The position numbers were made by a program, and so were the translations under genes. The notes below the pieces were generated by a model. The model was not told the origin of the DNA and made no database searches. It worked only from the letters and a program-made list of their open reading frames with translations. From Paraconexibacteraceae bacterium (lineage in GTDB: Bacteria > Actinomycetota > Thermoleophilia > Solirubrobacterales > Solirubrobacteraceae): a DNA stretch of 64,000 nt. Positions 1-64,000 of the stretch are shown here, piece by piece. Positions within the stretch are counted from its first letter, which is position 1, and every line of letters begins with the position of its first letter. Where the stretch lies: the NCBI GenBank assembly GCA_963757775.1, contig CAVWSH010000001.1, forward strand, positions 494,803 to 558,802, given 5' to 3'.

Positions 1-254
1 TCGACGTCCTGAAGATGGACAAGTCCTTCGTCGACGACCTCTCCAGCGGCGACCAGCGCACCGCCCTGGCCGGCACCATCGCCGGCCTGGCCCGGACGCT
101 GAGCATGACCGTGGTCGCGGAGGGCATCGAGCGCCCCGAGCAGGCCGACATGCTGCACGCCATGGAATGCGAGCTGGGCCAGGGCTACCTCTTCGCGCCC
201 CCGCTGCACCCCGAGGCGTTCGGGCAGCTGCTCGTCGCGCGCTGCGCGGCCTGA
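1..254 (+). CDS. EAL-domain (c-di-GMP phosphodiesterase-type) protein, C-terminal fragment; 5' end lies outside the window
   Basis: The frame is open to the window edge. The tail ...MTVVAEGIERPEQADMLHAMECELGQGYLFAPP matches the conserved AEG[VI]E...QGY[LF]F block at the end of EAL domains. Confidence 0.7.
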   Translation, partial: DVLKMDKSFVDDLSSGDQRTALAGTIAGLARTLSMTVVAEGIERPEQADMLHAMECELGQGYLFAPPLHPEAFGQLLVARCAA

Positions 255-586
255 GTCGTCCGCCGGCGCCGTTCGTCCGCCGGCGCGCGCTGCTCTGCGC
301 GGCGCAAACAGCATCACCGAGGGAAGGAAGTGAGCTCGGCGCGGCCGCTCGCGGTCGTCCTCGCGCGCCGCTCGCCGCCATCCGCCCGAACCACTGCGGA
401 TTACGTCCGGAAACCGAACGCAAACCACAGTGGTTCGCGCACCAGCGCTCCCGGGCCCCGCCCGCGCCCCGAGCACCGCAACCTCTCTCTCCCTCATCGC
501 GGCCGTAAACGCCGCGCAGCACCACGCACGCAAAGCGCCAGAACGGAGACCGCGTTCGAACCCGAACAAGGCCCACACGAAGCCAT

Positions 587-628
587 TTGATCGATCAAGA
601 CTTGATCGATACAGTCTTGAACGATTCA
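587..628 (+). promoter_or_regulatory. Three 15-bp-phased dyad sites (TTGATCGATCAA / TTGATCGATACA / TTGAACGATTCA) ending 2 nt before the LacI-family start codon; putative operator/promoter
   Basis: Read directly at 587-598, 602-613 and 617-628. The first site is a perfect 12-bp palindrome. The stretch also reads as -35 TTGATC, 17 nt, -10 TACAGT. It is an AT-rich island in GC-rich DNA. Confidence 0.5.
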
Positions 629-629
629 G

Positions 630-1703
630 ATGGCAGCCCGCACCTCACACGCCCCCACCCTCGCCGATGTCGCCGAGCGTCTCGGCGTCTCGCGCACGAC
701 GGTCTCCAACGCCTACAACCGGCCCGACCAGCTCAGCCCCACGCTGCGCGAGCGCGTGCTCAGCGCCGCGCGCGACCTGGGCTACACCGGCCCGGATCCC
801 GTCGCGCGCTCGCTGCGCCGCGGCAAGGCCGGCTCGCTGGGTCTCGTCTTCGACCACCGGCTGCGCTACATCTTCGACGACCCCGCCGCGGTGCTGTTCC
901 TCTCCGGCGTCGCCGCCGGCTGCGAGGAGCAGGGCACGGGGCTGGCGCTCGTCCCGCAGCTGCCCGAGGGCGCGGCCGAGCTGGTCCGCTCGGCGCTCGT
1001 CGACGGCTACGTCATGTTCTGCACGCCGGAGAACGACGAGCGCCTCGAGGCGGTCCGCGCGCGCGGGCTGCCCTACGTCCTCGTCGACTTCTCGCCCTAC
1101 GTCGACGGCCCGCGCGTGAACATCGACGACCGCGGGGGCGCGCGGGCGGTGGCCCAGCACCTCGTCGACCTCGGCCACCGCCGCTTCGGCCTCGTCGTCC
1201 CCTACGAGGACGGCGCGACCGACGCGGACACGGCCACCGAGATCTCCGATCCGAGGCGCACCGAGGACCGCACGCGCTGGCGCTGCTTCATCCGCCACGA
1301 GCGGCTGCTCGGCTGGCGCGACCCGCTCGTCGCCGCCGGGATCGACTGGTCCGGCGTGCCGGTCGGCAGCTCACCCGAAGGCGATGCGGAGTCCGGCTAC
1401 CGCGCCGCCGCGCCGCTGCTCGACCGCGCCGATCGGCCCACCGCGATCATCTGCCTCTCCGACGTGCTCGCCCTGGGCGTCATGCGCGCCGCGCAGGAGC
1501 GCGGCATCCGCATGCCCCAGGACCTGAGCGTCGTCGGCTATGACGACATCGCCGCCGCCGGCGCGGCGAAGCTCACCACCGTCCACCAGCCGCACGCCGC
1601 CAAGGGCGAGGAGGCGGTGCGCCTGCTCACCGCCGGCGGCGACGACGTCGTCCTCCCCACCGACCTCGTGGTCCGCGCCTCGAGCGGACCCGCTCCGAGC
1701 TGA
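630..1703 (+). CDS. LacI family transcriptional regulator
   Basis: N-terminal HTH PTLADVAERLGVSRTTVSNAYN followed by a periplasmic-binding-fold sugar-binding domain; 357 aa. Confidence 0.9.
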   Translation: MAARTSHAPTLADVAERLGVSRTTVSNAYNRPDQLSPTLRERVLSAARDLGYTGPDPVARSLRRGKAGSLGLVFDHRLRYIFDDPAAVLFLSGVAAGCEEQGTGLALVPQLPEGAAELVRSALVDGYVMFCTPENDERLEAVRARGLPYVLVDFSPYVDGPRVNIDDRGGARAVAQHLVDLGHRRFGLVVPYEDGATDADTATEISDPRRTEDRTRWRCFIRHERLLGWRDPLVAAGIDWSGVPVGSSPEGDAESGYRAAAPLLDRADRPTAIICLSDVLALGVMRAAQERGIRMPQDLSVVGYDDIAAAGAAKLTTVHQPHAAKGEEAVRLLTAGGDDVVLPTDLVVRASSGPAPS

Positions 1704-1722
1704 CACGAAAGGAGCTCACGAC

Positions 1723-1923
1723 ATGCTCGACATGTTCGTCAACGCCCGCATCGCCCGTGACCTCACCGCGCGGCAGTTCGCCGCCGGCCCGCGCCGAGGC
1801 GTCCGCGCCACCGCGCCCGAGGCCAGCGCGCCGCGCGCTCCCGTCCGCCGCGGCCTCGTGCTCGTGCTGCGCCGGCTGGCCGACCGCCTCGAGCCCGCCC
1901 CGCGCTGCGCCCCGCAGTCCTGA
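1723..1923 (+). CDS. Small hypothetical protein (66 aa)
   Basis: ATG at 1723 is preceded by AAAGGAG (1708-1714). There is no recognisable domain and the sequence is Arg/Ala rich, so it is uncertain. Confidence 0.35.
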   Translation: MLDMFVNARIARDLTARQFAAGPRRGVRATAPEASAPRAPVRRGLVLVLRRLADRLEPAPRCAPQS

Positions 1924-1958
1924 GGGCGCCGAGCGCCATGTAGGGTCCGGTCCGTCGC

Positions 1959-3131
1959 ATGGCGGACCGGACGGTCGACATCCTCCTCGTCGGCGGTGGC
2001 ATCGCCTCGGCGACCGCCGCGCACACGCTGCGCGAGCAGGGCTTCGACGGCTCGATCCTCCTCGTCGGGCGCGAGCCGCACCCGCCCTATCACCGGCCGC
2101 CGGCCTCCAAGGAGTACCTGCGCGGCGAGCACGGCGCCGAAGGTGCCCACGTGCACCCCGCCGACTGGTGGGAGGCCAACGGCGTCGAGCTGCTCACGCG
2201 CACGAGCGTCCTGGACCTCGACACGCAGGCGCGCACCGCGAAGCTCTCGACCAAGGAGGAGGTCGGCTTCGACCGCGCCCTGGTCGCCACCGGGGCGATG
2301 GTCCGCCGCCTGGCGGTCGAGGGCGCACAGCTCGAGGGCGTGCACTACCTGCGCGCCCTGGGCAACGCCGATGGCATCCGCCAGGAGACCGAGGGCGCCG
2401 AGCACGTCGTGTGCGTGGGCGGCTCCTACATCGCCTCCGAGGTCGCCGCCTCGCTGACCGAGCTCGGCCGCAGCGTCACCATGGTCATGCTCGAGGAGCA
2501 TCCGCTGGAGCGCGGCTTCGGCCCCACGGCCGGGCGCTTCTTCCGCCGCGTGCTCGAGGAGCACGGCGTCGAGGTCATCGGCGGCGACGAGGTCGCCCGC
2601 TTCGAGGGCGACGAGCGCGTGGAGCGCGTCGTCACCCAGAGCGGACGCGAGCTCGCGGCCCAGGCCGTCATCTGCGGCGTGGGAGCGACGCCCGACGTCA
2701 TGCTCGCGCGCAAGGCGGGCCTGACCCTCGGCGAGCTGGGCGGGGTGCTGTGCGACAGCCGCCTGCGCACCTCGGCGGAGGGCATCCTCGCCGCGGGCGA
2801 CATGTGCGAGTACGACTCCGTCGTCCACGGGCGCGTGGTGCGCATCGAGCACGAGGAGGCGGCGGCGGCCCAGGGCGCCACCGCGGCGCGCAACATGCTG
2901 GGCGCCGACGTCCCGCACGACGAGGTCCCCTACTTCTTCTCCGACCTCTCCGACTGGACCTCGCTGGAATACCTCGGCCCGGCCCTCAGCTGGGACGACG
3001 AGCAGGTCGAGGGGTCGGTCGACGACGGCGCGTTCGCGGTCTGGTACCGAGAGGGCGACCGCGTGCGGGCGATGCTGAGCGTCGGCGGCGCCGGCGATCT
3101 CGAGCGCGCCCGCGAGCTCATCAAGGGCTGA
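1959..3131 (+). CDS. FAD/NAD(P)-binding pyridine nucleotide-disulfide oxidoreductase (ferredoxin-reductase/AIF-like)
   Basis: Two Rossmann motifs ([14 protein letters not shown] and [14 protein letters not shown]), a distal ILAAGD motif, 390 aa. Confidence 0.85.
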
Positions 3132-3149
3132 CCCCGCCAGCCCCTGGGC

Positions 3150-3199
3150 GTCGAACGTCGGTCTTCCCCCCTCTCCAGGGGGCAGGACCGACGTTCGAC
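3150..3199. repeat. 50-bp palindromic intergenic element, copy 1
   Basis: GTCGAACGTCGGTC-TTCCCCCCTCTCCAGGGGGCAG-GACCGACGTTCGAC, starting 18 nt after the stop at 3131. Confidence 0.9.
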
Positions 3200-3210
3200 G
3201 CCTCGGAGTC

Positions 3211-3239
3211 TTGACAGGCGATCGGTAACGATATATCGT
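3211..3239 (+). promoter_or_regulatory. Putative promoter with a perfect 12-bp AT-rich palindrome upstream of the PadR gene
   Basis: TTGACA at 3211-3216. ACGATATATCGT (3228-3239) overlaps the expected -10 position. AAGGAG lies 6-7 nt before the ATG at 3279. Confidence 0.45.
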
Positions 3240-3278
3240 GATGGGTGCCAAACAGTTTCTGATATAAGGAGATAGGCG

Positions 3279-3998
3279 ATGACAGCTATCGCTACCACAC
3301 CCTGGGCAGGTCCTCTGCCCCACCACGAGCCGCGCGCGGGCAAGCGCCGCGCCGGCAAGAAGCACCGGGCCGGCAAGGTCCTGGTCGGCGCCGCCCTGAT
3401 GCGCGCCATGGCCGAGGGCCGGCGCCGCCACGGCGGCCACCGCGGCTACGGTCCGGGACACGGCTGGACCGGCCCCGGCCCCTTCGGCCCGGGCGGCTTC
3501 GGCCCCTTCGGCCGCGGCGGGCGCGGCAAGCGCGCGCGCCGCGGGGACGTCCGCGCAGCCGTCCTGCTCCTGCTCGAGGAGGAGCCGCGCAACGGCTACC
3601 AGCTCATGCAGGAGCTCGAGGAGCGCAGCGGCGGCGTCTGGCGCCCGAGCCCCGGCTCGATCTACCCCGCGCTCTCGCAGCTCGAGGACGAGGGGCTGGT
3701 GCGCAGCGACGAGAACGCCGGCCGGCGAGCCTTCCAGCTCACCGACGCGGGCCGCGCCTACCTCGAGGAGAATCGCGAGGCGCTCGGCAGCCCCTGGGAC
3801 GAGGTCGGCGGCGACCTGCCCGAGGGCCTGCTCGAGCTGCGCAGGCTGATGATGCAGCTGGGCATGGCCACCATGCAGGTGGCCCAGGCCGGCGACGAGG
3901 CCCAGACCGCCGAGGCCCGCAAGGTCCTCGAGGACGCCCGCCGCTCGCTGTACCGGATCCTCGCCGGCGACGCCGGCGACGAGCCCGCGGCGGACTAG
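3279..3998 (+). CDS. PadR family transcriptional regulator with a Gly/Arg-rich N-terminal extension
   Basis: Winged-helix block EEEPRNGYQLMQELEERSGGVWRPSPGSIYPALSQLEDEGLV. Strong SD (AAGGAG) before 3279. Confidence 0.8.
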   Translation: MTAIATTPWAGPLPHHEPRAGKRRAGKKHRAGKVLVGAALMRAMAEGRRRHGGHRGYGPGHGWTGPGPFGPGGFGPFGRGGRGKRARRGDVRAAVLLLLEEEPRNGYQLMQELEERSGGVWRPSPGSIYPALSQLEDEGLVRSDENAGRRAFQLTDAGRAYLEENREALGSPWDEVGGDLPEGLLELRRLMMQLGMATMQVAQAGDEAQTAEARKVLEDARRSLYRILAGDAGDEPAAD

Positions 3999-4861
3999 CG
4001 GTCCCGCGCGGCGCGCCCTCTCCCCCACAACGCGCCGCGCAGCGCCCGCCGCCGCGCCTCCAGCGTGCGCCGCGGGCGCAGCTGCTCGGCCAGCGCGCCG
4101 GCCGCCAGCCACGGCAGGCCGGCGCGCGCCGCGCGCTCCAGCGCGCGGCGCTTGTGCGGCGCGATGTGCGGGGCGCGCTCGAGCAGCGTGCGCGCCCACA
4201 GCCGCGGGCGCTCGAGATGGCGCTCGCGGTCGCGCGCGGCGCGCACGGCCTGCGGCTCGCCGCTGGAGCGCTCGCCGGGCCGGCGGCGCCGCGACCAGCC
4301 GACGACGTTCGCGTCGTGCTGGACGTAGTCGACCAGCGCGCGATCGACGTAGGCCAGCTCGCCGAGGGCCAGGGCACAGACCGCGAGCCAATGGTCGTGG
4401 AAGGCGCCGTCGAGCTCGGCCGGGAAGGGCAGCGCCACGTCGAGCACCTCGCGACGCACGAGGCAGGCCGCGCCGGTGACGACGTTCGTCTGCAGCTCGG
4501 CCCCCAGGTCGTCCCAGGTCGCCACCCGGTCGGTCCAGTACGTCGGCGAGACGACCGCTCCCGTGCCGTCGACGATCCGCAGGTCGCAGAAGGCCAGGGT
4601 GGCGCCGCCGGCGAGCGCGGCGGAGAGGGTCGCGAGCTTCGACGGATGCCAGACGTCGTCCTGGTCGCACGGCGCCACGAGGTCGGCCTCGCGCCCGACG
4701 CGCGCGTAGCAGCGCTCGAACGCCCGCCACGGACCCGAGGCCTGCTCGTCGTCCTCGCGCACGAGCGTCCAGGCGACGTCGCGCTGGGCGTCCAGCGAGG
4801 CCAGCTGGCGCTCGAGGCGAGCCGGCTGGGGGCGGTGGACGGCGAGGCAGACCGCGATCAC
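3995..4861 (-). CDS. Glycosyltransferase family 2-like protein
   Basis: VIAVCLAVHRP...LASLDAQ...APCDQDDVWHPSKL...(DxD-like QDD) fits the GT-A fold pattern. I chose the GTG at 4861 because the longer ORF (to 5413) runs antisense through better genes. Confidence 0.65.
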   Translation of the reverse strand: MIAVCLAVHRPQPARLERQLASLDAQRDVAWTLVREDDEQASGPWRAFERCYARVGREADLVAPCDQDDVWHPSKLATLSAALAGGATLAFCDLRIVDGTGAVVSPTYWTDRVATWDDLGAELQTNVVTGAACLVRREVLDVALPFPAELDGAFHDHWLAVCALALGELAYVDRALVDYVQHDANVVGWSRRRRPGERSSGEPQAVRAARDRERHLERPRLWARTLLERAPHIAPHKRRALERAARAGLPWLAAGALAEQLRPRRTLEARRRALRGALWGRGRAARDR

Positions 4862-4903
4862 GCCCGTAGGATCGCGCGGCCGCGCTCCGCGCCGCAGTAA
4901 CGT

Positions 4904-5149
4904 TTGCGCATGGCGGACGAAGTCAACCTGATCGGCCCCGACGAGCCGGCCTTTCATCTCGAGCTCACCGCCGCGCAGCTGAAGGTGACGCACACGGCGC
5001 TCAAGGCGCTGCACGACGACCTCGGCCATGAGGAGCGCGACGTCCGGGGCGTCGTGCGCGAGGTCCTCTCCAAGCTCCCGGGCGACCACGAGATCCGCGC
5101 GATCGACCTCAAGCGCGAACTCGCGCGCCGGGGCGACACCGCCGTCTAG
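4904..5149 (+). CDS. Hypothetical protein (81 aa)
   Basis: Balanced, non-shadow composition (MADEVNLIGPDEPAFHLELTAAQLKVTHTALKALHDDLGHEERD...). No domain recognised. Confidence 0.45.
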   Translation: MRMADEVNLIGPDEPAFHLELTAAQLKVTHTALKALHDDLGHEERDVRGVVREVLSKLPGDHEIRAIDLKRELARRGDTAV

Positions 5150-5198
5150 ACAACGCTTGCGCGCATGCCGGCGCGCCGCCGCGGGAAGGCCGTCGGCC

Positions 5199-6653
5199 AT
5201 GGCAGCCAGCGCCGGCGAGACCATCACGACGCGCATCCCGGGCCGGATGGACCGGTTGCCCTGGAGCCGATGGCACTGGCTGGTGGTCATCGGCCTCGGC
5301 ACGGTGTGGATCCTCGACGGCGTCGAGGTCACGATCGTCGGGGCGATCGCCAGCCGCCTGCAGGACAAGCAGACGCTCGGCCTCAGCGCCTTCGACATCG
5401 CCTTCGGCGGCACGTGCTACATCATCGGCGCTGCGATCGGAGCGGTCGGCTTCGGCTACCTCACGGATCGCCTCGGGCGCAAGAAGCTCTTCATCGTCAC
5501 GCTCGCCGTGTACCTGGCCGCGACGGTGGCGACCGCGTTCACCTGGAGCGCCGCGTCCTTCTGGGTCTTCCGGGCGCTGACCGGCCTGGGCATCGGCGGC
5601 GAGTACGCGGCGATCAACTCCGCCATCGACGAGCTCATCCCCGCCCGCGCCCGCGGCTGGGTCGATCTCGCCATCAACGGCTCGTACTGGCTCGGGGCCG
5701 CCGCCGGGGCCGCGCTGTCCTTCGTGCTGCTGGACAAGAGCATCTTCTCGATCGACCTCGGCTGGCGGCTGGCCTTCGGACTCGGCGCGGTCATGGGCCT
5801 GGCCATCATGTTCGTGCGGCGCAACGTGCCCGAGAGCCCCCGGTGGCTGACCATCCACGGCCACGAGGAGGAGGCCGAGCGGCTCGTCAGCTCGATCGAG
5901 GAGCGCGTCAAGCGCGAGACCGGCAAGCGCGAGCTCGACGACCCCGGCGATGAGATCGAGATCGAGCCGCGAAACGCGACCAACGTCTTCGAGATCGCGC
6001 GCACGCTGTTCAAGCGCTATCCGCGGCGCTCGACCCTGGGCTTCACGCTCATGGCCACCCAGGCCTTCATCTACAACGCCGTCATCTTCACCTTCTCGAT
6101 CGTCCTGACCACGTTCTTCAAGGTCTCGGACTCGGATGCGCCCGCCTATCTGATTCCGTTCGGGATCGCCAACTTCGCGGGCGCGCTGCTGCTCGGCCGG
6201 CTGTTCGACACGGTCGGACGGCGCCCGATGATCGCCGGCACCTACCTGGTCTCCGCCATCGGCCTGTTCGCGCTCGGGCTGCTGTTCAACAACGGCACCC
6301 TCGGCCTCGCGGGCTTCATGGTCCTGCTCTGCGCGACGTTCTTCTTCGCGTCGGCGGCGGCGTCGGCCGGCTACCTGACGGTCAGCGAGGTCTTCCCCCT
6401 GGAGACGCGGGCCATGGCCATCGCGCTGTTCTACGCGATCTCGACCGGGATCGGCGGCGGGGTCGGGCCTGTGCTCTTCGGCAGCCTCCTCGGGGCCGGC
6501 GACAAGGGCAGCCTCTTCCTCGGCTACGCGATCGCGTCGGTCCTCATGCTCGTGGCCGCGGTGGTGGCCTGGATGTGGGGCGTCGACGCCGAGCAGGAGT
6601 CGCTCGAGGAGATCGCCGAGCCTCTCTCGGCGACGTCCGCGGAGGCGGCATGA
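5199..6653 (+). CDS. MFS transporter (sugar-porter/metabolite:H+ symporter-like)
   Basis: GGAAGG SD before the ATG at 5199. About 12 TM segments, DRLGRKK loop motif, PESPRWL motif. Confidence 0.85.
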   Translation: MAASAGETITTRIPGRMDRLPWSRWHWLVVIGLGTVWILDGVEVTIVGAIASRLQDKQTLGLSAFDIAFGGTCYIIGAAIGAVGFGYLTDRLGRKKLFIVTLAVYLAATVATAFTWSAASFWVFRALTGLGIGGEYAAINSAIDELIPARARGWVDLAINGSYWLGAAAGAALSFVLLDKSIFSIDLGWRLAFGLGAVMGLAIMFVRRNVPESPRWLTIHGHEEEAERLVSSIEERVKRETGKRELDDPGDEIEIEPRNATNVFEIARTLFKRYPRRSTLGFTLMATQAFIYNAVIFTFSIVLTTFFKVSDSDAPAYLIPFGIANFAGALLLGRLFDTVGRRPMIAGTYLVSAIGLFALGLLFNNGTLGLAGFMVLLCATFFFASAAASAGYLTVSEVFPLETRAMAIALFYAISTGIGGGVGPVLFGSLLGAGDKGSLFLGYAIASVLMLVAAVVAWMWGVDAEQESLEEIAEPLSATSAEAA

Positions 6654-6901
6654 GCCGGCACGTGTGGTCCCCCGGGCCGCTCGCCTCGGGCGCTGTGGAA
6701 CCGGCCGGTCTCGCCGAGCGCGAAGCCGACTTGATCGTCTCCGTCCTGCGCCGCGAGGGTCCGCTCGACGCGCGGACGCTGCGCAGGCGCGTCGAGGCGC
6801 GCCTGTGGGGGCCGGGCCGCTACGGCCCCGCCCTGCGGCGCGCCGTGCGCGATGGCCGCGTGCGCCGGCTCGGCCGGCGCACCTGGGCCGCCGTCGACTG
6901 A
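6650..6901 (+). CDS. Hypothetical protein (83 aa), start overlaps the MFS stop (ATGA)
   Basis: ATG at 6650 overlaps TGA at 6651-6653. Arg-rich; possibly winged-helix. Weak support. Confidence 0.35.
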   Translation: MSRHVWSPGPLASGAVEPAGLAEREADLIVSVLRREGPLDARTLRRRVEARLWGPGRYGPALRRAVRDGRVRRLGRRTWAAVD

Positions 6902-6989
6902 GAGAACGTCCGGCTTCGGCCGCGGGGACCCGCCTTCGGCGGCCTGTCTGCGTCCGGTCGGCCTGCGCCAGCGAGCCGCCCCCGGCGCC

Positions 6990-7364
6990 CTAACCGAGCT
7001 CGACGCCGCGCTCGGCGAGCAGGGCCCGGACGCCGTCCGGAGGATGGCCGGCGAACTCGGCCCGGGCGGCCAGTGCGAGCAGCTCGTGGGGCTCCTCGTC
7101 CACCTCGTCGCGCCGGAAGGCCAGATAGGTCGCGACCGCCGCGGCGAGCTGCACGGCCGGGTCCTCGGCCTGCGGGTCCAGCTTGCCGGCCTCCTCGGCG
7201 ATGCGCTGGGCGGCGATCTCCGCGCCATAGCTGCCGACCGGCTCGTCGTCGTCCTCGAAGCGCTCCAGGAGGTCCTCGATGCCGGCCACGCCCTCGGGGT
7301 CGACGGCGACGACGGCGCGGTGGACGATGGCGGCGAGGGTGACGGGTGCGGGGTCGGTGGGCAT
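6990..7364 (-). CDS. Hypothetical acidic protein (124 aa)
   Basis: The ORF has protein-like acidic composition. No domain recognised. Confidence 0.5.
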   Translation of the reverse strand: MPTDPAPVTLAAIVHRAVVAVDPEGVAGIEDLLERFEDDDEPVGSYGAEIAAQRIAEEAGKLDPQAEDPAVQLAAAVATYLAFRRDEVDEEPHELLALAARAEFAGHPPDGVRALLAERGVELG

Positions 7365-7413
7365 CCTCGTCAGGTTCCCGCGTGACGCCGCGCCAAACGG
7401 CTAGCGTGCCGGC

Positions 7414-8265
7414 ATGGCCACCATCGCCGCACTGGGCACGGGCGTCATGGGCGCTCCGATGGCCCGCAATCTCGCCCGCGCGGGCCACGAGGTCCGCGCC
7501 TGGAACCGCAGCCCGGACAAGGCGTCCGCGCTGCGCGACGACGGCGTCGACGTGCGCGACGATCCCGCCACGGCGGCGGCGGGCGCCGACGTCGTGCTGA
7601 CCATGCTGTCCGATGCCGACGCCGTGCTCGACGTCGCGCGCCGCGCGCAGCTCGCCGAGGGGCAGGTCTGGTGGCAGGCGTCCACCATCGGCATCGAGGG
7701 CATCGAGCAGTGCGCGGCCCTCGCCCAGGAGACGGGCGCCGTGCTCGTCGATGCGCCGGTGCTCGGCACCAGGCTGCCCGCCGAGGAGGGCAAGCTCGTG
7801 GTCCTGGCCTCCGGCCCGGACTCCGCGCTGGACACCCTGAGTCCGCTCTTCGAGGCCGTCGGGCAGCGGGCCATGCGCCTCGGCCCGGCGGGCACGGCGA
7901 CGCGCTTGAAGCTGGCCGTCAACCTGTGGGTCCTGGCCGTGACCCAGGGCACGGCGGAGACGATCGCCTTCGCGCAGTCGCTGGGCGTCGAGCCGCAATG
8001 GGTCCTCGAGGCGCTGGAGGGCGGCGCGCTGGACCTGCCCTACTTCCGCATGAAGTCGAAGCTCATGCTCGACGAGGACTTCCCCGCGTCGTTCGCGCTC
8101 GCGCTGGCGGCCAAGGACGCGCGCCTGGTGGCGAGGGCCGGCGAGCGACACGGCGCGGACCTGCCGGTCGCCGCGGCCATCGCCGAGCGCTTCGCGAGGG
8201 CCACCCAGGCCGGCCACGGCGAGGAGGACATGGCCGCCACCTATCGCCTCTCGAAGCCGAGCTGA
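7414..8265 (+). CDS. NAD(P)-dependent beta-hydroxyacid dehydrogenase (3-hydroxyisobutyrate/6-phosphogluconate dehydrogenase NAD-binding family)
   Basis: N-terminal IAALGTGVMGAPMARNLARAGHEVRAWNRS Rossmann motif; 283 aa. Confidence 0.85.
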   Translation: MATIAALGTGVMGAPMARNLARAGHEVRAWNRSPDKASALRDDGVDVRDDPATAAAGADVVLTMLSDADAVLDVARRAQLAEGQVWWQASTIGIEGIEQCAALAQETGAVLVDAPVLGTRLPAEEGKLVVLASGPDSALDTLSPLFEAVGQRAMRLGPAGTATRLKLAVNLWVLAVTQGTAETIAFAQSLGVEPQWVLEALEGGALDLPYFRMKSKLMLDEDFPASFALALAAKDARLVARAGERHGADLPVAAAIAERFARATQAGHGEEDMAATYRLSKPS

Positions 8266-8268
8266 GCC

Positions 8269-8892
8269 GTGCCCGACCACGCCCACATGACCGCCTTCCT
8301 GGCGGCGGCGCTGATTCTGGCCATCACCCCCGGCCCGGGGATCTTCTACGTGCTGGCGCGCAGCCTCGGCGACGGCACCCGGGCCGGCGTGCGCTCGTCG
8401 CTGGGGACCGGCCTCGGGGGGCTGTGCCACGTCGTGGGCGCGGCCCTCGGGCTCTCCACGCTGCTGATGACCTCGGCCACCGCCTTCGAGGTCGTCCGCT
8501 ATGCGGGCGCCTGCTATCTCGTCTTCCTGGGCGTCCGCACGCTGCTCGGGCTGCGCAAGCCGGATCCCGAGACGCTGCGGGCCCGCGGCGACGGCGCCCT
8601 GCGCCAGGGCGTCCTGACCGAGCTGCTCAACCCGAAGACCGCGCTCTTCTTCCTGACCTTCCTGCCGCAGTTCGCCCAGCCCGAGCGCGGCCCCGTCGTG
8701 CTGCAGCTCCTCGCCCTCGGGACGCTCAGCGTGGTGCTCAACTCGTCGGTCGACCTCGTCGTGGCGGCGTTCGGCGGGCGGGCGCGCTCGAGGCTGCGCG
8801 CCGGGTCGCGCTGGGTGCGCCGCCAGCGGGCGCTGTCGGGCGCCGCGCTCATCGCGCTCGGCGGGTACGCCGCCGCGGCCGCGCGCCGTTAG
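8269..8892 (+). CDS. LysE/RhtB family amino-acid efflux translocator
   Basis: LILAITPGPGIFYVLARS signature, about 6 TM segments, 207 aa. Confidence 0.85.
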   Translation: MPDHAHMTAFLAAALILAITPGPGIFYVLARSLGDGTRAGVRSSLGTGLGGLCHVVGAALGLSTLLMTSATAFEVVRYAGACYLVFLGVRTLLGLRKPDPETLRARGDGALRQGVLTELLNPKTALFFLTFLPQFAQPERGPVVLQLLALGTLSVVLNSSVDLVVAAFGGRARSRLRAGSRWVRRQRALSGAALIALGGYAAAAARR

Positions 8893-8899
8893 CCCTGGC

Positions 8900-10087
8900 C
8901 TATGGCGCTGCGCCCGCGCGCTCGACGGCGGCGTCGAGGGCCGTGCGGGCCTCGTCGCCGGTCATCCCCGAGCCGCGCAGGAGATCAATCGCGGTCGAGC
9001 GCACCTGGCCGATGATGACGCTGATCGACAGGCCCGGCTCGTCCTGCAGCAGCCGCGTGGCCTTCACCGCGGCCTCGAGCGCGAGGCGGCGCGTCGCCGT
9101 GTCCTGCTCGGGATGCTCGAGCTGGTTGCCGAGCTCGAGGACGGCATCGCCCAGCAGCGCCACCGCGTCGGCCAGGTCGTCGGGCGCCGGCCCGTAGCGG
9201 CGGACGGCGCTGAGAGCGCGCCGGGCCAGCACGCGCGTGTTGCGCACGGCGTAGTCCATCTGCTGGGCAGCCTCGGCGTAGAGCGGGACGCGCTCGCGCG
9301 TGCGCGCGCGCGGGCGGCGCAGGGTGAAGGTCTCCCGCGCCAGGGCGACGGCGTCGAAGAAGGCGGCGAGGTCGTCGTCGGTGTCGCGGGCCACCTCCAG
9401 CGCCCGCCGGGCCCGCTGCTCGTCGCCGTCGCGCAGCGCCTCGGCCAGCGCCTTGAGGGCGACCGACAGGTCGCTGACCACGGGCCGCGCGGCCTTCGCC
9501 ATCGCGCGCACCGGATCGCGCGGGAAGAGGACCTGCCCCACGAACAGGGCGATGGCCCCGCCGATGAGGGCGTCGAGGAACCGCGACGGCGACGGGCTGG
9601 CGCCCGGCCGCAGCGTGGCCACGATGAGGATGCCCGAGATGGCGGCCTGGTTGACGAGGATCGCGCCCGCGCCGAGGAGCAGGGCGGCCGCCATCGAGAG
9701 CCCGACGACGAGCATGAGCACGAGGGTGTTCGCACCCAGGGCGCGCACGATGACATCGGCGACGAGGATGCCCACCGCGACGCCCGCGGTGAGCTCGACG
9801 GCCCGGATCGTGCGCCCGCCGCGCGAGACCCCGAGCGCGATGACCGCCGCCGCGGGCGCGAAATACGGATGCGGGTGAAGCAGCGAGGCCAGCGCCCAGG
9901 CCGAGCCGGCCGCCACCGTCGTCTGCAGGATCCCCCACAGCTCGGCGCGGACGCGGCGCACGCGGCGACGGATCGCGCCGCGGACCTTGGGAATGGTCGG
10001 CGTGGAGGGGCGGGCGGGCACTGGGTGGATTGTGCCCGCCCGCCTACCGGTAAGACGCTCTATGCCACCACGGTGATGCGGTCGCAC
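8900..10087 (-). CDS. FUSC/aromatic-acid-exporter family membrane protein
   Basis: N-terminal TM bundle (AAGSAWALASLLHPHPYFAPAAAVIALGVS...) plus a C-terminal cytoplasmic helical domain. The start is uncertain (alternative GTG at 10021). Confidence 0.6.
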   Translation of the reverse strand: MRPHHRGGIERLTGRRAGTIHPVPARPSTPTIPKVRGAIRRRVRRVRAELWGILQTTVAAGSAWALASLLHPHPYFAPAAAVIALGVSRGGRTIRAVELTAGVAVGILVADVIVRALGANTLVLMLVVGLSMAAALLLGAGAILVNQAAISGILIVATLRPGASPSPSRFLDALIGGAIALFVGQVLFPRDPVRAMAKAARPVVSDLSVALKALAEALRDGDEQRARRALEVARDTDDDLAAFFDAVALARETFTLRRPRARTRERVPLYAEAAQQMDYAVRNTRVLARRALSAVRRYGPAPDDLADAVALLGDAVLELGNQLEHPEQDTATRRLALEAAVKATRLLQDEPGLSISVIIGQVRSTAIDLLRGSGMTGDEARTALDAAVERAGAAP

Positions 10088-10174
10088 GGCGTGGGCGCGA
10101 TCGGATCGTTGCCGGCAGGCTCAGATACGCCGCCAGCGCACCGCGCCGCCGAGGCGCTCCACGTGTACGTGAAG

Positions 10175-11191
<1,017 letters not shown>

Positions 11192-11321
11192 GGCGCTGCT
11201 CCTTACCCGGTCGTTTGCGTCGCGACGCTAGCACCAGGGCGCCGGCCGCAGGAGTCCATCCTGTCGCCTGCGGCCGGCGCGGCGGCGCCGGGTCGGCGGG
11301 CGCCGTCCTAGCATTCGGCCG

Positions 11322-11777
11322 GTGAGCCACCCAGACCGAGACGTCCGCGCCTCAGATGCCGAGCGCGAGGACGTCTCGCGCCAGCTCGGCGCGCATGCGG
11401 CAGCCGGGCGGCTCACCCCCGAGGAGCTCGGCGAGCGCCTCGACGCCGCCTACGCCGCGCGCACCCACGGGGAGCTCATGCGCCTGCTCGCCGACCTGCC
11501 CGCGGCCCCTGCGCCGCGACGCGAGGATCCCGCCCGCGCCGTCGCGCGCAGGAGGCTGGCGCACCGCGCCGGAGCGGCCGCCATCGCGTCGCTGCTGTGC
11601 GTCGCCGTCTGGGCCGCCACGGGCGCCCATGGCTCGTTCTGGCCGATCTGGGTCATGCTCGTCGCGGCCGTCGGCCTCGCGCGCGAGGGCTGGCGCACGC
11701 TCGGGCCGGGCGCGGAGCTGACCGACGAGGAGCTGGGGGAGCGCCGGCGGCAGGGGCGGCGCCGGACGCGCCTCTAG
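11322..11777 (+). CDS. DUF1707 domain-containing membrane protein
   Basis: RASDAEREDVSRQLGAHAAAGRLTPEELGERLDAAYAARTHGELMRLLADLP is the typical DUF1707 N-terminus. TM segments at the C-terminus. Confidence 0.7.
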   Translation: MSHPDRDVRASDAEREDVSRQLGAHAAAGRLTPEELGERLDAAYAARTHGELMRLLADLPAAPAPRREDPARAVARRRLAHRAGAAAIASLLCVAVWAATGAHGSFWPIWVMLVAAVGLAREGWRTLGPGAELTDEELGERRRQGRRRTRL

Positions 11778-11801
11778 GTGCGCGGTGTGGAGGCCGCGGA
11801 C

Positions 11802-11851
11802 GTCGAACGTCGGTCCTCCCCCCTCCTGACGTGGGAAGACCGACGTTCGAC
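11802..11851. repeat. 50-bp palindromic intergenic element, copy 2
   Basis: GTCGAACGTCGGTC-CTCCCCCCTCCTGACGTGGGAA-GACCGACGTTCGAC, starting 24 nt after the stop at 11777. Confidence 0.9.
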
Positions 11852-11898
11852 CGTGCGGGCGACGCCCACAGCGCACGCGCACTAGCCTCCCCTCGCCC

Positions 11899-12699
11899 GT
11901 GGCCATCACCACCGCCGTCGTGCCGGTCGCCGGGCTGGCGACCCGACTGCGCCCGCTCTCGCGCGGCGTGCCGAAGGGGCTGCTGCCGGTCGCCGGGCGC
12001 CCCGTGGTGCAGCACATCGTCGACGAGCTCGCAGCGTGCGGGATCGAGCGCGTGGTGCTCGTGACCGGGCGCGGACGCGGCGCCTTCGCGGCGCACTTCG
12101 CCGAGGCCCACGGGCCCGAGATGGTGTGCCTCGACCAGCCGCGGCCGCTGGGCCTCGGCGACGCGATCCTGCGCGCCGCCCCCGCCCTCGACGGTCCCTT
12201 CGTCATCGCGCTCGGCGATGCGCTGCTCGGCCGCGGCGCCCCGGTGCGCGTCGTCGAGCGACTCGCCGCCGCCGTCCAGGCGGGCGCCGGCGCCGCGGTG
12301 GCCGTCGAGGAGGTCGCCGCGCAGGACACGGGCCGCTACGGGATCGTCGCGCCGGCCGGCGACGGCGATCCCTTCGCCATCGCCGGCGTCGTCGAGAAGC
12401 CGGCGCCCGAGGCGGCCCCGAGCCGGCTGGCCGTCGCCGGGCGCTACGCGGCGACGCCCGCGCTGCTCGACGCCCTGCGGATCGTCGCGCCCGACGCGAG
12501 CGGCGAGGTGCAGCTGGCCGACGCGCTCAACGCGCTGGACGGCGTCGTCGCCACGCGCCTGGCCCCCGGCGAGGAGCGCCTCGACGTCGGCACCGTGCCC
12601 GGCTACTGCGCGGCCTTCGTCGAGTTCGCGCTGAGCGACGCGGAGCTCGGCCCGCCCCTGCGCGCCCGGGCCGCGACGCTGCTCGATGGCCTCGAGTAG
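11899..12699 (+). CDS. Sugar-1-phosphate nucleotidyltransferase (GalU/UDP-sugar pyrophosphorylase-like)
   Basis: VVPVAGLATRLRPLSRGVPKGLLPVAGRPVVQHIVDEL is the G-x-G-T-R-x...K signature. GTG start. Confidence 0.75.
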   Translation: MAITTAVVPVAGLATRLRPLSRGVPKGLLPVAGRPVVQHIVDELAACGIERVVLVTGRGRGAFAAHFAEAHGPEMVCLDQPRPLGLGDAILRAAPALDGPFVIALGDALLGRGAPVRVVERLAAAVQAGAGAAVAVEEVAAQDTGRYGIVAPAGDGDPFAIAGVVEKPAPEAAPSRLAVAGRYAATPALLDALRIVAPDASGEVQLADALNALDGVVATRLAPGEERLDVGTVPGYCAAFVEFALSDAELGPPLRARAATLLDGLE

Positions 12700-13552
12700 G
12701 GCGTTCGCCCGCGCCGCGCTGGCGGGCAACCCGTCCGACGGCTACGGCGGCGCCGTGCTGGCGCTGTGCGTGCCCGAGCTCGCGGCGCGCGCCACCGCGA
12801 CCCTCGCGCCCGATCCGCTCAGCGAACCGCCGAGCGCCCTCGTCGACGCCACCATCGCGCGCTTCGGGCGCGGACCGTGCGCGGTGCGCTGGTCGACCAC
12901 GGTCCCGCGCGAGGTCGGCCTCGGCGGGTCGAGCGCGATCGTCACCGCGACGGTCCGGGCCCTGTGCGCGCTGCACGGCCAGGCGCTGGCGCCTCACGAG
13001 CTGGCCGAGATGGTGCTCGCCGTCGAGGCCGAGGACCTCGGCATCGCCGCCGGCCCGCAGGACCGCTACGCCCAGGCCCACGAGGGCCTCGTCCTCATGG
13101 ACTTCGCGTCCGCGCGCCCGCGCGTGGAGCGTATGGCCCCCGAGCTGCTGCCCGCGCTGTACCTCGCGTGGCGCTCGGACGCGGCCGAGGCGTCGCACGC
13201 CGTCCACGGCGGCCTGCGCGAGCGCGCCGGCGAGCCGCGCGTGCGCGCCGCGATGCAGCGGCTCGCCGGCCACGCGCACGCCGCCGCCCGGGCCCTGAAC
13301 GGCGGCGACCACGGCGCCTTCGCGCAGGCGCTCGACGCCTCGTTCGACGAGCGCGCAGCCCTCCTCGACCTCGATCCGCGCCACGCGGCGATGGTCCGCG
13401 CCGCCCGCGCAGCGGGTGCGAGCGCGAACTACGCGGGCTCCGGGGGAGCGATCGTGGGTACCCTGCCGCGTGACGGCCTCGAGCCCGTGGCGCGCGCGTT
13501 GCGCGCCCTGGAATGCGAGGTCATGACGCCGAGGCTCCGAATCGACGACTAG
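12686..13552 (+). CDS. GHMP-family sugar kinase (glucuronokinase-like)
   Basis: N-terminal ARAALAGNPSDGYGGAVLAL and GHMP motif II VGLGGSSAIVTATVRAL. Overlaps the preceding gene by 14 nt. Confidence 0.7.
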   Translation: MASSRAFARAALAGNPSDGYGGAVLALCVPELAARATATLAPDPLSEPPSALVDATIARFGRGPCAVRWSTTVPREVGLGGSSAIVTATVRALCALHGQALAPHELAEMVLAVEAEDLGIAAGPQDRYAQAHEGLVLMDFASARPRVERMAPELLPALYLAWRSDAAEASHAVHGGLRERAGEPRVRAAMQRLAGHAHAAARALNGGDHGAFAQALDASFDERAALLDLDPRHAAMVRAARAAGASANYAGSGGAIVGTLPRDGLEPVARALRALECEVMTPRLRIDD

Positions 13553-13595
13553 ACTCGGCGACGTCGGACACGATCGACCGAAAGGCAGTCCACCC

Positions 13596-14528
13596 ATGTC
13601 AGAGCCAAGCCCTGACGACATCCAGCCGACCGAGCACGAGACGCTCGACCGCATCGCGACGGGGACGGTCAGCATCGTGCCCTTCCTCGCGCTCGGCATC
13701 GTCTGCTGGCAGGTGTGGAACTCGCTCCTGCACTGGAGCGACATCGCCGTCTTCGGGATCCTCTACGTCCTCACCGGCTTCGGCGTGACCGTCGGCTTCC
13801 ACCGGCTCTTCACCCACCGCGCGTTCGCCACCACGCGCTGGCTGCGCGGGGTCCTGGCCGTGTGCGGCTCCGCCGCCATCGAGGGGCCGGTCATCTCCTG
13901 GGTGGCCGACCATCGCAAGCACCACGCGTTCGCCGATCAGCCCGGCGACCCGCACAGCCCCCACGTCGATCACGGCGTCGGCTGGCGCGGCGCCCTGCGC
14001 GGCCTCGGCCACGCGCACATGGGCTGGCTCTTCCTGCACACCCAGCGCGGGTCGCGCAAGCGGTATGCGCCCGACCTGCTCGCCGACCCGGTCGTGCGCT
14101 TCGTCGATCGCACCTTCCTCTACTGGGCCATCGGCGGCCTCGGCACGGCGTTCGGGCTGGGCTGGCTCATAGGCGGCACCTTCACCGCCGCGCTCACCGG
14201 CCTGCTGTGGGGCGGCGCCGTGCGGCTGCTCGTCCTGCACCACGTGACCTTCTCGATCAACTCGCTGTGCCATTTCTTCGGACGCCGGCGCTTCGAGACC
14301 GGCGACGAGTCGCGCAACCTCGCATGGCTCTCGCTGCTGTCCTTCGGCGAGGCATGGCACAACAACCACCACGCCTTCCCGACCTCCGCGGCCCACGGGA
14401 TGCGCTGGTACGAGCTCGACACCTCCAGCCTGCTCATTCGCGGCCTCGAGCGCGTCGGGCTCGCGTGGGACGTCGTACGCATCGATCCGGCACGCCAGCA
14501 GAAGAAGCTGCTGGCCGACACCGCGTAG
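13596..14528 (+). CDS. Acyl-CoA (delta-9 type) fatty-acid desaturase
   Basis: Three His boxes (HRLFTHRAF, HRKHHAFAD, HNNHHAFP) and 4 TM segments. Confidence 0.9.
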   Translation: MSEPSPDDIQPTEHETLDRIATGTVSIVPFLALGIVCWQVWNSLLHWSDIAVFGILYVLTGFGVTVGFHRLFTHRAFATTRWLRGVLAVCGSAAIEGPVISWVADHRKHHAFADQPGDPHSPHVDHGVGWRGALRGLGHAHMGWLFLHTQRGSRKRYAPDLLADPVVRFVDRTFLYWAIGGLGTAFGLGWLIGGTFTAALTGLLWGGAVRLLVLHHVTFSINSLCHFFGRRRFETGDESRNLAWLSLLSFGEAWHNNHHAFPTSAAHGMRWYELDTSSLLIRGLERVGLAWDVVRIDPARQQKKLLADTA

Positions 14529-14531
14529 ACG

Positions 14532-15782
14532 TTGGCCCTCGCGAAGACCGCTCCCCTGCGCGCCGCGCTGGCGCAGGCGCTCCCCGAGCGCCCGTTCAGC
14601 GTCGGCTTCTGGGACGGCACCGAGGTGCCGGCGACGGCCCCCGGGCCGCGCTTCACGGTGCGCTCGCCGCGCGCCGTCGCCCACGCGCTCTACGCCCCCG
14701 GCCAGCTCGGCCTCGGCCGGGCCTACGTGTCCGGCGAGCTCGACGTCGACGACATGGACGCGACGATCGCCCTGCTGCAGACCTGGACGCCGCCCACCCT
14801 CGACCGGGCGGCCAAGGCCCGCCTCGCCCTCGCCGCGGCGCGGGCGATGGGCCTCGAGCGCCCGCCGGCGCGGCCCGCATCAGAGCTCGTGCCCGAGGGG
14901 CGCCGGCACTCGATCGCCCGCGATCGCCGCTCGGTGCGCCACCACTACGACCTGCCGGCGGAGTTCTTCGCGCTCTTCCTCGACGAGTCGATGACCTACA
15001 GCTGCGCGGTGTTCTCGCGCGGGGCGACCACGCTCGAGGAGGCCCAGGAGACCAAGCTCGAGCTCGTCTGCACCAAGCTGGGCCTCAAGCCGGGCGAGCG
15101 CCTGCTCGACGTCGGCTGCGGATGGGGCAGCTTCGCCGTGCACGCCGCGGTCAACCACGGCGTCCAGGTCACGGGCATCACGCTGTCAGGCCCCCAGGCC
15201 GAGCGGGCTCGCGCGCGCGCCGAGGAGGCCGGCGTCGCCGACCGCGTCGACATCCGCGTTCAGGACTGGCGCGAGCTGGCCGGGGAGCGCTTCGACGCGA
15301 TCGCCTCGATCGGCATGGTCGAGCACGTCGGCAACGTCCAGATCGACGCCTACGCCCAGCGCCTGCGCGACCTGCTCGAGCCCGAGGGGCGCCTGCTCAA
15401 CCACGGCATCGCCCGCGTGCGCCACGGCGACCCCGAGGCGGGACCGTTCTCGGAGCGCTACGTCTTCCCCGACGCCGCCCCGCTGCACGTCGGGCGCGTG
15501 CTGAGCGCTTTCGAGCGCGCCGGCCTGCCGGCCGACCACATCGAGGGCTTTCAGTCCGACTACGCCGAGACGCTGCGCCACTGGGCGACGCGCCTCGACG
15601 AGAATCTCGACCGGGCGCTCGAGCTGGCCGGGCCCGAGCGCGTGCGGATCTGGCGCCTGTACCTGCGCGCCGCACGAGCGGGCTTCACCACGGGCTTCAC
15701 CTCGATCTACCAGGTCCGCGCGGCGCCGCACGGCGTCGTCCTGCCGCCCGTCGGCGCCGAGAGCGCCGCGGTGAGCGCCTAG
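14532..15782 (+). CDS. cfa: Cyclopropane-fatty-acyl-phospholipid synthase family SAM-dependent methyltransferase
   Basis: HYDLPAEFFALFLDESMTYSCAVF and the SAM motif LLDVGCGWGSFAVHAA. TTG start 3 nt after the desaturase stop. Confidence 0.85.
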   Translation: MALAKTAPLRAALAQALPERPFSVGFWDGTEVPATAPGPRFTVRSPRAVAHALYAPGQLGLGRAYVSGELDVDDMDATIALLQTWTPPTLDRAAKARLALAAARAMGLERPPARPASELVPEGRRHSIARDRRSVRHHYDLPAEFFALFLDESMTYSCAVFSRGATTLEEAQETKLELVCTKLGLKPGERLLDVGCGWGSFAVHAAVNHGVQVTGITLSGPQAERARARAEEAGVADRVDIRVQDWRELAGERFDAIASIGMVEHVGNVQIDAYAQRLRDLLEPEGRLLNHGIARVRHGDPEAGPFSERYVFPDAAPLHVGRVLSAFERAGLPADHIEGFQSDYAETLRHWATRLDENLDRALELAGPERVRIWRLYLRAARAGFTTGFTSIYQVRAAPHGVVLPPVGAESAAVSA

Positions 15783-15909
15783 CCGCCGCAGTCGTCCGCA
15801 GCGCGCTCGGCGCGCCGCGATATGGGGTGCATATGCAAGGGCATTGCAACCCGTGGCCCTGGGTATTGCGCGGTCGACGCACACCCGTGAGGGCACAGGA
15901 GGGAGAGCC

Positions 15910-16704
15910 ATGGCGACGCGCTCGAACCGCGGTTCGCGCTCGAACCGTGCCAACGGACGGGCTTCGTCCGAGGCCAAGCGGTCCGAGAAGGACCTGCCGG
16001 ACTACTCGATGATCGATCCCAAGGAGATCGAACAGGCGATCGACGTCTACGTCGATGCCCCGGTCGTCAACGTCGACGAGATCAACTTCGAGCTCGACGA
16101 CCTGAGGGCGCACCTCGCCGTGCTGGCCGAGGCCGGCCGCTTCGTCGAGCTCAACGTCGGCGCCGGCGTCCGGCTGGGCAAGGTCGAGCTCGAGATCAAG
16201 GGCGTCCAGACCCAGGCGCTGCTCGAGGCGCGCCTGCACAACGTGACCGGCATCCTCGCGCGCGTGCTGACCACGCTGGACCGCAACCCCGAGCTGCTCA
16301 AGAGCGTCGGCGAGGCGCTGGGCGACGTCGGTGGCGGCGCCCACGACCTGCTCACCGACACGGGCGACGTGGTGAAGAGCGCCGGGAAGGGCGCACAGAG
16401 CGCCCTCGGGGACGTCGGCCGCGGCGCCGGGAAGGGCGTGGCCAGCCTGGGCCAGGGCGCAGAGCAGGGCGTCGAGGGCTTGGGACAGGGCGCAGAGCAG
16501 GGCGTCGAGGGCTTGGGACAGGGCGCCCAGCAGGGCGTCGAAGGGCTCGGACAGGGCGCCCAGCAGGGCGTCCAAGGGCTCGGCCAAGGCGCCCAGCAGG
16601 GCGTCCAAGGGCTCGGCCAAGGCGCCCAGCACGGCGTCCAAGGGCTCGGCCAAGGCGCCCAGCACGGCGTCCAGGACCTCGGGCAGGGAGGCGGTGGTCG
16701 CTGA
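15910..16704 (+). CDS. Repeat protein A (264 aa): basic N-terminus, unassigned ~95-aa conserved module, Gly/Gln 11-residue repeats
   Basis: GGAGGGAG SD before the ATG at 15910. Paralogous to the next gene over VDEINFELDDL...TLDRNPELL. Carries 7 x GLGQGAQQGV[EQ]. Confidence 0.7.
   Translation: MATRSNRGSRSNRANGRASSEAKRSEKDLPDYSMIDPKEIEQAIDVYVDAPVVNVDEINFELDDLRAHLAVLAEAGRFVELNVGAGVRLGKVELEIKGVQTQALLEARLHNVTGILARVLTTLDRNPELLKSVGEALGDVGGGAHDLLTDTGDVVKSAGKGAQSALGDVGRGAGKGVASLGQGAEQGVEGLGQGAEQGVEGLGQGAQQGVEGLGQGAQQGVQGLGQGAQQGVQGLGQGAQHGVQGLGQGAQHGVQDLGQGGGGR
16450..16680 (+). repeat. Seven tandem 33-bp coding repeats (GLGQGA[EQ][QH]GV[EQ])
   Basis: Read directly. Adjacent units differ by 0-3 nt in a stepwise gradient. 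Confidence 0.9.
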
Positions 16705-18014
16705 TGGCCTCCAAGCCGACATCGCAGCGCTCGTCCTCGCGTCGCGGCCAGAGCGGCGCCTCCCGCAGCCGCAGGGCCTCGTCCGCCGGGCGCCAGCAGG
16801 CCGGCCGCAACGGAGACGGGCTGCGCCCGGCGCAGCAGGCGCGCCACGAGATCAACGAGTCCGACCGCGAGTACCGCAAGTACGTGCACGAGGACGAGCA
16901 GGACCGGGTCGGGCCGCCCGACGTGCTGCTCGACGTGCCCGAGCTGCGGATCGACACGATCCACTTCGAGCTCGACGACATCGATGCCCACGTGGCCCTC
17001 AAGGCCAGGGTCTTGAACCTGGTCAAGCTCAACGTCGGCATCGACCTTCACCTCAGCCGGGTCAAGCTGGACGTCAAGGGCGTGGAGGCCGAGCTGGTGA
17101 TGAAGGCCCGGCTCGACCACGTCGCCGCGATCGTCGATCGCCTGATGACGAGCCTCGATCGCAACCCCGAGCTGGTCAAGGGACTGAGCCGGGCGGTCTC
17201 GGAGGTGGGCAAGGGCGCGGGCGAGGCCGTCGACAAGACGGGCGACGCCGCGAAGGACATCGGCAAGGGCGCCCAGTCGACGCTGAAGGACGTCGGGAGG
17301 GGCGCCGGCGAGGCGACGGGCGACCTGGGCGAGGGCGCCGGCCATGCCGTGGGTGACATCGGACAGGGGGCCGGGCAGGCCGTCGGCGACGTCGGCCAGG
17401 GCGCCGGGCACGCCGTCGGCGACGTCGGCCAGGGCGCCGGGCAGGCCGTCGGCGACGTCGGCCAGGGCGCCGGGCACGCCGTCGGCGACGTCGGCCAGGG
17501 CGCCGGGCAAGCGGTCGGGGACATCGGCCAGGGCGCCGGGCAGGCGGCGGGCAGCCTCGATCAGCTCGTCGGCGGCGTCGGCCAGACGCTCGGCCAGGCC
17601 GGCCAGGCGGTCGGCGGCGTCACCCAGGGCGCCGGGCAGGCCGGCCAGGCGCTCGGCGGCGCCGGGCAGGGCCTGCTCCCGGGCGGGGACGGCAGCGCGC
17701 AGCAGGCGCAGTCCAACGGCGCGCCCCCGGCCGCGGCCAAGCCGAGCGCGCTGGCCAAGGAGATGGCGAAGGTCGTCGCCCGCGAGATCGGTCACGCGGC
17801 GTCGGAGGAGGCGCGTGATCTCGGGCTCGCCGCCACGCGCAAGGTGCGCGAGCTCGGCGAGCGCCGCGAGCAGCGCCGCGCCGAGAAGTACAAGGCGACC
17901 GAGGCGGCCGTTCGCATCGCCGACGAGCTGGGCGTCGACCTCACCGAACTCCACGGCACCGGCAGCGAAGGCCGCATCACGGTGAGGGACGTGCGCGAGG
18001 CACAGGAGGCGTGA
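16704..18014 (+). CDS. Repeat protein B (436 aa): same conserved module, 11-residue GQGAG[HQ]AVGDV repeats, C-terminal peripheral-subunit-binding (E3-binding)-like domain
   Basis: ATG overlaps the upstream TGA (TGATG). The C-terminus ATEAAVRIADELGVDLTELHGTGSEGRITVRDVREA matches the PSBD signature (..GVDL....GTG..GRIT..DV). Confidence 0.75.
   Translation: MASKPTSQRSSSRRGQSGASRSRRASSAGRQQAGRNGDGLRPAQQARHEINESDREYRKYVHEDEQDRVGPPDVLLDVPELRIDTIHFELDDIDAHVALKARVLNLVKLNVGIDLHLSRVKLDVKGVEAELVMKARLDHVAAIVDRLMTSLDRNPELVKGLSRAVSEVGKGAGEAVDKTGDAAKDIGKGAQSTLKDVGRGAGEATGDLGEGAGHAVGDIGQGAGQAVGDVGQGAGHAVGDVGQGAGQAVGDVGQGAGHAVGDVGQGAGQAVGDIGQGAGQAAGSLDQLVGGVGQTLGQAGQAVGGVTQGAGQAGQALGGAGQGLLPGGDGSAQQAQSNGAPPAAAKPSALAKEMAKVVAREIGHAASEEARDLGLAATRKVRELGERREQRRAEKYKATEAAVRIADELGVDLTELHGTGSEGRITVRDVREAQEA
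17328..17558 (+). repeat. Seven tandem 33-bp coding repeats (GQGAG[HQ]AVGD[VI])
   Basis: Read directly. Units 3 and 5 are identical. Alternating CAC/CAG (His/Gln) units. Confidence 0.9.
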
Positions 18015-18238
18015 TGGATCGCGAGCCGGACGTCGAGATCGCGGCGCTCGCCCGAGCGGACGAGGTGCGCTTCGAAGGCAAGCCGCAGGTCGGCGTGCGC
18101 GCGTACTCCAATGCCCCGGCGAGCGCCGAATCGGTCTCCGAGCGCGAGAACCTGCCCGACGAGATGCAACCCGGAGTCACCTACCGCAACGTCTCGGTGC
18201 GCTGGCGACTGGCCGCGCGCCTGGACGATCCAGAGTGA
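18014..18238 (+). CDS. Small hypothetical protein C (74 aa)
   Basis: ATG at 18014 overlaps the upstream TGA (TGATG); GTG at 18011 is an alternative start. No domain recognised. Confidence 0.5.
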   Translation: MDREPDVEIAALARADEVRFEGKPQVGVRAYSNAPASAESVSERENLPDEMQPGVTYRNVSVRWRLAARLDDPE

Positions 18239-18252
18239 AACAGGAGGAAGCC

Positions 18253-18819
18253 ATGGCCCAGTCCAACCGCAGCACCAAGAGCACCGCGAGCCCCGGCAAG
18301 CGATCGGCGAGCGCGTCGAAGCCCCGCGCGAGCCGCGCGGCGAAGCCCGCCGGCAGCCGGGCGAACGGCTCGACCCCCAAGCGCAAGCCGGCGAGCACGA
18401 GCGCCAGCCGCAAGCGGTCGACCGCGCGCACGACCGCAGGCCAGAGGCGCGCGACGAACCAGTCGGCCAACGGCAACGGCGCGCTCGACAAGGTCACCGG
18501 CGCCGTGACCACCACCGCTCGGAGGGTCCGTGTGCCCGCTCTCGCCGGTGGGGCCGCGGCCGCGGCGGCGGCGGTGGCCGGCGGCGCCCTGGTCAAGCGC
18601 CAGCTCGCGCCCAAGCGGCGCAAGGTCCTGGGCGTGACGGTGCCCCGGCCCAACGTCGATGGCCTGCTCTCGGGCGGGCTGGACCTCAAGCCGATGGCCA
18701 AGGGGATCGCGAAGGCGGGCAAGCGCGTCGCGAAGACCAGCCAGCAGCTGAGGAAGCTCTCCGACGACGTGGAGCAGGTCGGCAGGACGGCCCAGAAGGT
18801 GGGCGACTCGCTCTCCTAG
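18253..18819 (+). CDS. Highly basic protein D (188 aa) with a Ser/Thr/Lys/Arg-rich N-terminus, an Ala-rich hydrophobic segment and an amphipathic tail
   Basis: AGGAGG at 18242-18247 before the ATG at 18253. KPRASRAAKPAGSR...KRKPASTSASRKRS tail-like region; VPALAGGAAAAAAAVAGGALV hydrophobic stretch. Confidence 0.6.
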   Translation: MAQSNRSTKSTASPGKRSASASKPRASRAAKPAGSRANGSTPKRKPASTSASRKRSTARTTAGQRRATNQSANGNGALDKVTGAVTTTARRVRVPALAGGAAAAAAAVAGGALVKRQLAPKRRKVLGVTVPRPNVDGLLSGGLDLKPMAKGIAKAGKRVAKTSQQLRKLSDDVEQVGRTAQKVGDSLS

Positions 18820-18887
18820 TCCGAGGGTCGCCGACGACCCGGGCCGCGCCTGCCGGGCGGCTCGCTTCGCCATATGATTGTCGGACA

Positions 18888-20141
18888 ATGTCGACTGCCC
18901 AGACCGACGCCGCAACGACGACCCCGCCCGAGCCCGATCTCACGCCCGATGAGCTGATCGCGCGCGCGATCGCCCTGCGGCCCGAGCTCATCGAGCACCA
19001 GGCCGACGCCGAGGCGCGGAGCTTCTACTCCGAGCAGATGCACCAGAAGTTCCTCGACGCCGGCTTCTACCGCACCTACATCCCGCGTCGCTACGGGGGC
19101 TACGAGTTCGACGTCAAGACCATGACGCGCCTGCAGCTCGAGCTGGCGCGGGGCGACATGTCGACCGCGTGGTGCGTGGGCCTGGCCAGCAACCACGCGC
19201 TGCAGGTCGCGTCGTGGTTCCCCGAGGAGGCGCAGGCCCAGGCGCTGGGCGACGGCACCTTCCGCGCCGCGTCGGTGGCCGCGCCCACCGTGGCCGCGAC
19301 GCCGGTCGACGGCGGCTGGGAGCTCAACGGCACCGTCGCCTACTGCTCGGGCATCCCCTACTCCAACTGGTACGTCGGCCAGGCGATCATGCCCGGCAAG
19401 CAGGACAACGGCGAGCCGCGCGTGATGCTCTTCATGGCGCCCGAGACCGAGTGGGAGATGCTCGACGACTGGGGCACGTCGCTGGGCCTGAAGGGCAGCG
19501 GCTCGCACAGCATCCGCTTCGAGGGCGCGCGGCTGGCGCCCCACCTCGTGCTCGAGGACACGAACATGATCGACGTGGACCCGAGCACCACGCCGGGCCT
19601 CGCGCTGCACGGCAACCCGCTCTACTGCGGGCGCGCGCTGTGCGTCTTCACCATGTCGGTCGCCGGGCTCGTGGTCGGCGGCGCCTACAACGCCCTCGAC
19701 GAGTACGAGAACTGGATGCGGGCCAAGACCACGCCGCTGCCGCCCTTCATCAAGCGCACGGGGGACCCCGACTTCCAGCGCTGGTACGGCTCGGCGGCGG
19801 CCAAGATCGGCATGGCCGAGGCGGCGCTCATGAACTGCGCCGACCAGCACATGGAGCGCTGCCGCCAGCAGGCCTCGGGCGAGCGGCCGTACACGTGGGA
19901 GGACGACCTCTACATCTCGACGATCGCGCGCGAGGCGATCCTCTTCGCCTGGGAGGCCGTCGAGCACGATCTCTACCGCACCATCGGCTCGAGCGCGGCC
20001 AACGCGGGCCAGCGCTTCGAGCGCGTCTTCCGCGATCTGGCCATGGCGGCCGGCCATCGCAACTCGATGATGCGCGACCCGCTCGTGCGCCAGCTCGCGC
20101 AGCTGCGACTGGGCGTCGTGCCGGCCGGGATGCAGCGATGA
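18888..20141 (+). CDS. Acyl-CoA dehydrogenase-fold flavin-dependent monooxygenase (HsaA/DszC/HpaB-C2-like)
   Basis: ACAD-like three-domain layout without the catalytic Glu context. LGLKGSGSHSIRFEGARL block. 417 aa. Confidence 0.75.
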   Translation: MSTAQTDAATTTPPEPDLTPDELIARAIALRPELIEHQADAEARSFYSEQMHQKFLDAGFYRTYIPRRYGGYEFDVKTMTRLQLELARGDMSTAWCVGLASNHALQVASWFPEEAQAQALGDGTFRAASVAAPTVAATPVDGGWELNGTVAYCSGIPYSNWYVGQAIMPGKQDNGEPRVMLFMAPETEWEMLDDWGTSLGLKGSGSHSIRFEGARLAPHLVLEDTNMIDVDPSTTPGLALHGNPLYCGRALCVFTMSVAGLVVGGAYNALDEYENWMRAKTTPLPPFIKRTGDPDFQRWYGSAAAKIGMAEAALMNCADQHMERCRQQASGERPYTWEDDLYISTIAREAILFAWEAVEHDLYRTIGSSAANAGQRFERVFRDLAMAAGHRNSMMRDPLVRQLAQLRLGVVPAGMQR

Positions 20142-20542
20142 GCGTCGCCGACGAAGGCTACGAGCGCGGCCTGGCCACCCGGCGCGAGGTGCTCGGCGAC
20201 GAGCACGTCGATCGCTCGCTGCGCTCGGCCACGGAGTTCACGAGCGTGGCGCAGGAGTTCGTGACCGAGTACTGCTGGGGCGCCGTGTGGACGCGCCCGG
20301 GACTCGATCGGCGCACGCGCAGCCTGATCAATCTCGGGATGCTCACGGCGCTGGGCCGCATGCACGAGTTCCGCGCGCACGTGCGCGGCGCGGTCAACAA
20401 CGGCTGCACGACCGATGAGATCCGCGAGACGCTGCTGCAGGCCACGGTCTACTGCGGCGCCCCGGCGGGCCTCGAGTCCTTCCGCGAGGCCCAGGTCGTG
20501 CTCGACGAGCTGGCCGCCGAGCGCGACGGCGCGCCCGCCTAG
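20138..20542 (+). CDS. Carboxymuconolactone decarboxylase family protein (PcaC-like)
   Basis: WTRPGLDRRTRSLINLGMLTALGRMHEFRAHVRGAVNNGCTTDEIRETLLQATVYCGAPAG is the classic CMD block. ATGA overlap with the upstream gene. Confidence 0.85.
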   Translation: MSVADEGYERGLATRREVLGDEHVDRSLRSATEFTSVAQEFVTEYCWGAVWTRPGLDRRTRSLINLGMLTALGRMHEFRAHVRGAVNNGCTTDEIRETLLQATVYCGAPAGLESFREAQVVLDELAAERDGAPA

Positions 20543-21261
20543 GCCCGCGCCTCGGCGGCGGCCATCGCCTCGAAGACCGTGCGCGCCGCCTGGTTGACGT
20601 GGTGCACGCAGGCGGCCGCGGCGGCCTCGCCGTCGCGGCGCTCGAGCGCCTCCACGATCGCGCGCACCTCCTCGACGGTCTGCGCCGCGCGCCCGGGCTG
20701 ACTGAGCGACGCGGCCCGCAGCACGGTCACGCGTGCCTGCAGGCTCTCCACGAGGCTCTGGATGGTGGCGTTGGCCGCCCCCTCGAACAGGGCCTCGTAG
20801 AAGCGGCGCTTGGCCTCGAGCATCGCGTGGCTGTTGGGACGGCCGGACTGCGCGCGGCGCTCGATGCCCTCGAAGGCGCGGCGCAGCGCCCGCCGATGCA
20901 CGTCGGTCGCGCGTTCGGCGAACTGCCGCGCGGCCATGCCCTCGAGCATGGCCCGGACCTCGTAGAGCTCGGCGGCGCGCTGCACCGAGGGCGAGGCGAC
21001 GACCGTGCCCTTGTGGGGCACGGTGGTGACCAGGCCCTCGGCCGCGAGCTGGCGCAGCACCTCGCGGATCGTCGTGCGCGAGACGCCGGTCTGCTCGATG
21101 AGCTCGCGCTCGACGAGGTGCTGCTCGGGCTTGAGGCGCATCTCCACGATGGCCCGGCGGAGCTGCTCGGCGACCTGTTCGCGGACGGGAGCCGCCACGC
21201 GGTCGACCTGCACCGCGAGGCCACCCACGCCCGCGAGGCTGTTGCTCGCCCGCTTGGCCAC
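20539..21261 (-). CDS. GntR family transcriptional regulator (FadR/FCD subfamily)
   Basis: HTH ERELIEQTGVSRTTIREVLRQLAAEGLV plus an all-helical C-terminal FCD-like domain. Confidence 0.85.
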   Translation of the reverse strand: MAKRASNSLAGVGGLAVQVDRVAAPVREQVAEQLRRAIVEMRLKPEQHLVERELIEQTGVSRTTIREVLRQLAAEGLVTTVPHKGTVVASPSVQRAAELYEVRAMLEGMAARQFAERATDVHRRALRRAFEGIERRAQSGRPNSHAMLEAKRRFYEALFEGAANATIQSLVESLQARVTVLRAASLSQPGRAAQTVEEVRAIVEALERRDGEAAAAACVHHVNQAARTVFEAMAAAEARA

Positions 21262-21273
21262 GTGGACGGCAGC

Positions 21274-21939
21274 CTATGAGGCCTGTGACGCCCCGAGCCC
21301 GATCGGGCAGCTCACGCCGGTCCCGCCCAGGCCGCAGTAGCCGTGGGGGACCTTCGCGAGGTACTGCTGGTGGTAGTCCTCGGCGTAGTAGAACTGGCCG
21401 AGCGGCGCGATCTCGGTCGTGATCTCACCGTAGCCGGCCTCGCGCAGACGCTCCGAGAACGCGGCCTTGGTGCGCTCCGCGGCCTCGCGCTCGGCCTCGG
21501 TGCTGTAGAGGATGGCCGAGCGGTACTGGGTGCCGACGTCGTTGCCCTGGCGCATGCCCTGGGTCGGGTCGTGGTTCTCCCAGAAGAGCTTGAGCATCTC
21601 CTCGTAGCTGGTCTTGGAGGGATCGAAGACGGCGAGCACGGCCTCGGTGTGACCGGTGCGCGCCGAGCAGACCTCCTCATAGGTGGGGTTGGCGGTGTGG
21701 CCGCCGGCGTAGCCGACCGCCGTGGTCCACACGCCGTCGGCCTGCCAGAAGACGCGCTCGGCGCCCCAGAAGCAGCCCATGCCGACCACGATCTGCTGGA
21801 AGCCCTCGGGCCACGGGGGCGTCAGCGGGTTGCCGAGCACCTCGTGGCGCGCGGGGACGGGAATCGCCTGGTCGCGGCCGGGGAGAGCGTCCTCGGCGGC
21901 AACCGGCTTGGTCTTTGACTTATCGAAGAGAAACATCAC
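21274..21939 (-). CDS. msrA: Peptide-methionine (S)-S-oxide reductase
   Basis: Catalytic GMGCFWGAE motif; 221 aa. Confidence 0.95.
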
Positions 21940-21994
21940 TCTTCACTGTACGCCGAGAGGGTGCTTCGTTACTACGCCCAGACGGGCGTTTGGG

Positions 21995-22678
21995 CTATCG
22001 GCGCGAGGCGATGAAGAAGTAGATGAGCTGGCCGATCGAGGCGGCCAGCGCGGCGATGTAGGTGAGGGCCGCGGCGCGCAGGACCTTGCGCGCTCCGTCG
22101 AGCTCGGCGGTGCCCAGCAGGCCGCCGCCCTCCAGCGCAACGACCGCGCGGTGCGAGGCGTCGAACTCCACCGGCAGGGTCACGAGCTGGAAGACCACGA
22201 CGGCGAGGAAGAGCACGAGCCCGACGTTGACCAGCCCGGTCGAGCCGAGGATCAGGCCCAGGAAGGCCGGGAAGATCCACAGCTGCGAGCCGATCGAGGC
22301 CGCGGGGACGAGCGTGGCGCGAATCTTCATCGGCGCGTAGCCACGCGCGTCCTGCACCGCGTGGCCGGCCTCGTGGGCCGCCACGCCGAGCGCGGCCACG
22401 GTGGCCGCCCCGCCGACGTCCTGGCTGAGGTTCAGCGTCTTCGTGCGCGGGTCGTAGTGGTCGGAGAGCTGCCCGGCGACGGGCCGGATGCCCACGCCCG
22501 TCACGCCCGAGTTGCGCAGCACGGCGTCGGCGGCCTGCGCGCCGGTCATGCCGCTCGCCGTCGCCACCTGGCTGTAGCGCTTGAACGTGCTCTTGACCTG
22601 GAACTGGGCCCACAGGCCGAAGAGCAGAGGCACGACGGTGCAGATGAGGAAGACGTACGTGAGAGACACGGAGATCAC
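21995..22678 (-). CDS. Zinc metallopeptidase (YugP/Zn_peptidase_2 family), membrane-anchored
   Basis: HEAGHAVQ zinc motif. N- and C-terminal TM segments. KSTFKRYS N-terminal block. Confidence 0.85.
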   Translation of the reverse strand: MISVSLTYVFLICTVVPLLFGLWAQFQVKSTFKRYSQVATASGMTGAQAADAVLRNSGVTGVGIRPVAGQLSDHYDPRTKTLNLSQDVGGAATVAALGVAAHEAGHAVQDARGYAPMKIRATLVPAASIGSQLWIFPAFLGLILGSTGLVNVGLVLFLAVVVFQLVTLPVEFDASHRAVVALEGGGLLGTAELDGARKVLRAAALTYIAALAASIGQLIYFFIASRR

Positions 22679-22719
22679 TCTAGCCCGGTGCGCGTCAGGG
22701 ACATGTCAGGATTGGCCGG

Positions 22720-24054
22720 GTGACCGACGCGCCGTCGTGGTGGTGGGCCGACCTCGGCGGCCTCCCCGCGCCCCGCCCCGCCCTCGACGGCGACCGCGAG
22801 GCCGACGTCTGCGTCGTCGGTGCCGGCTACACCGGCCTGTGGGCGGCCTACGAGCTGCTGCGAGCCGACCCCGCGCTCTCCGTCGTCGTCCTCGAGCGCG
22901 AGGTGGCGGGCTTCGGCGCCTCGGGGCGCAACGGCGGCTGGGTCCTCGGCGAGATCTCCACGGGTTCGCGCCAGCGCGAGGCGGCCGGCGAGGCCGCGGT
23001 CGCCGCCCTCGAGCGCGCGATCCAGGAGACGGTCGACGAGGTCGGCGCGGCCTGCGCGCGCGAGGGCATCGACTGCGACTTCGTCAAGGGCGGCTCGCTG
23101 ACCGTCGCGCAGACCGAGCCCCAGCGCGCGCGCCTGCGCGAGGCGCCGCGCGGCGAGCTGCTCGACGTCGACGAGGCCGCGGCGCGGGTGCGCGTCGCCG
23201 GCCTGCGCGGCGCGCGCTACACGCCGCACTGCGCGCGGGTGCAGCCGGCGAAGCTCGTGCGCGGCCTGGCGGCCGCGGTCGAGCGCCACGGCGCGACGAT
23301 CTACGAGGGCACCGCGGCCGTCGACATCGCGCCGCGCGCCGTCCGGACCGCCTCGGGCACCGTGCGCGCGCGCTGGGTCGTGCGCGCCACCGAGGGCTAC
23401 ACGGCGGCGCTGCCCGGCCTCGAGCGCGCGCTGCTGCCGCTCTCGAGCTCGATGATCGTCACCGAGCCGCTGGACGACGCGACGTGGGCGCGGATCGGCT
23501 GGGCGGGCTGCGAGACCCTCGACGACGCCGCCCACGCCTACATCTACGCGCAGCGCACGGCCGACAGGCGGATCGCCATCGGCGGGCGCGGGCGCCCGTA
23601 CCGCTTCGGCTCGGGCACCGACCGCGCCGGCGAGATCCCCGACGCGACGGTCCGCCAGCTGCGCGCCCGGCTGACCCGACTGTTCCCCGTGCTGCGCGAC
23701 GTGCGCCTCGACGGCGCGTGGACCGGCGTCTTCGGCGTCGCGCGCGACTGGGCGGCGGCGGTGCACTGCGACCGCGACAGCGGCCTGTGCTGGGCCGGCG
23801 GCTACGCGGGCGAGGGCGTCGCCGCCGCCAACCTCGCCGCCCGCACCCTGCGCGACCTCATCCTCGACCGCGACACCGAGCTCGCCCGGCTGCCGTGGGT
23901 CGGCCACCGCGCGCGCGGCTGGGAGCCCGAGCCGCTGCGGTGGCTGGCCGTCCAGACGGTCTACGGCGCGTTCAGGGCCGCCGATGCGCTCGAGGACCGG
24001 ACAGGTCGCTCCTCGTGGCTGGCGGGTGCGGCGGGGGCGCTGGCGGGGCGCTGA
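22720..24054 (+). CDS. FAD-dependent oxidoreductase (DAO family, PuuB-like)
   Basis: ADVCVVGAGYTGLWAAYEL dinucleotide motif; 444 aa; GTG start. Confidence 0.8.
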   Translation: MTDAPSWWWADLGGLPAPRPALDGDREADVCVVGAGYTGLWAAYELLRADPALSVVVLEREVAGFGASGRNGGWVLGEISTGSRQREAAGEAAVAALERAIQETVDEVGAACAREGIDCDFVKGGSLTVAQTEPQRARLREAPRGELLDVDEAAARVRVAGLRGARYTPHCARVQPAKLVRGLAAAVERHGATIYEGTAAVDIAPRAVRTASGTVRARWVVRATEGYTAALPGLERALLPLSSSMIVTEPLDDATWARIGWAGCETLDDAAHAYIYAQRTADRRIAIGGRGRPYRFGSGTDRAGEIPDATVRQLRARLTRLFPVLRDVRLDGAWTGVFGVARDWAAAVHCDRDSGLCWAGGYAGEGVAAANLAARTLRDLILDRDTELARLPWVGHRARGWEPEPLRWLAVQTVYGAFRAADALEDRTGRSSWLAGAAGALAGR

Positions 24055-24215
24055 GGTCTCGTCTGCCGTTGCGGCGCTCGCGGCGCCTGCGACCGGCATC
24101 ACCGAGGGGAAGGGAGAGCTGGAGGGCGGTTCGCGACGCGCGCCGTCGTCCTCAATCGCGTGCGCCCTGCGGGTGCAATCGCGCGTGTTCCACAACACCG
24201 CTGGAGCCGCCCGGC

Positions 24216-24265
24216 GTCGAACGTCGGTCCTACCCCGTCCAGAGGTGGGAAGACCGACGTTCGAC
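24216..24265. repeat. 50-bp palindromic intergenic element, copy 3
   Basis: GTCGAACGTCGGTC-CTACCCCGTCCAGAGGTGGGAA-GACCGACGTTCGAC. Confidence 0.9.
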
Positions 24266-24780
24266 CGCCAGACCGGGAGCCGCCGGCTCGCGCGGAGCCG
24301 CTCGGGCCGCGAGCGCCGCTCACTCCCTTGATGCCCGGCACCTCGTCGAGCAGGGGACCGAGCTCGGCCGACAGCGTCGGGTCGACCGCGTTGTAGACGG
24401 GGATGGAGCCGACACGGGTCTGCGTCAGCGCGAAGCGGCCGTTGGTGCCGTCGCGAGGTAGGTCGCCATGGGGTCACTCTCGTGCCACACCTCCTCAGCG
24501 CTTCGCGCGGCGTGACGATGGCTCCTGGCCCGCGCGCCGGTACGAGGCGGGGCGGCCGTCGACGAGCAGCAGGCTGATGTCGAAGCCGCACAGGTCGAGG
24601 TCGAAGCGCGTAAGCGGCTGCGTGGCGCGCGCGAAGATGGCCGCCGTCGCGTCGAGCCGGGCGCTCGCCCGGTCGTAGCCGAGCGCCAGCCCCGCGGGCG
24701 CCCCGGCCGCGGGTGCCATGTTCGTGCCAGGCTGGCCGGCCCCCGCGCAGGTGCTGCGAACGCCGCGCGGGGTTCGCGGT

Positions 24781-25122
24781 CTACGTCGCCGGCGCGCGTG
24801 CAGGCCCAGAGCCCTCCCCGGGCGCCGACCCGGGCTCGGGCATCACCGGTCGGGCCAGCGCCCAGAAGACCAGCAGCCCGCCCACGACGAGCATGGCCAG
24901 CCCGGTCCACAGGTTCACGTTGATCCCGGCCGCCTTGTTCTTGACCTCGTCGCTGCCCACGATGCCGACGACGGCGAGGATCACCCCGTAGAGGAGGAAG
25001 AGGCCTCCGATGATGCGGCGGATGTCGAAGCGGTTGGCGATCCGCGCCGTCCGGATCTCGTCCTCGGTGGCGCCGGCGGAGGGCGTCTGCGGCCCGCGAA
25101 ACGGCTGCTCATGCTCGGTCAT
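24781..25122 (-). CDS. Small membrane protein (113 aa, 2 TM segments) downstream of the symporter
   Basis: Two clear hydrophobic helices (IIGGLFLLYGVILAVVGIV and LWTGLAMLVVGGLLVFWAL). Lies 12 nt after the SSS gene. Confidence 0.55.
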   Translation of the reverse strand: MTEHEQPFRGPQTPSAGATEDEIRTARIANRFDIRRIIGGLFLLYGVILAVVGIVGSDEVKNKAAGINVNLWTGLAMLVVGGLLVFWALARPVMPEPGSAPGEGSGPARAPAT

Positions 25123-25134
25123 GGCCTCGCTCTC

Positions 25135-26790
25135 CTAGATGAAGATGATGTTCAGGATCACGACGAGGCCGATGGCCACGCCGCCCAACAGCCACACGGA
25201 GCGGTACCAGGCGTCGTCGGCTGGGTCGTGCTCCTCTGGGTCCTCTTCCTTGCGGGTCAGGCCCCACACCAGCCCGCGCAGCTCTTCGTCTGGTTTGGGC
25301 GCCGTCACCAACGTCACGCCGACGGTCACGATCGCGTCGGCCGCGAAGGCGATGATCGCGCCCCAGAAGCTCGCCGCGAGCTGGGAGCCGAGGTCGATGG
25401 TTCCCCACGAGTAGAGCTCATGCGTGATGAAGGCGCCGAAGAACCCCGCGATCAGCCCCCAGAACCCCGCCCACGGCGTCGTGCGCTTCCAGAACATCGC
25501 GATGATGAACGTGGCGAACAGCGGCGCGTTGAAGTAGCTGAACAGCAGCTGGACGTAGTTCATGATGTTGTCGTAGCCCTTGGCGATGAACGCCGTGGCC
25601 ACGGAGATGAGCAGTCCGCCTGCCGTCGCAAAGCGCCCGACCCGCAGGTAATAGGCCTCGTCGCGGTCCTTGACCACGTAGGACTGCCACAGGTCGTACG
25701 TGAAGACCGTGTTGAACGACGTCACGTTCGCCGCCACCCCCGCCATGAAGGCCGCCAGCAGGCCGGTCACGGCGAGGCCCAGCATGCCCTCGGGGAAGTA
25801 CTTGCCGATGAGCAGCGGGATCGCGTTGTTGTACTGCAGGTCCGGGTTCTTGCCGCCCAGCCCCTTGACCGACACGAGGGCGACGAGCCCGGGGATGATC
25901 GTCAGCGCCGGGATGAAGATCTTCGGATAGGCGCCGATCAGCGGCGTGCGCCGGGCGGCCGAGAGGTTCTTGGCCGAGAGCGCGCGCTGGACCTCGGCGA
26001 AGTTGGTCGTCCAGTAGCCGAAGCTGAGCACGAAGCCGAGGCCGAAGACGATCGCGATCCAGTTGGCGTCGATGGGGTTGGTGACGCTGCCGATGCCGAG
26101 CCCCTGCCACGCGTGCAGGCCGCCCTCCTTCAGCGCCGAGCCCTTGACCTTGTCCTGCAGGCCGCTCCATCCGCCCATGTCGTGCAGCGCGATGAGCGTC
26201 AGCGGGAGCAGCGACGCGACGATGATGAAGAACTGCAGGACCTCGTTGTAGATCGCCGACGTCAGACCGCCGAGCGTGATGTAGGCCATGACGATGAGCG
26301 CGGCGACGATGATCGCCGTCGAGATCGACCACCCGAGCATGAGGTGGACGATCAGCGCGAGGGCGAAGAGGTTGACGCCCGCGATCAGCACCGTGGCCAC
26401 CGCGAAGGTGCTCGCGTTGAGCGCGTGCGTCGGCTCGTTGAAGCGCAGGCGCAGGTACTCGGGCACCGAGCGGACCTTCGCCCCGTAGTAGAAAGGCATC
26501 ATCACGATGCCCAGGAAGACCATCGCCGGGACGGCGCCGATCCAGTAGAAGTGGACGGTGGCGACGCCGTACTGGGCGCCGTTGGCAGCCATGCCGAGGA
26601 TCTCCAGCGCGCCGAGGTTGGCGGCGACGAAGGCCAGTCCGGTGATCCACGCGGGCAGCGACCGCCCGGAGAGGAAGAAGTCGATGTCGGTCTTCACCGA
26701 CATCCGGGCCACCACGCCGATTCCGAGAACGACCAGAAAGTAGATCGCCAGGATCGCGTAGTCGAGGGCACTGGCATCGAGACGGAGCAT
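25135..26790 (-). CDS. Sodium:solute symporter (SSF) family transporter
   Basis: Starts at MLRLDASALDYAILAIYF. FFLSGRSLPAW motif. About 13 TM segments. The 957-aa track ORF is an upstream antisense extension. Confidence 0.9.
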   Translation of the reverse strand: MLRLDASALDYAILAIYFLVVLGIGVVARMSVKTDIDFFLSGRSLPAWITGLAFVAANLGALEILGMAANGAQYGVATVHFYWIGAVPAMVFLGIVMMPFYYGAKVRSVPEYLRLRFNEPTHALNASTFAVATVLIAGVNLFALALIVHLMLGWSISTAIIVAALIVMAYITLGGLTSAIYNEVLQFFIIVASLLPLTLIALHDMGGWSGLQDKVKGSALKEGGLHAWQGLGIGSVTNPIDANWIAIVFGLGFVLSFGYWTTNFAEVQRALSAKNLSAARRTPLIGAYPKIFIPALTIIPGLVALVSVKGLGGKNPDLQYNNAIPLLIGKYFPEGMLGLAVTGLLAAFMAGVAANVTSFNTVFTYDLWQSYVVKDRDEAYYLRVGRFATAGGLLISVATAFIAKGYDNIMNYVQLLFSYFNAPLFATFIIAMFWKRTTPWAGFWGLIAGFFGAFITHELYSWGTIDLGSQLAASFWGAIIAFAADAIVTVGVTLVTAPKPDEELRGLVWGLTRKEEDPEEHDPADDAWYRSVWLLGGVAIGLVVILNIIFI

Positions 26791-26913
26791 GCGGCGATCA
26801 TTCCCGCTGGCGCCCCGGCGCTCACCCAGGTTCCCGTGCGGACAGCGGACGTCGGACGGCGCGGGCCGGTTGGCGCGGGATGAGATGATCGCTGCACCCG
26901 AGCCTCTCACCGC

Positions 26914-28194
26914 TTGCCACTCCACGTCCCGCGCGCCGCACCCGACCGTCCCCATTGGGGCGCCCACGTGATCCGGGCCGCGCACGCGGCCGGCATCGCC
27001 GTGCTGCTCGCGATCGCCCTCACCTCCACGGGCTGCGGCGGGGGCAAGCACTGGACCGCGCGCGACGTCCCCCAGGAGTACCCGACGATCCAGGCGGCCG
27101 TCGACGCCGCGCAACCCGGCGACCTCGTGCGCGTCGGCCCCGGCACCTACCGCGAGCAGGTGGTGGTCGGGCCGGGCAAGCGCGACATCGTCATCCGCGG
27201 GACCGACCGCAACCGCGTCATCCTCGACGGCGGCGGGGGCACGCGCTTCAACGGCATCGCGGTGCACGCCAACGGCATCGCCGTCGAGAACCTCACCGTC
27301 CGCGGCTACGCCTCCGACGGCATCGTCTTCACCCCGCCCAGGGACGTGCCCGACCAGCTCAACGGCTGGCGGGCGAGCTTCGTCACCGCCGCCGACAACG
27401 GCCTGCACGGGATCGAGGCGCTGCGCGCGCGCGGAGGCACCATCGACCACGTCCTCGCCTCGGGCCACGGCGCCGCCGGCTTTCGCATCGGCAACTGCCG
27501 GCCGTGCGACTCGCTGGTCACCGACAGCGTGGCCGAGCGCGGCATGGCCGGCTTCGAGGGCTCGGACTCCGGCGGCAACGTCGTCGTCGCGCACTCGCTC
27601 TTCCGCCAGAACCGCGTCGGCGTGCTGCTCGTCTCCGCCGGCGAGGAGCCGCCCTTCCACCAGCAGGACACGACGGTCGTCGGCAACGTGATCGAGGACA
27701 ACGCCAACGCCTTCGCGCCCGGGCGCGGCGAGGGCTTCGGCGTGGGCGTCCTCGTGCGCGGCGGGCGCCGCGACGGGCTGGCGCGCAACCGCATCACGGG
27801 CCATCCCGGAGCCGGCGTGCTGCTCACGGCCTCCGACGACGCGCCGGCCGCCGAGGACAGCGTGCAGGGCAACGTCCTGCAGGACAACGGCGTCGACCTC
27901 GCGCTCGCCCCGCGCGCCGGGCAGCGCACCTCGAAGGGCTCGTGCTTCGCCCAGAACCGCTTCCGCACCTCGCTGCCGAGCAACATCGAGAAGGCGCTGC
28001 CGTGCCAATCCGACGTCCCGCTGCGCGCGACCGACCCGACGCTGCCGATGGCCCCGCCGGGCGACGACTGGCGCACCGTGCGCCTACCCGCGCCGCAGCC
28101 CTCGCTGCCCGACGCGGACACGGTCAAGCCCAAGCCGGCGCGCCGCCCGGGGCGCATCGACGTGGCCCGCGTGGGCGTCCCTGATCAGGGCTGA
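26914..28194 (+). CDS. Secreted/lipoprotein right-handed parallel beta-helix repeat protein (NosD/pectate-lyase fold)
   Basis: Signal-like IAVLLAIALTSTGCGGG. Repeated ~22-aa beta-helix turns (GIAVHANGIAVENLTVRG, GVLLVSAG, GVGVLVRGG, GAGVLLTAS). Alternative GTG start at 26968. Confidence 0.7.
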   Translation: MPLHVPRAAPDRPHWGAHVIRAAHAAGIAVLLAIALTSTGCGGGKHWTARDVPQEYPTIQAAVDAAQPGDLVRVGPGTYREQVVVGPGKRDIVIRGTDRNRVILDGGGGTRFNGIAVHANGIAVENLTVRGYASDGIVFTPPRDVPDQLNGWRASFVTAADNGLHGIEALRARGGTIDHVLASGHGAAGFRIGNCRPCDSLVTDSVAERGMAGFEGSDSGGNVVVAHSLFRQNRVGVLLVSAGEEPPFHQQDTTVVGNVIEDNANAFAPGRGEGFGVGVLVRGGRRDGLARNRITGHPGAGVLLTASDDAPAAEDSVQGNVLQDNGVDLALAPRAGQRTSKGSCFAQNRFRTSLPSNIEKALPCQSDVPLRATDPTLPMAPPGDDWRTVRLPAPQPSLPDADTVKPKPARRPGRIDVARVGVPDQG

Positions 28195-28199
28195 CGGGC

Positions 28200-28703
28200 T
28201 CAGTGGACGAGGACCTTCAGCAGCACGATCAGTAGGCCGAGGGCGCCGTTGACGATGCCCACGACGGCGACTCCGACCCCCGAGAGGTTCAGGCGGCGCC
28301 CGGCGAGGATGCCGTAGCCGAACAGCTCGGCGACGCCGACGCAGATGGCGATGGTCACCGCGGTGTGGGTCTCCACGAGCCCGATGACCCCCAGCAGCAG
28401 GCAGAGCACGGGCAGCAGCGACGCCTCGACCAGAGGCCACTCGCCGCGCGCCGCGGTGGCGACGTTGGCGAGCGTCGGCACCCCCGACCCGCCCTCCACG
28501 CGATTGCCGAGCACCTCCGCGTACACGTGGGCGACCCAGAACACGAAGGTCGTCGCCAACACGCCCGCGATGAGCTGCGCCGAGGTCACGCTGTCGTCGT
28601 GCGAGAGGGCCGTGATGACGGCCATCACGAGGATCGTCCCGTAGATCGCGCGCGCGGGGTTCGCGTGCTCGGCGGCCAGCGGATGTGGAGGGGTGTCGCT
28701 CAT
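28200..28703 (-). CDS. Hypothetical integral membrane protein (167 aa)
   Basis: Starts at MSDTPPHP. 4-5 TM helices. No family recognised. Confidence 0.55.
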
Positions 28704-28722
28704 GGGCACTAGCTTCCCTGGT

Positions 28723-30561
<1,839 letters not shown>

Positions 30562-30830
30562 CGTTGAACCTCGCGGGCGGTGCGCTGACACCGTCCGTCG
30601 ACGGCCGTTGACGACGAGCGGTAGGAGTGGCTGAATCCTGGCCGCCGCGACGGATCCACGGGCGGCCACATCCATCCTTGAGAGGGGTCGCATAGCAGGG
30701 CCAGCAGGACGCCGATCCCAAGAGACGCGACCGACTGCAACGCGGCCGGCCCGGCCTCGACGCGGTTCGTGCGCGTAGCCGAGGCGCAGGCCTTCGGCGC
30801 CAACTCGTCGGCGCGGGGCTGACCTCACCG

Positions 30831-30880
30831 GTCGAACGTCGGTCCTGCCACGTCAGGGCGTGGCACGACCGACGTTCGAC
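30831..30880. repeat. 50-bp palindromic intergenic element, copy 4
   Basis: GTCGAACGTCGGTC-CTGCCACGTCAGGGCGTGGCAC-GACCGACGTTCGAC. Confidence 0.9.
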
Positions 30881-30945
30881 CTTCGGGAGGCGCGGCCGCC
30901 GGGGTGGGCGGCCGCGCCCGGCCTCGCCGGTAGCGTGCCGCGGCG

Positions 30946-32316
30946 ATGGCGCAGTGGCGCAAGGATTGGCCGGCCGCGGTCGCCGTGGCCGCCCTCGCCG
31001 GCGCGGCGACGCTGGTGCTGCCGGCCACGCTCGGCTACGACGCGTGGGCGTGGACGGTGTGGGGGCGCCAGCTCGCGCATCTCGACCTGGACACCACCGC
31101 CGGGCCGTCGTTCAAGCCGCTGCCGGTCCTGGCCCTCGCGCCGCTGTCGGTCCTCGGCGGCGCGACGCCGGTGGTGTGGATGGGGCTCATGCGCGCCGCG
31201 GCGGTGCTCTCGCTCCTGCTCGCCTACCGTCTCGGCGTTCGGCTGGCCGGCCCGCCGGCCGGAGCGGTCGCCGCGCTCGGCCTCGCGCTGAGCGCCGACC
31301 TCTACCGCACCGCGCTGCTGGGCTCCGCGGAGCCCGTGCTCATCGCGCTCACGCTCGGTGCCGCCGACCGTCACCTGGCCGGCCGGCGCGACTGGGCGCT
31401 CGTCCTCGTCGCGCTGGCCGGGCTCATCCGGCCCGAGGCGTGGGTCCTGCTCGGCGCCTACGGCGTCTTCGTGTGGCTGCGCGAGCCCGGGCTGCGCCCG
31501 CTGGCCGCGGCCGCCGTGATCCTGCCGCCGGTGCTGTGGCTGGGCATGGACTGGATCGGCTCGGGCGACCCATTGCACGCCGGCTCGACCGCGACCTCGG
31601 CCACCGAGGGCAGTGCCGCCAACGCCAAGGTGCCGGCCTTCGAGGTCGTGCGCCGCGCGGCGGACGCGGTCATCCTCCCCACGCTGATCCTCGCCGCCGT
31701 CGCCGTGGCCCTCGCGGTCCGGCGCCGCGATCGGGCGGTCCTGTCGCTCGCCGCGCTGGCCCTGGGCTGGATCGCGGTGGTGGCGATCATGGCCGAGGTC
31801 GGCTTCACCGGCACCCGGCGCTACCTGGCGGCGCCCGCCGCCGCGCTGTGCGTCGTCTCGGGCGTCGGGCTCGTGTGGCTCCTCGACGCCGTCCGCGAGC
31901 GCGGCGCCCGGATCGCGGTGGGGATCGCCGTCGCGCTCCTCGCCCTCGCGCCCGCGCTGCTGCGCGCCCGCGAGGACGCGCGGATGCTCAGCGTCGCGCG
32001 CAGCCAGGCCGACCAGCGCCACGAGCTCGTGCGCGCGGTCGACCGCGCCGGCGGCCGCGCAGTCGTGCTGAACCGGGGACGCCCGGCCGTCAACCCGTGG
32101 CTGCAGACGGCGCTGGCCTGGGAGCTCGACGTGCCGCTGTCGGGGGTGCAGGCGACGTGGTCGTCCTCGCGCCGGCACCCGCATTGGGCTCCGCCGGCGC
32201 TCGTCTTCCGCGCTCCCGCGCGCCTGGCCGGACCGCGTCCGGCCATCCCGAGCGGCGTCCACACCGTGGTCGTCACCCGCTCGGGGCGCTGGCGCGTGCT
32301 GCGCGCCGCGGCGTGA
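30946..32316 (+). CDS. Polytopic membrane protein, GT-C-type (ArnT/PMT-like) glycosyltransferase candidate
   Basis: More than 10 TM helices with an extracytoplasmic C-terminal domain. Assigned by architecture only. Confidence 0.45.
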   Translation: MAQWRKDWPAAVAVAALAGAATLVLPATLGYDAWAWTVWGRQLAHLDLDTTAGPSFKPLPVLALAPLSVLGGATPVVWMGLMRAAAVLSLLLAYRLGVRLAGPPAGAVAALGLALSADLYRTALLGSAEPVLIALTLGAADRHLAGRRDWALVLVALAGLIRPEAWVLLGAYGVFVWLREPGLRPLAAAAVILPPVLWLGMDWIGSGDPLHAGSTATSATEGSAANAKVPAFEVVRRAADAVILPTLILAAVAVALAVRRRDRAVLSLAALALGWIAVVAIMAEVGFTGTRRYLAAPAAALCVVSGVGLVWLLDAVRERGARIAVGIAVALLALAPALLRAREDARMLSVARSQADQRHELVRAVDRAGGRAVVLNRGRPAVNPWLQTALAWELDVPLSGVQATWSSSRRHPHWAPPALVFRAPARLAGPRPAIPSGVHTVVVTRSGRWRVLRAAA

Positions 32317-32335
32317 GCGAGCGCAGGCGCTACCG

Positions 32336-34513
32336 TTGAGGCAGATGGAGCTCGTCGAGGAACGCCCCAACGTCGAGTTGCGGCGTGGGCCCGACGGCCG
32401 CTCGATCGTCGTCCTCTCCTTCCCCTACGACCCGCACATCGTGGCGAGCGTGCGGAGCATTCCGCAGCGGCGCTTCGACTGGGACACGCGCGAGTGGTGG
32501 GCGCCGGTGGACGACTGGGCGGGAGTCCATGTCGCCGAGGTGCTCGAGCGCTTCCCCGAGCTGACCACCAGCGCGCAGGTCGACGCCTGGCTGGCCGCCA
32601 TCGAGCGCCGATGGGTCGGCATCGTCACCACCACGCGCCATGACGGACGCGGCTGGTGGGTCCTGCGCACGCGCGCGGGGACGGTGCCCGAGGCGCTGCT
32701 CGAGGGCGCCATCGAGCGCGAGGACGGCGCCCTGCTGGCGCCGCTCACGGCGGCCGGGGCCGAGGCGCTGGCCGATCTGCGCGGCGGCACCCGCATGGAC
32801 GGCGCCGCGCGGCGCGTCATCGCCTCGCTGGAGCGCGGCGAGGACCCGCCGCCCGCGCGGCTCACCGTGAGCGAGACCGTCGACGGGACCTTCCTGCGCC
32901 TCGAGGTGCTGTGGGATCCCGACGTCGCCGGCGCCTTCGACGCGCTGCCGGGCGCCGTCGGCCCGGGGCACTCGCTGCCGATCGACCCGTGGATCGTCGA
33001 GCCGCTCGACGCGTTCCTCGCCCTGCACGACGTGTCCGTCGACGGCTCGGCGAAGGAGACGCTCGAGGAGCTGCGCGCCGAGCACGACGAGGCGCTGAGC
33101 GAGATTCGCGCCTCGCGCGCGACGAGCGCCGAGCCCATCGCCGAGACCGCCGCCGTGCTCGGAGGCGAGCTCGCGCCCTTCCAGTGGGCGGGAGTGCGCT
33201 ACGTGCTGCGCGCCCGGCGGGCCTTCCTGGCCGACGAGCAGGGCCTGGGCAAGACGGTCGAGGCGCTGGCCGCCCTCGAGGCCGACGACGCCTACCCCGC
33301 GGTCGTGGTCTGCCCCGCGTCGCTGAAGCTCAACTGGGAGCGCGAGACGGCCAAGTGGCTGCCGCACCGCTCGGTCGCGATCATCCAGGGGCGGATGCCC
33401 GTCCCGCCGACGGCCGAGATCACCATCCTCAACTACGAGGTCGTGGCCGCCCACCGCGAGACGCTCGGGCGCATGCGACCGCGCGCGCTGGTCGTCGACG
33501 AGTCGCACCTGTGCAAGAACCCGCAGGCCAAGCGCACCCAGGCCGTGCGGCGCCTGGCCGAGACCGTCGTGCCCGACGGCCTGCGCCTGGCCCTGACCGG
33601 CACGCCCGTGCTCAACCACGCCGAGGAGCTCATCAGCCAGCTGCGCGTGATCGGCCGCCTGGAGGACTTCGGCTCGGGCGCGCGCTTCGCGCGCCAGTTC
33701 CGCGGCCAGCTCTCCGAGGAGCGCCTGCACTGGCATCTGCGCCGGCGCTGCTTCGTGCGCCGCCTGAAGTCCGAGGTCCTTCCCCAGCTGCCGGCCAAGC
33801 GCCAGGTCGTCGTGCCCGTCGCCCTCGACAACGAGCGCGAGTACCGGCTGGCCGAGAACGACGTCATCGCCTGGCTGCGCGAGCAGCCGCTGGACCTGCG
33901 CGAGCTCAACGCCCGCATCGCCGCGACGCTGCGCGCAGAGCGCCTGGCGCAGCTCGGCACGCTGCAGCGCCTGGCCGCCCGCGGCAAGCTCCACGCCGCG
34001 CTGGCGTGGATCCACGACTTCCTCGCCTCGGGCGAGCCGCTCGTGGTCTTCGCCCGCCACATCGAGGTCCAGGAGGCGGTCATGGAGCGCTTCGCCGACG
34101 CGCTGCATCTGCTGGGTCGCGACAAGGCCCCCGACCGCGACGCTTCGGTCCGCGCCTTCCAGGACCCCGGCGGCCCGCAGCTCATCGTCTGCGCGACTCG
34201 CGTCGCCGCCCAGGGGATCACGCTCACGCGCGCGTCGAACGTCGCCTTCCTCGAGCTCGAGTGGACCCCGGCCATGCACGACCAGGCCGAGGACCGCCTG
34301 CACCGCATCGGCCAGCGCGACGCGGTCACCGCCTGGTACCTGCTGGCCGCCGACACGATCGACGAGACCATGGCCCGCCTCATCCACCGCAAGCGCGGCC
34401 TCATCGCCGCGGTGACCGACGGGCGCACCTACGAGAGCGACGGCATGGTCGACGGCGTCGTCCGCGAGCTGCGCGGCGGCAAGCCCTTCCGGCACCTGAA
34501 CACCGTCGTGTAG
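32336..34513 (+). CDS. SNF2-family helicase/ATPase with a HARP-like N-terminal domain
   Basis: LADEQGLGKT (motif I), VVDESH (II), LTGTPVLN (III), QAEDRLHRIGQ (VI). TTG at 32336, alternative ATG at 32345. Confidence 0.9.
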   Translation: MRQMELVEERPNVELRRGPDGRSIVVLSFPYDPHIVASVRSIPQRRFDWDTREWWAPVDDWAGVHVAEVLERFPELTTSAQVDAWLAAIERRWVGIVTTTRHDGRGWWVLRTRAGTVPEALLEGAIEREDGALLAPLTAAGAEALADLRGGTRMDGAARRVIASLERGEDPPPARLTVSETVDGTFLRLEVLWDPDVAGAFDALPGAVGPGHSLPIDPWIVEPLDAFLALHDVSVDGSAKETLEELRAEHDEALSEIRASRATSAEPIAETAAVLGGELAPFQWAGVRYVLRARRAFLADEQGLGKTVEALAALEADDAYPAVVVCPASLKLNWERETAKWLPHRSVAIIQGRMPVPPTAEITILNYEVVAAHRETLGRMRPRALVVDESHLCKNPQAKRTQAVRRLAETVVPDGLRLALTGTPVLNHAEELISQLRVIGRLEDFGSGARFARQFRGQLSEERLHWHLRRRCFVRRLKSEVLPQLPAKRQVVVPVALDNEREYRLAENDVIAWLREQPLDLRELNARIAATLRAERLAQLGTLQRLAARGKLHAALAWIHDFLASGEPLVVFARHIEVQEAVMERFADALHLLGRDKAPDRDASVRAFQDPGGPQLIVCATRVAAQGITLTRASNVAFLELEWTPAMHDQAEDRLHRIGQRDAVTAWYLLAADTIDETMARLIHRKRGLIAAVTDGRTYESDGMVDGVVRELRGGKPFRHLNTVV

Positions 34514-34525
34514 GGCGCCGACACC

Positions 34526-34575
34526 GTCGAACGTCGGTCCTGCCCCCTGTGGAGGGGGTAAAACCGACGTTCGAC
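34526..34575. repeat. 50-bp palindromic intergenic element, copy 5 (between convergent genes)
   Basis: GTCGAACGTCGGTC-CTGCCCCCTGTGGAGGGGGTAA-AACCGACGTTCGAC. Starts 12 nt after the stop at 34513 and ends 13 nt before the stop at 34589. Confidence 0.9.
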
Positions 34576-34588
34576 GTCCTGAGGGCGC

Positions 34589-35455
34589 TCAGAACCCCGT
34601 CAGGCGGTCCTGGCGCGAGTCGTTGAGCGTGAGTGTGAGGGTCGGCGGTGGGATCTCGTGCGTGTCGCTGGTGGGGATCACGGCGGTGCCGACCGAGAAG
34701 TACTCGAGGACGTGCGCGCTCCAGCCGTGGTTGCCCTCGACGAGCTGGACGCCGACGACGCCCTCGGCCTCGAGCGCCTCGGCCTCGGCCTGCATGCGCT
34801 CCATGGCCAGCTCGCGCGCGTCGTAGAGCGCCTGGGTGAAGTTCGGCATCTCCACGTTGCGCCCGACGCGGCGCATCCAGGTCCGCAGGCCTTGGTGGGC
34901 CACGTGGTAGACGCAGGTGCCCATGACCATCCCCACGGGCCGGTAGCCGGCGGAGAGCAGCGTGTAGAAGTCCTGGCCCGAGAGGTCGCTCGTGAAGGGC
35001 CGCCCGTTGGGGGCGCGGTGCAGCTCGCCCTCGCGGTGGCGCACAGCGGTGCCGATGGCTACGAACTCGGCGAGGTCGTTGCCCCACGCGCGCCGGCTGA
35101 CCTCGAGGCGCACGGCGACGATCCCGTCGGCGCCGAGCTGGTCGGCCTCCTCCTCCATGCGCGTCATCGCGAGCTCGCGCGCGTGGTACATGGCCTGGGT
35201 GAGGACGTCCATCTCCTGGTTGCGACTCCACGCCCCCATCTGAAAGCCGATGTGGTAGATCGAGGTGCCGACGACGAGGCCCAGCGGCTCGAAGCCGGCG
35301 GCGCGCACGAGCAGGAACTCGTTGACGGTCAGGTCGCTCGTGAACAGCGAGCGATCGCGCATCCGCTCCAGGCGCTCGCGCCCGTGCTCGGGCACTCCTG
35401 CCGTCGAGGTCGGGTCGTAGGGCTCCGCCTCGTAGGGCTCCTGCTCGTCGCTCAT
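34589..35455 (-). CDS. Tandem double YbjQ/UPF0145 (DUF74, putative heavy-metal-binding) domain protein
   Basis: Two copies of the FTSDL[ST]..EF.L...G..P.G.V.G....H...-...GADG[IV]V.V.L pattern. ATGA overlap with the upstream gene. Confidence 0.7.
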   Translation of the reverse strand: MSDEQEPYEAEPYDPTSTAGVPEHGRERLERMRDRSLFTSDLTVNEFLLVRAAGFEPLGLVVGTSIYHIGFQMGAWSRNQEMDVLTQAMYHARELAMTRMEEEADQLGADGIVAVRLEVSRRAWGNDLAEFVAIGTAVRHREGELHRAPNGRPFTSDLSGQDFYTLLSAGYRPVGMVMGTCVYHVAHQGLRTWMRRVGRNVEMPNFTQALYDARELAMERMQAEAEALEAEGVVGVQLVEGNHGWSAHVLEYFSVGTAVIPTSDTHEIPPPTLTLTLNDSRQDRLTGF

Positions 35456-36261
35456 GGGACCTCCCGGTCCAGTGGTAGGGCGATGTACTTCGCCGGCGCC
35501 GGCGCGTGGTGGCGGACCTCGACGATCGCGGTGCCGAGCACGTGCAGCTCGATGATGAGATCGCGGTAGGTCATCCCGCCGGCGTCGCGGTCGCGCGTCT
35601 GCTCGCTGCGCTCGATCGTCACGCCGACGACGCCGTGAGCGTGCAGCCCGTGGGCCTCGCGGATGACGCGCTCCATGGCCAGCGCCCGCGCGTCGTACAG
35701 GCCCCGCGTGTAGTCGGGCAGCTCCTGGTTCTGGCGACCGGAGAAGAGGCCCGACGACCGCGCCTGCTGCCTGTACCCCGAGACGACGTAGGCCACGGTC
35801 GAGCCCGCGACGAGCCCGACCGGCCAGACGCCATGGCGCACCAGCTTGGCGAAGTCCTGGCCGGAGAGGTGCGAGAGCACCGGCGCGTCCTCGAGCTCGA
35901 AGCGCTCGGAGCGCACCGCGGTGCCGATGGCCACGAACTCGACCAGCCCGGCGGCCCAGTCGTAGCCGCCGCGCTTCAGGCGCAGGCCGACCACCGCATC
36001 GGCGCCCGCGGCGACGGCCTCGTCCCGCAGGCGGCTGAGGGCGAGCGAGCGCGCGTCGTTCCACGCCGCGGTCTGGGTCTCGAGCTCGAAGGTGTCGCCC
36101 TCGCGCATCGATCCGGTCCACCCGAACTGCCCCCACGGCATCGACTGCCACCCCACCTGGTAGAAGCAGCTGCCCATCACCTGCTTGATCGGCGTGAAGC
36201 CGGCCTCGCGGACGACGAAGGCCTCGGCCACGCTCAGATCGGAGCTGAACGGGCGCGCCAT
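35452..36261 (-). CDS. Tandem double YbjQ/UPF0145 domain protein (paralogue)
   Basis: MARPFSSDLSVAEAFVVREAGFTPIKQVMGSCFY... and a second ...LSGQDFAKLVRHGVWPVGLVAGSTV... module. Confidence 0.7.
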   Translation of the reverse strand: MARPFSSDLSVAEAFVVREAGFTPIKQVMGSCFYQVGWQSMPWGQFGWTGSMREGDTFELETQTAAWNDARSLALSRLRDEAVAAGADAVVGLRLKRGGYDWAAGLVEFVAIGTAVRSERFELEDAPVLSHLSGQDFAKLVRHGVWPVGLVAGSTVAYVVSGYRQQARSSGLFSGRQNQELPDYTRGLYDARALAMERVIREAHGLHAHGVVGVTIERSEQTRDRDAGGMTYRDLIIELHVLGTAIVEVRHHAPAPAKYIALPLDREVP

Positions 36262-36647
36262 CAGCCCTCCAGCAGGCGCCCCAGCGCCTGGCGCCCGCGC
36301 TCGCTGCGATCAGCCTCCTCGATCAGGTCCTGCGAGAGCGCCGCGATCCAGGCGTCGAGATCGAGCTCCTGGGTCTTCAGCGCGATCCCGCGGACGACCG
36401 AGCGCCGGCGGCAGGTCACGCGCCCGCGCTCGGGCTCGGCCTCGTAGCGCTGGTCGCCGAGCGTCACCTCGATGCGGCGCACGCGCTTGCGCCCGCCGAA
36501 CAGGCCGCCGCCGGCGCGGTCGACCTCGACCTGGCCGGGCAGCGCCGCCTCGAGCTTGACCGCGAGCGCCTCGACGAACGCCTCGAGGTCGCCGGCGTCG
36601 GCGCGCAGCGAGGCGGCCAGCAGGTCGAGATCGTCGGGGCCGGCCAT
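36261..36647 (-). CDS. Hypothetical protein (128 aa)
   Basis: Start and stop both overlap the neighbouring genes (TGATG). No domain recognised. Confidence 0.5.
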   Translation of the reverse strand: MAGPDDLDLLAASLRADAGDLEAFVEALAVKLEAALPGQVEVDRAGGGLFGGRKRVRRIEVTLGDQRYEAEPERGRVTCRRRSVVRGIALKTQELDLDAWIAALSQDLIEEADRSERGRQALGRLLEG

Positions 36648-37822
36648 CAGCCGCCTCCGCGCGGGGGCGCGATGGCCTGGATCCCGGTGATCTCGCGCCC
36701 GACGATGAGCGACTGGATGCTGTCGGTCCCCTCGAAGGTGAAGACGGCCTCCATGTCGGCATGGTGTCGCGCGACGTGGTGGCGCAGGAGGATCCCGTTG
36801 CCGCCGAGGATGTCGCGCGCGTCGGCCACGATCGCGCGGGCCTTGGCCGCGTGGTTCATCTTGGCCAGCGAGGCCATCCCGGGCGTCAGGCGCTCGTCGC
36901 CCGCCAGCTCGCTCAGGCGCAGGCACAACAGCTGCATGGCGGTGATCTCGCCCACCATGCGGCTGAGCTTGTCCTGCACGAGCTGGAAGGAGGCCAGCGG
37001 ATGCCCGAACTGCTCGCGCTCCTTGGCGTAGGCCAGCGCCGCCTCGTAGGCGGCGAGCGCCACCCCGAGCGCGCGCCACGCCACCGTGTAGCGCGTGAGG
37101 GTCAGCACGCGGGCCACGTCGCGGAACGAGCGACAGTCCGGCAGCCGGCTCTCGGCCGGGACCCGCACGCCGTCCAGGGTGATCTCGGCCTGCCACACCG
37201 CGCGCAGCGAGGTCTTGCCGGTGATGACCTCCGTGTGGAAGCCGGGCGCGCCCTTCTCGACCAGGTATCCGCCCACCTGGCCGTCCTCGCCGCGCGCCCA
37301 GATGATCGTGACGTCGGCGAACGACGCGTTGCCGATCCACTTCTTGGCCCCGTGCAGGACGAACTCGTCGCCCTCGCGCCGCGCGCTCGTCTCCAGCGCG
37401 ACGGCGTCAGAGCCGTGGTCGGGCTCTGTCAAGCCGAAGGCGCCGATCGCCTCCAGCGCGGCCATGCGCGGCAGCCAGCGTTCGCGCTGCTCCTCGGAGC
37501 CGAGCAGGTGGATGGTCTGCATGGCGAGGTTCGAGTGCACACCGAAGAACGTGCCGATGCTCCCGTCGGCGCGGGCCCACTCCATGCTCACGAGGCCCGC
37601 GGCGGTGGCGCTCATGCCCGGGCAGCCGTAGCCGTCGATGACGCCGCCGGCCAGCCCGAGATCGGCGATCTTGGGCACGAGCTCGAACGGGAACTCCGCG
37701 CGCTCCCAGTAGCCGTTGATGATCGGCGTGACCTCGGCATCGCAGAACGCGCGCAGGCGGTCGCGGACCGCGCGCTCCTCGTCGGTCAGGCGCTCGTCGA
37801 GCAGATAGAAATCGGTGGCCAT
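36647..37822 (-). CDS. Acyl-CoA dehydrogenase (glutaryl-CoA dehydrogenase-like)
   Basis: GAFGLTEPDHGSD, KKWIGNA and FEGT..IQSLI blocks; 391 aa. Confidence 0.9.
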   Translation of the reverse strand: MATDFYLLDERLTDEERAVRDRLRAFCDAEVTPIINGYWERAEFPFELVPKIADLGLAGGVIDGYGCPGMSATAAGLVSMEWARADGSIGTFFGVHSNLAMQTIHLLGSEEQRERWLPRMAALEAIGAFGLTEPDHGSDAVALETSARREGDEFVLHGAKKWIGNASFADVTIIWARGEDGQVGGYLVEKGAPGFHTEVITGKTSLRAVWQAEITLDGVRVPAESRLPDCRSFRDVARVLTLTRYTVAWRALGVALAAYEAALAYAKEREQFGHPLASFQLVQDKLSRMVGEITAMQLLCLRLSELAGDERLTPGMASLAKMNHAAKARAIVADARDILGGNGILLRHHVARHHADMEAVFTFEGTDSIQSLIVGREITGIQAIAPPRGGG

Positions 37823-37843
37823 GTGCGGTAGGGAGCCTTCCAC

Positions 37844-39394
37844 ATGATCTTCACGAGCCCCTACGCCGACGTCGAGATCCCCGCGGCCGCCCTGACGGAC
37901 TTCGTCCTCGAGCACTCCGCCGAGTACGGCGACAAGCCCGCGCTCATCGACGGCGCGACCGGCGCCGCGTACACCCACGAGCAGGCGGCGCAAGCCATCC
38001 GCGCCGCCGCCGGCGGCCTCGCGGCGCGCGGCATCGCCAAGGGCGACGTCGTCGCGCTCTACGCCGCCAACGCACCGGACTACGTCGTCGCCTTTCACGC
38101 CATCGCCGCCCTCGGCGCGGTCGTCACCACCATCAACCCGGCCTACACCGTCGACGAGCTCGCCTTTCAGCTCGAGCACGCCGGGGCGCGCGCCCTCATC
38201 AGCGGCCCCGAGGTCATCGAGCGTGCACGCGAGGCGGCCGCCCGTGCCGGCCTCGAGGAGCTCTACGTGTTCGGCGAGGCCGACGGGGCGACGTCGTTCG
38301 CCGCGCTGCTCGAGGGCGGCGCCGTGGCGCCCGACGCGTCGATCGATCCCGAGGACCTCGTCGTCCTGCCGTACTCGAGCGGAACGACGGGCCTGCCGAA
38401 GGGCGTGATGCTCACGCACCGCAACCTGGTGGCCAACATCCTGCAGTCGACGGCCCAGCAGCCGGTGACGGCCGACGACACGCTGGTCGGGGTCCTGCCC
38501 CTCTTTCACATCTACGGCCTCACCGTGGTCATGAACGCTGTCCTGCGCAACGGCGCGACGCTCGTCACCATGCCGCGCTTCGACCTCGAGGGCTTCCTGG
38601 GCCTCGTCGAGGAGCACCGCGCCACGAAGGCCCACCTCGTCCCGCCCATCGTGCTCGCCCTGGCCAAGAGCCCGGCCGTGGAGCGCTTCGACCTGTCGAG
38701 CCTGACCCTCGTCAACTCGGGCGCCGCGCCGCTGAGCGCCGAGCTGCAGGAGGCCGCCGCGGAGCGCATCGACTGCCCGGTGGTCCAGGGCTACGGCATG
38801 ACCGAGTCGAGTCCCGTCACCCACGTCACGCCACTGGATCCGGCGCGCCACCGGGTCGGCTCGATCGGGCCGCCCGTCCCCAACACCGAATGCCGGATCG
38901 TGGACGTCGCCACCGGCGAGGAGCTGGGCGCGGGCGAGGAGGGCGAGGTGTGCGTGCGCGGCCCGCAGGTCATGCGCGGCTACCTCGACGACCCGGAGGC
39001 GACCGCCGCCACGGTCGACCGGGACGGGTGGCTGCACACGGGCGACGTGGGCCGCGCCGACGACGACGGCTACGTCGTGCTCGTCGACCGCGTCAAGGAG
39101 CTCATCAAATACAAGGGCTACCAGGTGGCGCCGGCCGAGCTCGAGGCCGTGCTCATCCAGCACCCGGCGGTCGCCGAGGCGGCGGTCGTCGGGCGCCCCG
39201 ACGAGGAGGCCGGCGAGGTCCCCAAGGCCTTCGTGTCGCTGTCCGGCGAGGCCCGCGAGGAGGAGATCATGGCCTTCGTCGCCGAGCGCGTGGCGCCCTA
39301 CAAGCGGCTGCGCGCGCTCGAGGTCGTCGACGAGATCCCGAAGTCCCCCTCGGGCAAGATCCTGCGCCGCGTGCTCAACGCGCGCGAGTCATAG
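37844..39394 (+). CDS. AMP-dependent acyl-CoA/4-coumarate-CoA ligase family protein
   Basis: YSSGTTGLPKGV, GYGMTE, GEVCVRGPQVMRGY and SPSGKILRR motifs. Confidence 0.9.
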   Translation: MIFTSPYADVEIPAAALTDFVLEHSAEYGDKPALIDGATGAAYTHEQAAQAIRAAAGGLAARGIAKGDVVALYAANAPDYVVAFHAIAALGAVVTTINPAYTVDELAFQLEHAGARALISGPEVIERAREAAARAGLEELYVFGEADGATSFAALLEGGAVAPDASIDPEDLVVLPYSSGTTGLPKGVMLTHRNLVANILQSTAQQPVTADDTLVGVLPLFHIYGLTVVMNAVLRNGATLVTMPRFDLEGFLGLVEEHRATKAHLVPPIVLALAKSPAVERFDLSSLTLVNSGAAPLSAELQEAAAERIDCPVVQGYGMTESSPVTHVTPLDPARHRVGSIGPPVPNTECRIVDVATGEELGAGEEGEVCVRGPQVMRGYLDDPEATAATVDRDGWLHTGDVGRADDDGYVVLVDRVKELIKYKGYQVAPAELEAVLIQHPAVAEAAVVGRPDEEAGEVPKAFVSLSGEAREEEIMAFVAERVAPYKRLRALEVVDEIPKSPSGKILRRVLNARES

Positions 39395-39405
39395 GATCCG
39401 CCGCC

Positions 39406-39888
39406 ATGCCCTGGCAGATCTACCTCTCCGGCGAGATCCACACCGACTGGCGCGAGCGCATCGTCGACGGCGCCGAGGCCGCCGGCCTCGACGTCGACTT
39501 CACCGGCCCCGTCACCGACCACGCCGCCAGCGACGACCGCGGCGCGGCCATCCTCGGCGCGCCGAGCGACAAGTTCTGGCACGACCACGTGGGCGCCGGG
39601 GTCAACGCGATCCGCACGCGCACGCTGATCGAGCGCGCCGACGTGGTCGTCGTGCGCTTCGGCGAGCAGTACCGCCAGTGGAACGCGGCCTTCGACGCCG
39701 GCTACGCGGCCGCGCTGGGCAAGGCGCTCGTGACATTGCACCCACCCGAGCACGACCACGCGCTCAAGGAGGTCGACCGCGCCGCGCTCGCCGTCGCGCG
39801 CGAGCCCGAGCAGGTGGTCGACATCCTCCGCTACGTGGTCGCGGGGACGCCGGCCGCCGATCCCCGGGCCGTGCCTGCGCCGAAGTAG
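39406..39888 (+). CDS. YtoQ family protein (nucleoside 2-deoxyribosyltransferase-like fold)
   Basis: IYLSGEIHTDWRE...FGEQYRQWNAAFDAGYAAALGK closely follows the YtoQ pattern as I remember it from Bacillus YtoQ. Confidence 0.75.
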   Translation: MPWQIYLSGEIHTDWRERIVDGAEAAGLDVDFTGPVTDHAASDDRGAAILGAPSDKFWHDHVGAGVNAIRTRTLIERADVVVVRFGEQYRQWNAAFDAGYAAALGKALVTLHPPEHDHALKEVDRAALAVAREPEQVVDILRYVVAGTPAADPRAVPAPK

Positions 39889-40782
39889 TGGCCCGTCTGC
39901 ACGTCCTCGACCCAGCCGGGGTGGGTCGGCTCCCACCCCAGGACCGCGCGCGTCCTGTCGTTTGAGGTCGGGTTGTCCAGGCCGGCGAACCCGGCCAGGA
40001 AGCCGAGGTACTGGGGCGCCTCGTCCTCCGTGATGCTCCTGGCCTCGACGCCGAGCCTGCCGGCGATCGCTCTCGGCGATCACCTTGCGCGGGATGCCCG
40101 TGTCACCGACGCCGTGGAAGGTCGAGCCGGCCGGAGCCTTCTCCAGCGCGAGGCGATAGAGCACGCCGATGTCGTGGGTGTTGGCCGCCGGCCAGCGATT
40201 GTTCCCGTCGCCCGTGTAGGCCGCGACGCCGTTCTCACGGGCGAAGCCGATCAGCGCGTGCGTGAAGCCGTGATGGTCGAGGTCGCTGTGGACCATCGGC
40301 GCGAGCCGGACGACCGAGGAGCGCACGCCCCGCTGCCCCAGGCTGGTCGTGTAGTTGGCTGCGTCGACCCGGGGACCGCCCTCGGACTGGTCGTCCTCGG
40401 TGCCGGCGCGGCCCGTGATGCCGGCCATGGCGAGCATCAGCGTGCCCCCCGTGGTCACGAGGGGCTTGCCGGTGTCGACGAGGCCCTCGCCCAGCGCCCG
40501 GGTGGCCGCCATGTCGGCGTCGACCGCGTCCATGAACCGGCCGGTGAGCAGCGCCTCGTGCTTGAAGGCCAGGTGGATGACGCCGTCGGCCTCGGCGGCG
40601 GCGGCCGTCAGACCGTCGAGGTCGTCGAGATCGCCGCGGCGCACCTCGGCGCCGAGCGCCGCCACGGCCTGGGCGGAGGCCTCAGAGCGGGCCAGGCCGA
40701 CGACCTGGTGGCCGTGGTCGAGCAGCTCGGGGATGACGGCGGAGGCGATGTGGCCTGAGGCGCCGGTTACGAAGACGCGCAT
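39831..40782 (-). pseudogene. NmrA/SDR-family NAD(P)-binding oxidoreductase interrupted by a 1-nt frameshift near 40068
   Basis: MRVFVTGASGHIASAV... reads through to ...GIPRKVIAES. The expected continuation IAGRLGVEARSITEDEAPQYLGFLAGFAGLDNPTSNDRTRAVLGWEPTHPGWVEDVQTGHYF is in the +1 frame. This could be a sequencing error. Confidence 0.6.
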
Positions 40783-40802
40783 TGGGATCTCCATTTCGAT
40801 GG

Positions 40803-40855
40803 GCATGTCACCCGGTGTCGTCACTGTAGCACCTGCATGTCACATGGTGTCGTCA
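40803..40855. promoter_or_regulatory. Two 21-bp direct repeats (GCATGTCACCCGGTGTCGTCA / GCATGTCACATGGTGTCGTCA) in the SDR-TetR divergent intergenic region; putative TetR operators
   Basis: Read directly at 40803-40823 and 40835-40855. 19/21 identical. Each contains a CAC-N3-GTG dyad. Confidence 0.4.
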
Positions 40856-40871
40856 ACTACCCTGTGCAGCG

Positions 40872-41438
40872 ATGGCACGGTGGAAACCAGACGCTCAGGG
40901 CCGCCTGATCGGCGCCGCGATCGAGCTCTACGACGAGCAGGGATACGAGACGACGACCGTCGCCGAGATCGCCGAGCGCGCGGGGCTGACGAAGCGCACC
41001 TTCTTCCGCTACTTCTCAGACAAGCGCGAGGTCCTGTTCAGCGGCAGCCAGGAGCTCCAGCGCCGCTGGCTGGAGGGGGTCGCCGGAGCCCCTGCGGACG
41101 CGCCCCCGCTCGCGGTGGTGGCGGCTGGCCTGGATCCCGTGGCGGAGATGTTCGCCGAGCGTCACGCCCTGGCCCGGATTCGCTCCGCGATCATCGAGGC
41201 CAACCCCGAGCTGCAGGAGCGCGAGCTCATCAAGCTGCAGACCCTCGCCGAGGCGATCACGGCCGCACTGGTGCAGCGGGGCGTGGCCACGAACGCGGCG
41301 ATGCTCGCCGCCCAGGCGGGCGTGGCCGTCTTTCACGTGGCCTTCGCCCACTGGGTGGCGCAGGACGACCCGACCGCGTTCCGGCGCCTGATGGACGAGT
41401 CGCTGCAGGAGCTGCGGTCGGTGACCGCCGCCGCCTAG
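40872..41438 (+). CDS. TetR/AcrR family transcriptional regulator
   Basis: HTH TTVAEIAERAGLTKRTFFRYFSDKREVL; 188 aa. Confidence 0.85.
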   Translation: MARWKPDAQGRLIGAAIELYDEQGYETTTVAEIAERAGLTKRTFFRYFSDKREVLFSGSQELQRRWLEGVAGAPADAPPLAVVAAGLDPVAEMFAERHALARIRSAIIEANPELQERELIKLQTLAEAITAALVQRGVATNAAMLAAQAGVAVFHVAFAHWVAQDDPTAFRRLMDESLQELRSVTAAA

Positions 41439-41441
41439 CCG

Positions 41442-41765
41442 CTAGGCGCGCCGGCCGATCCGGCGACCGATCAGAAAGCCGACGAGCAGCGCGCCGCCGA
41501 TCGCGATGGGAGCCGGGTGCTCGCGTGCGCTGGTCGCGACCTGCTGGGCGCCGCCGCGCGCCGAGTCCGGCGTGTGGCGCAGCGCGTTGTCCTTGGCCTC
41601 CTGGACGTTGGCCTTGACCTCCTGCACCTTCTCGCGGGCCTGGGCCTTGACGTCGGCCTTCAGCGCGAGCTGCGCGACGGTCTCGCCGAGCTCGCGGCGG
41701 ATCTCCTCGATCTCGCGGCGGAGCTGCTCGGGGTCGGTCTGCTGTTGGTTGGGGGGCGTGCTCAT
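41442..41765 (-). CDS. DUF3618 domain-containing protein
   Basis: DPEQLRREIEEIRRELGETVAQLALKADVKAQAREKV plus a C-terminal TM segment. ATGA overlap with the upstream gene. Confidence 0.7.
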   Translation of the reverse strand: MSTPPNQQQTDPEQLRREIEEIRRELGETVAQLALKADVKAQAREKVQEVKANVQEAKDNALRHTPDSARGGAQQVATSAREHPAPIAIGGALLVGFLIGRRIGRRA

Positions 41766-42172
41766 TGCCGGGCCTCCTGGGCGCGCTGCTTGGTGTAGCG
41801 CACGTCCTCCTTGACGCTCTGCACGGTTCGCTCGGGCAGCGGCGGCGTCGCCTGCTGCACCTTCTTCTTGCCGCGGAGCGCGAGGATACCGGCGACGGCC
41901 CCGTAGAGGGCGGCGACGATCAGCGCCGAGGCCCACACGGGCAGCACCTCGGCGATGCCGGCGATGATGGCGGCGGTCAGGGCGCCCAGGGCGTAGAGGC
42001 CGAGAGCTCCGGCGCCGCCGAACATGCCGGCCCCCACACCGGCGCGCTTGCCCTTGACCCGCAGCTCCGCCTTGGCGAGCTCGACCTCGTGGCGAACGAG
42101 CTCGGTCGTCTGGTTGGAGAGCTGGCGCGCGAGGTCGGCGAGCGAGCGCTCGTGGTTCGCCTGGGATTCCAT
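41762..42172 (-). CDS. Phage-holin-family (Holin-X/PF07332-like) membrane protein
   Basis: SLADLARQLSNQTTELVRHEVELAKAELRVKGKRAGVGAGMFGGAG... with two TM segments. A common actinobacterial partner of DUF3618. Confidence 0.7.
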   Translation of the reverse strand: MESQANHERSLADLARQLSNQTTELVRHEVELAKAELRVKGKRAGVGAGMFGGAGALGLYALGALTAAIIAGIAEVLPVWASALIVAALYGAVAGILALRGKKKVQQATPPLPERTVQSVKEDVRYTKQRAQEARQ

Positions 42173-42246
42173 GTCCTTGCGGCTACCCGCGACCGCTCGC
42201 CGCCATGCAGTCAGGCACGCCGGGCGCCGCCGCGACCTGTGACAAG

Positions 42247-42363
42247 GCGATTGACTCCGTGCACTCCAGCCAGCGCGCGGCCGCGCTCGCCCCGGGCCTC
42301 AGCGGCGTCCAGGCGATGCGCTTCGTGATCCTGCCCGAGGCCGCGCGGCCCGTCGTCCCGTGA
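42247..42363 (+). pseudogene. Possible relic of an amino-acid ABC transporter permease (39 codons)
   Basis: AIDSVHSSQRAAALAPGLSGVQAMRFVILPEAARPVVP* resembles the ...I.SVP.GQ.EAA.ALGLS..Q..R.VILPQA.R...P permease block. No upstream or downstream remainder. Confidence 0.3.
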
Positions 42364-42518
42364 CGATCCCGCTCGCGCGCTACGTCGATCGCCTGCAGAG
42401 AAAGCGCGGACGGCATGACGGCGGTGCGCGAGGTCCGCGGCGCGAGGTCGGCTTCGGCGGCGAGCCGCTCCAGGTGTGGATCCTCACGCGCTGAGGACCC
42501 GGCGCGACACCCGCGCCG

Positions 42519-43538
42519 TCAGCGGATCGAGCGCTTGCTCAGCTCGATCGCCTTGCCCGCGTCGCGCGCGGTGACGAAGTTCGGGCCGGTGGGCAGGACG
42601 TCGCCCTGCGCCGGGAAGAGGCCGTAGCGCGCGCGTTCGGTGAGCAGCACGATGGGCAGATAGCCCTGGAGGTAGGCCTGCTGGTCGACCGCGAAGAGCA
42701 ACTGGTGGTCGCGCACGGCGTTCAGGACGTCCGGCCCGAGATCGAAGGTGGCGATCTTCGGCGCCCGCGCGCCGCCGAGCTGGCGGGCGGCCTTGACCGC
42801 CTCGATGCCGCTGGTGGCATTGAGGGCCAGGACGCCGTCGATGCGCCCGCTGCGGATGGCGTCCGCGATCTTGCGCGGCGTGGAGGGGCTCTGGTCGTCG
42901 ACGCCCAGCACGCGCGAGCGGCCGCCGGCGGCGCGCATGGCCCGGGCCAGCCCGCGGCAGCGGGCGTCGAGCCCCTGGTTGCCGATCTGCTGGTTGACGC
43001 ACAGCACGCGTCGCGCGCCGGCCGCCGCCAGGCGCTTGCCGGACTCGAAGCCGGCGCGATCCTCGGGCTGGCCGACGTGGGCCAGCACGCCGAGGCGTCG
43101 ATAGACGTCGCTGCCGGAGTTGATCGAGACGACGGGGATGCCGGCCTTGACGGCGCGCCGGATGGCGGGGGCCAGGCCGGGCTCGGGGATCGAGACGACG
43201 AGGCCGTCGGGGCGGCTGGCGACCGCCTGGTCGATCAGCGCCTCCATGCGGGCCAGGCTGTAGACGTCGGGCGCGCGGTACTCGACGACGACGTCCATCT
43301 GGCGCGCGGCGGCCTCGACGCCGTTGCGCACGATGGCCCAGAACGGGCTCGACGCCTGCCCGTGGGTGACCACGGCGATGCGCACGCCCCCGCTGGGGCG
43401 CAGCGAGCTCGGCGGCAGCTCGCCCGCCTGGTTGGGCGTGACCACGAGCGTGCGCTCGCGCACGCGCGTCGTCTCGCCGCAGCCGGCGAGCGCGACGACG
43501 AGCAGCGCGAGGGCCACGATGGCCGCCGCGCGGCTCAC
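42519..43538 (-). CDS. Periplasmic sugar-binding lipoprotein (PBP1, ribose/xylose-binding type)
   Basis: Lipobox LVVALAGCGE. RIAVVTHGQASSPFWAIVRNGVEAAA...IPVVSINSG pattern. The GTG start overlaps the kinase stop (GTGA). Confidence 0.85.
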   Translation of the reverse strand: MSRAAAIVALALLVVALAGCGETTRVRERTLVVTPNQAGELPPSSLRPSGGVRIAVVTHGQASSPFWAIVRNGVEAAARQMDVVVEYRAPDVYSLARMEALIDQAVASRPDGLVVSIPEPGLAPAIRRAVKAGIPVVSINSGSDVYRRLGVLAHVGQPEDRAGFESGKRLAAAGARRVLCVNQQIGNQGLDARCRGLARAMRAAGGRSRVLGVDDQSPSTPRKIADAIRSGRIDGVLALNATSGIEAVKAARQLGGARAPKIATFDLGPDVLNAVRDHQLLFAVDQQAYLQGYLPIVLLTERARYGLFPAQGDVLPTGPNFVTARDAGKAIELSKRSIR

Positions 43539-45067
43539 GAATGCTCCTGCGCGGAGGGGATCGTCGCCTCCAGGCGCGTGCCGCCGCCGGGAGGGCTGTC
43601 GATGGCGAGCACGCCGTCGATGACCGCGAGGCGGTCCTGCAGGCCGCGCAGACCGCTGCCTGCGTTCGGGTCCGCGCCCCCGACGCCGTCGTCGGCCACG
43701 ATCACCACGATGCCGCCGTTGCCGTCGCCGCGCAACTCCACGCGCGCCTGGGCCGCGTCGGCGTAGCGCGCGATGTTGGTCAGCGCCTCCGCCACGACGA
43801 AGTACGCGGCCGCCTCGACCGCCGGGGCCATGCGGCCGTCGATCTCGCTCTGCACGTCGACCGGGACGGGCGAGCGGGCGGCGAGCGCGGTGATCGCCGG
43901 GTCCAGCCCGCTGCGCGTGAGGATCGCCGGGTGGATGCCGCGGGCGAGCTCGCGCAGCTCGCGCAGCGCGGCCTCGAGGCGCACGGCGAGGCCGTCGACC
44001 AGCGGTCCCGCCTCGGGGTCGGAGATCGACGAGCGCAGCACGCGCAGCTCGAGGGCCAGGGCCAGGAGCTGCTGCTGGGCGCCGTCATGCAGATCGCGCT
44101 CGATGCGCCGGCGGGCCTCGTCGGCGGCCTCGACGATGCGCAGGCGCGAGACGCGCAGGTCCTCCACGCGCGCGCGCAGATCGGCCTTCAGGCGCTCGTT
44201 GTCGATGGCCAACGACGCCGCGGCGGCCGCCGCCTCGACGAGCTCGGGGCTCGTGTCGAGCGCCGCGTCGTGGACGATCGCCGCCACGCGGCGGCCGTCC
44301 TGCTCGACCGCGGTCCAGGCCCGGCCCGATCCGGGCTCGGGCAGCGCGACCGGGTGGCCGGCCTCGTCGACGAAGGCCTCGCGATCGGGCAGCCAGTAGG
44401 CGATGGCCACCGAGCGGTCGCCCAGGCTCTCGGCCAGCAGCTCGCGCACGGGCCCACTGGGCGTGGCGCGCGGCGCCAGCAGGGCGCGGCCGATCGTGCA
44501 CAGCACGGTGTAGAGCGCGTCGAGCGTCGCGATGACGAGCACCGCGGCCGCGGGCACGAGTACGAGCAGGGCGATCCCCAGGGCGGGCCCGAGGCGCCAC
44601 GGGCCCAGGTAGTCGATCGTGCCCAGGTCGGCGACGCCCTGCACCCCGAGGCTCAGGATCTCCGCCAGCAGCGCCAGCGGCACGAGCGCCACCACGCACA
44701 GGCCGGCGATCAGCAGCGGCTTGGTGGCCAGCAGCGCCACCATGCGCAGCAGGGAGCGGTCGGAGAGCATCTGAAGCGAGCGCCGCCACGGGCTGCCCGT
44801 CGTGGTGGGTGCCCCCGGCACGGGCGGGATGTGCAGGCCGAGGAAGCTGTTGGCCGCGCGGCGGTCGAGCCGCACCAGCCGCCGGCAGGCGGCCGCGGCA
44901 CCGAGCAGCAGCGGCAGCCCGATCCAGGCCACGCTGAGCGCCGCCCCCAGGATGAGCCCGAGCACGGAGAGCGCGCCGAGGATCGCGATGGGGACGTTGA
45001 CGACGAGATAGGCGGCCGCGTGCGACGCGCGCTCGAGGCGGCGGTCGAGGCCGAGAGCGGCGATCAC
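43535..45067 (-). CDS. Sensor histidine kinase (HisKA_3/NarL-partner type) with an actinobacterial multi-TM putative sensor domain
   Basis: H-box RRRIERDLHDGAQQQLL. HATPase N/G boxes (EALTNIARYA, DDGVGGAD, GSGLRGLQDR). The GTG start at 45067 overlaps the upstream stop. Confidence 0.85.
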   Translation of the reverse strand: MIAALGLDRRLERASHAAAYLVVNVPIAILGALSVLGLILGAALSVAWIGLPLLLGAAAACRRLVRLDRRAANSFLGLHIPPVPGAPTTTGSPWRRSLQMLSDRSLLRMVALLATKPLLIAGLCVVALVPLALLAEILSLGVQGVADLGTIDYLGPWRLGPALGIALLVLVPAAAVLVIATLDALYTVLCTIGRALLAPRATPSGPVRELLAESLGDRSVAIAYWLPDREAFVDEAGHPVALPEPGSGRAWTAVEQDGRRVAAIVHDAALDTSPELVEAAAAAASLAIDNERLKADLRARVEDLRVSRLRIVEAADEARRRIERDLHDGAQQQLLALALELRVLRSSISDPEAGPLVDGLAVRLEAALRELRELARGIHPAILTRSGLDPAITALAARSPVPVDVQSEIDGRMAPAVEAAAYFVVAEALTNIARYADAAQARVELRGDGNGGIVVIVADDGVGGADPNAGSGLRGLQDRLAVIDGVLAIDSPPGGGTRLEATIPSAQEHS

Positions 45068-45798
45068 CGGCGACCCTCGACCAAGACGTCCCCCGAGCTG
45101 CTCAGCGCCTGTATGGCGAAGGGCGCGTCGGCCACCGCGTCGACGCCGCTGACGGTCTCGCTCCCCGATGCGCTCTCGGCCTCGACCTGATAGCGGCCGG
45201 GCGGCACCGAGACGCGCACCGAGCCCTCGTTGGAGCGCACGGTCAGCTGCTGCGGGGCGCAGGCCGCGCCCGCCGCGATGTCGCCGCTCTCGCTCCGCGC
45301 CTCCAGTGAGAAGCCACAGAAGGCAGCGACGCCGATGGCGCCGCTGTGGGTGGTCACCCGCGCTGACCCGCGATAGCCGCGGAAGGCCACGGTCCCGCTG
45401 GTGGTGCGGACGGTCACCGGGACGTTGTCGGGCACGACCACGCGGTAGCTCACCGAGCACGCGCGCGGGACGGCATTGGGGCAGCGCGAGCGCAGGCGCA
45501 GCTCACCGCCCGCCACCGTGCGCTGCACGTCGGCGTCGTGGCCGAAGGCGTAGTGGTCGGTGCGCTGCACGCCGAGCAGCGCGCGCTGGCCGCCGCCGGT
45601 GATCGTCACGTCGGCGTCGTCGACGTCGAGCGACACGCCGCCCAGGGACCCGCGAACGTCGAAGGAGACCACCCGCTCGTGGCTGGAGGCGACGCTTGCG
45701 ATGGCCAGCGCGGCGACCACGCCTCCCACGACCAGCGCCGAGGCCATCACCACGATGCTCCAGGGCGAGACCCGCGTGGTGGCGGCCGGACCAGGCAT
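45064..45798 (-). CDS. DUF4097 (LiaF/putative adhesin-like) beta-repeat protein with an N-terminal TM anchor
   Basis: Repeated ...SG.[IV].[VA] strands (TSGTVAF, HSGAIGV, ESGDIAA, NEGSVRV, SSGDVLV). Confidence 0.6.
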   Translation of the reverse strand: MPGPAATTRVSPWSIVVMASALVVGGVVAALAIASVASSHERVVSFDVRGSLGGVSLDVDDADVTITGGGQRALLGVQRTDHYAFGHDADVQRTVAGGELRLRSRCPNAVPRACSVSYRVVVPDNVPVTVRTTSGTVAFRGYRGSARVTTHSGAIGVAAFCGFSLEARSESGDIAAGAACAPQQLTVRSNEGSVRVSVPPGRYQVEAESASGSETVSGVDAVADAPFAIQALSSSGDVLVEGRR

Positions 45799-45837
45799 GT
45801 CGGCACTCTAGTGGCGCATCGGCGTAGATTCCCGGCC

Positions 45838-46206
45838 ATGAGCGGGACAGACGACCTGGGCGCGCCGGTCTCCTACCTCACCCTGGAGCAGGGCACGGCG
45901 GTCCTGAGCGCCGACGGCGAGGAGCTGGGCGACGTCGCCCACGTGCTCGCCGACGAGGAGAAGGACATCTTCGACGGGATCGTGATCTCGCAGGGCCTCG
46001 GCCGCCACACCTTCGCGGACGCCGAGCAGGTGGCCAAGATCTACGAGCGCGGCGTCGTGCTGACGCTGAGCGCGGCGGAGGCCGAGGCTCTCCCCGAGCC
46101 CACCAAGAACCCCGCGGTGATCGAGGACGACCCGGCCGCGCCGGGCGACTCGCCGGTGACCGACAAGCTGCGCCGCGCGTGGGACCTGCTGTCGGGCAAC
46201 TACTGA
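45838..46206 (+). CDS. PRC-barrel/DUF2171-like protein
   Basis: LEQGTAVLSADGEELGDVAHVLADEEKDIFDGIVI pattern; 122 aa. Confidence 0.55.
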   Translation: MSGTDDLGAPVSYLTLEQGTAVLSADGEELGDVAHVLADEEKDIFDGIVISQGLGRHTFADAEQVAKIYERGVVLTLSAAEAEALPEPTKNPAVIEDDPAAPGDSPVTDKLRRAWDLLSGNY

Positions 46207-46234
46207 GCGCGCTCGGCATGAGAAGCTGCCGGCG

Positions 46235-47269
46235 ATGAAGGCGATCGTGTGGCACGGGCCGGGACGCATGGCGATCGAGGAGCGCCCCGAGCCGAAGGAC
46301 CCCGGTGCGGGCGAGCTCGTCGTGCGCCCCGAGGCGGTCGGCATCTGCGGCTCGGAGGTCGAGGGCTACCTGGGCCACATGGGCAACCGCACCCCGCCGC
46401 TCGTGATGGGCCACGAGTTCGCGGGCGTCGTCGTGGCCGCCGGCGACGGAGCCGGCGTGTGGCAGGGCGCGCGCGTGACGGTCAACCCGCTCGCCGGCTG
46501 CGGGCACTGCCGGCTGTGCGCCGCCGGCCAGGAGAACCTCTGCCCGCGGCGCACGCTGATCGGCGTGCACCACGACGGCGCCTTCGCCGACCTCGTGACC
46601 GCGCCGGCGGCCAACGTGCGCGCGCTGCCCGACGACGTCACGGCGCGCGCCGGGGCGCTCGTCGAGCCGCTGGCCAACGGCGTGCACGCGGTGCGCCTGG
46701 GGCTGGCCGGCGAGCCGGTGGCGCAGGCCGTGGTCCTGGGCGCCGGGACGATCGGCCTCATGACCCTGCAGGCGGCGCTGCTGTCGGACATCGAGCACGT
46801 CAGCGTCCTCGAGCCTCAGGCGCAGCGGCGCGAGCGCGCCCTCGCCCTCGGCGCGCACGAGGCCTTCGGCGATGGCGACGAGGCGCTTGGCGCCGTGCGG
46901 GAGGCCACCGACGGGCTGGGCGCCGATCTCGTCCTCGACGCCGTCGGCGCGCAGGCGACGCGGGCCATGGCGCTCGAGCTGCTGCGTCCCGGCGCGCAGG
47001 CGGTGTGCATCGGCCTGGCCGCCGACGACACCACCCTCGGCTTCCACGGGATCGTGCGCGGCCAGCTCGGCCTGCGCGGGTCCTACGCCTACACGATGGC
47101 CGACTTCGAGCAGGCGCTCGAATGGCTGGCCGACGGGCGGGCGTCGGTGGGTGAGCTGCCGGAGGTGCAGCCCCTGGAGGACGGGCCCGACGCCTTCGCG
47201 CGCCTCGCCGAGGGACCGCCGCCCGCGACGGTCAAGGTCTTCCTCGCCGGCGCCGGACGGGACGCCTGA
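46235..47269 (+). CDS. Zinc-binding medium-chain alcohol/polyol dehydrogenase
   Basis: GHEFAGVV, structural-zinc GCGHCRLCAAGQENLC, and VVLGAGTIGL Rossmann motif. Confidence 0.9.
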   Translation: MKAIVWHGPGRMAIEERPEPKDPGAGELVVRPEAVGICGSEVEGYLGHMGNRTPPLVMGHEFAGVVVAAGDGAGVWQGARVTVNPLAGCGHCRLCAAGQENLCPRRTLIGVHHDGAFADLVTAPAANVRALPDDVTARAGALVEPLANGVHAVRLGLAGEPVAQAVVLGAGTIGLMTLQAALLSDIEHVSVLEPQAQRRERALALGAHEAFGDGDEALGAVREATDGLGADLVLDAVGAQATRAMALELLRPGAQAVCIGLAADDTTLGFHGIVRGQLGLRGSYAYTMADFEQALEWLADGRASVGELPEVQPLEDGPDAFARLAEGPPPATVKVFLAGAGRDA

Positions 47270-47271
47270 GC

Positions 47272-47997
47272 GTGGGCGGCCCGCTCGACGGGCGCGCGGC
47301 GCTGGTCACCGGCGCCTCGAGCGGCATCGGCCTGGCCACCGCGCTCGCCTTCGCCGATGCCGGCGCGCACGTGCACGCCGCCGCACGGCGCCCGGAGCTC
47401 ATCGAGCAGGCGGCCGGCGGGCGCGACATCGCCGCCCATCGCCTCGACGTCACCGATCGCGCCGCGGTCGGCGCGCTCGCCGAGCGCCTGACCGGCCAGG
47501 GGCCGCTGCATGCGCTCGTCGCGGCCGCGGGGACGAACATCAAGGCGCGCCGGCTCGAGCAGCTCACGCCCGAGGCCTTCGACGACCTCATCGCGCTGAA
47601 CCTCACCGGCACCTTCAACCTGATCCACGCGCTGCTGGAGGCGTTGCGCGCCGCGCGCGGCGACGTCGTGGTCATCGGCAGCGTGTCCGGGGCGTGGCCC
47701 GATCGCTCGGGCGCGACGTACCAGGCCTCCAAGGCCGCGGTGCAGGCCTTCGCGCGCGGCGCCGCCTTCGACGAGCGCCACGGCGTGCGCTTCACCTCGA
47801 TCATGCCGGGCCTGGTCGACACCGCGATCCTCGAGAACCGCCCCGAGCCGCCGACCGCGGAGCTGCGCGCGCAGATGCTGCACCCCGAGGACGTCGCCGC
47901 CGCCTGCCTGTTCGTCGTCTCGCTGCCGCCCCGCGCGCACGTGCCGGAGCTGACGATCCTTCCCACGGACCTGCAGGCGCTGGGGCGGACGACCTGA
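47272..47997 (+). CDS. Short-chain dehydrogenase/reductase (SDR)
   Basis: ALVTGASSGIG, NAAG-like AAAG, and YQASKAAV catalytic motif. GTG start. Confidence 0.9.
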   Translation: MGGPLDGRAALVTGASSGIGLATALAFADAGAHVHAAARRPELIEQAAGGRDIAAHRLDVTDRAAVGALAERLTGQGPLHALVAAAGTNIKARRLEQLTPEAFDDLIALNLTGTFNLIHALLEALRAARGDVVVIGSVSGAWPDRSGATYQASKAAVQAFARGAAFDERHGVRFTSIMPGLVDTAILENRPEPPTAELRAQMLHPEDVAAACLFVVSLPPRAHVPELTILPTDLQALGRTT

Positions 47998-48007
47998 GCG
48001 ACGCGCC

Positions 48008-48031
48008 GGCATCGGCCGGCCGGCCGATGCC
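48008..48031. terminator. Perfect 24-bp GC palindrome between convergent genes (hairpin, no U-tract)
   Basis: GGCATCGGCCGG/CCGGCCGATGCC, read directly, starting 10 nt after the SDR stop. Confidence 0.4.
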
Positions 48032-48129
48032 CTCTCGCGAGAGCATCGGCCCCTCCTTCTCGGCCGTCTCGGCCTGGGAGATGAGCCATGTGCGCTCGGC
48101 CGTCGCGAGGGCGAAACGACCGGTCGCGG

Positions 48130-49259
48130 CTACTCGGCAGGCACCTTGAACACGTCGTCCTGCACGGCCGCCCCAGTGTTGGCACGGATGATCTGGGCCA
48201 GTGAGCGGCGCGCGCTGATCCCGAACATCTGCTGGATCAGCGGGAGCGCCGGGTCGTTGAGGTAGAAGAAGCGGTCGCCGTCGCGCGTGTTCTCGAACTG
48301 CTTCCTCCAGATGGCCTGCTGCAGCGGGCCCAGGTCGCTGCCGGCCGCGTGCGGCTCGGAGACCATGCCGATGAAGGCGTCGACCGCGGACTGGCGCCCG
48401 TAGACCGCCTTCAGCCGCGACGCGAGGCTCGTCCTGCGAACCCCCACGACCGCGTCCTCCTGCGCGTCGGGGGAACCCAGCGCCACCGGGTTGCCCTCGT
48501 CGTCGCGCAGCGCGACGAAATCCATGTTCTTCGGGTCGTTCGGGTCGATCACCGGCGTGCTCGCGTCGAAGAGCTTGCCGCGCGCCAGTCCGTAGGCCGC
48601 GCGCATCTGGTCGTAGCTCGGCATCCCGTGATCGCGGCCGCGCGCGACGTCGTCGGCGCCCAGGTCGGCCACTCCTGCGAACCACGCGCCTGTGACGACC
48701 GGCTCCAGGCAGGCGCTCGGGTCGGTCGTCGTCGGCTTGGGGACCTCGACGAGCACGCTGCGCAGCGAGTCGTCGATCTGCTCGTCGTTCTTGTCCTGGC
48801 GCTCTCCGGCGAGCCCCCCGGCGAGCGGCCCAGGGCCGATCCGCTCCAGGAGGTCCGGATCGCCGAAGGCCAGGCTGAGCGGCACGACGAGTGTCACGAT
48901 GCCCGCGTCGTGCTCGACCACGATCCCGCGCGCCGCGAACGACGTGAGCTGAGCGGCGCTCCATGTGCCCTCGGGGGCCGACGGCTCCATCTCGCCGTGC
49001 ACCATCGAGTGCGCGCGGAAGCCGACCGTCGCGAACTCGTTGGACTCGGTCGGGTCGACGTTCGGCTTGTAGCCCTCGAGCCGCTCGTCATCTTGATCCC
49101 CAGCGCGTCGGCCAGGCGCTCGGCCTCGCGGGCCAGCACGACGACCATCACGGGCGGATCGGCGCCCGAGGTGAGCCCGCGCGGAGCACTGCTGAGCGCG
49201 CGCATGAGCACGTCGAGCGTGGCGTCAACCACCAACGCCCGTGAGGCGTCTTGTGCCAT
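48130..49259 (-). pseudogene. Animal-haem-peroxidase family gene remnant: N-terminally truncated with at least one frameshift (near 49098-49101)
   Basis: C-terminal part intact (NEFATVGFRAHSM, RGRDHGMPSYDQMR, QFENTRDGDRFFY). The upstream LAREAERLADALG segment is in another frame. About 200 N-terminal residues are absent. Confidence 0.7.
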
Positions 49260-49517
49260 GGGGTCCGGGGTGCGACAAACGGCCTGGGGGACCCTCAGCA
49301 TCTCGACTGCCTGACGGCGGAGCCCTCCGCTTGCGGTTAATGCACCGCAATCGGGCGTGAGCTGTGCAGATCCCCACGCCGCCCTACCGGCCGTCGCGTC
49401 CAACCGTCCGGCAGCCCGGTCATGCGATGAGGGCTCCCGCACCGCGCCTGCAGCGTCGGCCGACACGTTGACGGCGGGCCGACGCCGGTGCTGGCGCGAT
49501 CGCGCTCAGCAGCGCGG

Positions 49518-50123
49518 TTACGGCGTCTGGGAGGCCGCCTTGGCCTTCGACCACTCGGCCTTGTGAACGCGCTTGGCAGCCTGGTAGTCGGCCAGCGCCT
49601 GGGGGGAATCGACGTCGCCGAGGGTCGGGTGCCACGGGACCAGCTCCTGGGCGGCTTCGACGCCGAAGCGCTTGGCCAGCACCGCCCCCAGCGCCTTGAC
49701 CTTCATCTCCCCGAACCCCGGCAGCGCGGCGAGATTGGCCCGCAGCGCGGGGCCGTCGGCGGCGTCGGTCCACACGCGCGCGGCGTCGCCGCCGTACGTG
49801 TCGCGCACGTGCACCGCGAGGTCGTGCACGCGCTGGGCCATCGCGCCCGGGAAGCGATGGATGGCCGGGCGCTCGCGGAACACGGGCTCGAGATCGGTCT
49901 CCGCCAGCGTGTCGGCATCGAGCGACCCGAGCCGCTCGCGGAGCACGAGCGGCCCGGAGAAGGCCTTCTGCACCGAGACCTGCTGGTCGAGCGCGAAGCC
50001 GACCAGCAGGGCCATCGGATCGGACGTGATCAGCGCGTTGGCCTCGTCGGACTCGGTGAAGTGCAGATGATCGGGCACCCGACGATCGTACTCAGCACGC
50101 GTCGGAGTACGCGGGCTCGGCAT
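49518..50123 (-). CDS. HhH-GPD-type base-excision DNA repair protein (actinobacterial ~200-aa family)
   Basis: DPMALLVGFALDQQV...HRFPGAMAQRV...LPGFGEMKVKAL pattern. Alternative GTG start at 50078. Confidence 0.7.
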   Translation of the reverse strand: MPSPRTPTRAEYDRRVPDHLHFTESDEANALITSDPMALLVGFALDQQVSVQKAFSGPLVLRERLGSLDADTLAETDLEPVFRERPAIHRFPGAMAQRVHDLAVHVRDTYGGDAARVWTDAADGPALRANLAALPGFGEMKVKALGAVLAKRFGVEAAQELVPWHPTLGDVDSPQALADYQAAKRVHKAEWSKAKAASQTP

Positions 50124-51573
50124 GACGACGGTCCGCGTGCGCCTCGGCGTGGTGCGCCGGCGCCGGGCTGCCCGAGCGCAGCACGCTGAGGGCCACCACG
50201 ATGGCGACGCCGACGAGCGCCGCGCCGACCAGGTAGGCCAGGTGGAAGCCGCCGTTGAGCGCGGCCTCGGCCGAGTCGCCGCCGGCGCGCAGGGTGGCCG
50301 TGCGCTCGCTGGCGAGGGTGGCCAGCACGGCGAGGCCGATGGCGCCGCCGACCTGCACGCTCGTGTTGATGAGGCCCGAGGCCAGGCCCGAGTCGCTGGG
50401 GGTGGCGCCCGACATGGCGAGCCCCATGAGCGACGGGAAGCCCAGGCCGGCGCCGATGCCGATGAAGATCGTCGCGGGCATCACCTGCGTCGCGTACGTG
50501 GCGTCGACCGGCGTCAGCGAGAAGAGCAGCACGCCGGCGCCGATCGCGACCAGGCTGACCAGCAGCATCGCCTTCGGGCCGTAGCGCATGGCCAGCGGGC
50601 CGGACAGCTTCAGCGACATCGTGCCCATGACCACGGTCGAGGGCAGGAAGGCCAGGCCGACTTCGAGCGGGGAGTAGCCCAGGATGCGCTGCAGGTACAG
50701 CGCGCCCAGGAAGAACATCCCGAACATCCCCACCACGAGCAGGGCGATGACGACGTTGGCGCCCGCGACGTTGCGCGAATGGAAGAGGCGCAGCGGCATC
50801 AGCGGGTTGGCGATGCGCGCCTGGCGCGCGACGAAGGCGGCCAGGAGGGCGAGCGAGACAGCCCCGAGGCCGAGCGTGCGCGTCGAGCCCCAGCCGTGCT
50901 CGGAGACCTGCAGGATGGTGTAGACGCCGAGCATCAGCCCGCCCGTGAGCAGCACGGCGCCCGGCAGGTCGGCGCCCGCCTTCAGCCCGATCCCCGGCTT
51001 GTCGGCCACCAGGCGCGTGGCCAGGAAGGCGGTCACGAGGCCGACCGGGATGTTGATGAAGAAGATCCAGTGCCAGTTGATGGCCTCGGTCAGCGCCCCG
51101 CCGGCGAGCAGGCCGATGGAGCCGCCCGCGGAGGCGACGAAGCCGTAGACGCCGATCGCCTTCGCCTGCTCGCGCGGCTCGGGGAACATGGTCACGATCA
51201 TGCCCAGGATCACGGCGGAGGTCAGCGCGCCGCCGACGCCCTGCACGAAGCGGGCGGCGATGAGCAGGCCCTGGCTCTGCGACACCGCGCACAGCAGCGA
51301 CGCGGCGGTGAAGACGGCCAGGCCGACCAGGAAGATGCGCCGCTGGCCGATGAGGTCGCCCATGCGCCCGGCCAGCAGCAGCAGGCCGCCGAAGGCGATC
51401 AGGTAGGCGTTCACGACCCAGGCGAGGTTGCTCTGGGAGAAGCCCAGGTCGTCCTGGATGGAGGGAAGGGCGACGTTCACGATCGTCGCGTCGATGACGA
51501 TCATGAGCACACCCGCGCACAGCACGTAGAGAGCGATCCAGCGCTTGCGGTCGTTCACGGTCTCGGCAGTCAA
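50092..51573 (-). CDS. MFS transporter, DHA2 (EmrB/QacA, 14-TM) drug:H+ antiporter family
   Basis: VALPSIQDDLGFS and GRMGDLIGQRRIF motifs; 14 predicted TM segments. Confidence 0.9.
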   Translation of the reverse strand: MTAETVNDRKRWIALYVLCAGVLMIVIDATIVNVALPSIQDDLGFSQSNLAWVVNAYLIAFGGLLLLAGRMGDLIGQRRIFLVGLAVFTAASLLCAVSQSQGLLIAARFVQGVGGALTSAVILGMIVTMFPEPREQAKAIGVYGFVASAGGSIGLLAGGALTEAINWHWIFFINIPVGLVTAFLATRLVADKPGIGLKAGADLPGAVLLTGGLMLGVYTILQVSEHGWGSTRTLGLGAVSLALLAAFVARQARIANPLMPLRLFHSRNVAGANVVIALLVVGMFGMFFLGALYLQRILGYSPLEVGLAFLPSTVVMGTMSLKLSGPLAMRYGPKAMLLVSLVAIGAGVLLFSLTPVDATYATQVMPATIFIGIGAGLGFPSLMGLAMSGATPSDSGLASGLINTSVQVGGAIGLAVLATLASERTATLRAGGDSAEAALNGGFHLAYLVGAALVGVAIVVALSVLRSGSPAPAHHAEAHADRRHAEPAYSDAC

Positions 51574-51663
51574 CGGTCTCGGGCTCCTCGTCGTCGGTGG
51601 TCGTAGGTAAGACCAGCCGGCGGCCGGAAACTCATCGCAGCCGTATGTCGGGTCGGCGGAGCG

Positions 51664-51855
51664 TCAGTCCGAGGACTTCTCCTGGCCCTCGCCGAAGTCG
51701 CGCTCCTCGGCGGGCGCGGTGGTCTCCTGGCCCTCGGCGAAGTCGCGCTCCTCGCCGGGCAGCATGTTCTCCTCGCCTTCGGCGAAGTCGCGCTCGGGTC
51801 CCTTCGGCGTGGTCCTCTCACCGGCGGCGAAGTCGCCGTGGCTCTCGTCGGACAT
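51664..51855 (-). CDS. Small acidic repeat protein (63 aa; 4 x ~15-aa [E]RDFAEG[EQ]E units)
   Basis: AGGAGG 5 nt before the ATG. Repeats DFAAGE / ERDFAEGEE / ERDFAEGQE / ERDFGEGQE. Confidence 0.6.
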   Translation of the reverse strand: MSDESHGDFAAGERTTPKGPERDFAEGEENMLPGEERDFAEGQETTAPAEERDFGEGQEKSSD

Positions 51856-51919
51856 GTGGCCTCCTATCGGGGTGCCGTACGAGCCTATCTCGCCTGCCGC
51901 CCTCGCGCACAGATCCGGC

Positions 51920-52652
51920 TCACAACCGCCCGGCGTTCTTCAGCGGCCAGTAGCGGTACTTGACGACGCCCGTGATCGCCTTGGTCGGCACCGGCCCCCA
52001 GAAGCGGCTGTCGTCCGATTCGCCGCGGAAGTCGCCGGCCAGGAACCAGGCGCCCTTCGGAACGGTGATGGGCTGGGGCAGCTCGCAGATGGCCTCGATG
52101 CAACTGCGCGCATAGGGCTCGCTGACCGGGCGGCCGTTGCGCACCACCAGACCGTGGCGGAAGGCGACCGTGTCGCCCGGCCCGGCCACGACGCGCTTGA
52201 TGAAGACGACATCGGCCAGCTCGGGCATCGCGCGCGCGCACGCGGCCTTCGCGTCGTCGGGGCGCGGGATCCCGCAGCGGCTTTCCACGGCCCTCGACGG
52301 GCGGGTGGGCGATGACGACGTCGCCGACGTGCGGGGGGCGGTCGTGACGGTCGGCGAGGATGCGATCCCCCACCTCGATCGTCGGCTCCATCGATCCGCT
52401 CGGGACCCGGTAGGGCTTGAACCACAGCGTTCCCACCACCTGGCTGGCGAGCAGGAAGACCGCCAGCGGCATGAGGGCGACGACGATGCCCGCCGCGCGC
52501 CGTCCGGTGGCGAGCAGCGCCAGCCCGGCGACGATCACGACTCCGGCCAGCACCAGCCCGGCGGCCGGCGCCACCCAGAGCACGGCCAGGGCGACGACCG
52601 AGGCCGCGATGGCCACGACGACCAGGATCGGCGTGCTCGCCCGCGTGCTCAT
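51920..52652 (-). pseudogene. lepB: Signal peptidase I split by a 1-nt frameshift near 52285-52292
   Basis: The N-terminal ORF carries SGSMEPT (Ser box). The second frame carries FIKRVVAGPGD (Lys box) and GDFRGESDDSRFWGPV (box E). Confidence 0.75.
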
Positions 52653-52738
52653 GGATGGGCCGACGGCGCCGCGACGGAGACCTCGCGGTCACCTGGCCCG
52701 GCCGGGCGCGTCTCGACCACCACCCATACGATCGCAGT

Positions 52739-53549
52739 GTGACCACCTTCGCCTGGCGCGGTCGCGACGTCGCGTGGCAGCGGACGGGCTCCGGCCCGCC
52801 CGTCGTCCTCTGCCACGGGACGCCGTTCTCGTCGGCCATCTGGCGCCCGTTCGCGGACGCGCTCAGCGCCGACCACACCGTCCACGTCTGGGACATGCCC
52901 GGTTACGGCGCGTCGTCGAAGGCCGCCGGCCAGGCCGTCGACCTCGGCGTCCAGGGCGAGCTGCTCGCCGACCTGATCGTCGAGTGGGGCCTCGATCGTC
53001 CCCACGTGGTCGCCCACGACCTCGGCGGCGCCGTCCCTGCGGGCGCACCTGCTGCGCGGAGCCCGCTACCGGTCGCTGATGCTCGTCGACGTGGTCGCGA
53101 TCCCGCCCACGGGCTCGCCGTTCTTCCGCTTCGTCCAGGAGCACCCCGGGCTGCTGGCGAAGCTCCCCGCGTACATCCACGGGGCCATCGTCACCGCCTA
53201 CGTCCGGGGCGCCAGCCATCGCGGGGCTGCGCGACGAGGACCTCGACGAGCTCGTGGCGCCGTGGCTCACCGCCGAAGGGCAGGCCGCCTCTATCGCCAG
53301 ATCGAGCAGTTCGATGATCGCTACCTCGAGGAGTTCCAGGGGCGCCTCGCCGAGATCGACATCCCCGTGCGGATCATGTGGGGCAGCGAGGACGCCTGGA
53401 TCGCCCCCGCCGTCGGGCGGCGCCTGAGCCGGCTCATCCCGACGGCCGGCCTCCGGCTCGCCGGCGGCGCCGGCCACCTCGTGCACCACGACGCCCCCGC
53501 GGCCCTGGCCGACGAGCTGCGCGCGTGGCTGGCCGCCCAGGCGCCGTAG
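52739..53549 (+). pseudogene. Alpha/beta-hydrolase fold protein with three frameshifts (near 53035-53037, 53223-53226 and 53288-53289)
   Basis: The pieces VVLCHGTPFSS...HVVAHDLGGAV | LRAHLLRGARYRSLMLVDVVAI...YVRGASHRG | LRDEDLDELVAPWLTAEGQAA | YRQIEQFD...GHLVHHDAP lie in different frames. All three shifts are at C or G runs. Confidence 0.75.
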
Positions 53550-53602
53550 CCGAGGCCATCGAGCCGCGGTGTTCGGCATCGCCAGACGGGTACACCCCCT
53601 TG

Positions 53603-53911
53603 GTGGCCGAGCCCGTCGTCATCGCCCCCGAGGGAGAGCTCGACCTCCATACGCTCGACGCGCTGGCTCCGCGGCTCGACGAGGCGGCGGCCGCCGACTA
53701 CCCGCACCTCATCCTCGACCTGTCGGCCGTGACGCTCGTGGACTCGAGCGCGCTCGGCGCCATCGCGCAGACGCAGCATCGCTTCAACGGGCGCGGTCGC
53801 AGGCTCTCGCTGGTCGCCCCGGCCGGAAGCGCGGCCGCGGTGTTGCTGGAGCTGAGCGGACTGCGATCGCGCTTCTCGCTCTTCAGCTCCCGCGACGCGG
53901 CGTCGACATGA
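53603..53911 (+). CDS. STAS-domain anti-sigma-factor antagonist
   Basis: GELDLHTLDALAPRLDEA...LILDLSAVTLVDSSALGAI...GRRLSLVAP pattern. GTG/TTG start. Confidence 0.75.
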   Translation: MAEPVVIAPEGELDLHTLDALAPRLDEAAAADYPHLILDLSAVTLVDSSALGAIAQTQHRFNGRGRRLSLVAPAGSAAAVLLELSGLRSRFSLFSSRDAAST

Positions 53912-54227
53912 GCGCCGCCCCCCGCGGCCGCGCGTTCAGGACCATGTCCGTCCTGCGCTCCTCGCCCGAGGGGGACAAGGGCAGCGGGCTGTGGCTGCCG
54001 TTGCTCGACGGCACGGAGCGGATGGGGGTCATGCAGATGCCGCGCGACTGGCGCGGACGCTGTCCGCACCGCCCGCTGCGCCCCTGGGCATCCCGCTGGC
54101 GGGGCCGCCGGCGGAGTTGGCCGAGGAGTCGCTCGAGCCCGGGGGGACCTACTATTGCTCCACACCGACGGGCTGACCGGCGCATCGGCGTCATCCAGGC
54201 ACCTGGCCGTGCAATGACGGCACGCGC
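53908..54227 (+). pseudogene. Heavily deleted remnant of a PP2C/SpoIIE-type phosphatase
   Basis: N-terminal-type piece GLWLPLLDGTERMGVMQM, then in another frame LEPGG..LLLLHTDGLTGA (54149-54184), followed by an early stop. Only about 320 nt where more than 1 kb would be expected. Confidence 0.4.
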
Positions 54228-54232
54228 GGGCG

Positions 54233-54676
54233 CTACTGGGCCCGCAGCGCGCTGAGCAGGCGCTGGAGGGAGGCGCGCAGGGCCTCTAGCTCCTCGGGAC
54301 TGGTCAGCTGCGCCCAGTGCTCCTCGACGCGCGCGGCGGTCGCGTGCGTGAGCGGCCTGACCGCCTCGCCGCGCTCGGTGAGGAAGACCAGCCGCGAGCG
54401 CCGGTCGCGCGGGTTGGGGCGGCGCTCGACGTAGCCCATGTCCTCCAGCTCGCTCACCGCCTGGGCCATCGTCTGCTTGCGCACCCGGGCCAGCGCGGCG
54501 AGCTCGGAGACGCTGATGCCCTCGGGCGGAACGAACGGGAAGACGTTCGCGTGCGGGGAGCGGATGTCACCGAAGCCGGCGGCGCGATGCGCCGCGTGGA
54601 TGTCCTCGGAGTAGTGCTGGTACAGCAGTCGCAGCAGCAATCCGATCAGCGGGCGCGGGAGGTGGTTCGCTTCCAT
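54233..54676 (-). CDS. MarR family transcriptional regulator
   Basis: ISVSELAALARVRKQTMAQAVSELEDMGYVERRPNPRDRRSRLVFLTERG winged helix. Confidence 0.85.
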   Translation of the reverse strand: MEANHLPRPLIGLLLRLLYQHYSEDIHAAHRAAGFGDIRSPHANVFPFVPPEGISVSELAALARVRKQTMAQAVSELEDMGYVERRPNPRDRRSRLVFLTERGEAVRPLTHATAARVEEHWAQLTSPEELEALRASLQRLLSALRAQ

Positions 54677-54681
54677 GGATG

Positions 54682-54723
54682 GACAGGTACCTGTCTACTT
54701 GCTACATTGGTCAGGCACCTGTC
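54682..54723. promoter_or_regulatory. Two 14-bp dyads (GACAGGTACCTGTC; GTCAGGCACCTGTC) between divergent MarR-type genes; putative operators
   Basis: Read directly at 54682-54695 (perfect palindrome) and 54710-54723. The centres are 28 bp apart. Confidence 0.45.
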
Positions 54724-54747
54724 AATCGTAGTGGAACGGAGCCTGAG

Positions 54748-55191
54748 ATGAGCACCACCCCGGACCCCTTCGCCCAGTTCGGGCAGACCCTGGCCTTCGC
54801 CGAGCGCGCGCTGACGGCCGTGCTGCGCCGGCACCTCGCCGAGCGTCAGACCACGCCCGAGACCTGGTACGCCCTGCAGCTGATCGCCACGCGGGGGCCC
54901 GGGCTCGACCGCGAGGCGCTCAGCCGCGACCTCGAGGGCTCGCCGACCCTCGACGCCGACGCCACGCGCGCGCTGCTCGCCCGCCTCGAGGCCGATGGGC
55001 TCATCCGCGGCGACGCCGAGGTCGACCTGACGGCGGCGGGCGAGGCCGTGCACCGCGCCCTGCGCGAGTCGATCGCCGGCCCGCGCAACGAGCTGCTGAG
55101 CCAGTTCGACGTCGAGGACGTCAAGACGACCATCCGCACGCTGCAGGCGATCACCGCGCGGGCCGAGGAGCAGCTCGCGATCGCGGGCTAA
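54748..55191 (+). CDS. MarR-like winged-helix regulator
   Basis: ERALTAVLRRHL...TWYALQLIATRG...LLARLEADGLIRGD pattern; weaker match than the divergent neighbour. Confidence 0.6.
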   Translation: MSTTPDPFAQFGQTLAFAERALTAVLRRHLAERQTTPETWYALQLIATRGPGLDREALSRDLEGSPTLDADATRALLARLEADGLIRGDAEVDLTAAGEAVHRALRESIAGPRNELLSQFDVEDVKTTIRTLQAITARAEEQLAIAG

Positions 55192-56246
55192 CCCGGGGGC
55201 GCGTGCGTGGTGCGGCGGTGGATCACCTGCCACTCGGCGCGGTCGTCCGCGGCGTTCGGGGCGGTGGCGCCGAGGGCGAGCCGGGCGCACCGGACCCCCT
55301 GGTCGCGCAGGGATTGGGCCAGCGTGGTCAGTCCTGCCGCGGCAGCGCCGTCGCTGTCGTCCCATCCGGTGACGCGGACCGCGCCGGGGCAGGGGATGCC
55401 CGCCGCATCGAGCGCCCGCAGGGCGCCGAGGGCGAGCTCGTCGCTCATCGCGGCGATCGCGTCGGGCGCCTGCTCGCCGGCCAGGAGCGCGCGGGTGAGC
55501 GCCTCGCCGTGCGCGGCGCTGTTGTGGGGAGCCACGGCCACGCGCAGTCGCTCGATGGCACCGCCGGCGTTCGCCCACGCGTCGGCGAAGCCCTGCCAGC
55601 GGTGGCGGGTGACCGGGTAGGTGATGGCGGCCGGGTCGAGTCCGCGCGAGAGCCGCTGACGGCGCGTGCGGTCCGTGGGGAAGCTGAGCACGGCGGGCCG
55701 ACTCGCCCCGGCGAAGGCCGCCTGGGCGATCGCCGCCGCGGCGGCGCGGTCATCGATCCCGACCACCGTGAACCCCGGCCGGCGCGGCCCGGCGTGGATG
55801 ACCGCGGGCAGGCCCGTCGTGGCCACCGCGTCGAGGACGGGGTCGTCCTCGGTGGTGGTCCAGACGACGAACCCGTCGACGGCGGCCTCCGCGACCCTCG
55901 CCGTGTCGCTGGCCGCGCCGGTCGTCGGCACCAGCGTGAGCCCGACCGCTTGGGTGGCGCAGACCTCGGCGACGCCGCTGAGGAACCGGGCCGCCTGCGG
56001 ATCGTCGAAGGCGTAGGTCAGGCGTTCGCCGAGGATCACGCCGAGGCTGCCGGCGCGGCCGCGCCGCAGCGAGCGGGCGCCGGGATGAGGGCCGGGGTAG
56101 CCGAGCTCGTCGGCGGCCGCGCGGACCCTGGCCGCCGCCTCGGCCGAGACGCGCTCTGGCTGCGAGTAGGCGTAGGAGACCGTCATCGGCGACACGCCGG
56201 CGGCATGGGCGACCTGGGCCATGGTCGGACGGCGCCTGGACGACAT
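55188..56246 (-). CDS. LacI family transcriptional regulator
   Basis: PTMAQVAHAAGVSPMTVSYAYSQ HTH plus a sugar-binding fold. Paralogous in layout to the LacI gene at 630. Confidence 0.9.
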   Translation of the reverse strand: MSSRRRPTMAQVAHAAGVSPMTVSYAYSQPERVSAEAAARVRAAADELGYPGPHPGARSLRRGRAGSLGVILGERLTYAFDDPQAARFLSGVAEVCATQAVGLTLVPTTGAASDTARVAEAAVDGFVVWTTTEDDPVLDAVATTGLPAVIHAGPRRPGFTVVGIDDRAAAAAIAQAAFAGASRPAVLSFPTDRTRRQRLSRGLDPAAITYPVTRHRWQGFADAWANAGGAIERLRVAVAPHNSAAHGEALTRALLAGEQAPDAIAAMSDELALGALRALDAAGIPCPGAVRVTGWDDSDGAAAAGLTTLAQSLRDQGVRCARLALGATAPNAADDRAEWQVIHRRTTHAPPG

Positions 56247-56248
56247 GC

Positions 56249-56264
56249 TGTGTATCGTTACACA
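56249..56264. promoter_or_regulatory. Imperfect dyad TGTGTATCGTTACACA filling the 19-nt gap between the LacI gene and the divergent MFS gene
   Basis: Read directly. The outer TGTGTA/TACACA arms are symmetric. AT-rich island. Confidence 0.4.
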
Positions 56265-56265
56265 G

Positions 56266-57602
<1,337 letters not shown>

Positions 57603-57682
57603 TCGCGGAGCTACACGATAGCAACTTGGGCCTGAGCCGATCAACCCGCCGCGAGCGCGCGCGAGGGGCCAGAATCCCGCTC

Positions 57683-58609
57683 ATGGCCCACGTCTTCGTC
57701 ACCCGCCAGATCCCCGGCGACGCCCTCGAGCGCCTGGGCGCAGCGCACGACGTCGAGGTCTGGCCCGGCGACATGCCGCCCCCGCGCGAGGAGCTGCTCG
57801 CGGGCGTCGCCGACGCCGAGGGCCTGCTCTCGATGCTCGTCGACAAGATCGACGGCGAGCTGCTCGACGCCGCCCCGAAGCTCCGCGCGGTGGCCAACTA
57901 CGCGATCGGCTTCGACAACATCGACCTCGAGGCCACGGCCGCCCGCGACGTGCAGGTCGGCAACACGCCCGACGTGCTCACCGACGCCACCGCCGATCTC
58001 GCGTGGGCGCTGATGCTGGCTGTGGCGCGGCGCCTCGTCGAGGCCAGTCGCGACGCGCGCCACGGCCGGTGGCGCACGTGGGAGCCGCAGGGCTGGATCG
58101 GCGCCGACGTGCACGGCGCCACGCTCGCCGTCGTCGGCGCCGGGCGCATCGGCCAGGCGGTGGCCAAGCGCGCGTCGGGGTTCGACATGCAGGTGCTGAT
58201 GGTCGACCTCGGCGACGACCTGCACGCGGCGCTCGGGCGCGCGGACTTCATCTCGATCCACACCCCGCTCACGCCCGAGACCCGCCATCTCATCGACGCC
58301 GACGCGCTGGCGCACACGAAGCCGACGGCGATCCTCGTCAACACCGCCCGGGGCCCGATCGTCGACCAGGACGCGCTGGCCGACGCGCTGCGCGACGGCC
58401 GGCTCGCCGGCGCCGGGCTCGACGTGACCGACCCCGAGCCGCTCCCGCCCGACCACCCCCTCTACGACACGCCCAACCTGCTCGTCGTCCCCCACATCGG
58501 CTCGGCCACGACCACCGCCCGCGCCGCCATGGCCGACCGCGCGGTCGACAACCTGCTCGCAGCGCTCGACGGCAAACCGATGCCCTACGCGGTCGAGCCG
58601 CCGGCCTGA
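57683..58609 (+). CDS. D-isomer-specific 2-hydroxyacid dehydrogenase (glyoxylate/hydroxypyruvate reductase-like)
   Basis: AVVGAGRIGQAVAKRA Rossmann motif. The NTARG...D and PHIGSAT catalytic blocks. Confidence 0.9.
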   Translation: MAHVFVTRQIPGDALERLGAAHDVEVWPGDMPPPREELLAGVADAEGLLSMLVDKIDGELLDAAPKLRAVANYAIGFDNIDLEATAARDVQVGNTPDVLTDATADLAWALMLAVARRLVEASRDARHGRWRTWEPQGWIGADVHGATLAVVGAGRIGQAVAKRASGFDMQVLMVDLGDDLHAALGRADFISIHTPLTPETRHLIDADALAHTKPTAILVNTARGPIVDQDALADALRDGRLAGAGLDVTDPEPLPPDHPLYDTPNLLVVPHIGSATTTARAAMADRAVDNLLAALDGKPMPYAVEPPA

Positions 58610-58610
58610 G

Positions 58611-59570
58611 GTGAGAGTCGCCGTCGTCGACGTCGGCACGAACTCGACGCGGCTCCTCGTGGCCGACGTCGGCGATGACGGCCGCCTGACCGAGCTCGAG
58701 CGGCGCACCAGGGTCACGCGCCTCGGCGATCGGCTGGGCGAGACCGGCGTGCTGGGCGACGAGGCGATGGCGCGGGTGCTCGGCACCGTGCGGGAGTACC
58801 AGCGGGTCATCGAGGAGCAGGGCGCCGAGCGGGCGCTCGCCGTGCTGACGAGCGCCGTGCGCGACGCCGCCAACGGGGAGGACTTCCTCGCGCGCGTGCG
58901 CGCGGCCGGCGATGGGCTCGACGCGCGCGTCATCGCCGGCGACGAGGAGGCGCGGCTGACCTTCCGCGGCGCGACGAGCGAACGCGCCCCCGGCGACGCC
59001 ACGCCCACGCTGGTCATCGACGTCGGCGGCGGATCGACCGAGCTCGTGGTCGGCAACGGCGACGAGGTGAGCTTTCACGTGTCGACGCAGGCCGGCGTCG
59101 TCCGCCACACCGAGCGCCACCTCGCCGGCGACCCGCCGACCCCGACCGAGCTGCGCGCCCTGGCCGACGACGTCAGGGAGACCTACGCGCAGGCGGTGCC
59201 GGGACCGGTCCGCTCGGCGCCGCGCACGGCCATCGCCGTCGCCGGCACCGCGACGTCCCTGGGCGCGATTGACCTAGATCTGGAGCGTTACTCCGCCGAG
59301 CTCGTCCATGGTCATGTCGTGTCGCTCACCGCCTGCCGGAGGATCCTCGAGCGCCTCGCCGCCCTGCCGGAGGCGCGACGCCGCGAGGTCCGCGGCCTGC
59401 ACCCCGATCGCGCGCCGACGATCGTCGCCGGGGTGGCCATGGTCATCGAGGCCGTGGAGCTCTTCGGCCTCGATGCCATCGTGGTTTCCGACCACGACAT
59501 CCTGCGGGGCGCCGCCCTGGAACTGGTGCATCGGCCCCGTCCGAACGGTGGGGCCGACTCGTCCCGTTGA
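58611..59570 (+). CDS. ppx: Ppx/GppA family phosphatase (exopolyphosphatase)
   Basis: VAVVDVGTNSTRLLVADV and IDVGGGSTELV ASKHA motifs. GTG start. Confidence 0.9.
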   Translation: MRVAVVDVGTNSTRLLVADVGDDGRLTELERRTRVTRLGDRLGETGVLGDEAMARVLGTVREYQRVIEEQGAERALAVLTSAVRDAANGEDFLARVRAAGDGLDARVIAGDEEARLTFRGATSERAPGDATPTLVIDVGGGSTELVVGNGDEVSFHVSTQAGVVRHTERHLAGDPPTPTELRALADDVRETYAQAVPGPVRSAPRTAIAVAGTATSLGAIDLDLERYSAELVHGHVVSLTACRRILERLAALPEARRREVRGLHPDRAPTIVAGVAMVIEAVELFGLDAIVVSDHDILRGAALELVHRPRPNGGADSSR

Positions 59571-59889
59571 GCCGGGTCGCCGCAAACCGGCCGGCGATCC
59601 CAGCGGCCGACGGCGCTCGCGGATCGCGCTCGGCGACGGGCGCCGCCATACACCACATCACCACTTCTGTTGCCCGAACTGGACGTATGTTTGATGGCGC
59701 CACGATGGTCCGACGGCGGACAATCGCAGCGCTGGCGAAGGGGTGTTCGTGCCGTCATGGCGTGAGCTCACCGGCTGTCAGCCACATAGGTTCGGGCGAA
59801 GCCGCATCGAATCGGCGCCTCCCGCCGCCCGGACCGTCGAAGGCCCCTTCATGGCACGTACCCCTGCCCGTCCTGTCGGGGCCGACTTT

Positions 59890-59913
59890 GGAAGCCGCCT
59901 CCGGGCGGCTTCC
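59890..59913. terminator. 10-bp-stem hairpin GGAAGCCGCC-TCCG-GGCGGCTTCC, 7 nt beyond the GNAT stop
   Basis: Perfect inverted repeat, read directly. Weak T-run on the plus side (ATCGTTCTC). Confidence 0.45.
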
Positions 59914-59920
59914 ATCGTTC

Positions 59921-60325
59921 TCAGGGCTCGCGCAGGAGCTCGACGTACCCGCGGCTCGGCGCCGGCGCGCCCGCGTCGCGCCGGCGAAACCCGAAGCGCT
60001 CGTACAGGGCCAGCGCCGGCGCGTTGCGCGCGCCGGTGCCGACCCGCACGCGGCGCCCCGCCGCCTGCCCCAGCGCGTGCGCGACCAGCGCCGAGCCCAC
60101 GCCGCGCCGGAAGCGGGCGGGATCCACGAAGAGCCGTGCGATGACCATCTCGTCCTCGCCGTGCTCCACGCCCACGACGCCGACCAGCGCGTCGCCCTCG
60201 CAGCACAGCCAGATCTCCTCCTTGGTGGCCTGCAGCCGGGCGAGGCTCTCGTGCAGTGGCGGCAGGTCCGGGTAGCCGATCAGCTCGGCCTCGATGGCGT
60301 ACGCGGCGCGCTGGACGGCCAGCAC
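59921..60325 (-). CDS. GNAT family N-acetyltransferase
   Basis: ARLFVDPARFRRGVGSALV (Q/RxxGxG/A acetyl-CoA motif) and ALALYERFGF. GTG start. Confidence 0.8.
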   Translation of the reverse strand: MLAVQRAAYAIEAELIGYPDLPPLHESLARLQATKEEIWLCCEGDALVGVVGVEHGEDEMVIARLFVDPARFRRGVGSALVAHALGQAAGRRVRVGTGARNAPALALYERFGFRRRDAGAPAPSRGYVELLREP

Positions 60326-60359
60326 CCGCGCGGCGAGGTCCGCGTCGGCGAGATCGGCC

Positions 60360-62000
60360 CTAAGCCAGGTTCGATCGGCGGGGATAGACGACGTCCGGGT
60401 CGGTGAGGACGTTGACCAGGGCCGGGGCGCCGGCCGAGAAGGCGCGCTCGAGCGCGGGCTTCAGCTGCGCGGGACGCTCCACGAGCTCGCCATGGCAGCC
60501 GAGCGCCTCGACGACCAGGTCATAGCGCGTGCCCGGCCGCAGCTCGGCCGCCACCGAATAGCCATAGAGGAACTCCATGGGGTGCTTCTCGAGCGCCCAG
60601 ATGCCGTTGTTGCCCATGACCGCGACCACGTTGATGCCGAGCCGGGCGAAGGTGTCGAACTCCATGGCGCTGAAGCCGAAGGCACCGTCGCCCACCAACA
60701 GCACGACCTGGCGATCGGGGTGGGCGACCTTGGCCGCCAGCGCGTAGCCGGGCCCGCTGCCCAGGCACCCGAACGGGCCGGGGTCCAGCCAGCAGCCGGG
60801 CTGATAGGTGTCGACGACGCGGCCCGCATAGGACACGAAGTCGCCGCCGTCGCCGATGACGATGGCGTCGCGGTCGATGAGCTCGCCGAGGTCGCGGTAC
60901 AGGCGCATCGGATGCAGCGGGGCGCGGTCGTCGTCGAGCTCGGCGCGCTCGGCCGCGCGCTTCTCGTCCTCGGCCGCGCGCAGCGTGCGGACCCACTCGC
61001 CCGTGTCCGCCCCCGGGGAGGCCTCCGAGCGCAGCGCGTCGAGGATCCCGGGGATCGATCCGTAGAGCTCGGCCGCGACCGGGCGCGGGTGCTCGCGCAG
61101 CGGCTCGGCACGGTCGATGACCACCAGCTCGGTCGCCTCGCCGAAGGACTGCCCGAAGCCCAGCCGGAAGTCCATGGGCACCCCGATGACCAGGGCGACG
61201 TCGGCGCCCTTGAGGCCGTTCGAGCGCGCCCGCGAGAAGAACAGCTCGTGGTCGGCGGGCACGCAGCCGCGCGCCAGCCCGTTGAGGAAGACCGGGATGC
61301 CGAGCTCCTGAGCCAGCGCGACCAGGGCCTCCTCGCCGCGCCCCCAGTAGAGGTTCGTGCCCGCCATGATCACCGGGCGCTCGGCGTCGCGCAGCAGGGT
61401 CGCCGCGCGCGCGACGTCGGGGACCGGCCCGGCCGCGGCGTGCGGCAGAGGGTCGGGCTCCTCGGGCTCGGGCGCCTCGGAGAACACGACGTCCATCGGG
61501 AAGTCGACGAACGCCGGCCCGGAATGGGGCGTCACCGCCGCGGTCAGCGCCTCGTCGACGAGGGCGGGGATCTCGGCCGTCGTCTCGGGCGTGGCCGCGA
61601 ACTTCGTCAGCGGTCGCATGAACGGGACGTGGTCGAGCTCCTGCAGCGAGCCCTGGCCCCAGCGGATCGCCGGCGCGCGGCCGCCGAGCACGAGCATCGG
61701 CGAGCCGTTCTGCTGGGCCGAGGCGACGGCGCTCATGCCGTTGGTGACGCCCGGGCCCGCCGTGAGCGCCGCCACGCCGGGCTGGCGAGTCACCTTGGCC
61801 CAGCCCTCGGCGGCGAAGGCGGCGGCCGATTCGTGGCGCACGTCGACGAGGTCGATGCCCTCCTCGCGGCAGCCGTCGTAGATCGAGAACAGATGCCCAC
61901 CCGACAACGTGAAGAGCTTGGTCACGCCGTGCGCCTTCAGGCGCTTGGCCACCAGCCGCCCGCCGTGAAGCTGCGTGGACCGCTCGGTCTCGGTGCTCAT
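60360..62000 (-). CDS. Thiamine-pyrophosphate-dependent enzyme (acetolactate synthase/oxalyl-CoA decarboxylase family)
   Basis: N-terminal GPGVTNG and C-terminal TPP-binding [14 protein letters not shown]...NN motifs; 546 aa. Confidence 0.85.
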
Positions 62001-62296
62001 CGCCGGACCCTATCGACACATGTCGCGCCCCTGTCGAAGGCGCTTGTGAGACCGCGCCGCCCCGCGCACCATGGGGCCATGACGACGACCGTCGACCTTC
62101 CCGCGCCCAACGCGCCGAGCGGCTACCTGCTGCCCGATCTGGCCGATCTGGTCCTCGAGCTCGGCGCGTCCTATCCGCTGCTCGGCTACCTCGTCTGCCC
62201 CGACGAGCAGTTCGACGAGCCCACGGCGCTCGATCCGGTCATCTACGCCGGGCTGCTGCACCCCTGAGCTCGCCTCGGCCTCGTCCGAGCGCCGCT

Positions 62297-62347
62297 GGGG
62301 GTGGCCCGGATTGACGGCGATTATCTACGTCGATACGGGCCACCCCC
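62297..62347. other. 12-bp perfect inverted repeat (GGGGGTGGCCCG / CGGGCCACCCCC) enclosing a 27-nt AT-richer loop, 21 nt beyond the lysA stop
   Basis: Read directly. The loop is GATTGACGGCGATTATCTACGTCGATA. Confidence 0.5.
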
Positions 62348-62368
62348 TGTCCCACGACAGCCGAGCGC

Positions 62369-63613
62369 CTAGACGTCCAGGCGCAGCAGGTCGTCGTAGC
62401 CCTCGCGGCGCACGACGACCCGCGCGTCGCCGTCGCGGACGAAGACCACGGGCGCGCGGCGCGCGCCGTTGTAGCCGTTGCGCATCGTGAAGCAGTAGGC
62501 GCCGGTGACCGGGACTGCGACGACGTCGCCCACGCGCGGCTCGCGCAGCGCCACGCCGGCCGACAGCACGTCGCCCGACTCGCAGTGGCGCCCGACGAGG
62601 TCGACCGGCCCGCCCCCGCCCACGCGGTCGACGACCGTCGCCTCGAAGCGCTGGGCGTAGAGCGAGACCTCGAGGTTGTCGCCCATCCCGCCGTCGACGG
62701 CGACGAAGGTCCTCGGTCCGCGCTTGACCGTGACCACGCGGTAGATCGTCACGCCGGCGCGCGCGACCAGGCTGCGGCCGGGCTCGATGACCAGCCGGGC
62801 GCCCGAGGGCAGGTGCTCGCGCGCCGCGCCGACCAGGACGGCGAGGTACTCGGCCACGCTGGGCGGGCGGTCGTCATAGGTGTAGCGCGCCCCGAGCCCG
62901 CCACCGAGGTCGTAGACGGCGAACTCTCCGTAGGCGGCCAGCGCCGCGACCGCCTCCCCGAACGGCGCGGCGTCGAGGATCTGCGAGCCGATGTGGACGT
63001 GCAGCCCGTCGAGGCGCAGCCGGTCCGAGCTGCGCAGGCGCTCGATGGCGCGGCGGGCATCGGCCGGGGCGAGGCCGAACTTCGAGTCCTCCTGGCCGGT
63101 TGCGACCGCGGCGTGGGTCTCGGGCCGCACGCCCGGGATGACCCGCACGAGCACGGCCTGCTCGTCGCGGACGAGCCGCTCGAGGCGATCGACGTCGTCG
63201 AGGTTGTCGATGACCACCGTCCCGACGCCGGCGTCGATCGCCCGCTCGAGGTCCTCGTCGGTCTTCGCGTTGCCGTGCAGGTAGATGCGCGCGGGGTCGA
63301 CGCCGGCGGCGACGGCGTGCACGAGCTCGCCCGCGCCGGCGACGTCGCAGCCCAGGCCCTCCTCGGCCACGGCGCGCAGGCCCGCCGTGCAGGGGAAGGC
63401 CTTGGAGGCGAAGATCGCCAGCGATTCCTCCCAGCGGGCGGCCAGCTCGTCGCGGTACTCCCGCGCCCGGGCGCGCAGCGCTCCCTCGTCGACCACGTAG
63501 GCCGGCGTGCCGAACTCGGCCGCGAGGTCGCGCAGCCGGCAGCCGCCGACGACGAGCTCGCCGCCGTCGTCCAGCGCGGCACCAGGTGGGAAGAGGTCGA
63601 CGAGGTCGCGCAT
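62369..63613 (-). CDS. lysA: Diaminopimelate decarboxylase
   Basis: FASKAF (PLP Lys), HVHIGSQ, DLGGGLG, EPGRSLVA and CESGD motifs. Start taken at MRDLVDLF. Confidence 0.9.
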   Translation of the reverse strand: MRDLVDLFPPGAALDDGGELVVGGCRLRDLAAEFGTPAYVVDEGALRARAREYRDELAARWEESLAIFASKAFPCTAGLRAVAEEGLGCDVAGAGELVHAVAAGVDPARIYLHGNAKTDEDLERAIDAGVGTVVIDNLDDVDRLERLVRDEQAVLVRVIPGVRPETHAAVATGQEDSKFGLAPADARRAIERLRSSDRLRLDGLHVHIGSQILDAAPFGEAVAALAAYGEFAVYDLGGGLGARYTYDDRPPSVAEYLAVLVGAAREHLPSGARLVIEPGRSLVARAGVTIYRVVTVKRGPRTFVAVDGGMGDNLEVSLYAQRFEATVVDRVGGGGPVDLVGRHCESGDVLSAGVALREPRVGDVVAVPVTGAYCFTMRNGYNGARRAPVVFVRDGDARVVVRREGYDDLLRLDV

Positions 63614-63644
63614 GCCGCGCAGTTCACCATGCGACCATGCCACG

Positions 63645-64000
63645 GTGCTTCGCGTCGCCGCCCTCGCCATCGCCCCGGTCAAGGGAATGCGGACGGTCGC
63701 CGTCGACGCGCTCGAGCTCGGGCCGAGCGGCCCGGTGGGCGATCGCGCGTTCCACATCCGCGAGACCGAAGGGAAGATCGCGCTGACGATGCGCAACCCG
63801 CGCCTGGTGCAGGTCGTGGCCAGCTGGGACGCCGCCGGGGACGAGCTGGCGCTGGCCTTCCCCGGCGGCCGGCGCGTCACGGCGCCGGTCGTGCGCGGCG
63901 AAGCCGTCTCGACCCCCTTCTACGACGGGCGCCCCGTCCCGGGCCACATCGTGGAGGGGCCGTTCGCGGCCGCCCTGTCCGAGCACCTGGGGCGCCCCGT
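63645..64000 (+). CDS. MOSC-domain protein, N-terminal beta-barrel part; 3' end lies outside the window
   Basis: A hand translation from the GTG at 63645 gives VLRVAALAIAPVKGMRTVAVDALELGPSGPVGDRAFHI..., which fits the MOSC_N pattern (I..L..YP[VI]K...G..GDR.F). The frame is open to the window end. Confidence 0.55.
   Translation, partial: MLRVAALAIAPVKGMRTVAVDALELGPSGPVGDRAFHIRETEGKIALTMRNPRLVQVVASWDAAGDELALAFPGGRRVTAPVVRGEAVSTPFYDGRPVPGHIVEGPFAAALSEHLGRP

Follow-up and report, generated by a model that had tools for sequence, protein, structure and literature searches.

Four closely spaced genes on the forward strand, at positions 15910-18819, pose the question of what two repeat proteins, a very small protein and an extremely basic protein could do together in a bacterial cell. 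We analysed them within the window, meaning the whole 64-kb stretch of DNA, and the four genes are confirmed as real. Gene A (15910-16704; 264 aa, pI 5.0) is preceded by a Shine-Dalgarno-like sequence, AGGAGGGAG, at 15897-15905, 5' of its ATG. Gene B (16704-18014; 436 aa) and gene C (18014-18238; 74 aa, acidic) follow, each start codon sharing one nucleotide with the upstream stop codon (TGA/ATG at 16702-16706 for A/B and at 18012-18016 for B/C). Gene D (18253-18819; 188 aa) is preceded by an AGGAGG ribosome-binding site at 18242-18247, ahead of the ATG at 18253. This is the arrangement of four forward-strand reading frames, TGATG overlaps and an AGGAGG-ATG junction given in the original prediction. 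GC by codon position supports coding for all four genes, with GC3 values of 0.91, 0.95, 0.85 and 0.96 for A, B, C and D. The sense frame of D is 82% identical to that of the nearest related locus (L001), compared with 62-68% for the antisense ORFs, and distant relatives of D were recovered with the sense frame only.

A and B are paralogues, with 45% identity across 238 aa (E 1e-56). In A, a basic Ser/Arg-rich N-terminal tail (residues 1-34) precedes a module at 16042-16299 (residues 45-130); the module of B lies at 16920-17177 (residues 73-158). The module of A comprises four long amphipathic beta-strands (residues 46-107), with a strict alternation of aliphatic and charged residues in column statistics over 138 family members, and an amphipathic helix that closes in a near-invariant LDRNP motif. 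The AF2 model of A25-150, a monomer of only moderate confidence (pLDDT 74, pTM 0.36), contains strands at 22-38, 41-51, 55-65 and 68-83 of the construct, plus helices. Comparison of the module model with PDB and BFVD returned no fold match (Foldseek against PDB, nothing at E<0.2), and neither A, C and D nor the module of A and B matched Pfam or NCBIfam even at E<=1. The common beta-rich module is thus as unplaced as had been predicted, and the same is true of C.

Each module is followed by an array of 11-residue repeats, or hendecads. The array of A (16300-16701; A131 to A262 in protein register) holds 12 units of the type QGVEGLGQGAQ, with 33% Gly and hydrophobic residues at positions 3, 6 and 10, and that of B (17178-17687; B159 to ~B328) holds ~15 units of the type QAVGDVGQGAG, with 32% Gly. 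At the DNA level, the repeats appear as 33-nt tandem arrays at 16450-16688 in A (7.2 copies, 91% matches) and 17289-17641 in B (10.8 copies), and copy number differs in 11-aa steps between close orthologues. The predicted repeats prove to be a hallmark of the family, as 83 of 108 representatives show 11- or 22-residue periodicity after the module (median 20% Gly). B continues into an Ala/Pro linker and charged segment (17688-17894, residues 329-397) without a family match. No stretch of A, B or C reaches the hydrophobicity of a signal peptide or transmembrane helix, enzyme domains are absent, and no substantial match to an enzyme, defence or phage family was found; signal peptides and enzyme motifs had both been predicted to be absent.

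The small protein C has 380 homologues, none of them named and none with a Pfam match. Its AF2 model (pLDDT 83.5) shows three long strands whose hydrophobicity is one-sided, and has no fold match in the PDB. D corresponds to the extremely basic protein with an Ala-rich hydrophobic stretch that had been described: with a pI of 12 and a net charge of +32, it consists of a polybasic Ser/Thr/Lys/Arg-rich tail (residues 1-95), an Ala/Gly-rich hydrophobic segment (residues 96-114; KD19 1.80) and a basic C-terminal part (residues 115-188). The D family is small, with 31 hits confined to Solirubrobacterales.

The four genes, which had been proposed as one system, do not form one conserved system. A comparison of gene neighbourhoods across 82 related loci showed that the conserved core consists of one module-repeat protein and C: in 68 of the loci, C lies behind the module gene, and the two often overlap by 1-4 nt. 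This pair occurs in Thermoleophilia, Actinomadura, Spirillospora, Nonomuraea, some Streptomyces and one Chloroflexia MAG. The full four-gene set is not generally conserved: the A/B duplication is limited to one clade (the window and L001-L019), and the PSBD-like domain of B and gene D are lineage-specific. The module family comprises ~1,200 clusters at 50% identity, whose entries are annotated 'hypothetical protein', with no Pfam or NCBIfam model, named member or PDB fold match. Strongly basic tails are present in 66 of 121 representatives, and the family extends to soil lineages that tolerate desiccation, among them Deinococcus deserti and D. taeanensis. We found no expression, localisation or phenotype data for any family member. 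The protein family to which the genes belong is thus widespread in soil bacteria but entirely unstudied.

Several neighbours of the core pair recur. An SRPBCC/START-fold partner gene occurs in 30 loci, in one of them (L020) between the module gene and C; Asp23 envelope-stress protein genes are recurrent neighbours in Streptomyces; and several Solirubrobacterales loci have genes for RsbW-type anti-sigma kinases at a distance of a few kb. Flanking genes otherwise vary among relatives and the 64-kb window contains no SRPBCC or Asp23 gene, observations that count against the coat or scaffold proposed below. The desaturase and CMAS (Cfa) genes directly upstream of A, which had been offered as a lipid-related context for the operon, are adjacent only here and in L001, the nearest relative, and the flanks differ in every other relative.

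Upstream of A, a SigB/SigF-type promoter-like site at 15841-15866 on the forward strand ends 44 nt 5' of the ATG. It is a motif match only, made up of an imperfect -35 element (GCATTG), a 14-nt spacer and a -10 element (GGGTAT). Of 80 loci, 40 have the pattern GTT[TC]-N12-17-GGG[TCA]A 5' of the module gene, compared with 4.3% of random 500-nt windows, although these loci are related by descent and the count therefore does not represent 40 independent events. The motif varies among clades: single-copy Solirubrobacterales have GTTTGC-N13/14-GGGAAA, members of the A/B clade have GTTC-N15-GGGTAT/A, Actinomadura and Spirillospora have GTTTTCGC...GGGTAG, and the Chloroflexia MAG has GTTTTT-N14-GGGTAT. 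These forms and the site in the window agree with the SigB and SigF consensus sequences in the literature (PMC8346170; bioRxiv 10.1101/2020.01.15.907535). The window contains five relaxed-motif sites, three of them directly upstream of genes, including one Holin-X family gene. The cassette thus resembles SigB/SigF regulon genes of Actinomycetota and Bacillota, such as Asp23, in its GTTT-N12-17-GGGWA motif and, in some lineages, in its adjoining Asp23 and RsbW-type kinase genes. A-D have, however, no sequence relationship to Asp23 or any other described member, and we infer regulon membership only from the motifs.

The occurrence of a stress-type promoter motif in many lineages makes a coat or scaffold used in stress or dormancy the most likely explanation, rather than an enzyme system. 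We put the probability that this is a structural cassette of the general stress response or stationary phase, encoding a surface-active coat or scaffold, at roughly 40%. A stress-linked, non-enzymatic scaffold or coat had been hypothesised before, and the motif, shared across classes, lends it independent support. In our model, the four genes would be transcribed together from the SigB/SigF-type promoter into a single mRNA with coupled translation. A and B would act as structural paralogues, each with a disordered polybasic N-terminal tail and a module of ~86 residues, in which strict alternation across the four strands would leave one face composed only of V, L, I and A. The amphipathic helix and the 12-15 Gly-rich hendecads, hydrophobic at positions 3, 6 and 10, would follow. 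C, as a three-stranded amphipathic beta protein, would be synthesised in parallel with the partner encoded upstream of it. An oligomeric core may then arise as the A/B modules and C pack by their aliphatic faces, either against each other or onto a lipid surface, with the hendecad arms and the basic tails extending from it. These arms would be mostly unfolded in dilute solution and may fold as 11/3 amphipathic helices once they meet a hydrophobic or water-poor interface (for example a membrane, a lipid body or the drying cytoplasm), yielding a protective coat or scaffold in osmotic or desiccation stress or in dormancy. At 4-5 Gly in every 11 residues, the repeats may be non-helical altogether, and since the repeat regions carry a net negative charge (-7 in A, -9 in B), binding to anionic membranes is not favoured. 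The acidic PSBD-like domain of B and the polycationic D would be lineage-specific adaptors, which may bind each other or other polyions.

A more specific version of surface binding is possible, though unlikely: a coat of lipid droplets or neutral-lipid bodies that also tethers nucleic acid, as Rhodococcus MLDS/TadA does, or built like apolipoprotein B. Here, the beta-sheet would bind the lipid core irreversibly and the hendecad helices the monolayer reversibly, while the basic tails and D would bind DNA. Apolipoprotein B-100 combines long amphipathic beta-strands, one face of which points to lipid, with amphipathic helical repeats. The all-aliphatic beta face of the module and the 11-residue array behind it share this organisation as a design principle only, since there is no sequence or fold match, the scale is wholly different, and A and B are cytoplasmic and bacterial. 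Exchangeable apolipoproteins, perilipins, the spartin Senescence domain, CsmC and MLDS all carry 11-residue periodic repeats that bind lipid monolayers. In some family members the repeat region has sub-threshold profile matches, exclusively to such surface-binding families, namely Apolipoprotein (8 members), chlorosome CsmC (2) and the Senescence domain (2). All lie far under Pfam thresholds (11.6-24 bits for Apolipoprotein, where the cut-off is 90). MLDS joins its apolipoprotein-like motif to a Lys-rich DNA-binding tail (PMC5504291), in line with the polybasic tails of many family members and with D. The repeats of A and B are, in contrast, Gly-rich and acidic, with neither the charge patterning of class-A apolipoprotein helices nor their basic interfacial residues, and none of the lipid-binding families named here has the beta module. 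The START-fold partner and the upstream desaturase and CMAS genes would also suit a lipid body. Yet bacterial START-fold proteins are functionally diverse, rarely lipid carriers and unreliable as lipid markers (PMC13525633), the lipid-gene adjacency is common to L001 only, no WS/DGAT or other storage-lipid gene was seen in the conserved neighbourhoods, and we found no connection of the family to lipid-body genes.

We also doubt that A and B are soluble desiccation protectants of the group-3 LEA or hydrophilin type, acting as a shield or vitrification aid without a specific surface, with the module serving only to oligomerise them. The closest stress repeat proteins are group-3 LEA proteins and hydrophilins (Pfam LEA_4), for example DosH (DR_1172) of Deinococcus radiodurans, and the SigB-dependent general-stress protein GsiB of Bacillus subtilis, which share with A and B tandem 11-residue repeats, high Gly content (17-20% overall in A and B), the lack of an enzymatic domain, expected stress-linked expression and presence in desiccation-tolerant bacteria. 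Group-3 LEA proteins with 11-mer motifs are known from bacteria, DosH being an example. The stress-type promoter motif and the soil lineages of the family fit such a protectant as well. However, A and B do not match LEA_4 of Pfam even at E<=1, and their GRAVY values (-0.34 and -0.45) fall well short of the hydrophilin criterion. Their units are rich in Gly, Gln and Val, whereas the LEA3 unit is rich in Lys, Glu and Ala, and LEA proteins have neither a large conserved amphipathic beta module, here of 86 residues, nor an obligate small beta partner.

The C-terminus of B (17895-18011, residues 398-436) is a bona fide sequence member of the peripheral subunit-binding domains (PSBDs), as had been predicted: residues 401-431 match Pfam E3_binding (PF02817) with E 1.8e-9 and 38 bits against a cut-off of 23.7, and its PDB sequence matches are E2 PSBDs only, with a T. 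thermophilus chain among the best (E 1.4e-7). The GTG turn is kept, as are two conserved Arg (positions 8 and 28 of a 40-residue alignment, retained in 40-42 of 43 orthologues) and an Ala/Pro linker like that of E2 chains. These features would suit a scaffold that docks E3/Lpd or E1, which the original prediction had envisaged for a 2-oxoacid dehydrogenase component. Binding of E3 and E1 depends on a basic PSBD surface. The core of the B domain carries a net charge of -3 (median -4 across the 43 orthologues), in contrast to 0 to +3 in the four solved PSBDs that we counted by hand among those aligned, and positions that are R/K in those PSBDs are V/I, D/E and E/H in B-type domains. Since the domain is consistently acidic, with acidic or neutral residues at basic positions, docking of E3 or E1 is doubtful. 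Moreover, the PSBD is limited to Thermoleophilia members and missing from all Actinomycetes, Deinococcus and Chloroflexia members, so it cannot provide the core function of the family. B has no lipoyl or catalytic domain and is thus not an E2 chain, and no 2-oxoacid dehydrogenase gene is present in the window or the conserved neighbourhoods. We therefore consider a docking scaffold very unlikely.

A polyion condensate, or a body associated with the nucleoid, RNA or polyphosphate, in which acidic A, B and C coacervate with D or nucleic acids, is hardly to be expected either: the charges are complementary (-10, -8 and -5 against +32), the Gly/Gln-rich repeats are of low complexity and basic tails are frequent in the family, but most lineages with the core pair lack D, the highly ordered and strongly conserved module and C favour a defined assembly over a liquid condensate, and our analysis found no direct tie of the proteins to DNA, RNA or polyphosphate. 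A D-like gene does recur close to the cassette, in 8 related loci only and mostly on the opposite strand.

The four open reading frames all lie on the + strand: gene A (15910-16704, 264 aa), gene B (16704-18014, 436 aa), gene C (18014-18238, 74 aa) and gene D (18253-18819, 188 aa). Stop and start codons overlap by one base at the A/B and B/C junctions (TGATG at 16702-16706 and 18012-18016). An AGGAGG stands upstream of the D ATG (18242-18247, + strand), and AGGAGGGAG upstream of the A ATG (15897-15905, + strand). Third-position GC is 0.91 in A, 0.95 in B, 0.85 in C and 0.96 in D. Gene D contains long antisense ORFs; its identity to L001, the nearest related locus, is 82% in the sense frame versus 62-68% antisense, and distant relatives were detected with the sense frame only. 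Codon-position GC, conservation and synteny thus rule out an artefactual origin of the four ORFs. A and B are paralogues (45% identity across 238 residues, E 1e-56) that share a beta-rich module of about 86 aa, followed in each by 11-residue repeats (hendecads), which Tandem Repeats Finder detects as 33-nt arrays at 16450-16688 and 17289-17641. The ORFs, junctions, codon GC, paralogy, repeat arrays and an E3_binding match in B therefore bear out in full the operon anatomy described in the original prediction. An Rfam scan of the window returned one match, a tRNA gene far from the A-B-C cassette (57529-57602, - strand). An inverted-repeat search gave nothing noteworthy, and a scan for sigma-70 promoters and terminators was uninformative, with no generic sigma-70 sites found.

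The module family is widespread and without a name. More than 1,147 homologues of A occur in a collection of 5.8 billion proteins, all of them unnamed or 'hypothetical' and none with a Pfam domain. A profile built from the A and B modules matched 1,202 clusters (E≤1e-3), 889 of them with E≤1e-10, among 1.84 billion representatives at 50% identity; every source-named member is a 'hypothetical protein'. A genome scan revealed at least 80 loci with a module gene, in Solirubrobacterales and Thermoleophilaceae MAGs, Actinomadura, Spirillospora, Nonomuraea, Streptomyces, a Micromonosporaceae MAG and one Chloroflexia MAG, with 97% module identity to the window in L001. A plasmid collection added Deinococcus deserti VCD115 plasmid 1, D. 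taeanensis, a Streptomyces plasmid and Nonomuraea gerenzanensis. The carriers thus include abundant soil lineages (Solirubrobacterales, Thermoleophilaceae), antibiotic-producing actinomycetes and Deinococcus. Literature searches on hendecad repeats in Actinobacteria, and on SRPBCC proteins together with Asp23 in Streptomyces, yielded no relevant paper, and the family has no Pfam or NCBIfam model, named member, solved relative or paper that we could find.

Profile searches with the four proteins pointed to a single known domain. In Pfam, only E3_binding was significant (B 401-431, E 1.8e-9), the other matches being weak and repeat-driven; NCBIfam added the same region of E2 models and two negligible matches, and a sequence search of the PDB matched only peripheral subunit-binding domains (PSBDs). 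An identity as anti-phage defence or phage proteins fails, since A-D have no match in PADLOC and only weak tape-measure matches in PHROGs (E 2.6e-5 to 3e-3), confined to the repeats. A gas-vesicle GvpA/J identity fails likewise: Pfam gave no Gas_vesicle match, and tblastn with GvpA core queries found no gvp genes in the window or the 80 loci.

Across 138 family members, the positions corresponding to A residues 46-107 alternate strictly between V/L/I/A and D/E/K/R/N/Q, followed by an amphipathic helix at residues 109-125 and a near-invariant D-R-N-P motif. The AlphaFold2 model of the module, computed from the family alignment, has four long strands and two helices (pLDDT 74, pTM 0.36). C, modelled with homologues at ≥73% identity, has three long strands (pLDDT 83.5), with one-sided hydrophobicity in strands 1 and 3; both models are monomeric and of moderate confidence. 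Foldseek comparison of the module model with the PDB and BFVD gave a best E of 0.24 and TM-scores below 0.3, the non-significant top matches being stem hairpins of pore-forming toxins and ribosomal proteins. The C model had no match with E <0.2 or a TM-score above 0.3 in the PDB, and profile-profile comparison showed no relationship between module and C. Module and C are thus without detectable relatives in Pfam, NCBIfam and the PDB, and the module also in BFVD. The Foldseek comparison suggested in the original prediction, run here for the module and C, found no characterised family, and the module still cannot be placed in any named family.

To see which parts of the operon belong together, 82 loci were searched with tblastn and HMMs and their ORFs were clustered. 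Of the 82, 68 carry C or a homologue of it after the module gene, often with an overlap of 1-4 nt. It is absent from ten chromosomal Streptomyces loci, Actinomadura meridiana and D. deserti; two further loci without it are cut by contig ends. In the Streptomyces sp. WAC00288 plasmid p1 (L082), counted among the 68, a C-family ORF directly after the module gene (7874-8194, HMM E 7e-16) is missing from the gene table distributed with PLSDB. The A/B duplication is limited to the clade of the window and L001-L019, and the PSBD tail is confined to Thermoleophilia members (9 of 138 representatives). The minimal unit can now be defined as a module protein plus C.

The partner that recurs in Actinomycetes is an SRPBCC/Polyketide_cyc protein with Gly/Ala/Lys-rich extensions (30 loci, E 4e-16). 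A Solirubrobacterales MAG (L020, 398-3270) carries an SRPBCC-type gene at 1539-2522, between a module/PSBD gene and C, which links the module, SRPBCC and C families outside Actinomycetes as well. Streptomyces loci additionally hold Asp23-family genes (E 1e-28) and a gene for a small protein whose N-terminal segment is hydrophobic, whose middle is acidic and whose tail consists of Lys/Ala/Pro. None of these three partner genes is found in the window. The genes flanking the cassette differ in every relative. Directly upstream of A, a desaturase gene (PF00487) and a CMAS gene (PF02353, E 3e-82) form a tandem, 3 nt apart (13596-15782); the desaturase-Cfa pair had been remarked on before and is indeed present, but its adjacency to the cassette is shared with L001 alone. 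The proposed four-gene unit survives as the pair of module gene and C, while the A/B duplication, the PSBD and D are lineage-specific. Downstream of D (18897-20542), genes for an acyl-CoA-dehydrogenase-like protein and a carboxymuconolactone-decarboxylase-family protein are accompanied by a GntR/FCD regulator in convergent orientation. D and the same acyl-CoA-dehydrogenase-like gene stand about 6.5 kb apart in L001, with other genes between them, which places the downstream genes outside the cassette.

Alignment of the upstream regions revealed a SigB/SigF-type motif ahead of the module gene. In the window it reads GCATTG-N14-GGGTAT (15841-15866, + strand), ends 44 nt before the A ATG and fits the SigB/SigF consensus GTTT(AA)/NGNTTG-N12-18-GGG(T/A)A(T/A), with an imperfect -35 element. 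The clade with the A/B duplication has GTTC-N15-GGGTA(T/A), nearly all Solirubrobacterales with a single module gene have GTTTGC-N13/14-GGGAAA, Actinomadura and Spirillospora have GTTTTCGC...GGGTAG in the SRPBCC-module intergenic region, and the Chloroflexia MAG has GTTTTT-N14-GGGTAT. The Bacillus subtilis SigB consensus is GTTTAA-N12-14-GGG(A/T)A(A/T), and the nine S. coelicolor SigB homologues have similar promoters (PMC8346170), and SigF recognises NGNTTG-N14-18-GGGTAT in Mycobacterium tuberculosis and GTTT-N15-17-GGGTA in M. smegmatis (bioRxiv 10.1101/2020.01.15.907535). Of 80 related loci, 40 carry a relaxed form of the motif, a count inflated by kinship, versus 4.3% of random 500-nt windows, and the motif is kept even where the neighbouring sequence has diverged. 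Genes for RsbW/SpoIIAB-type anti-sigma kinases (HATPase_c_2; E 5e-25 in L032) lie 2-7 kb from the module gene in six loci of single-copy Solirubrobacterales (L023, L024, L027, L028, L032 and L035). On motif evidence, the cassette is a putative member of a SigB/SigF-type regulon, and the predicted promoter in turn predicts the inducing conditions.

The window holds only five relaxed-motif sites, of which three stand directly upstream of genes: one ahead of A, one ahead of a gene of the Holin-X family and one ahead of an ORF of 124 aa. GCATGG-N14-GGGTAG (42183-42208, - strand) stands 10-11 nt upstream of the Holin-X gene (41762-42172; PF07332, E 3e-40), whose transcript may be leaderless and may belong to this putative stress regulon too. 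GTTTGG-N13-GGGAAC (7374-7398, - strand) stands 10 nt upstream of the uncharacterised, acidic 124-aa ORF (6990-7364), which also occurs in L001 (1941-2312).

The hendecads directly follow the shared module, at A131-262 with the unit QGVEGLGQGAQ and from B159 to about B328 with the unit QAVGDVGQGAG. The 11-residue periodicity noticed originally is real and family-wide: the best autocorrelation after the module falls at lag 11 or 22 in 83 of 108 representatives, with a median Gly content of 20%. Sixty of 120 close A orthologues (P0001-P0120) have lengths that fall within two of the eleven modulo-11 classes, indicating that whole 33-nt units are gained or lost between closely related strains. Hydrophobic residues occupy positions 3, 6 and 10 of the unit, the a, d and h positions of a hendecad. 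Drawn on an 11/3 wheel, the additional glycines (positions 2 and 5 in A, 4 and 11 in B) would lie on opposite flanks of the hydrophobic stripe, an arrangement in which the A and B arms could pack side by side. The repeats may, on the other hand, not be helical, and they are acidic.

The best-supported reading, to which we assign a probability of about 0.4, is that the cassette encodes a structural assembly of the general stress response or of dormancy. Here, the module protein or proteins and C would contribute amphipathic sheets whose aliphatic faces are buried against each other or on a lipid surface. The Gly-rich hendecad arms would fold conditionally into amphipathic helices at a water-poor or hydrophobic interface, and tails and accessory proteins would tailor the assembly to each lineage. 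This model predicts hetero-oligomers formed through aliphatic beta faces and a PSBD-like domain without canonical E3 binding. If the link to a stress promoter holds, the family would be a major unrecognised part of the general stress and dormancy response of Terrabacteria, and a new protein design for coating or stabilising cell interfaces.

We regard as a less likely, tentative alternative a distinct, hitherto undescribed bacterial interface-coating assembly, in which a coat of amphipathic beta-sheet and amphipathic 11/3-helix, induced by SigB/F in Terrabacteria, covers membranes or lipid bodies. The module-hendecad protein and C would cover these surfaces in dormancy or desiccation, and the acidic PSBD, the polycationic D, the START-fold protein and Asp23 would, as lineage-specific adaptors, recruit cell components to them. 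Apolipoprotein B is an interface coat alike in principle, but unrelated in sequence and fold.

Among characterised proteins, the cassette works most like repeat proteins of the LEA-3/hydrophilin or the apolipoprotein/perilipin/MLDS type. With LEA-3 proteins and hydrophilins it shares tandem 11-residue repeats. Hydrophilins have more than 6% Gly and a mean hydropathy of about -1 or lower; Gly reaches 17-20% here, but GRAVY is only -0.34 in A and -0.45 in B. The LEA_4 profile matched neither A nor B at E≤1, nor any of 138 family members at E≤1e-3. We consider a soluble, LEA-like protectant unlikely.

We likewise think it unlikely that the cassette forms a lipid-body coat with nucleoid tethering, as in MLDS. 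The Apolipoprotein A1/A4/E profile (PF01442) scores 11.6 bits with A and 24 bits with an Actinomadura member against a cut-off of 90, and matches 8 of 138 family members at E≤1e-3. Membership of LEA_4, the hydrophilins and Apolipoprotein thus fails on profile match, hydrophilicity and sub-threshold score, respectively. MLDS combines an apolipoprotein-like region with a Lys-rich (PAKKA) DNA-binding tail on lipid droplets (PMC5504291). Compared by description only, A and B have basic tails too, but Ser/Arg-rich and N-terminal ones. START-fold neighbours are unreliable lipid markers (PMC13525633).

Further from the evidence is a scaffold that docks a component of pyruvate dehydrogenase, which the PSBD of B would provide. 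B 401-431 is a genuine sequence member of E3_binding (PF02817, 38.1 bits against a cut-off of 23.7), and its PDB matches are the PSBDs of E2 chains. This part of the original prediction stands, but neither the E2 context nor the basic surface is present. No lipoyl or 2-oxoacid_dh domain was found in B by Pfam or NCBIfam, and the PSBD is not embedded in an E2 chain. The segments 'RRLARE' and 'T(R/K)L(R/K)GTG' of solved PSBDs read 'VRIADE' and 'TELHGTG' in B, so that V/I, D/E or E/H stand in place of the basic residue at three or four canonical sites, and these sites are hydrophobic or acidic throughout 43 orthologues; two Arg (alignment positions 8 and 28) are kept. The net charge of the 30-residue core is -3 in B and, as the median of the orthologues, -4 (range -7 to 0), versus 0 to +3, counted by hand, in four solved PSBDs from the same alignments. 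E3 and E1 are recognised through a basic face of the PSBD, formed by Arg/Lys of helix 1 and of the stretch ahead of the GTG turn, which touches acidic residues on these partners. This means that canonical E3/E1 docking by the acidic PSBD of B is unlikely, and the dehydrogenase scaffold with it very improbable; the domain may have another partner, perhaps the polybasic tails.

A polyion condensate would draw on the opposite charges of the proteins (A -10, B -8, C -5 and D +32, with acidic repeats, basic N-tails in A and B, and a strongly basic tail at one end of 66 of 121 representatives), and we consider it just as remote. The D family is small, with 31 matches, all of Solirubrobacterales type. 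Among the related loci, only L001 has a D-like gene on the same strand behind C. In L009, L011 and L014, and weakly in L018, such a gene lies immediately behind C in convergent orientation; L005, L017 and L043 have one in the vicinity. D has no kinship with the Streptomyces 'GGYVLGRTK' protein, a small L032 protein or the N-terminal regions of SRPBCC proteins.

Three individual members depart from the common architecture. The chimera-like metagenome protein P0122 (211 aa) joins an A-type N-terminus and module to an out-of-register Arg/Ser-rich stretch and then to the very motif with which D ends (…AGKRVAKTSQQ…VGDSLS); either a natural deletion has fused A to D, or the sequence is an artefact of assembly or of a frameshift. 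The member on Deinococcus deserti VCD115 plasmid 1 (L081, 6827-7714, DEIDE_RS18140) has Thr/Gln/Asn/Val-rich rather than Gly/Gln/Ala-rich repeats and extends the family beyond Actinomycetota with a different repeat chemistry. It has no adjoining C gene and sits beside a gene for a secreted-looking protein. P0189 (metagenome, 580 aa) has 14-residue repeats with Pro (GRTVEQAVPPLTxA) behind its module and carries a 3-keto-disaccharide hydrolase/DUF1080 domain (E 1e-18) at the C-terminus.
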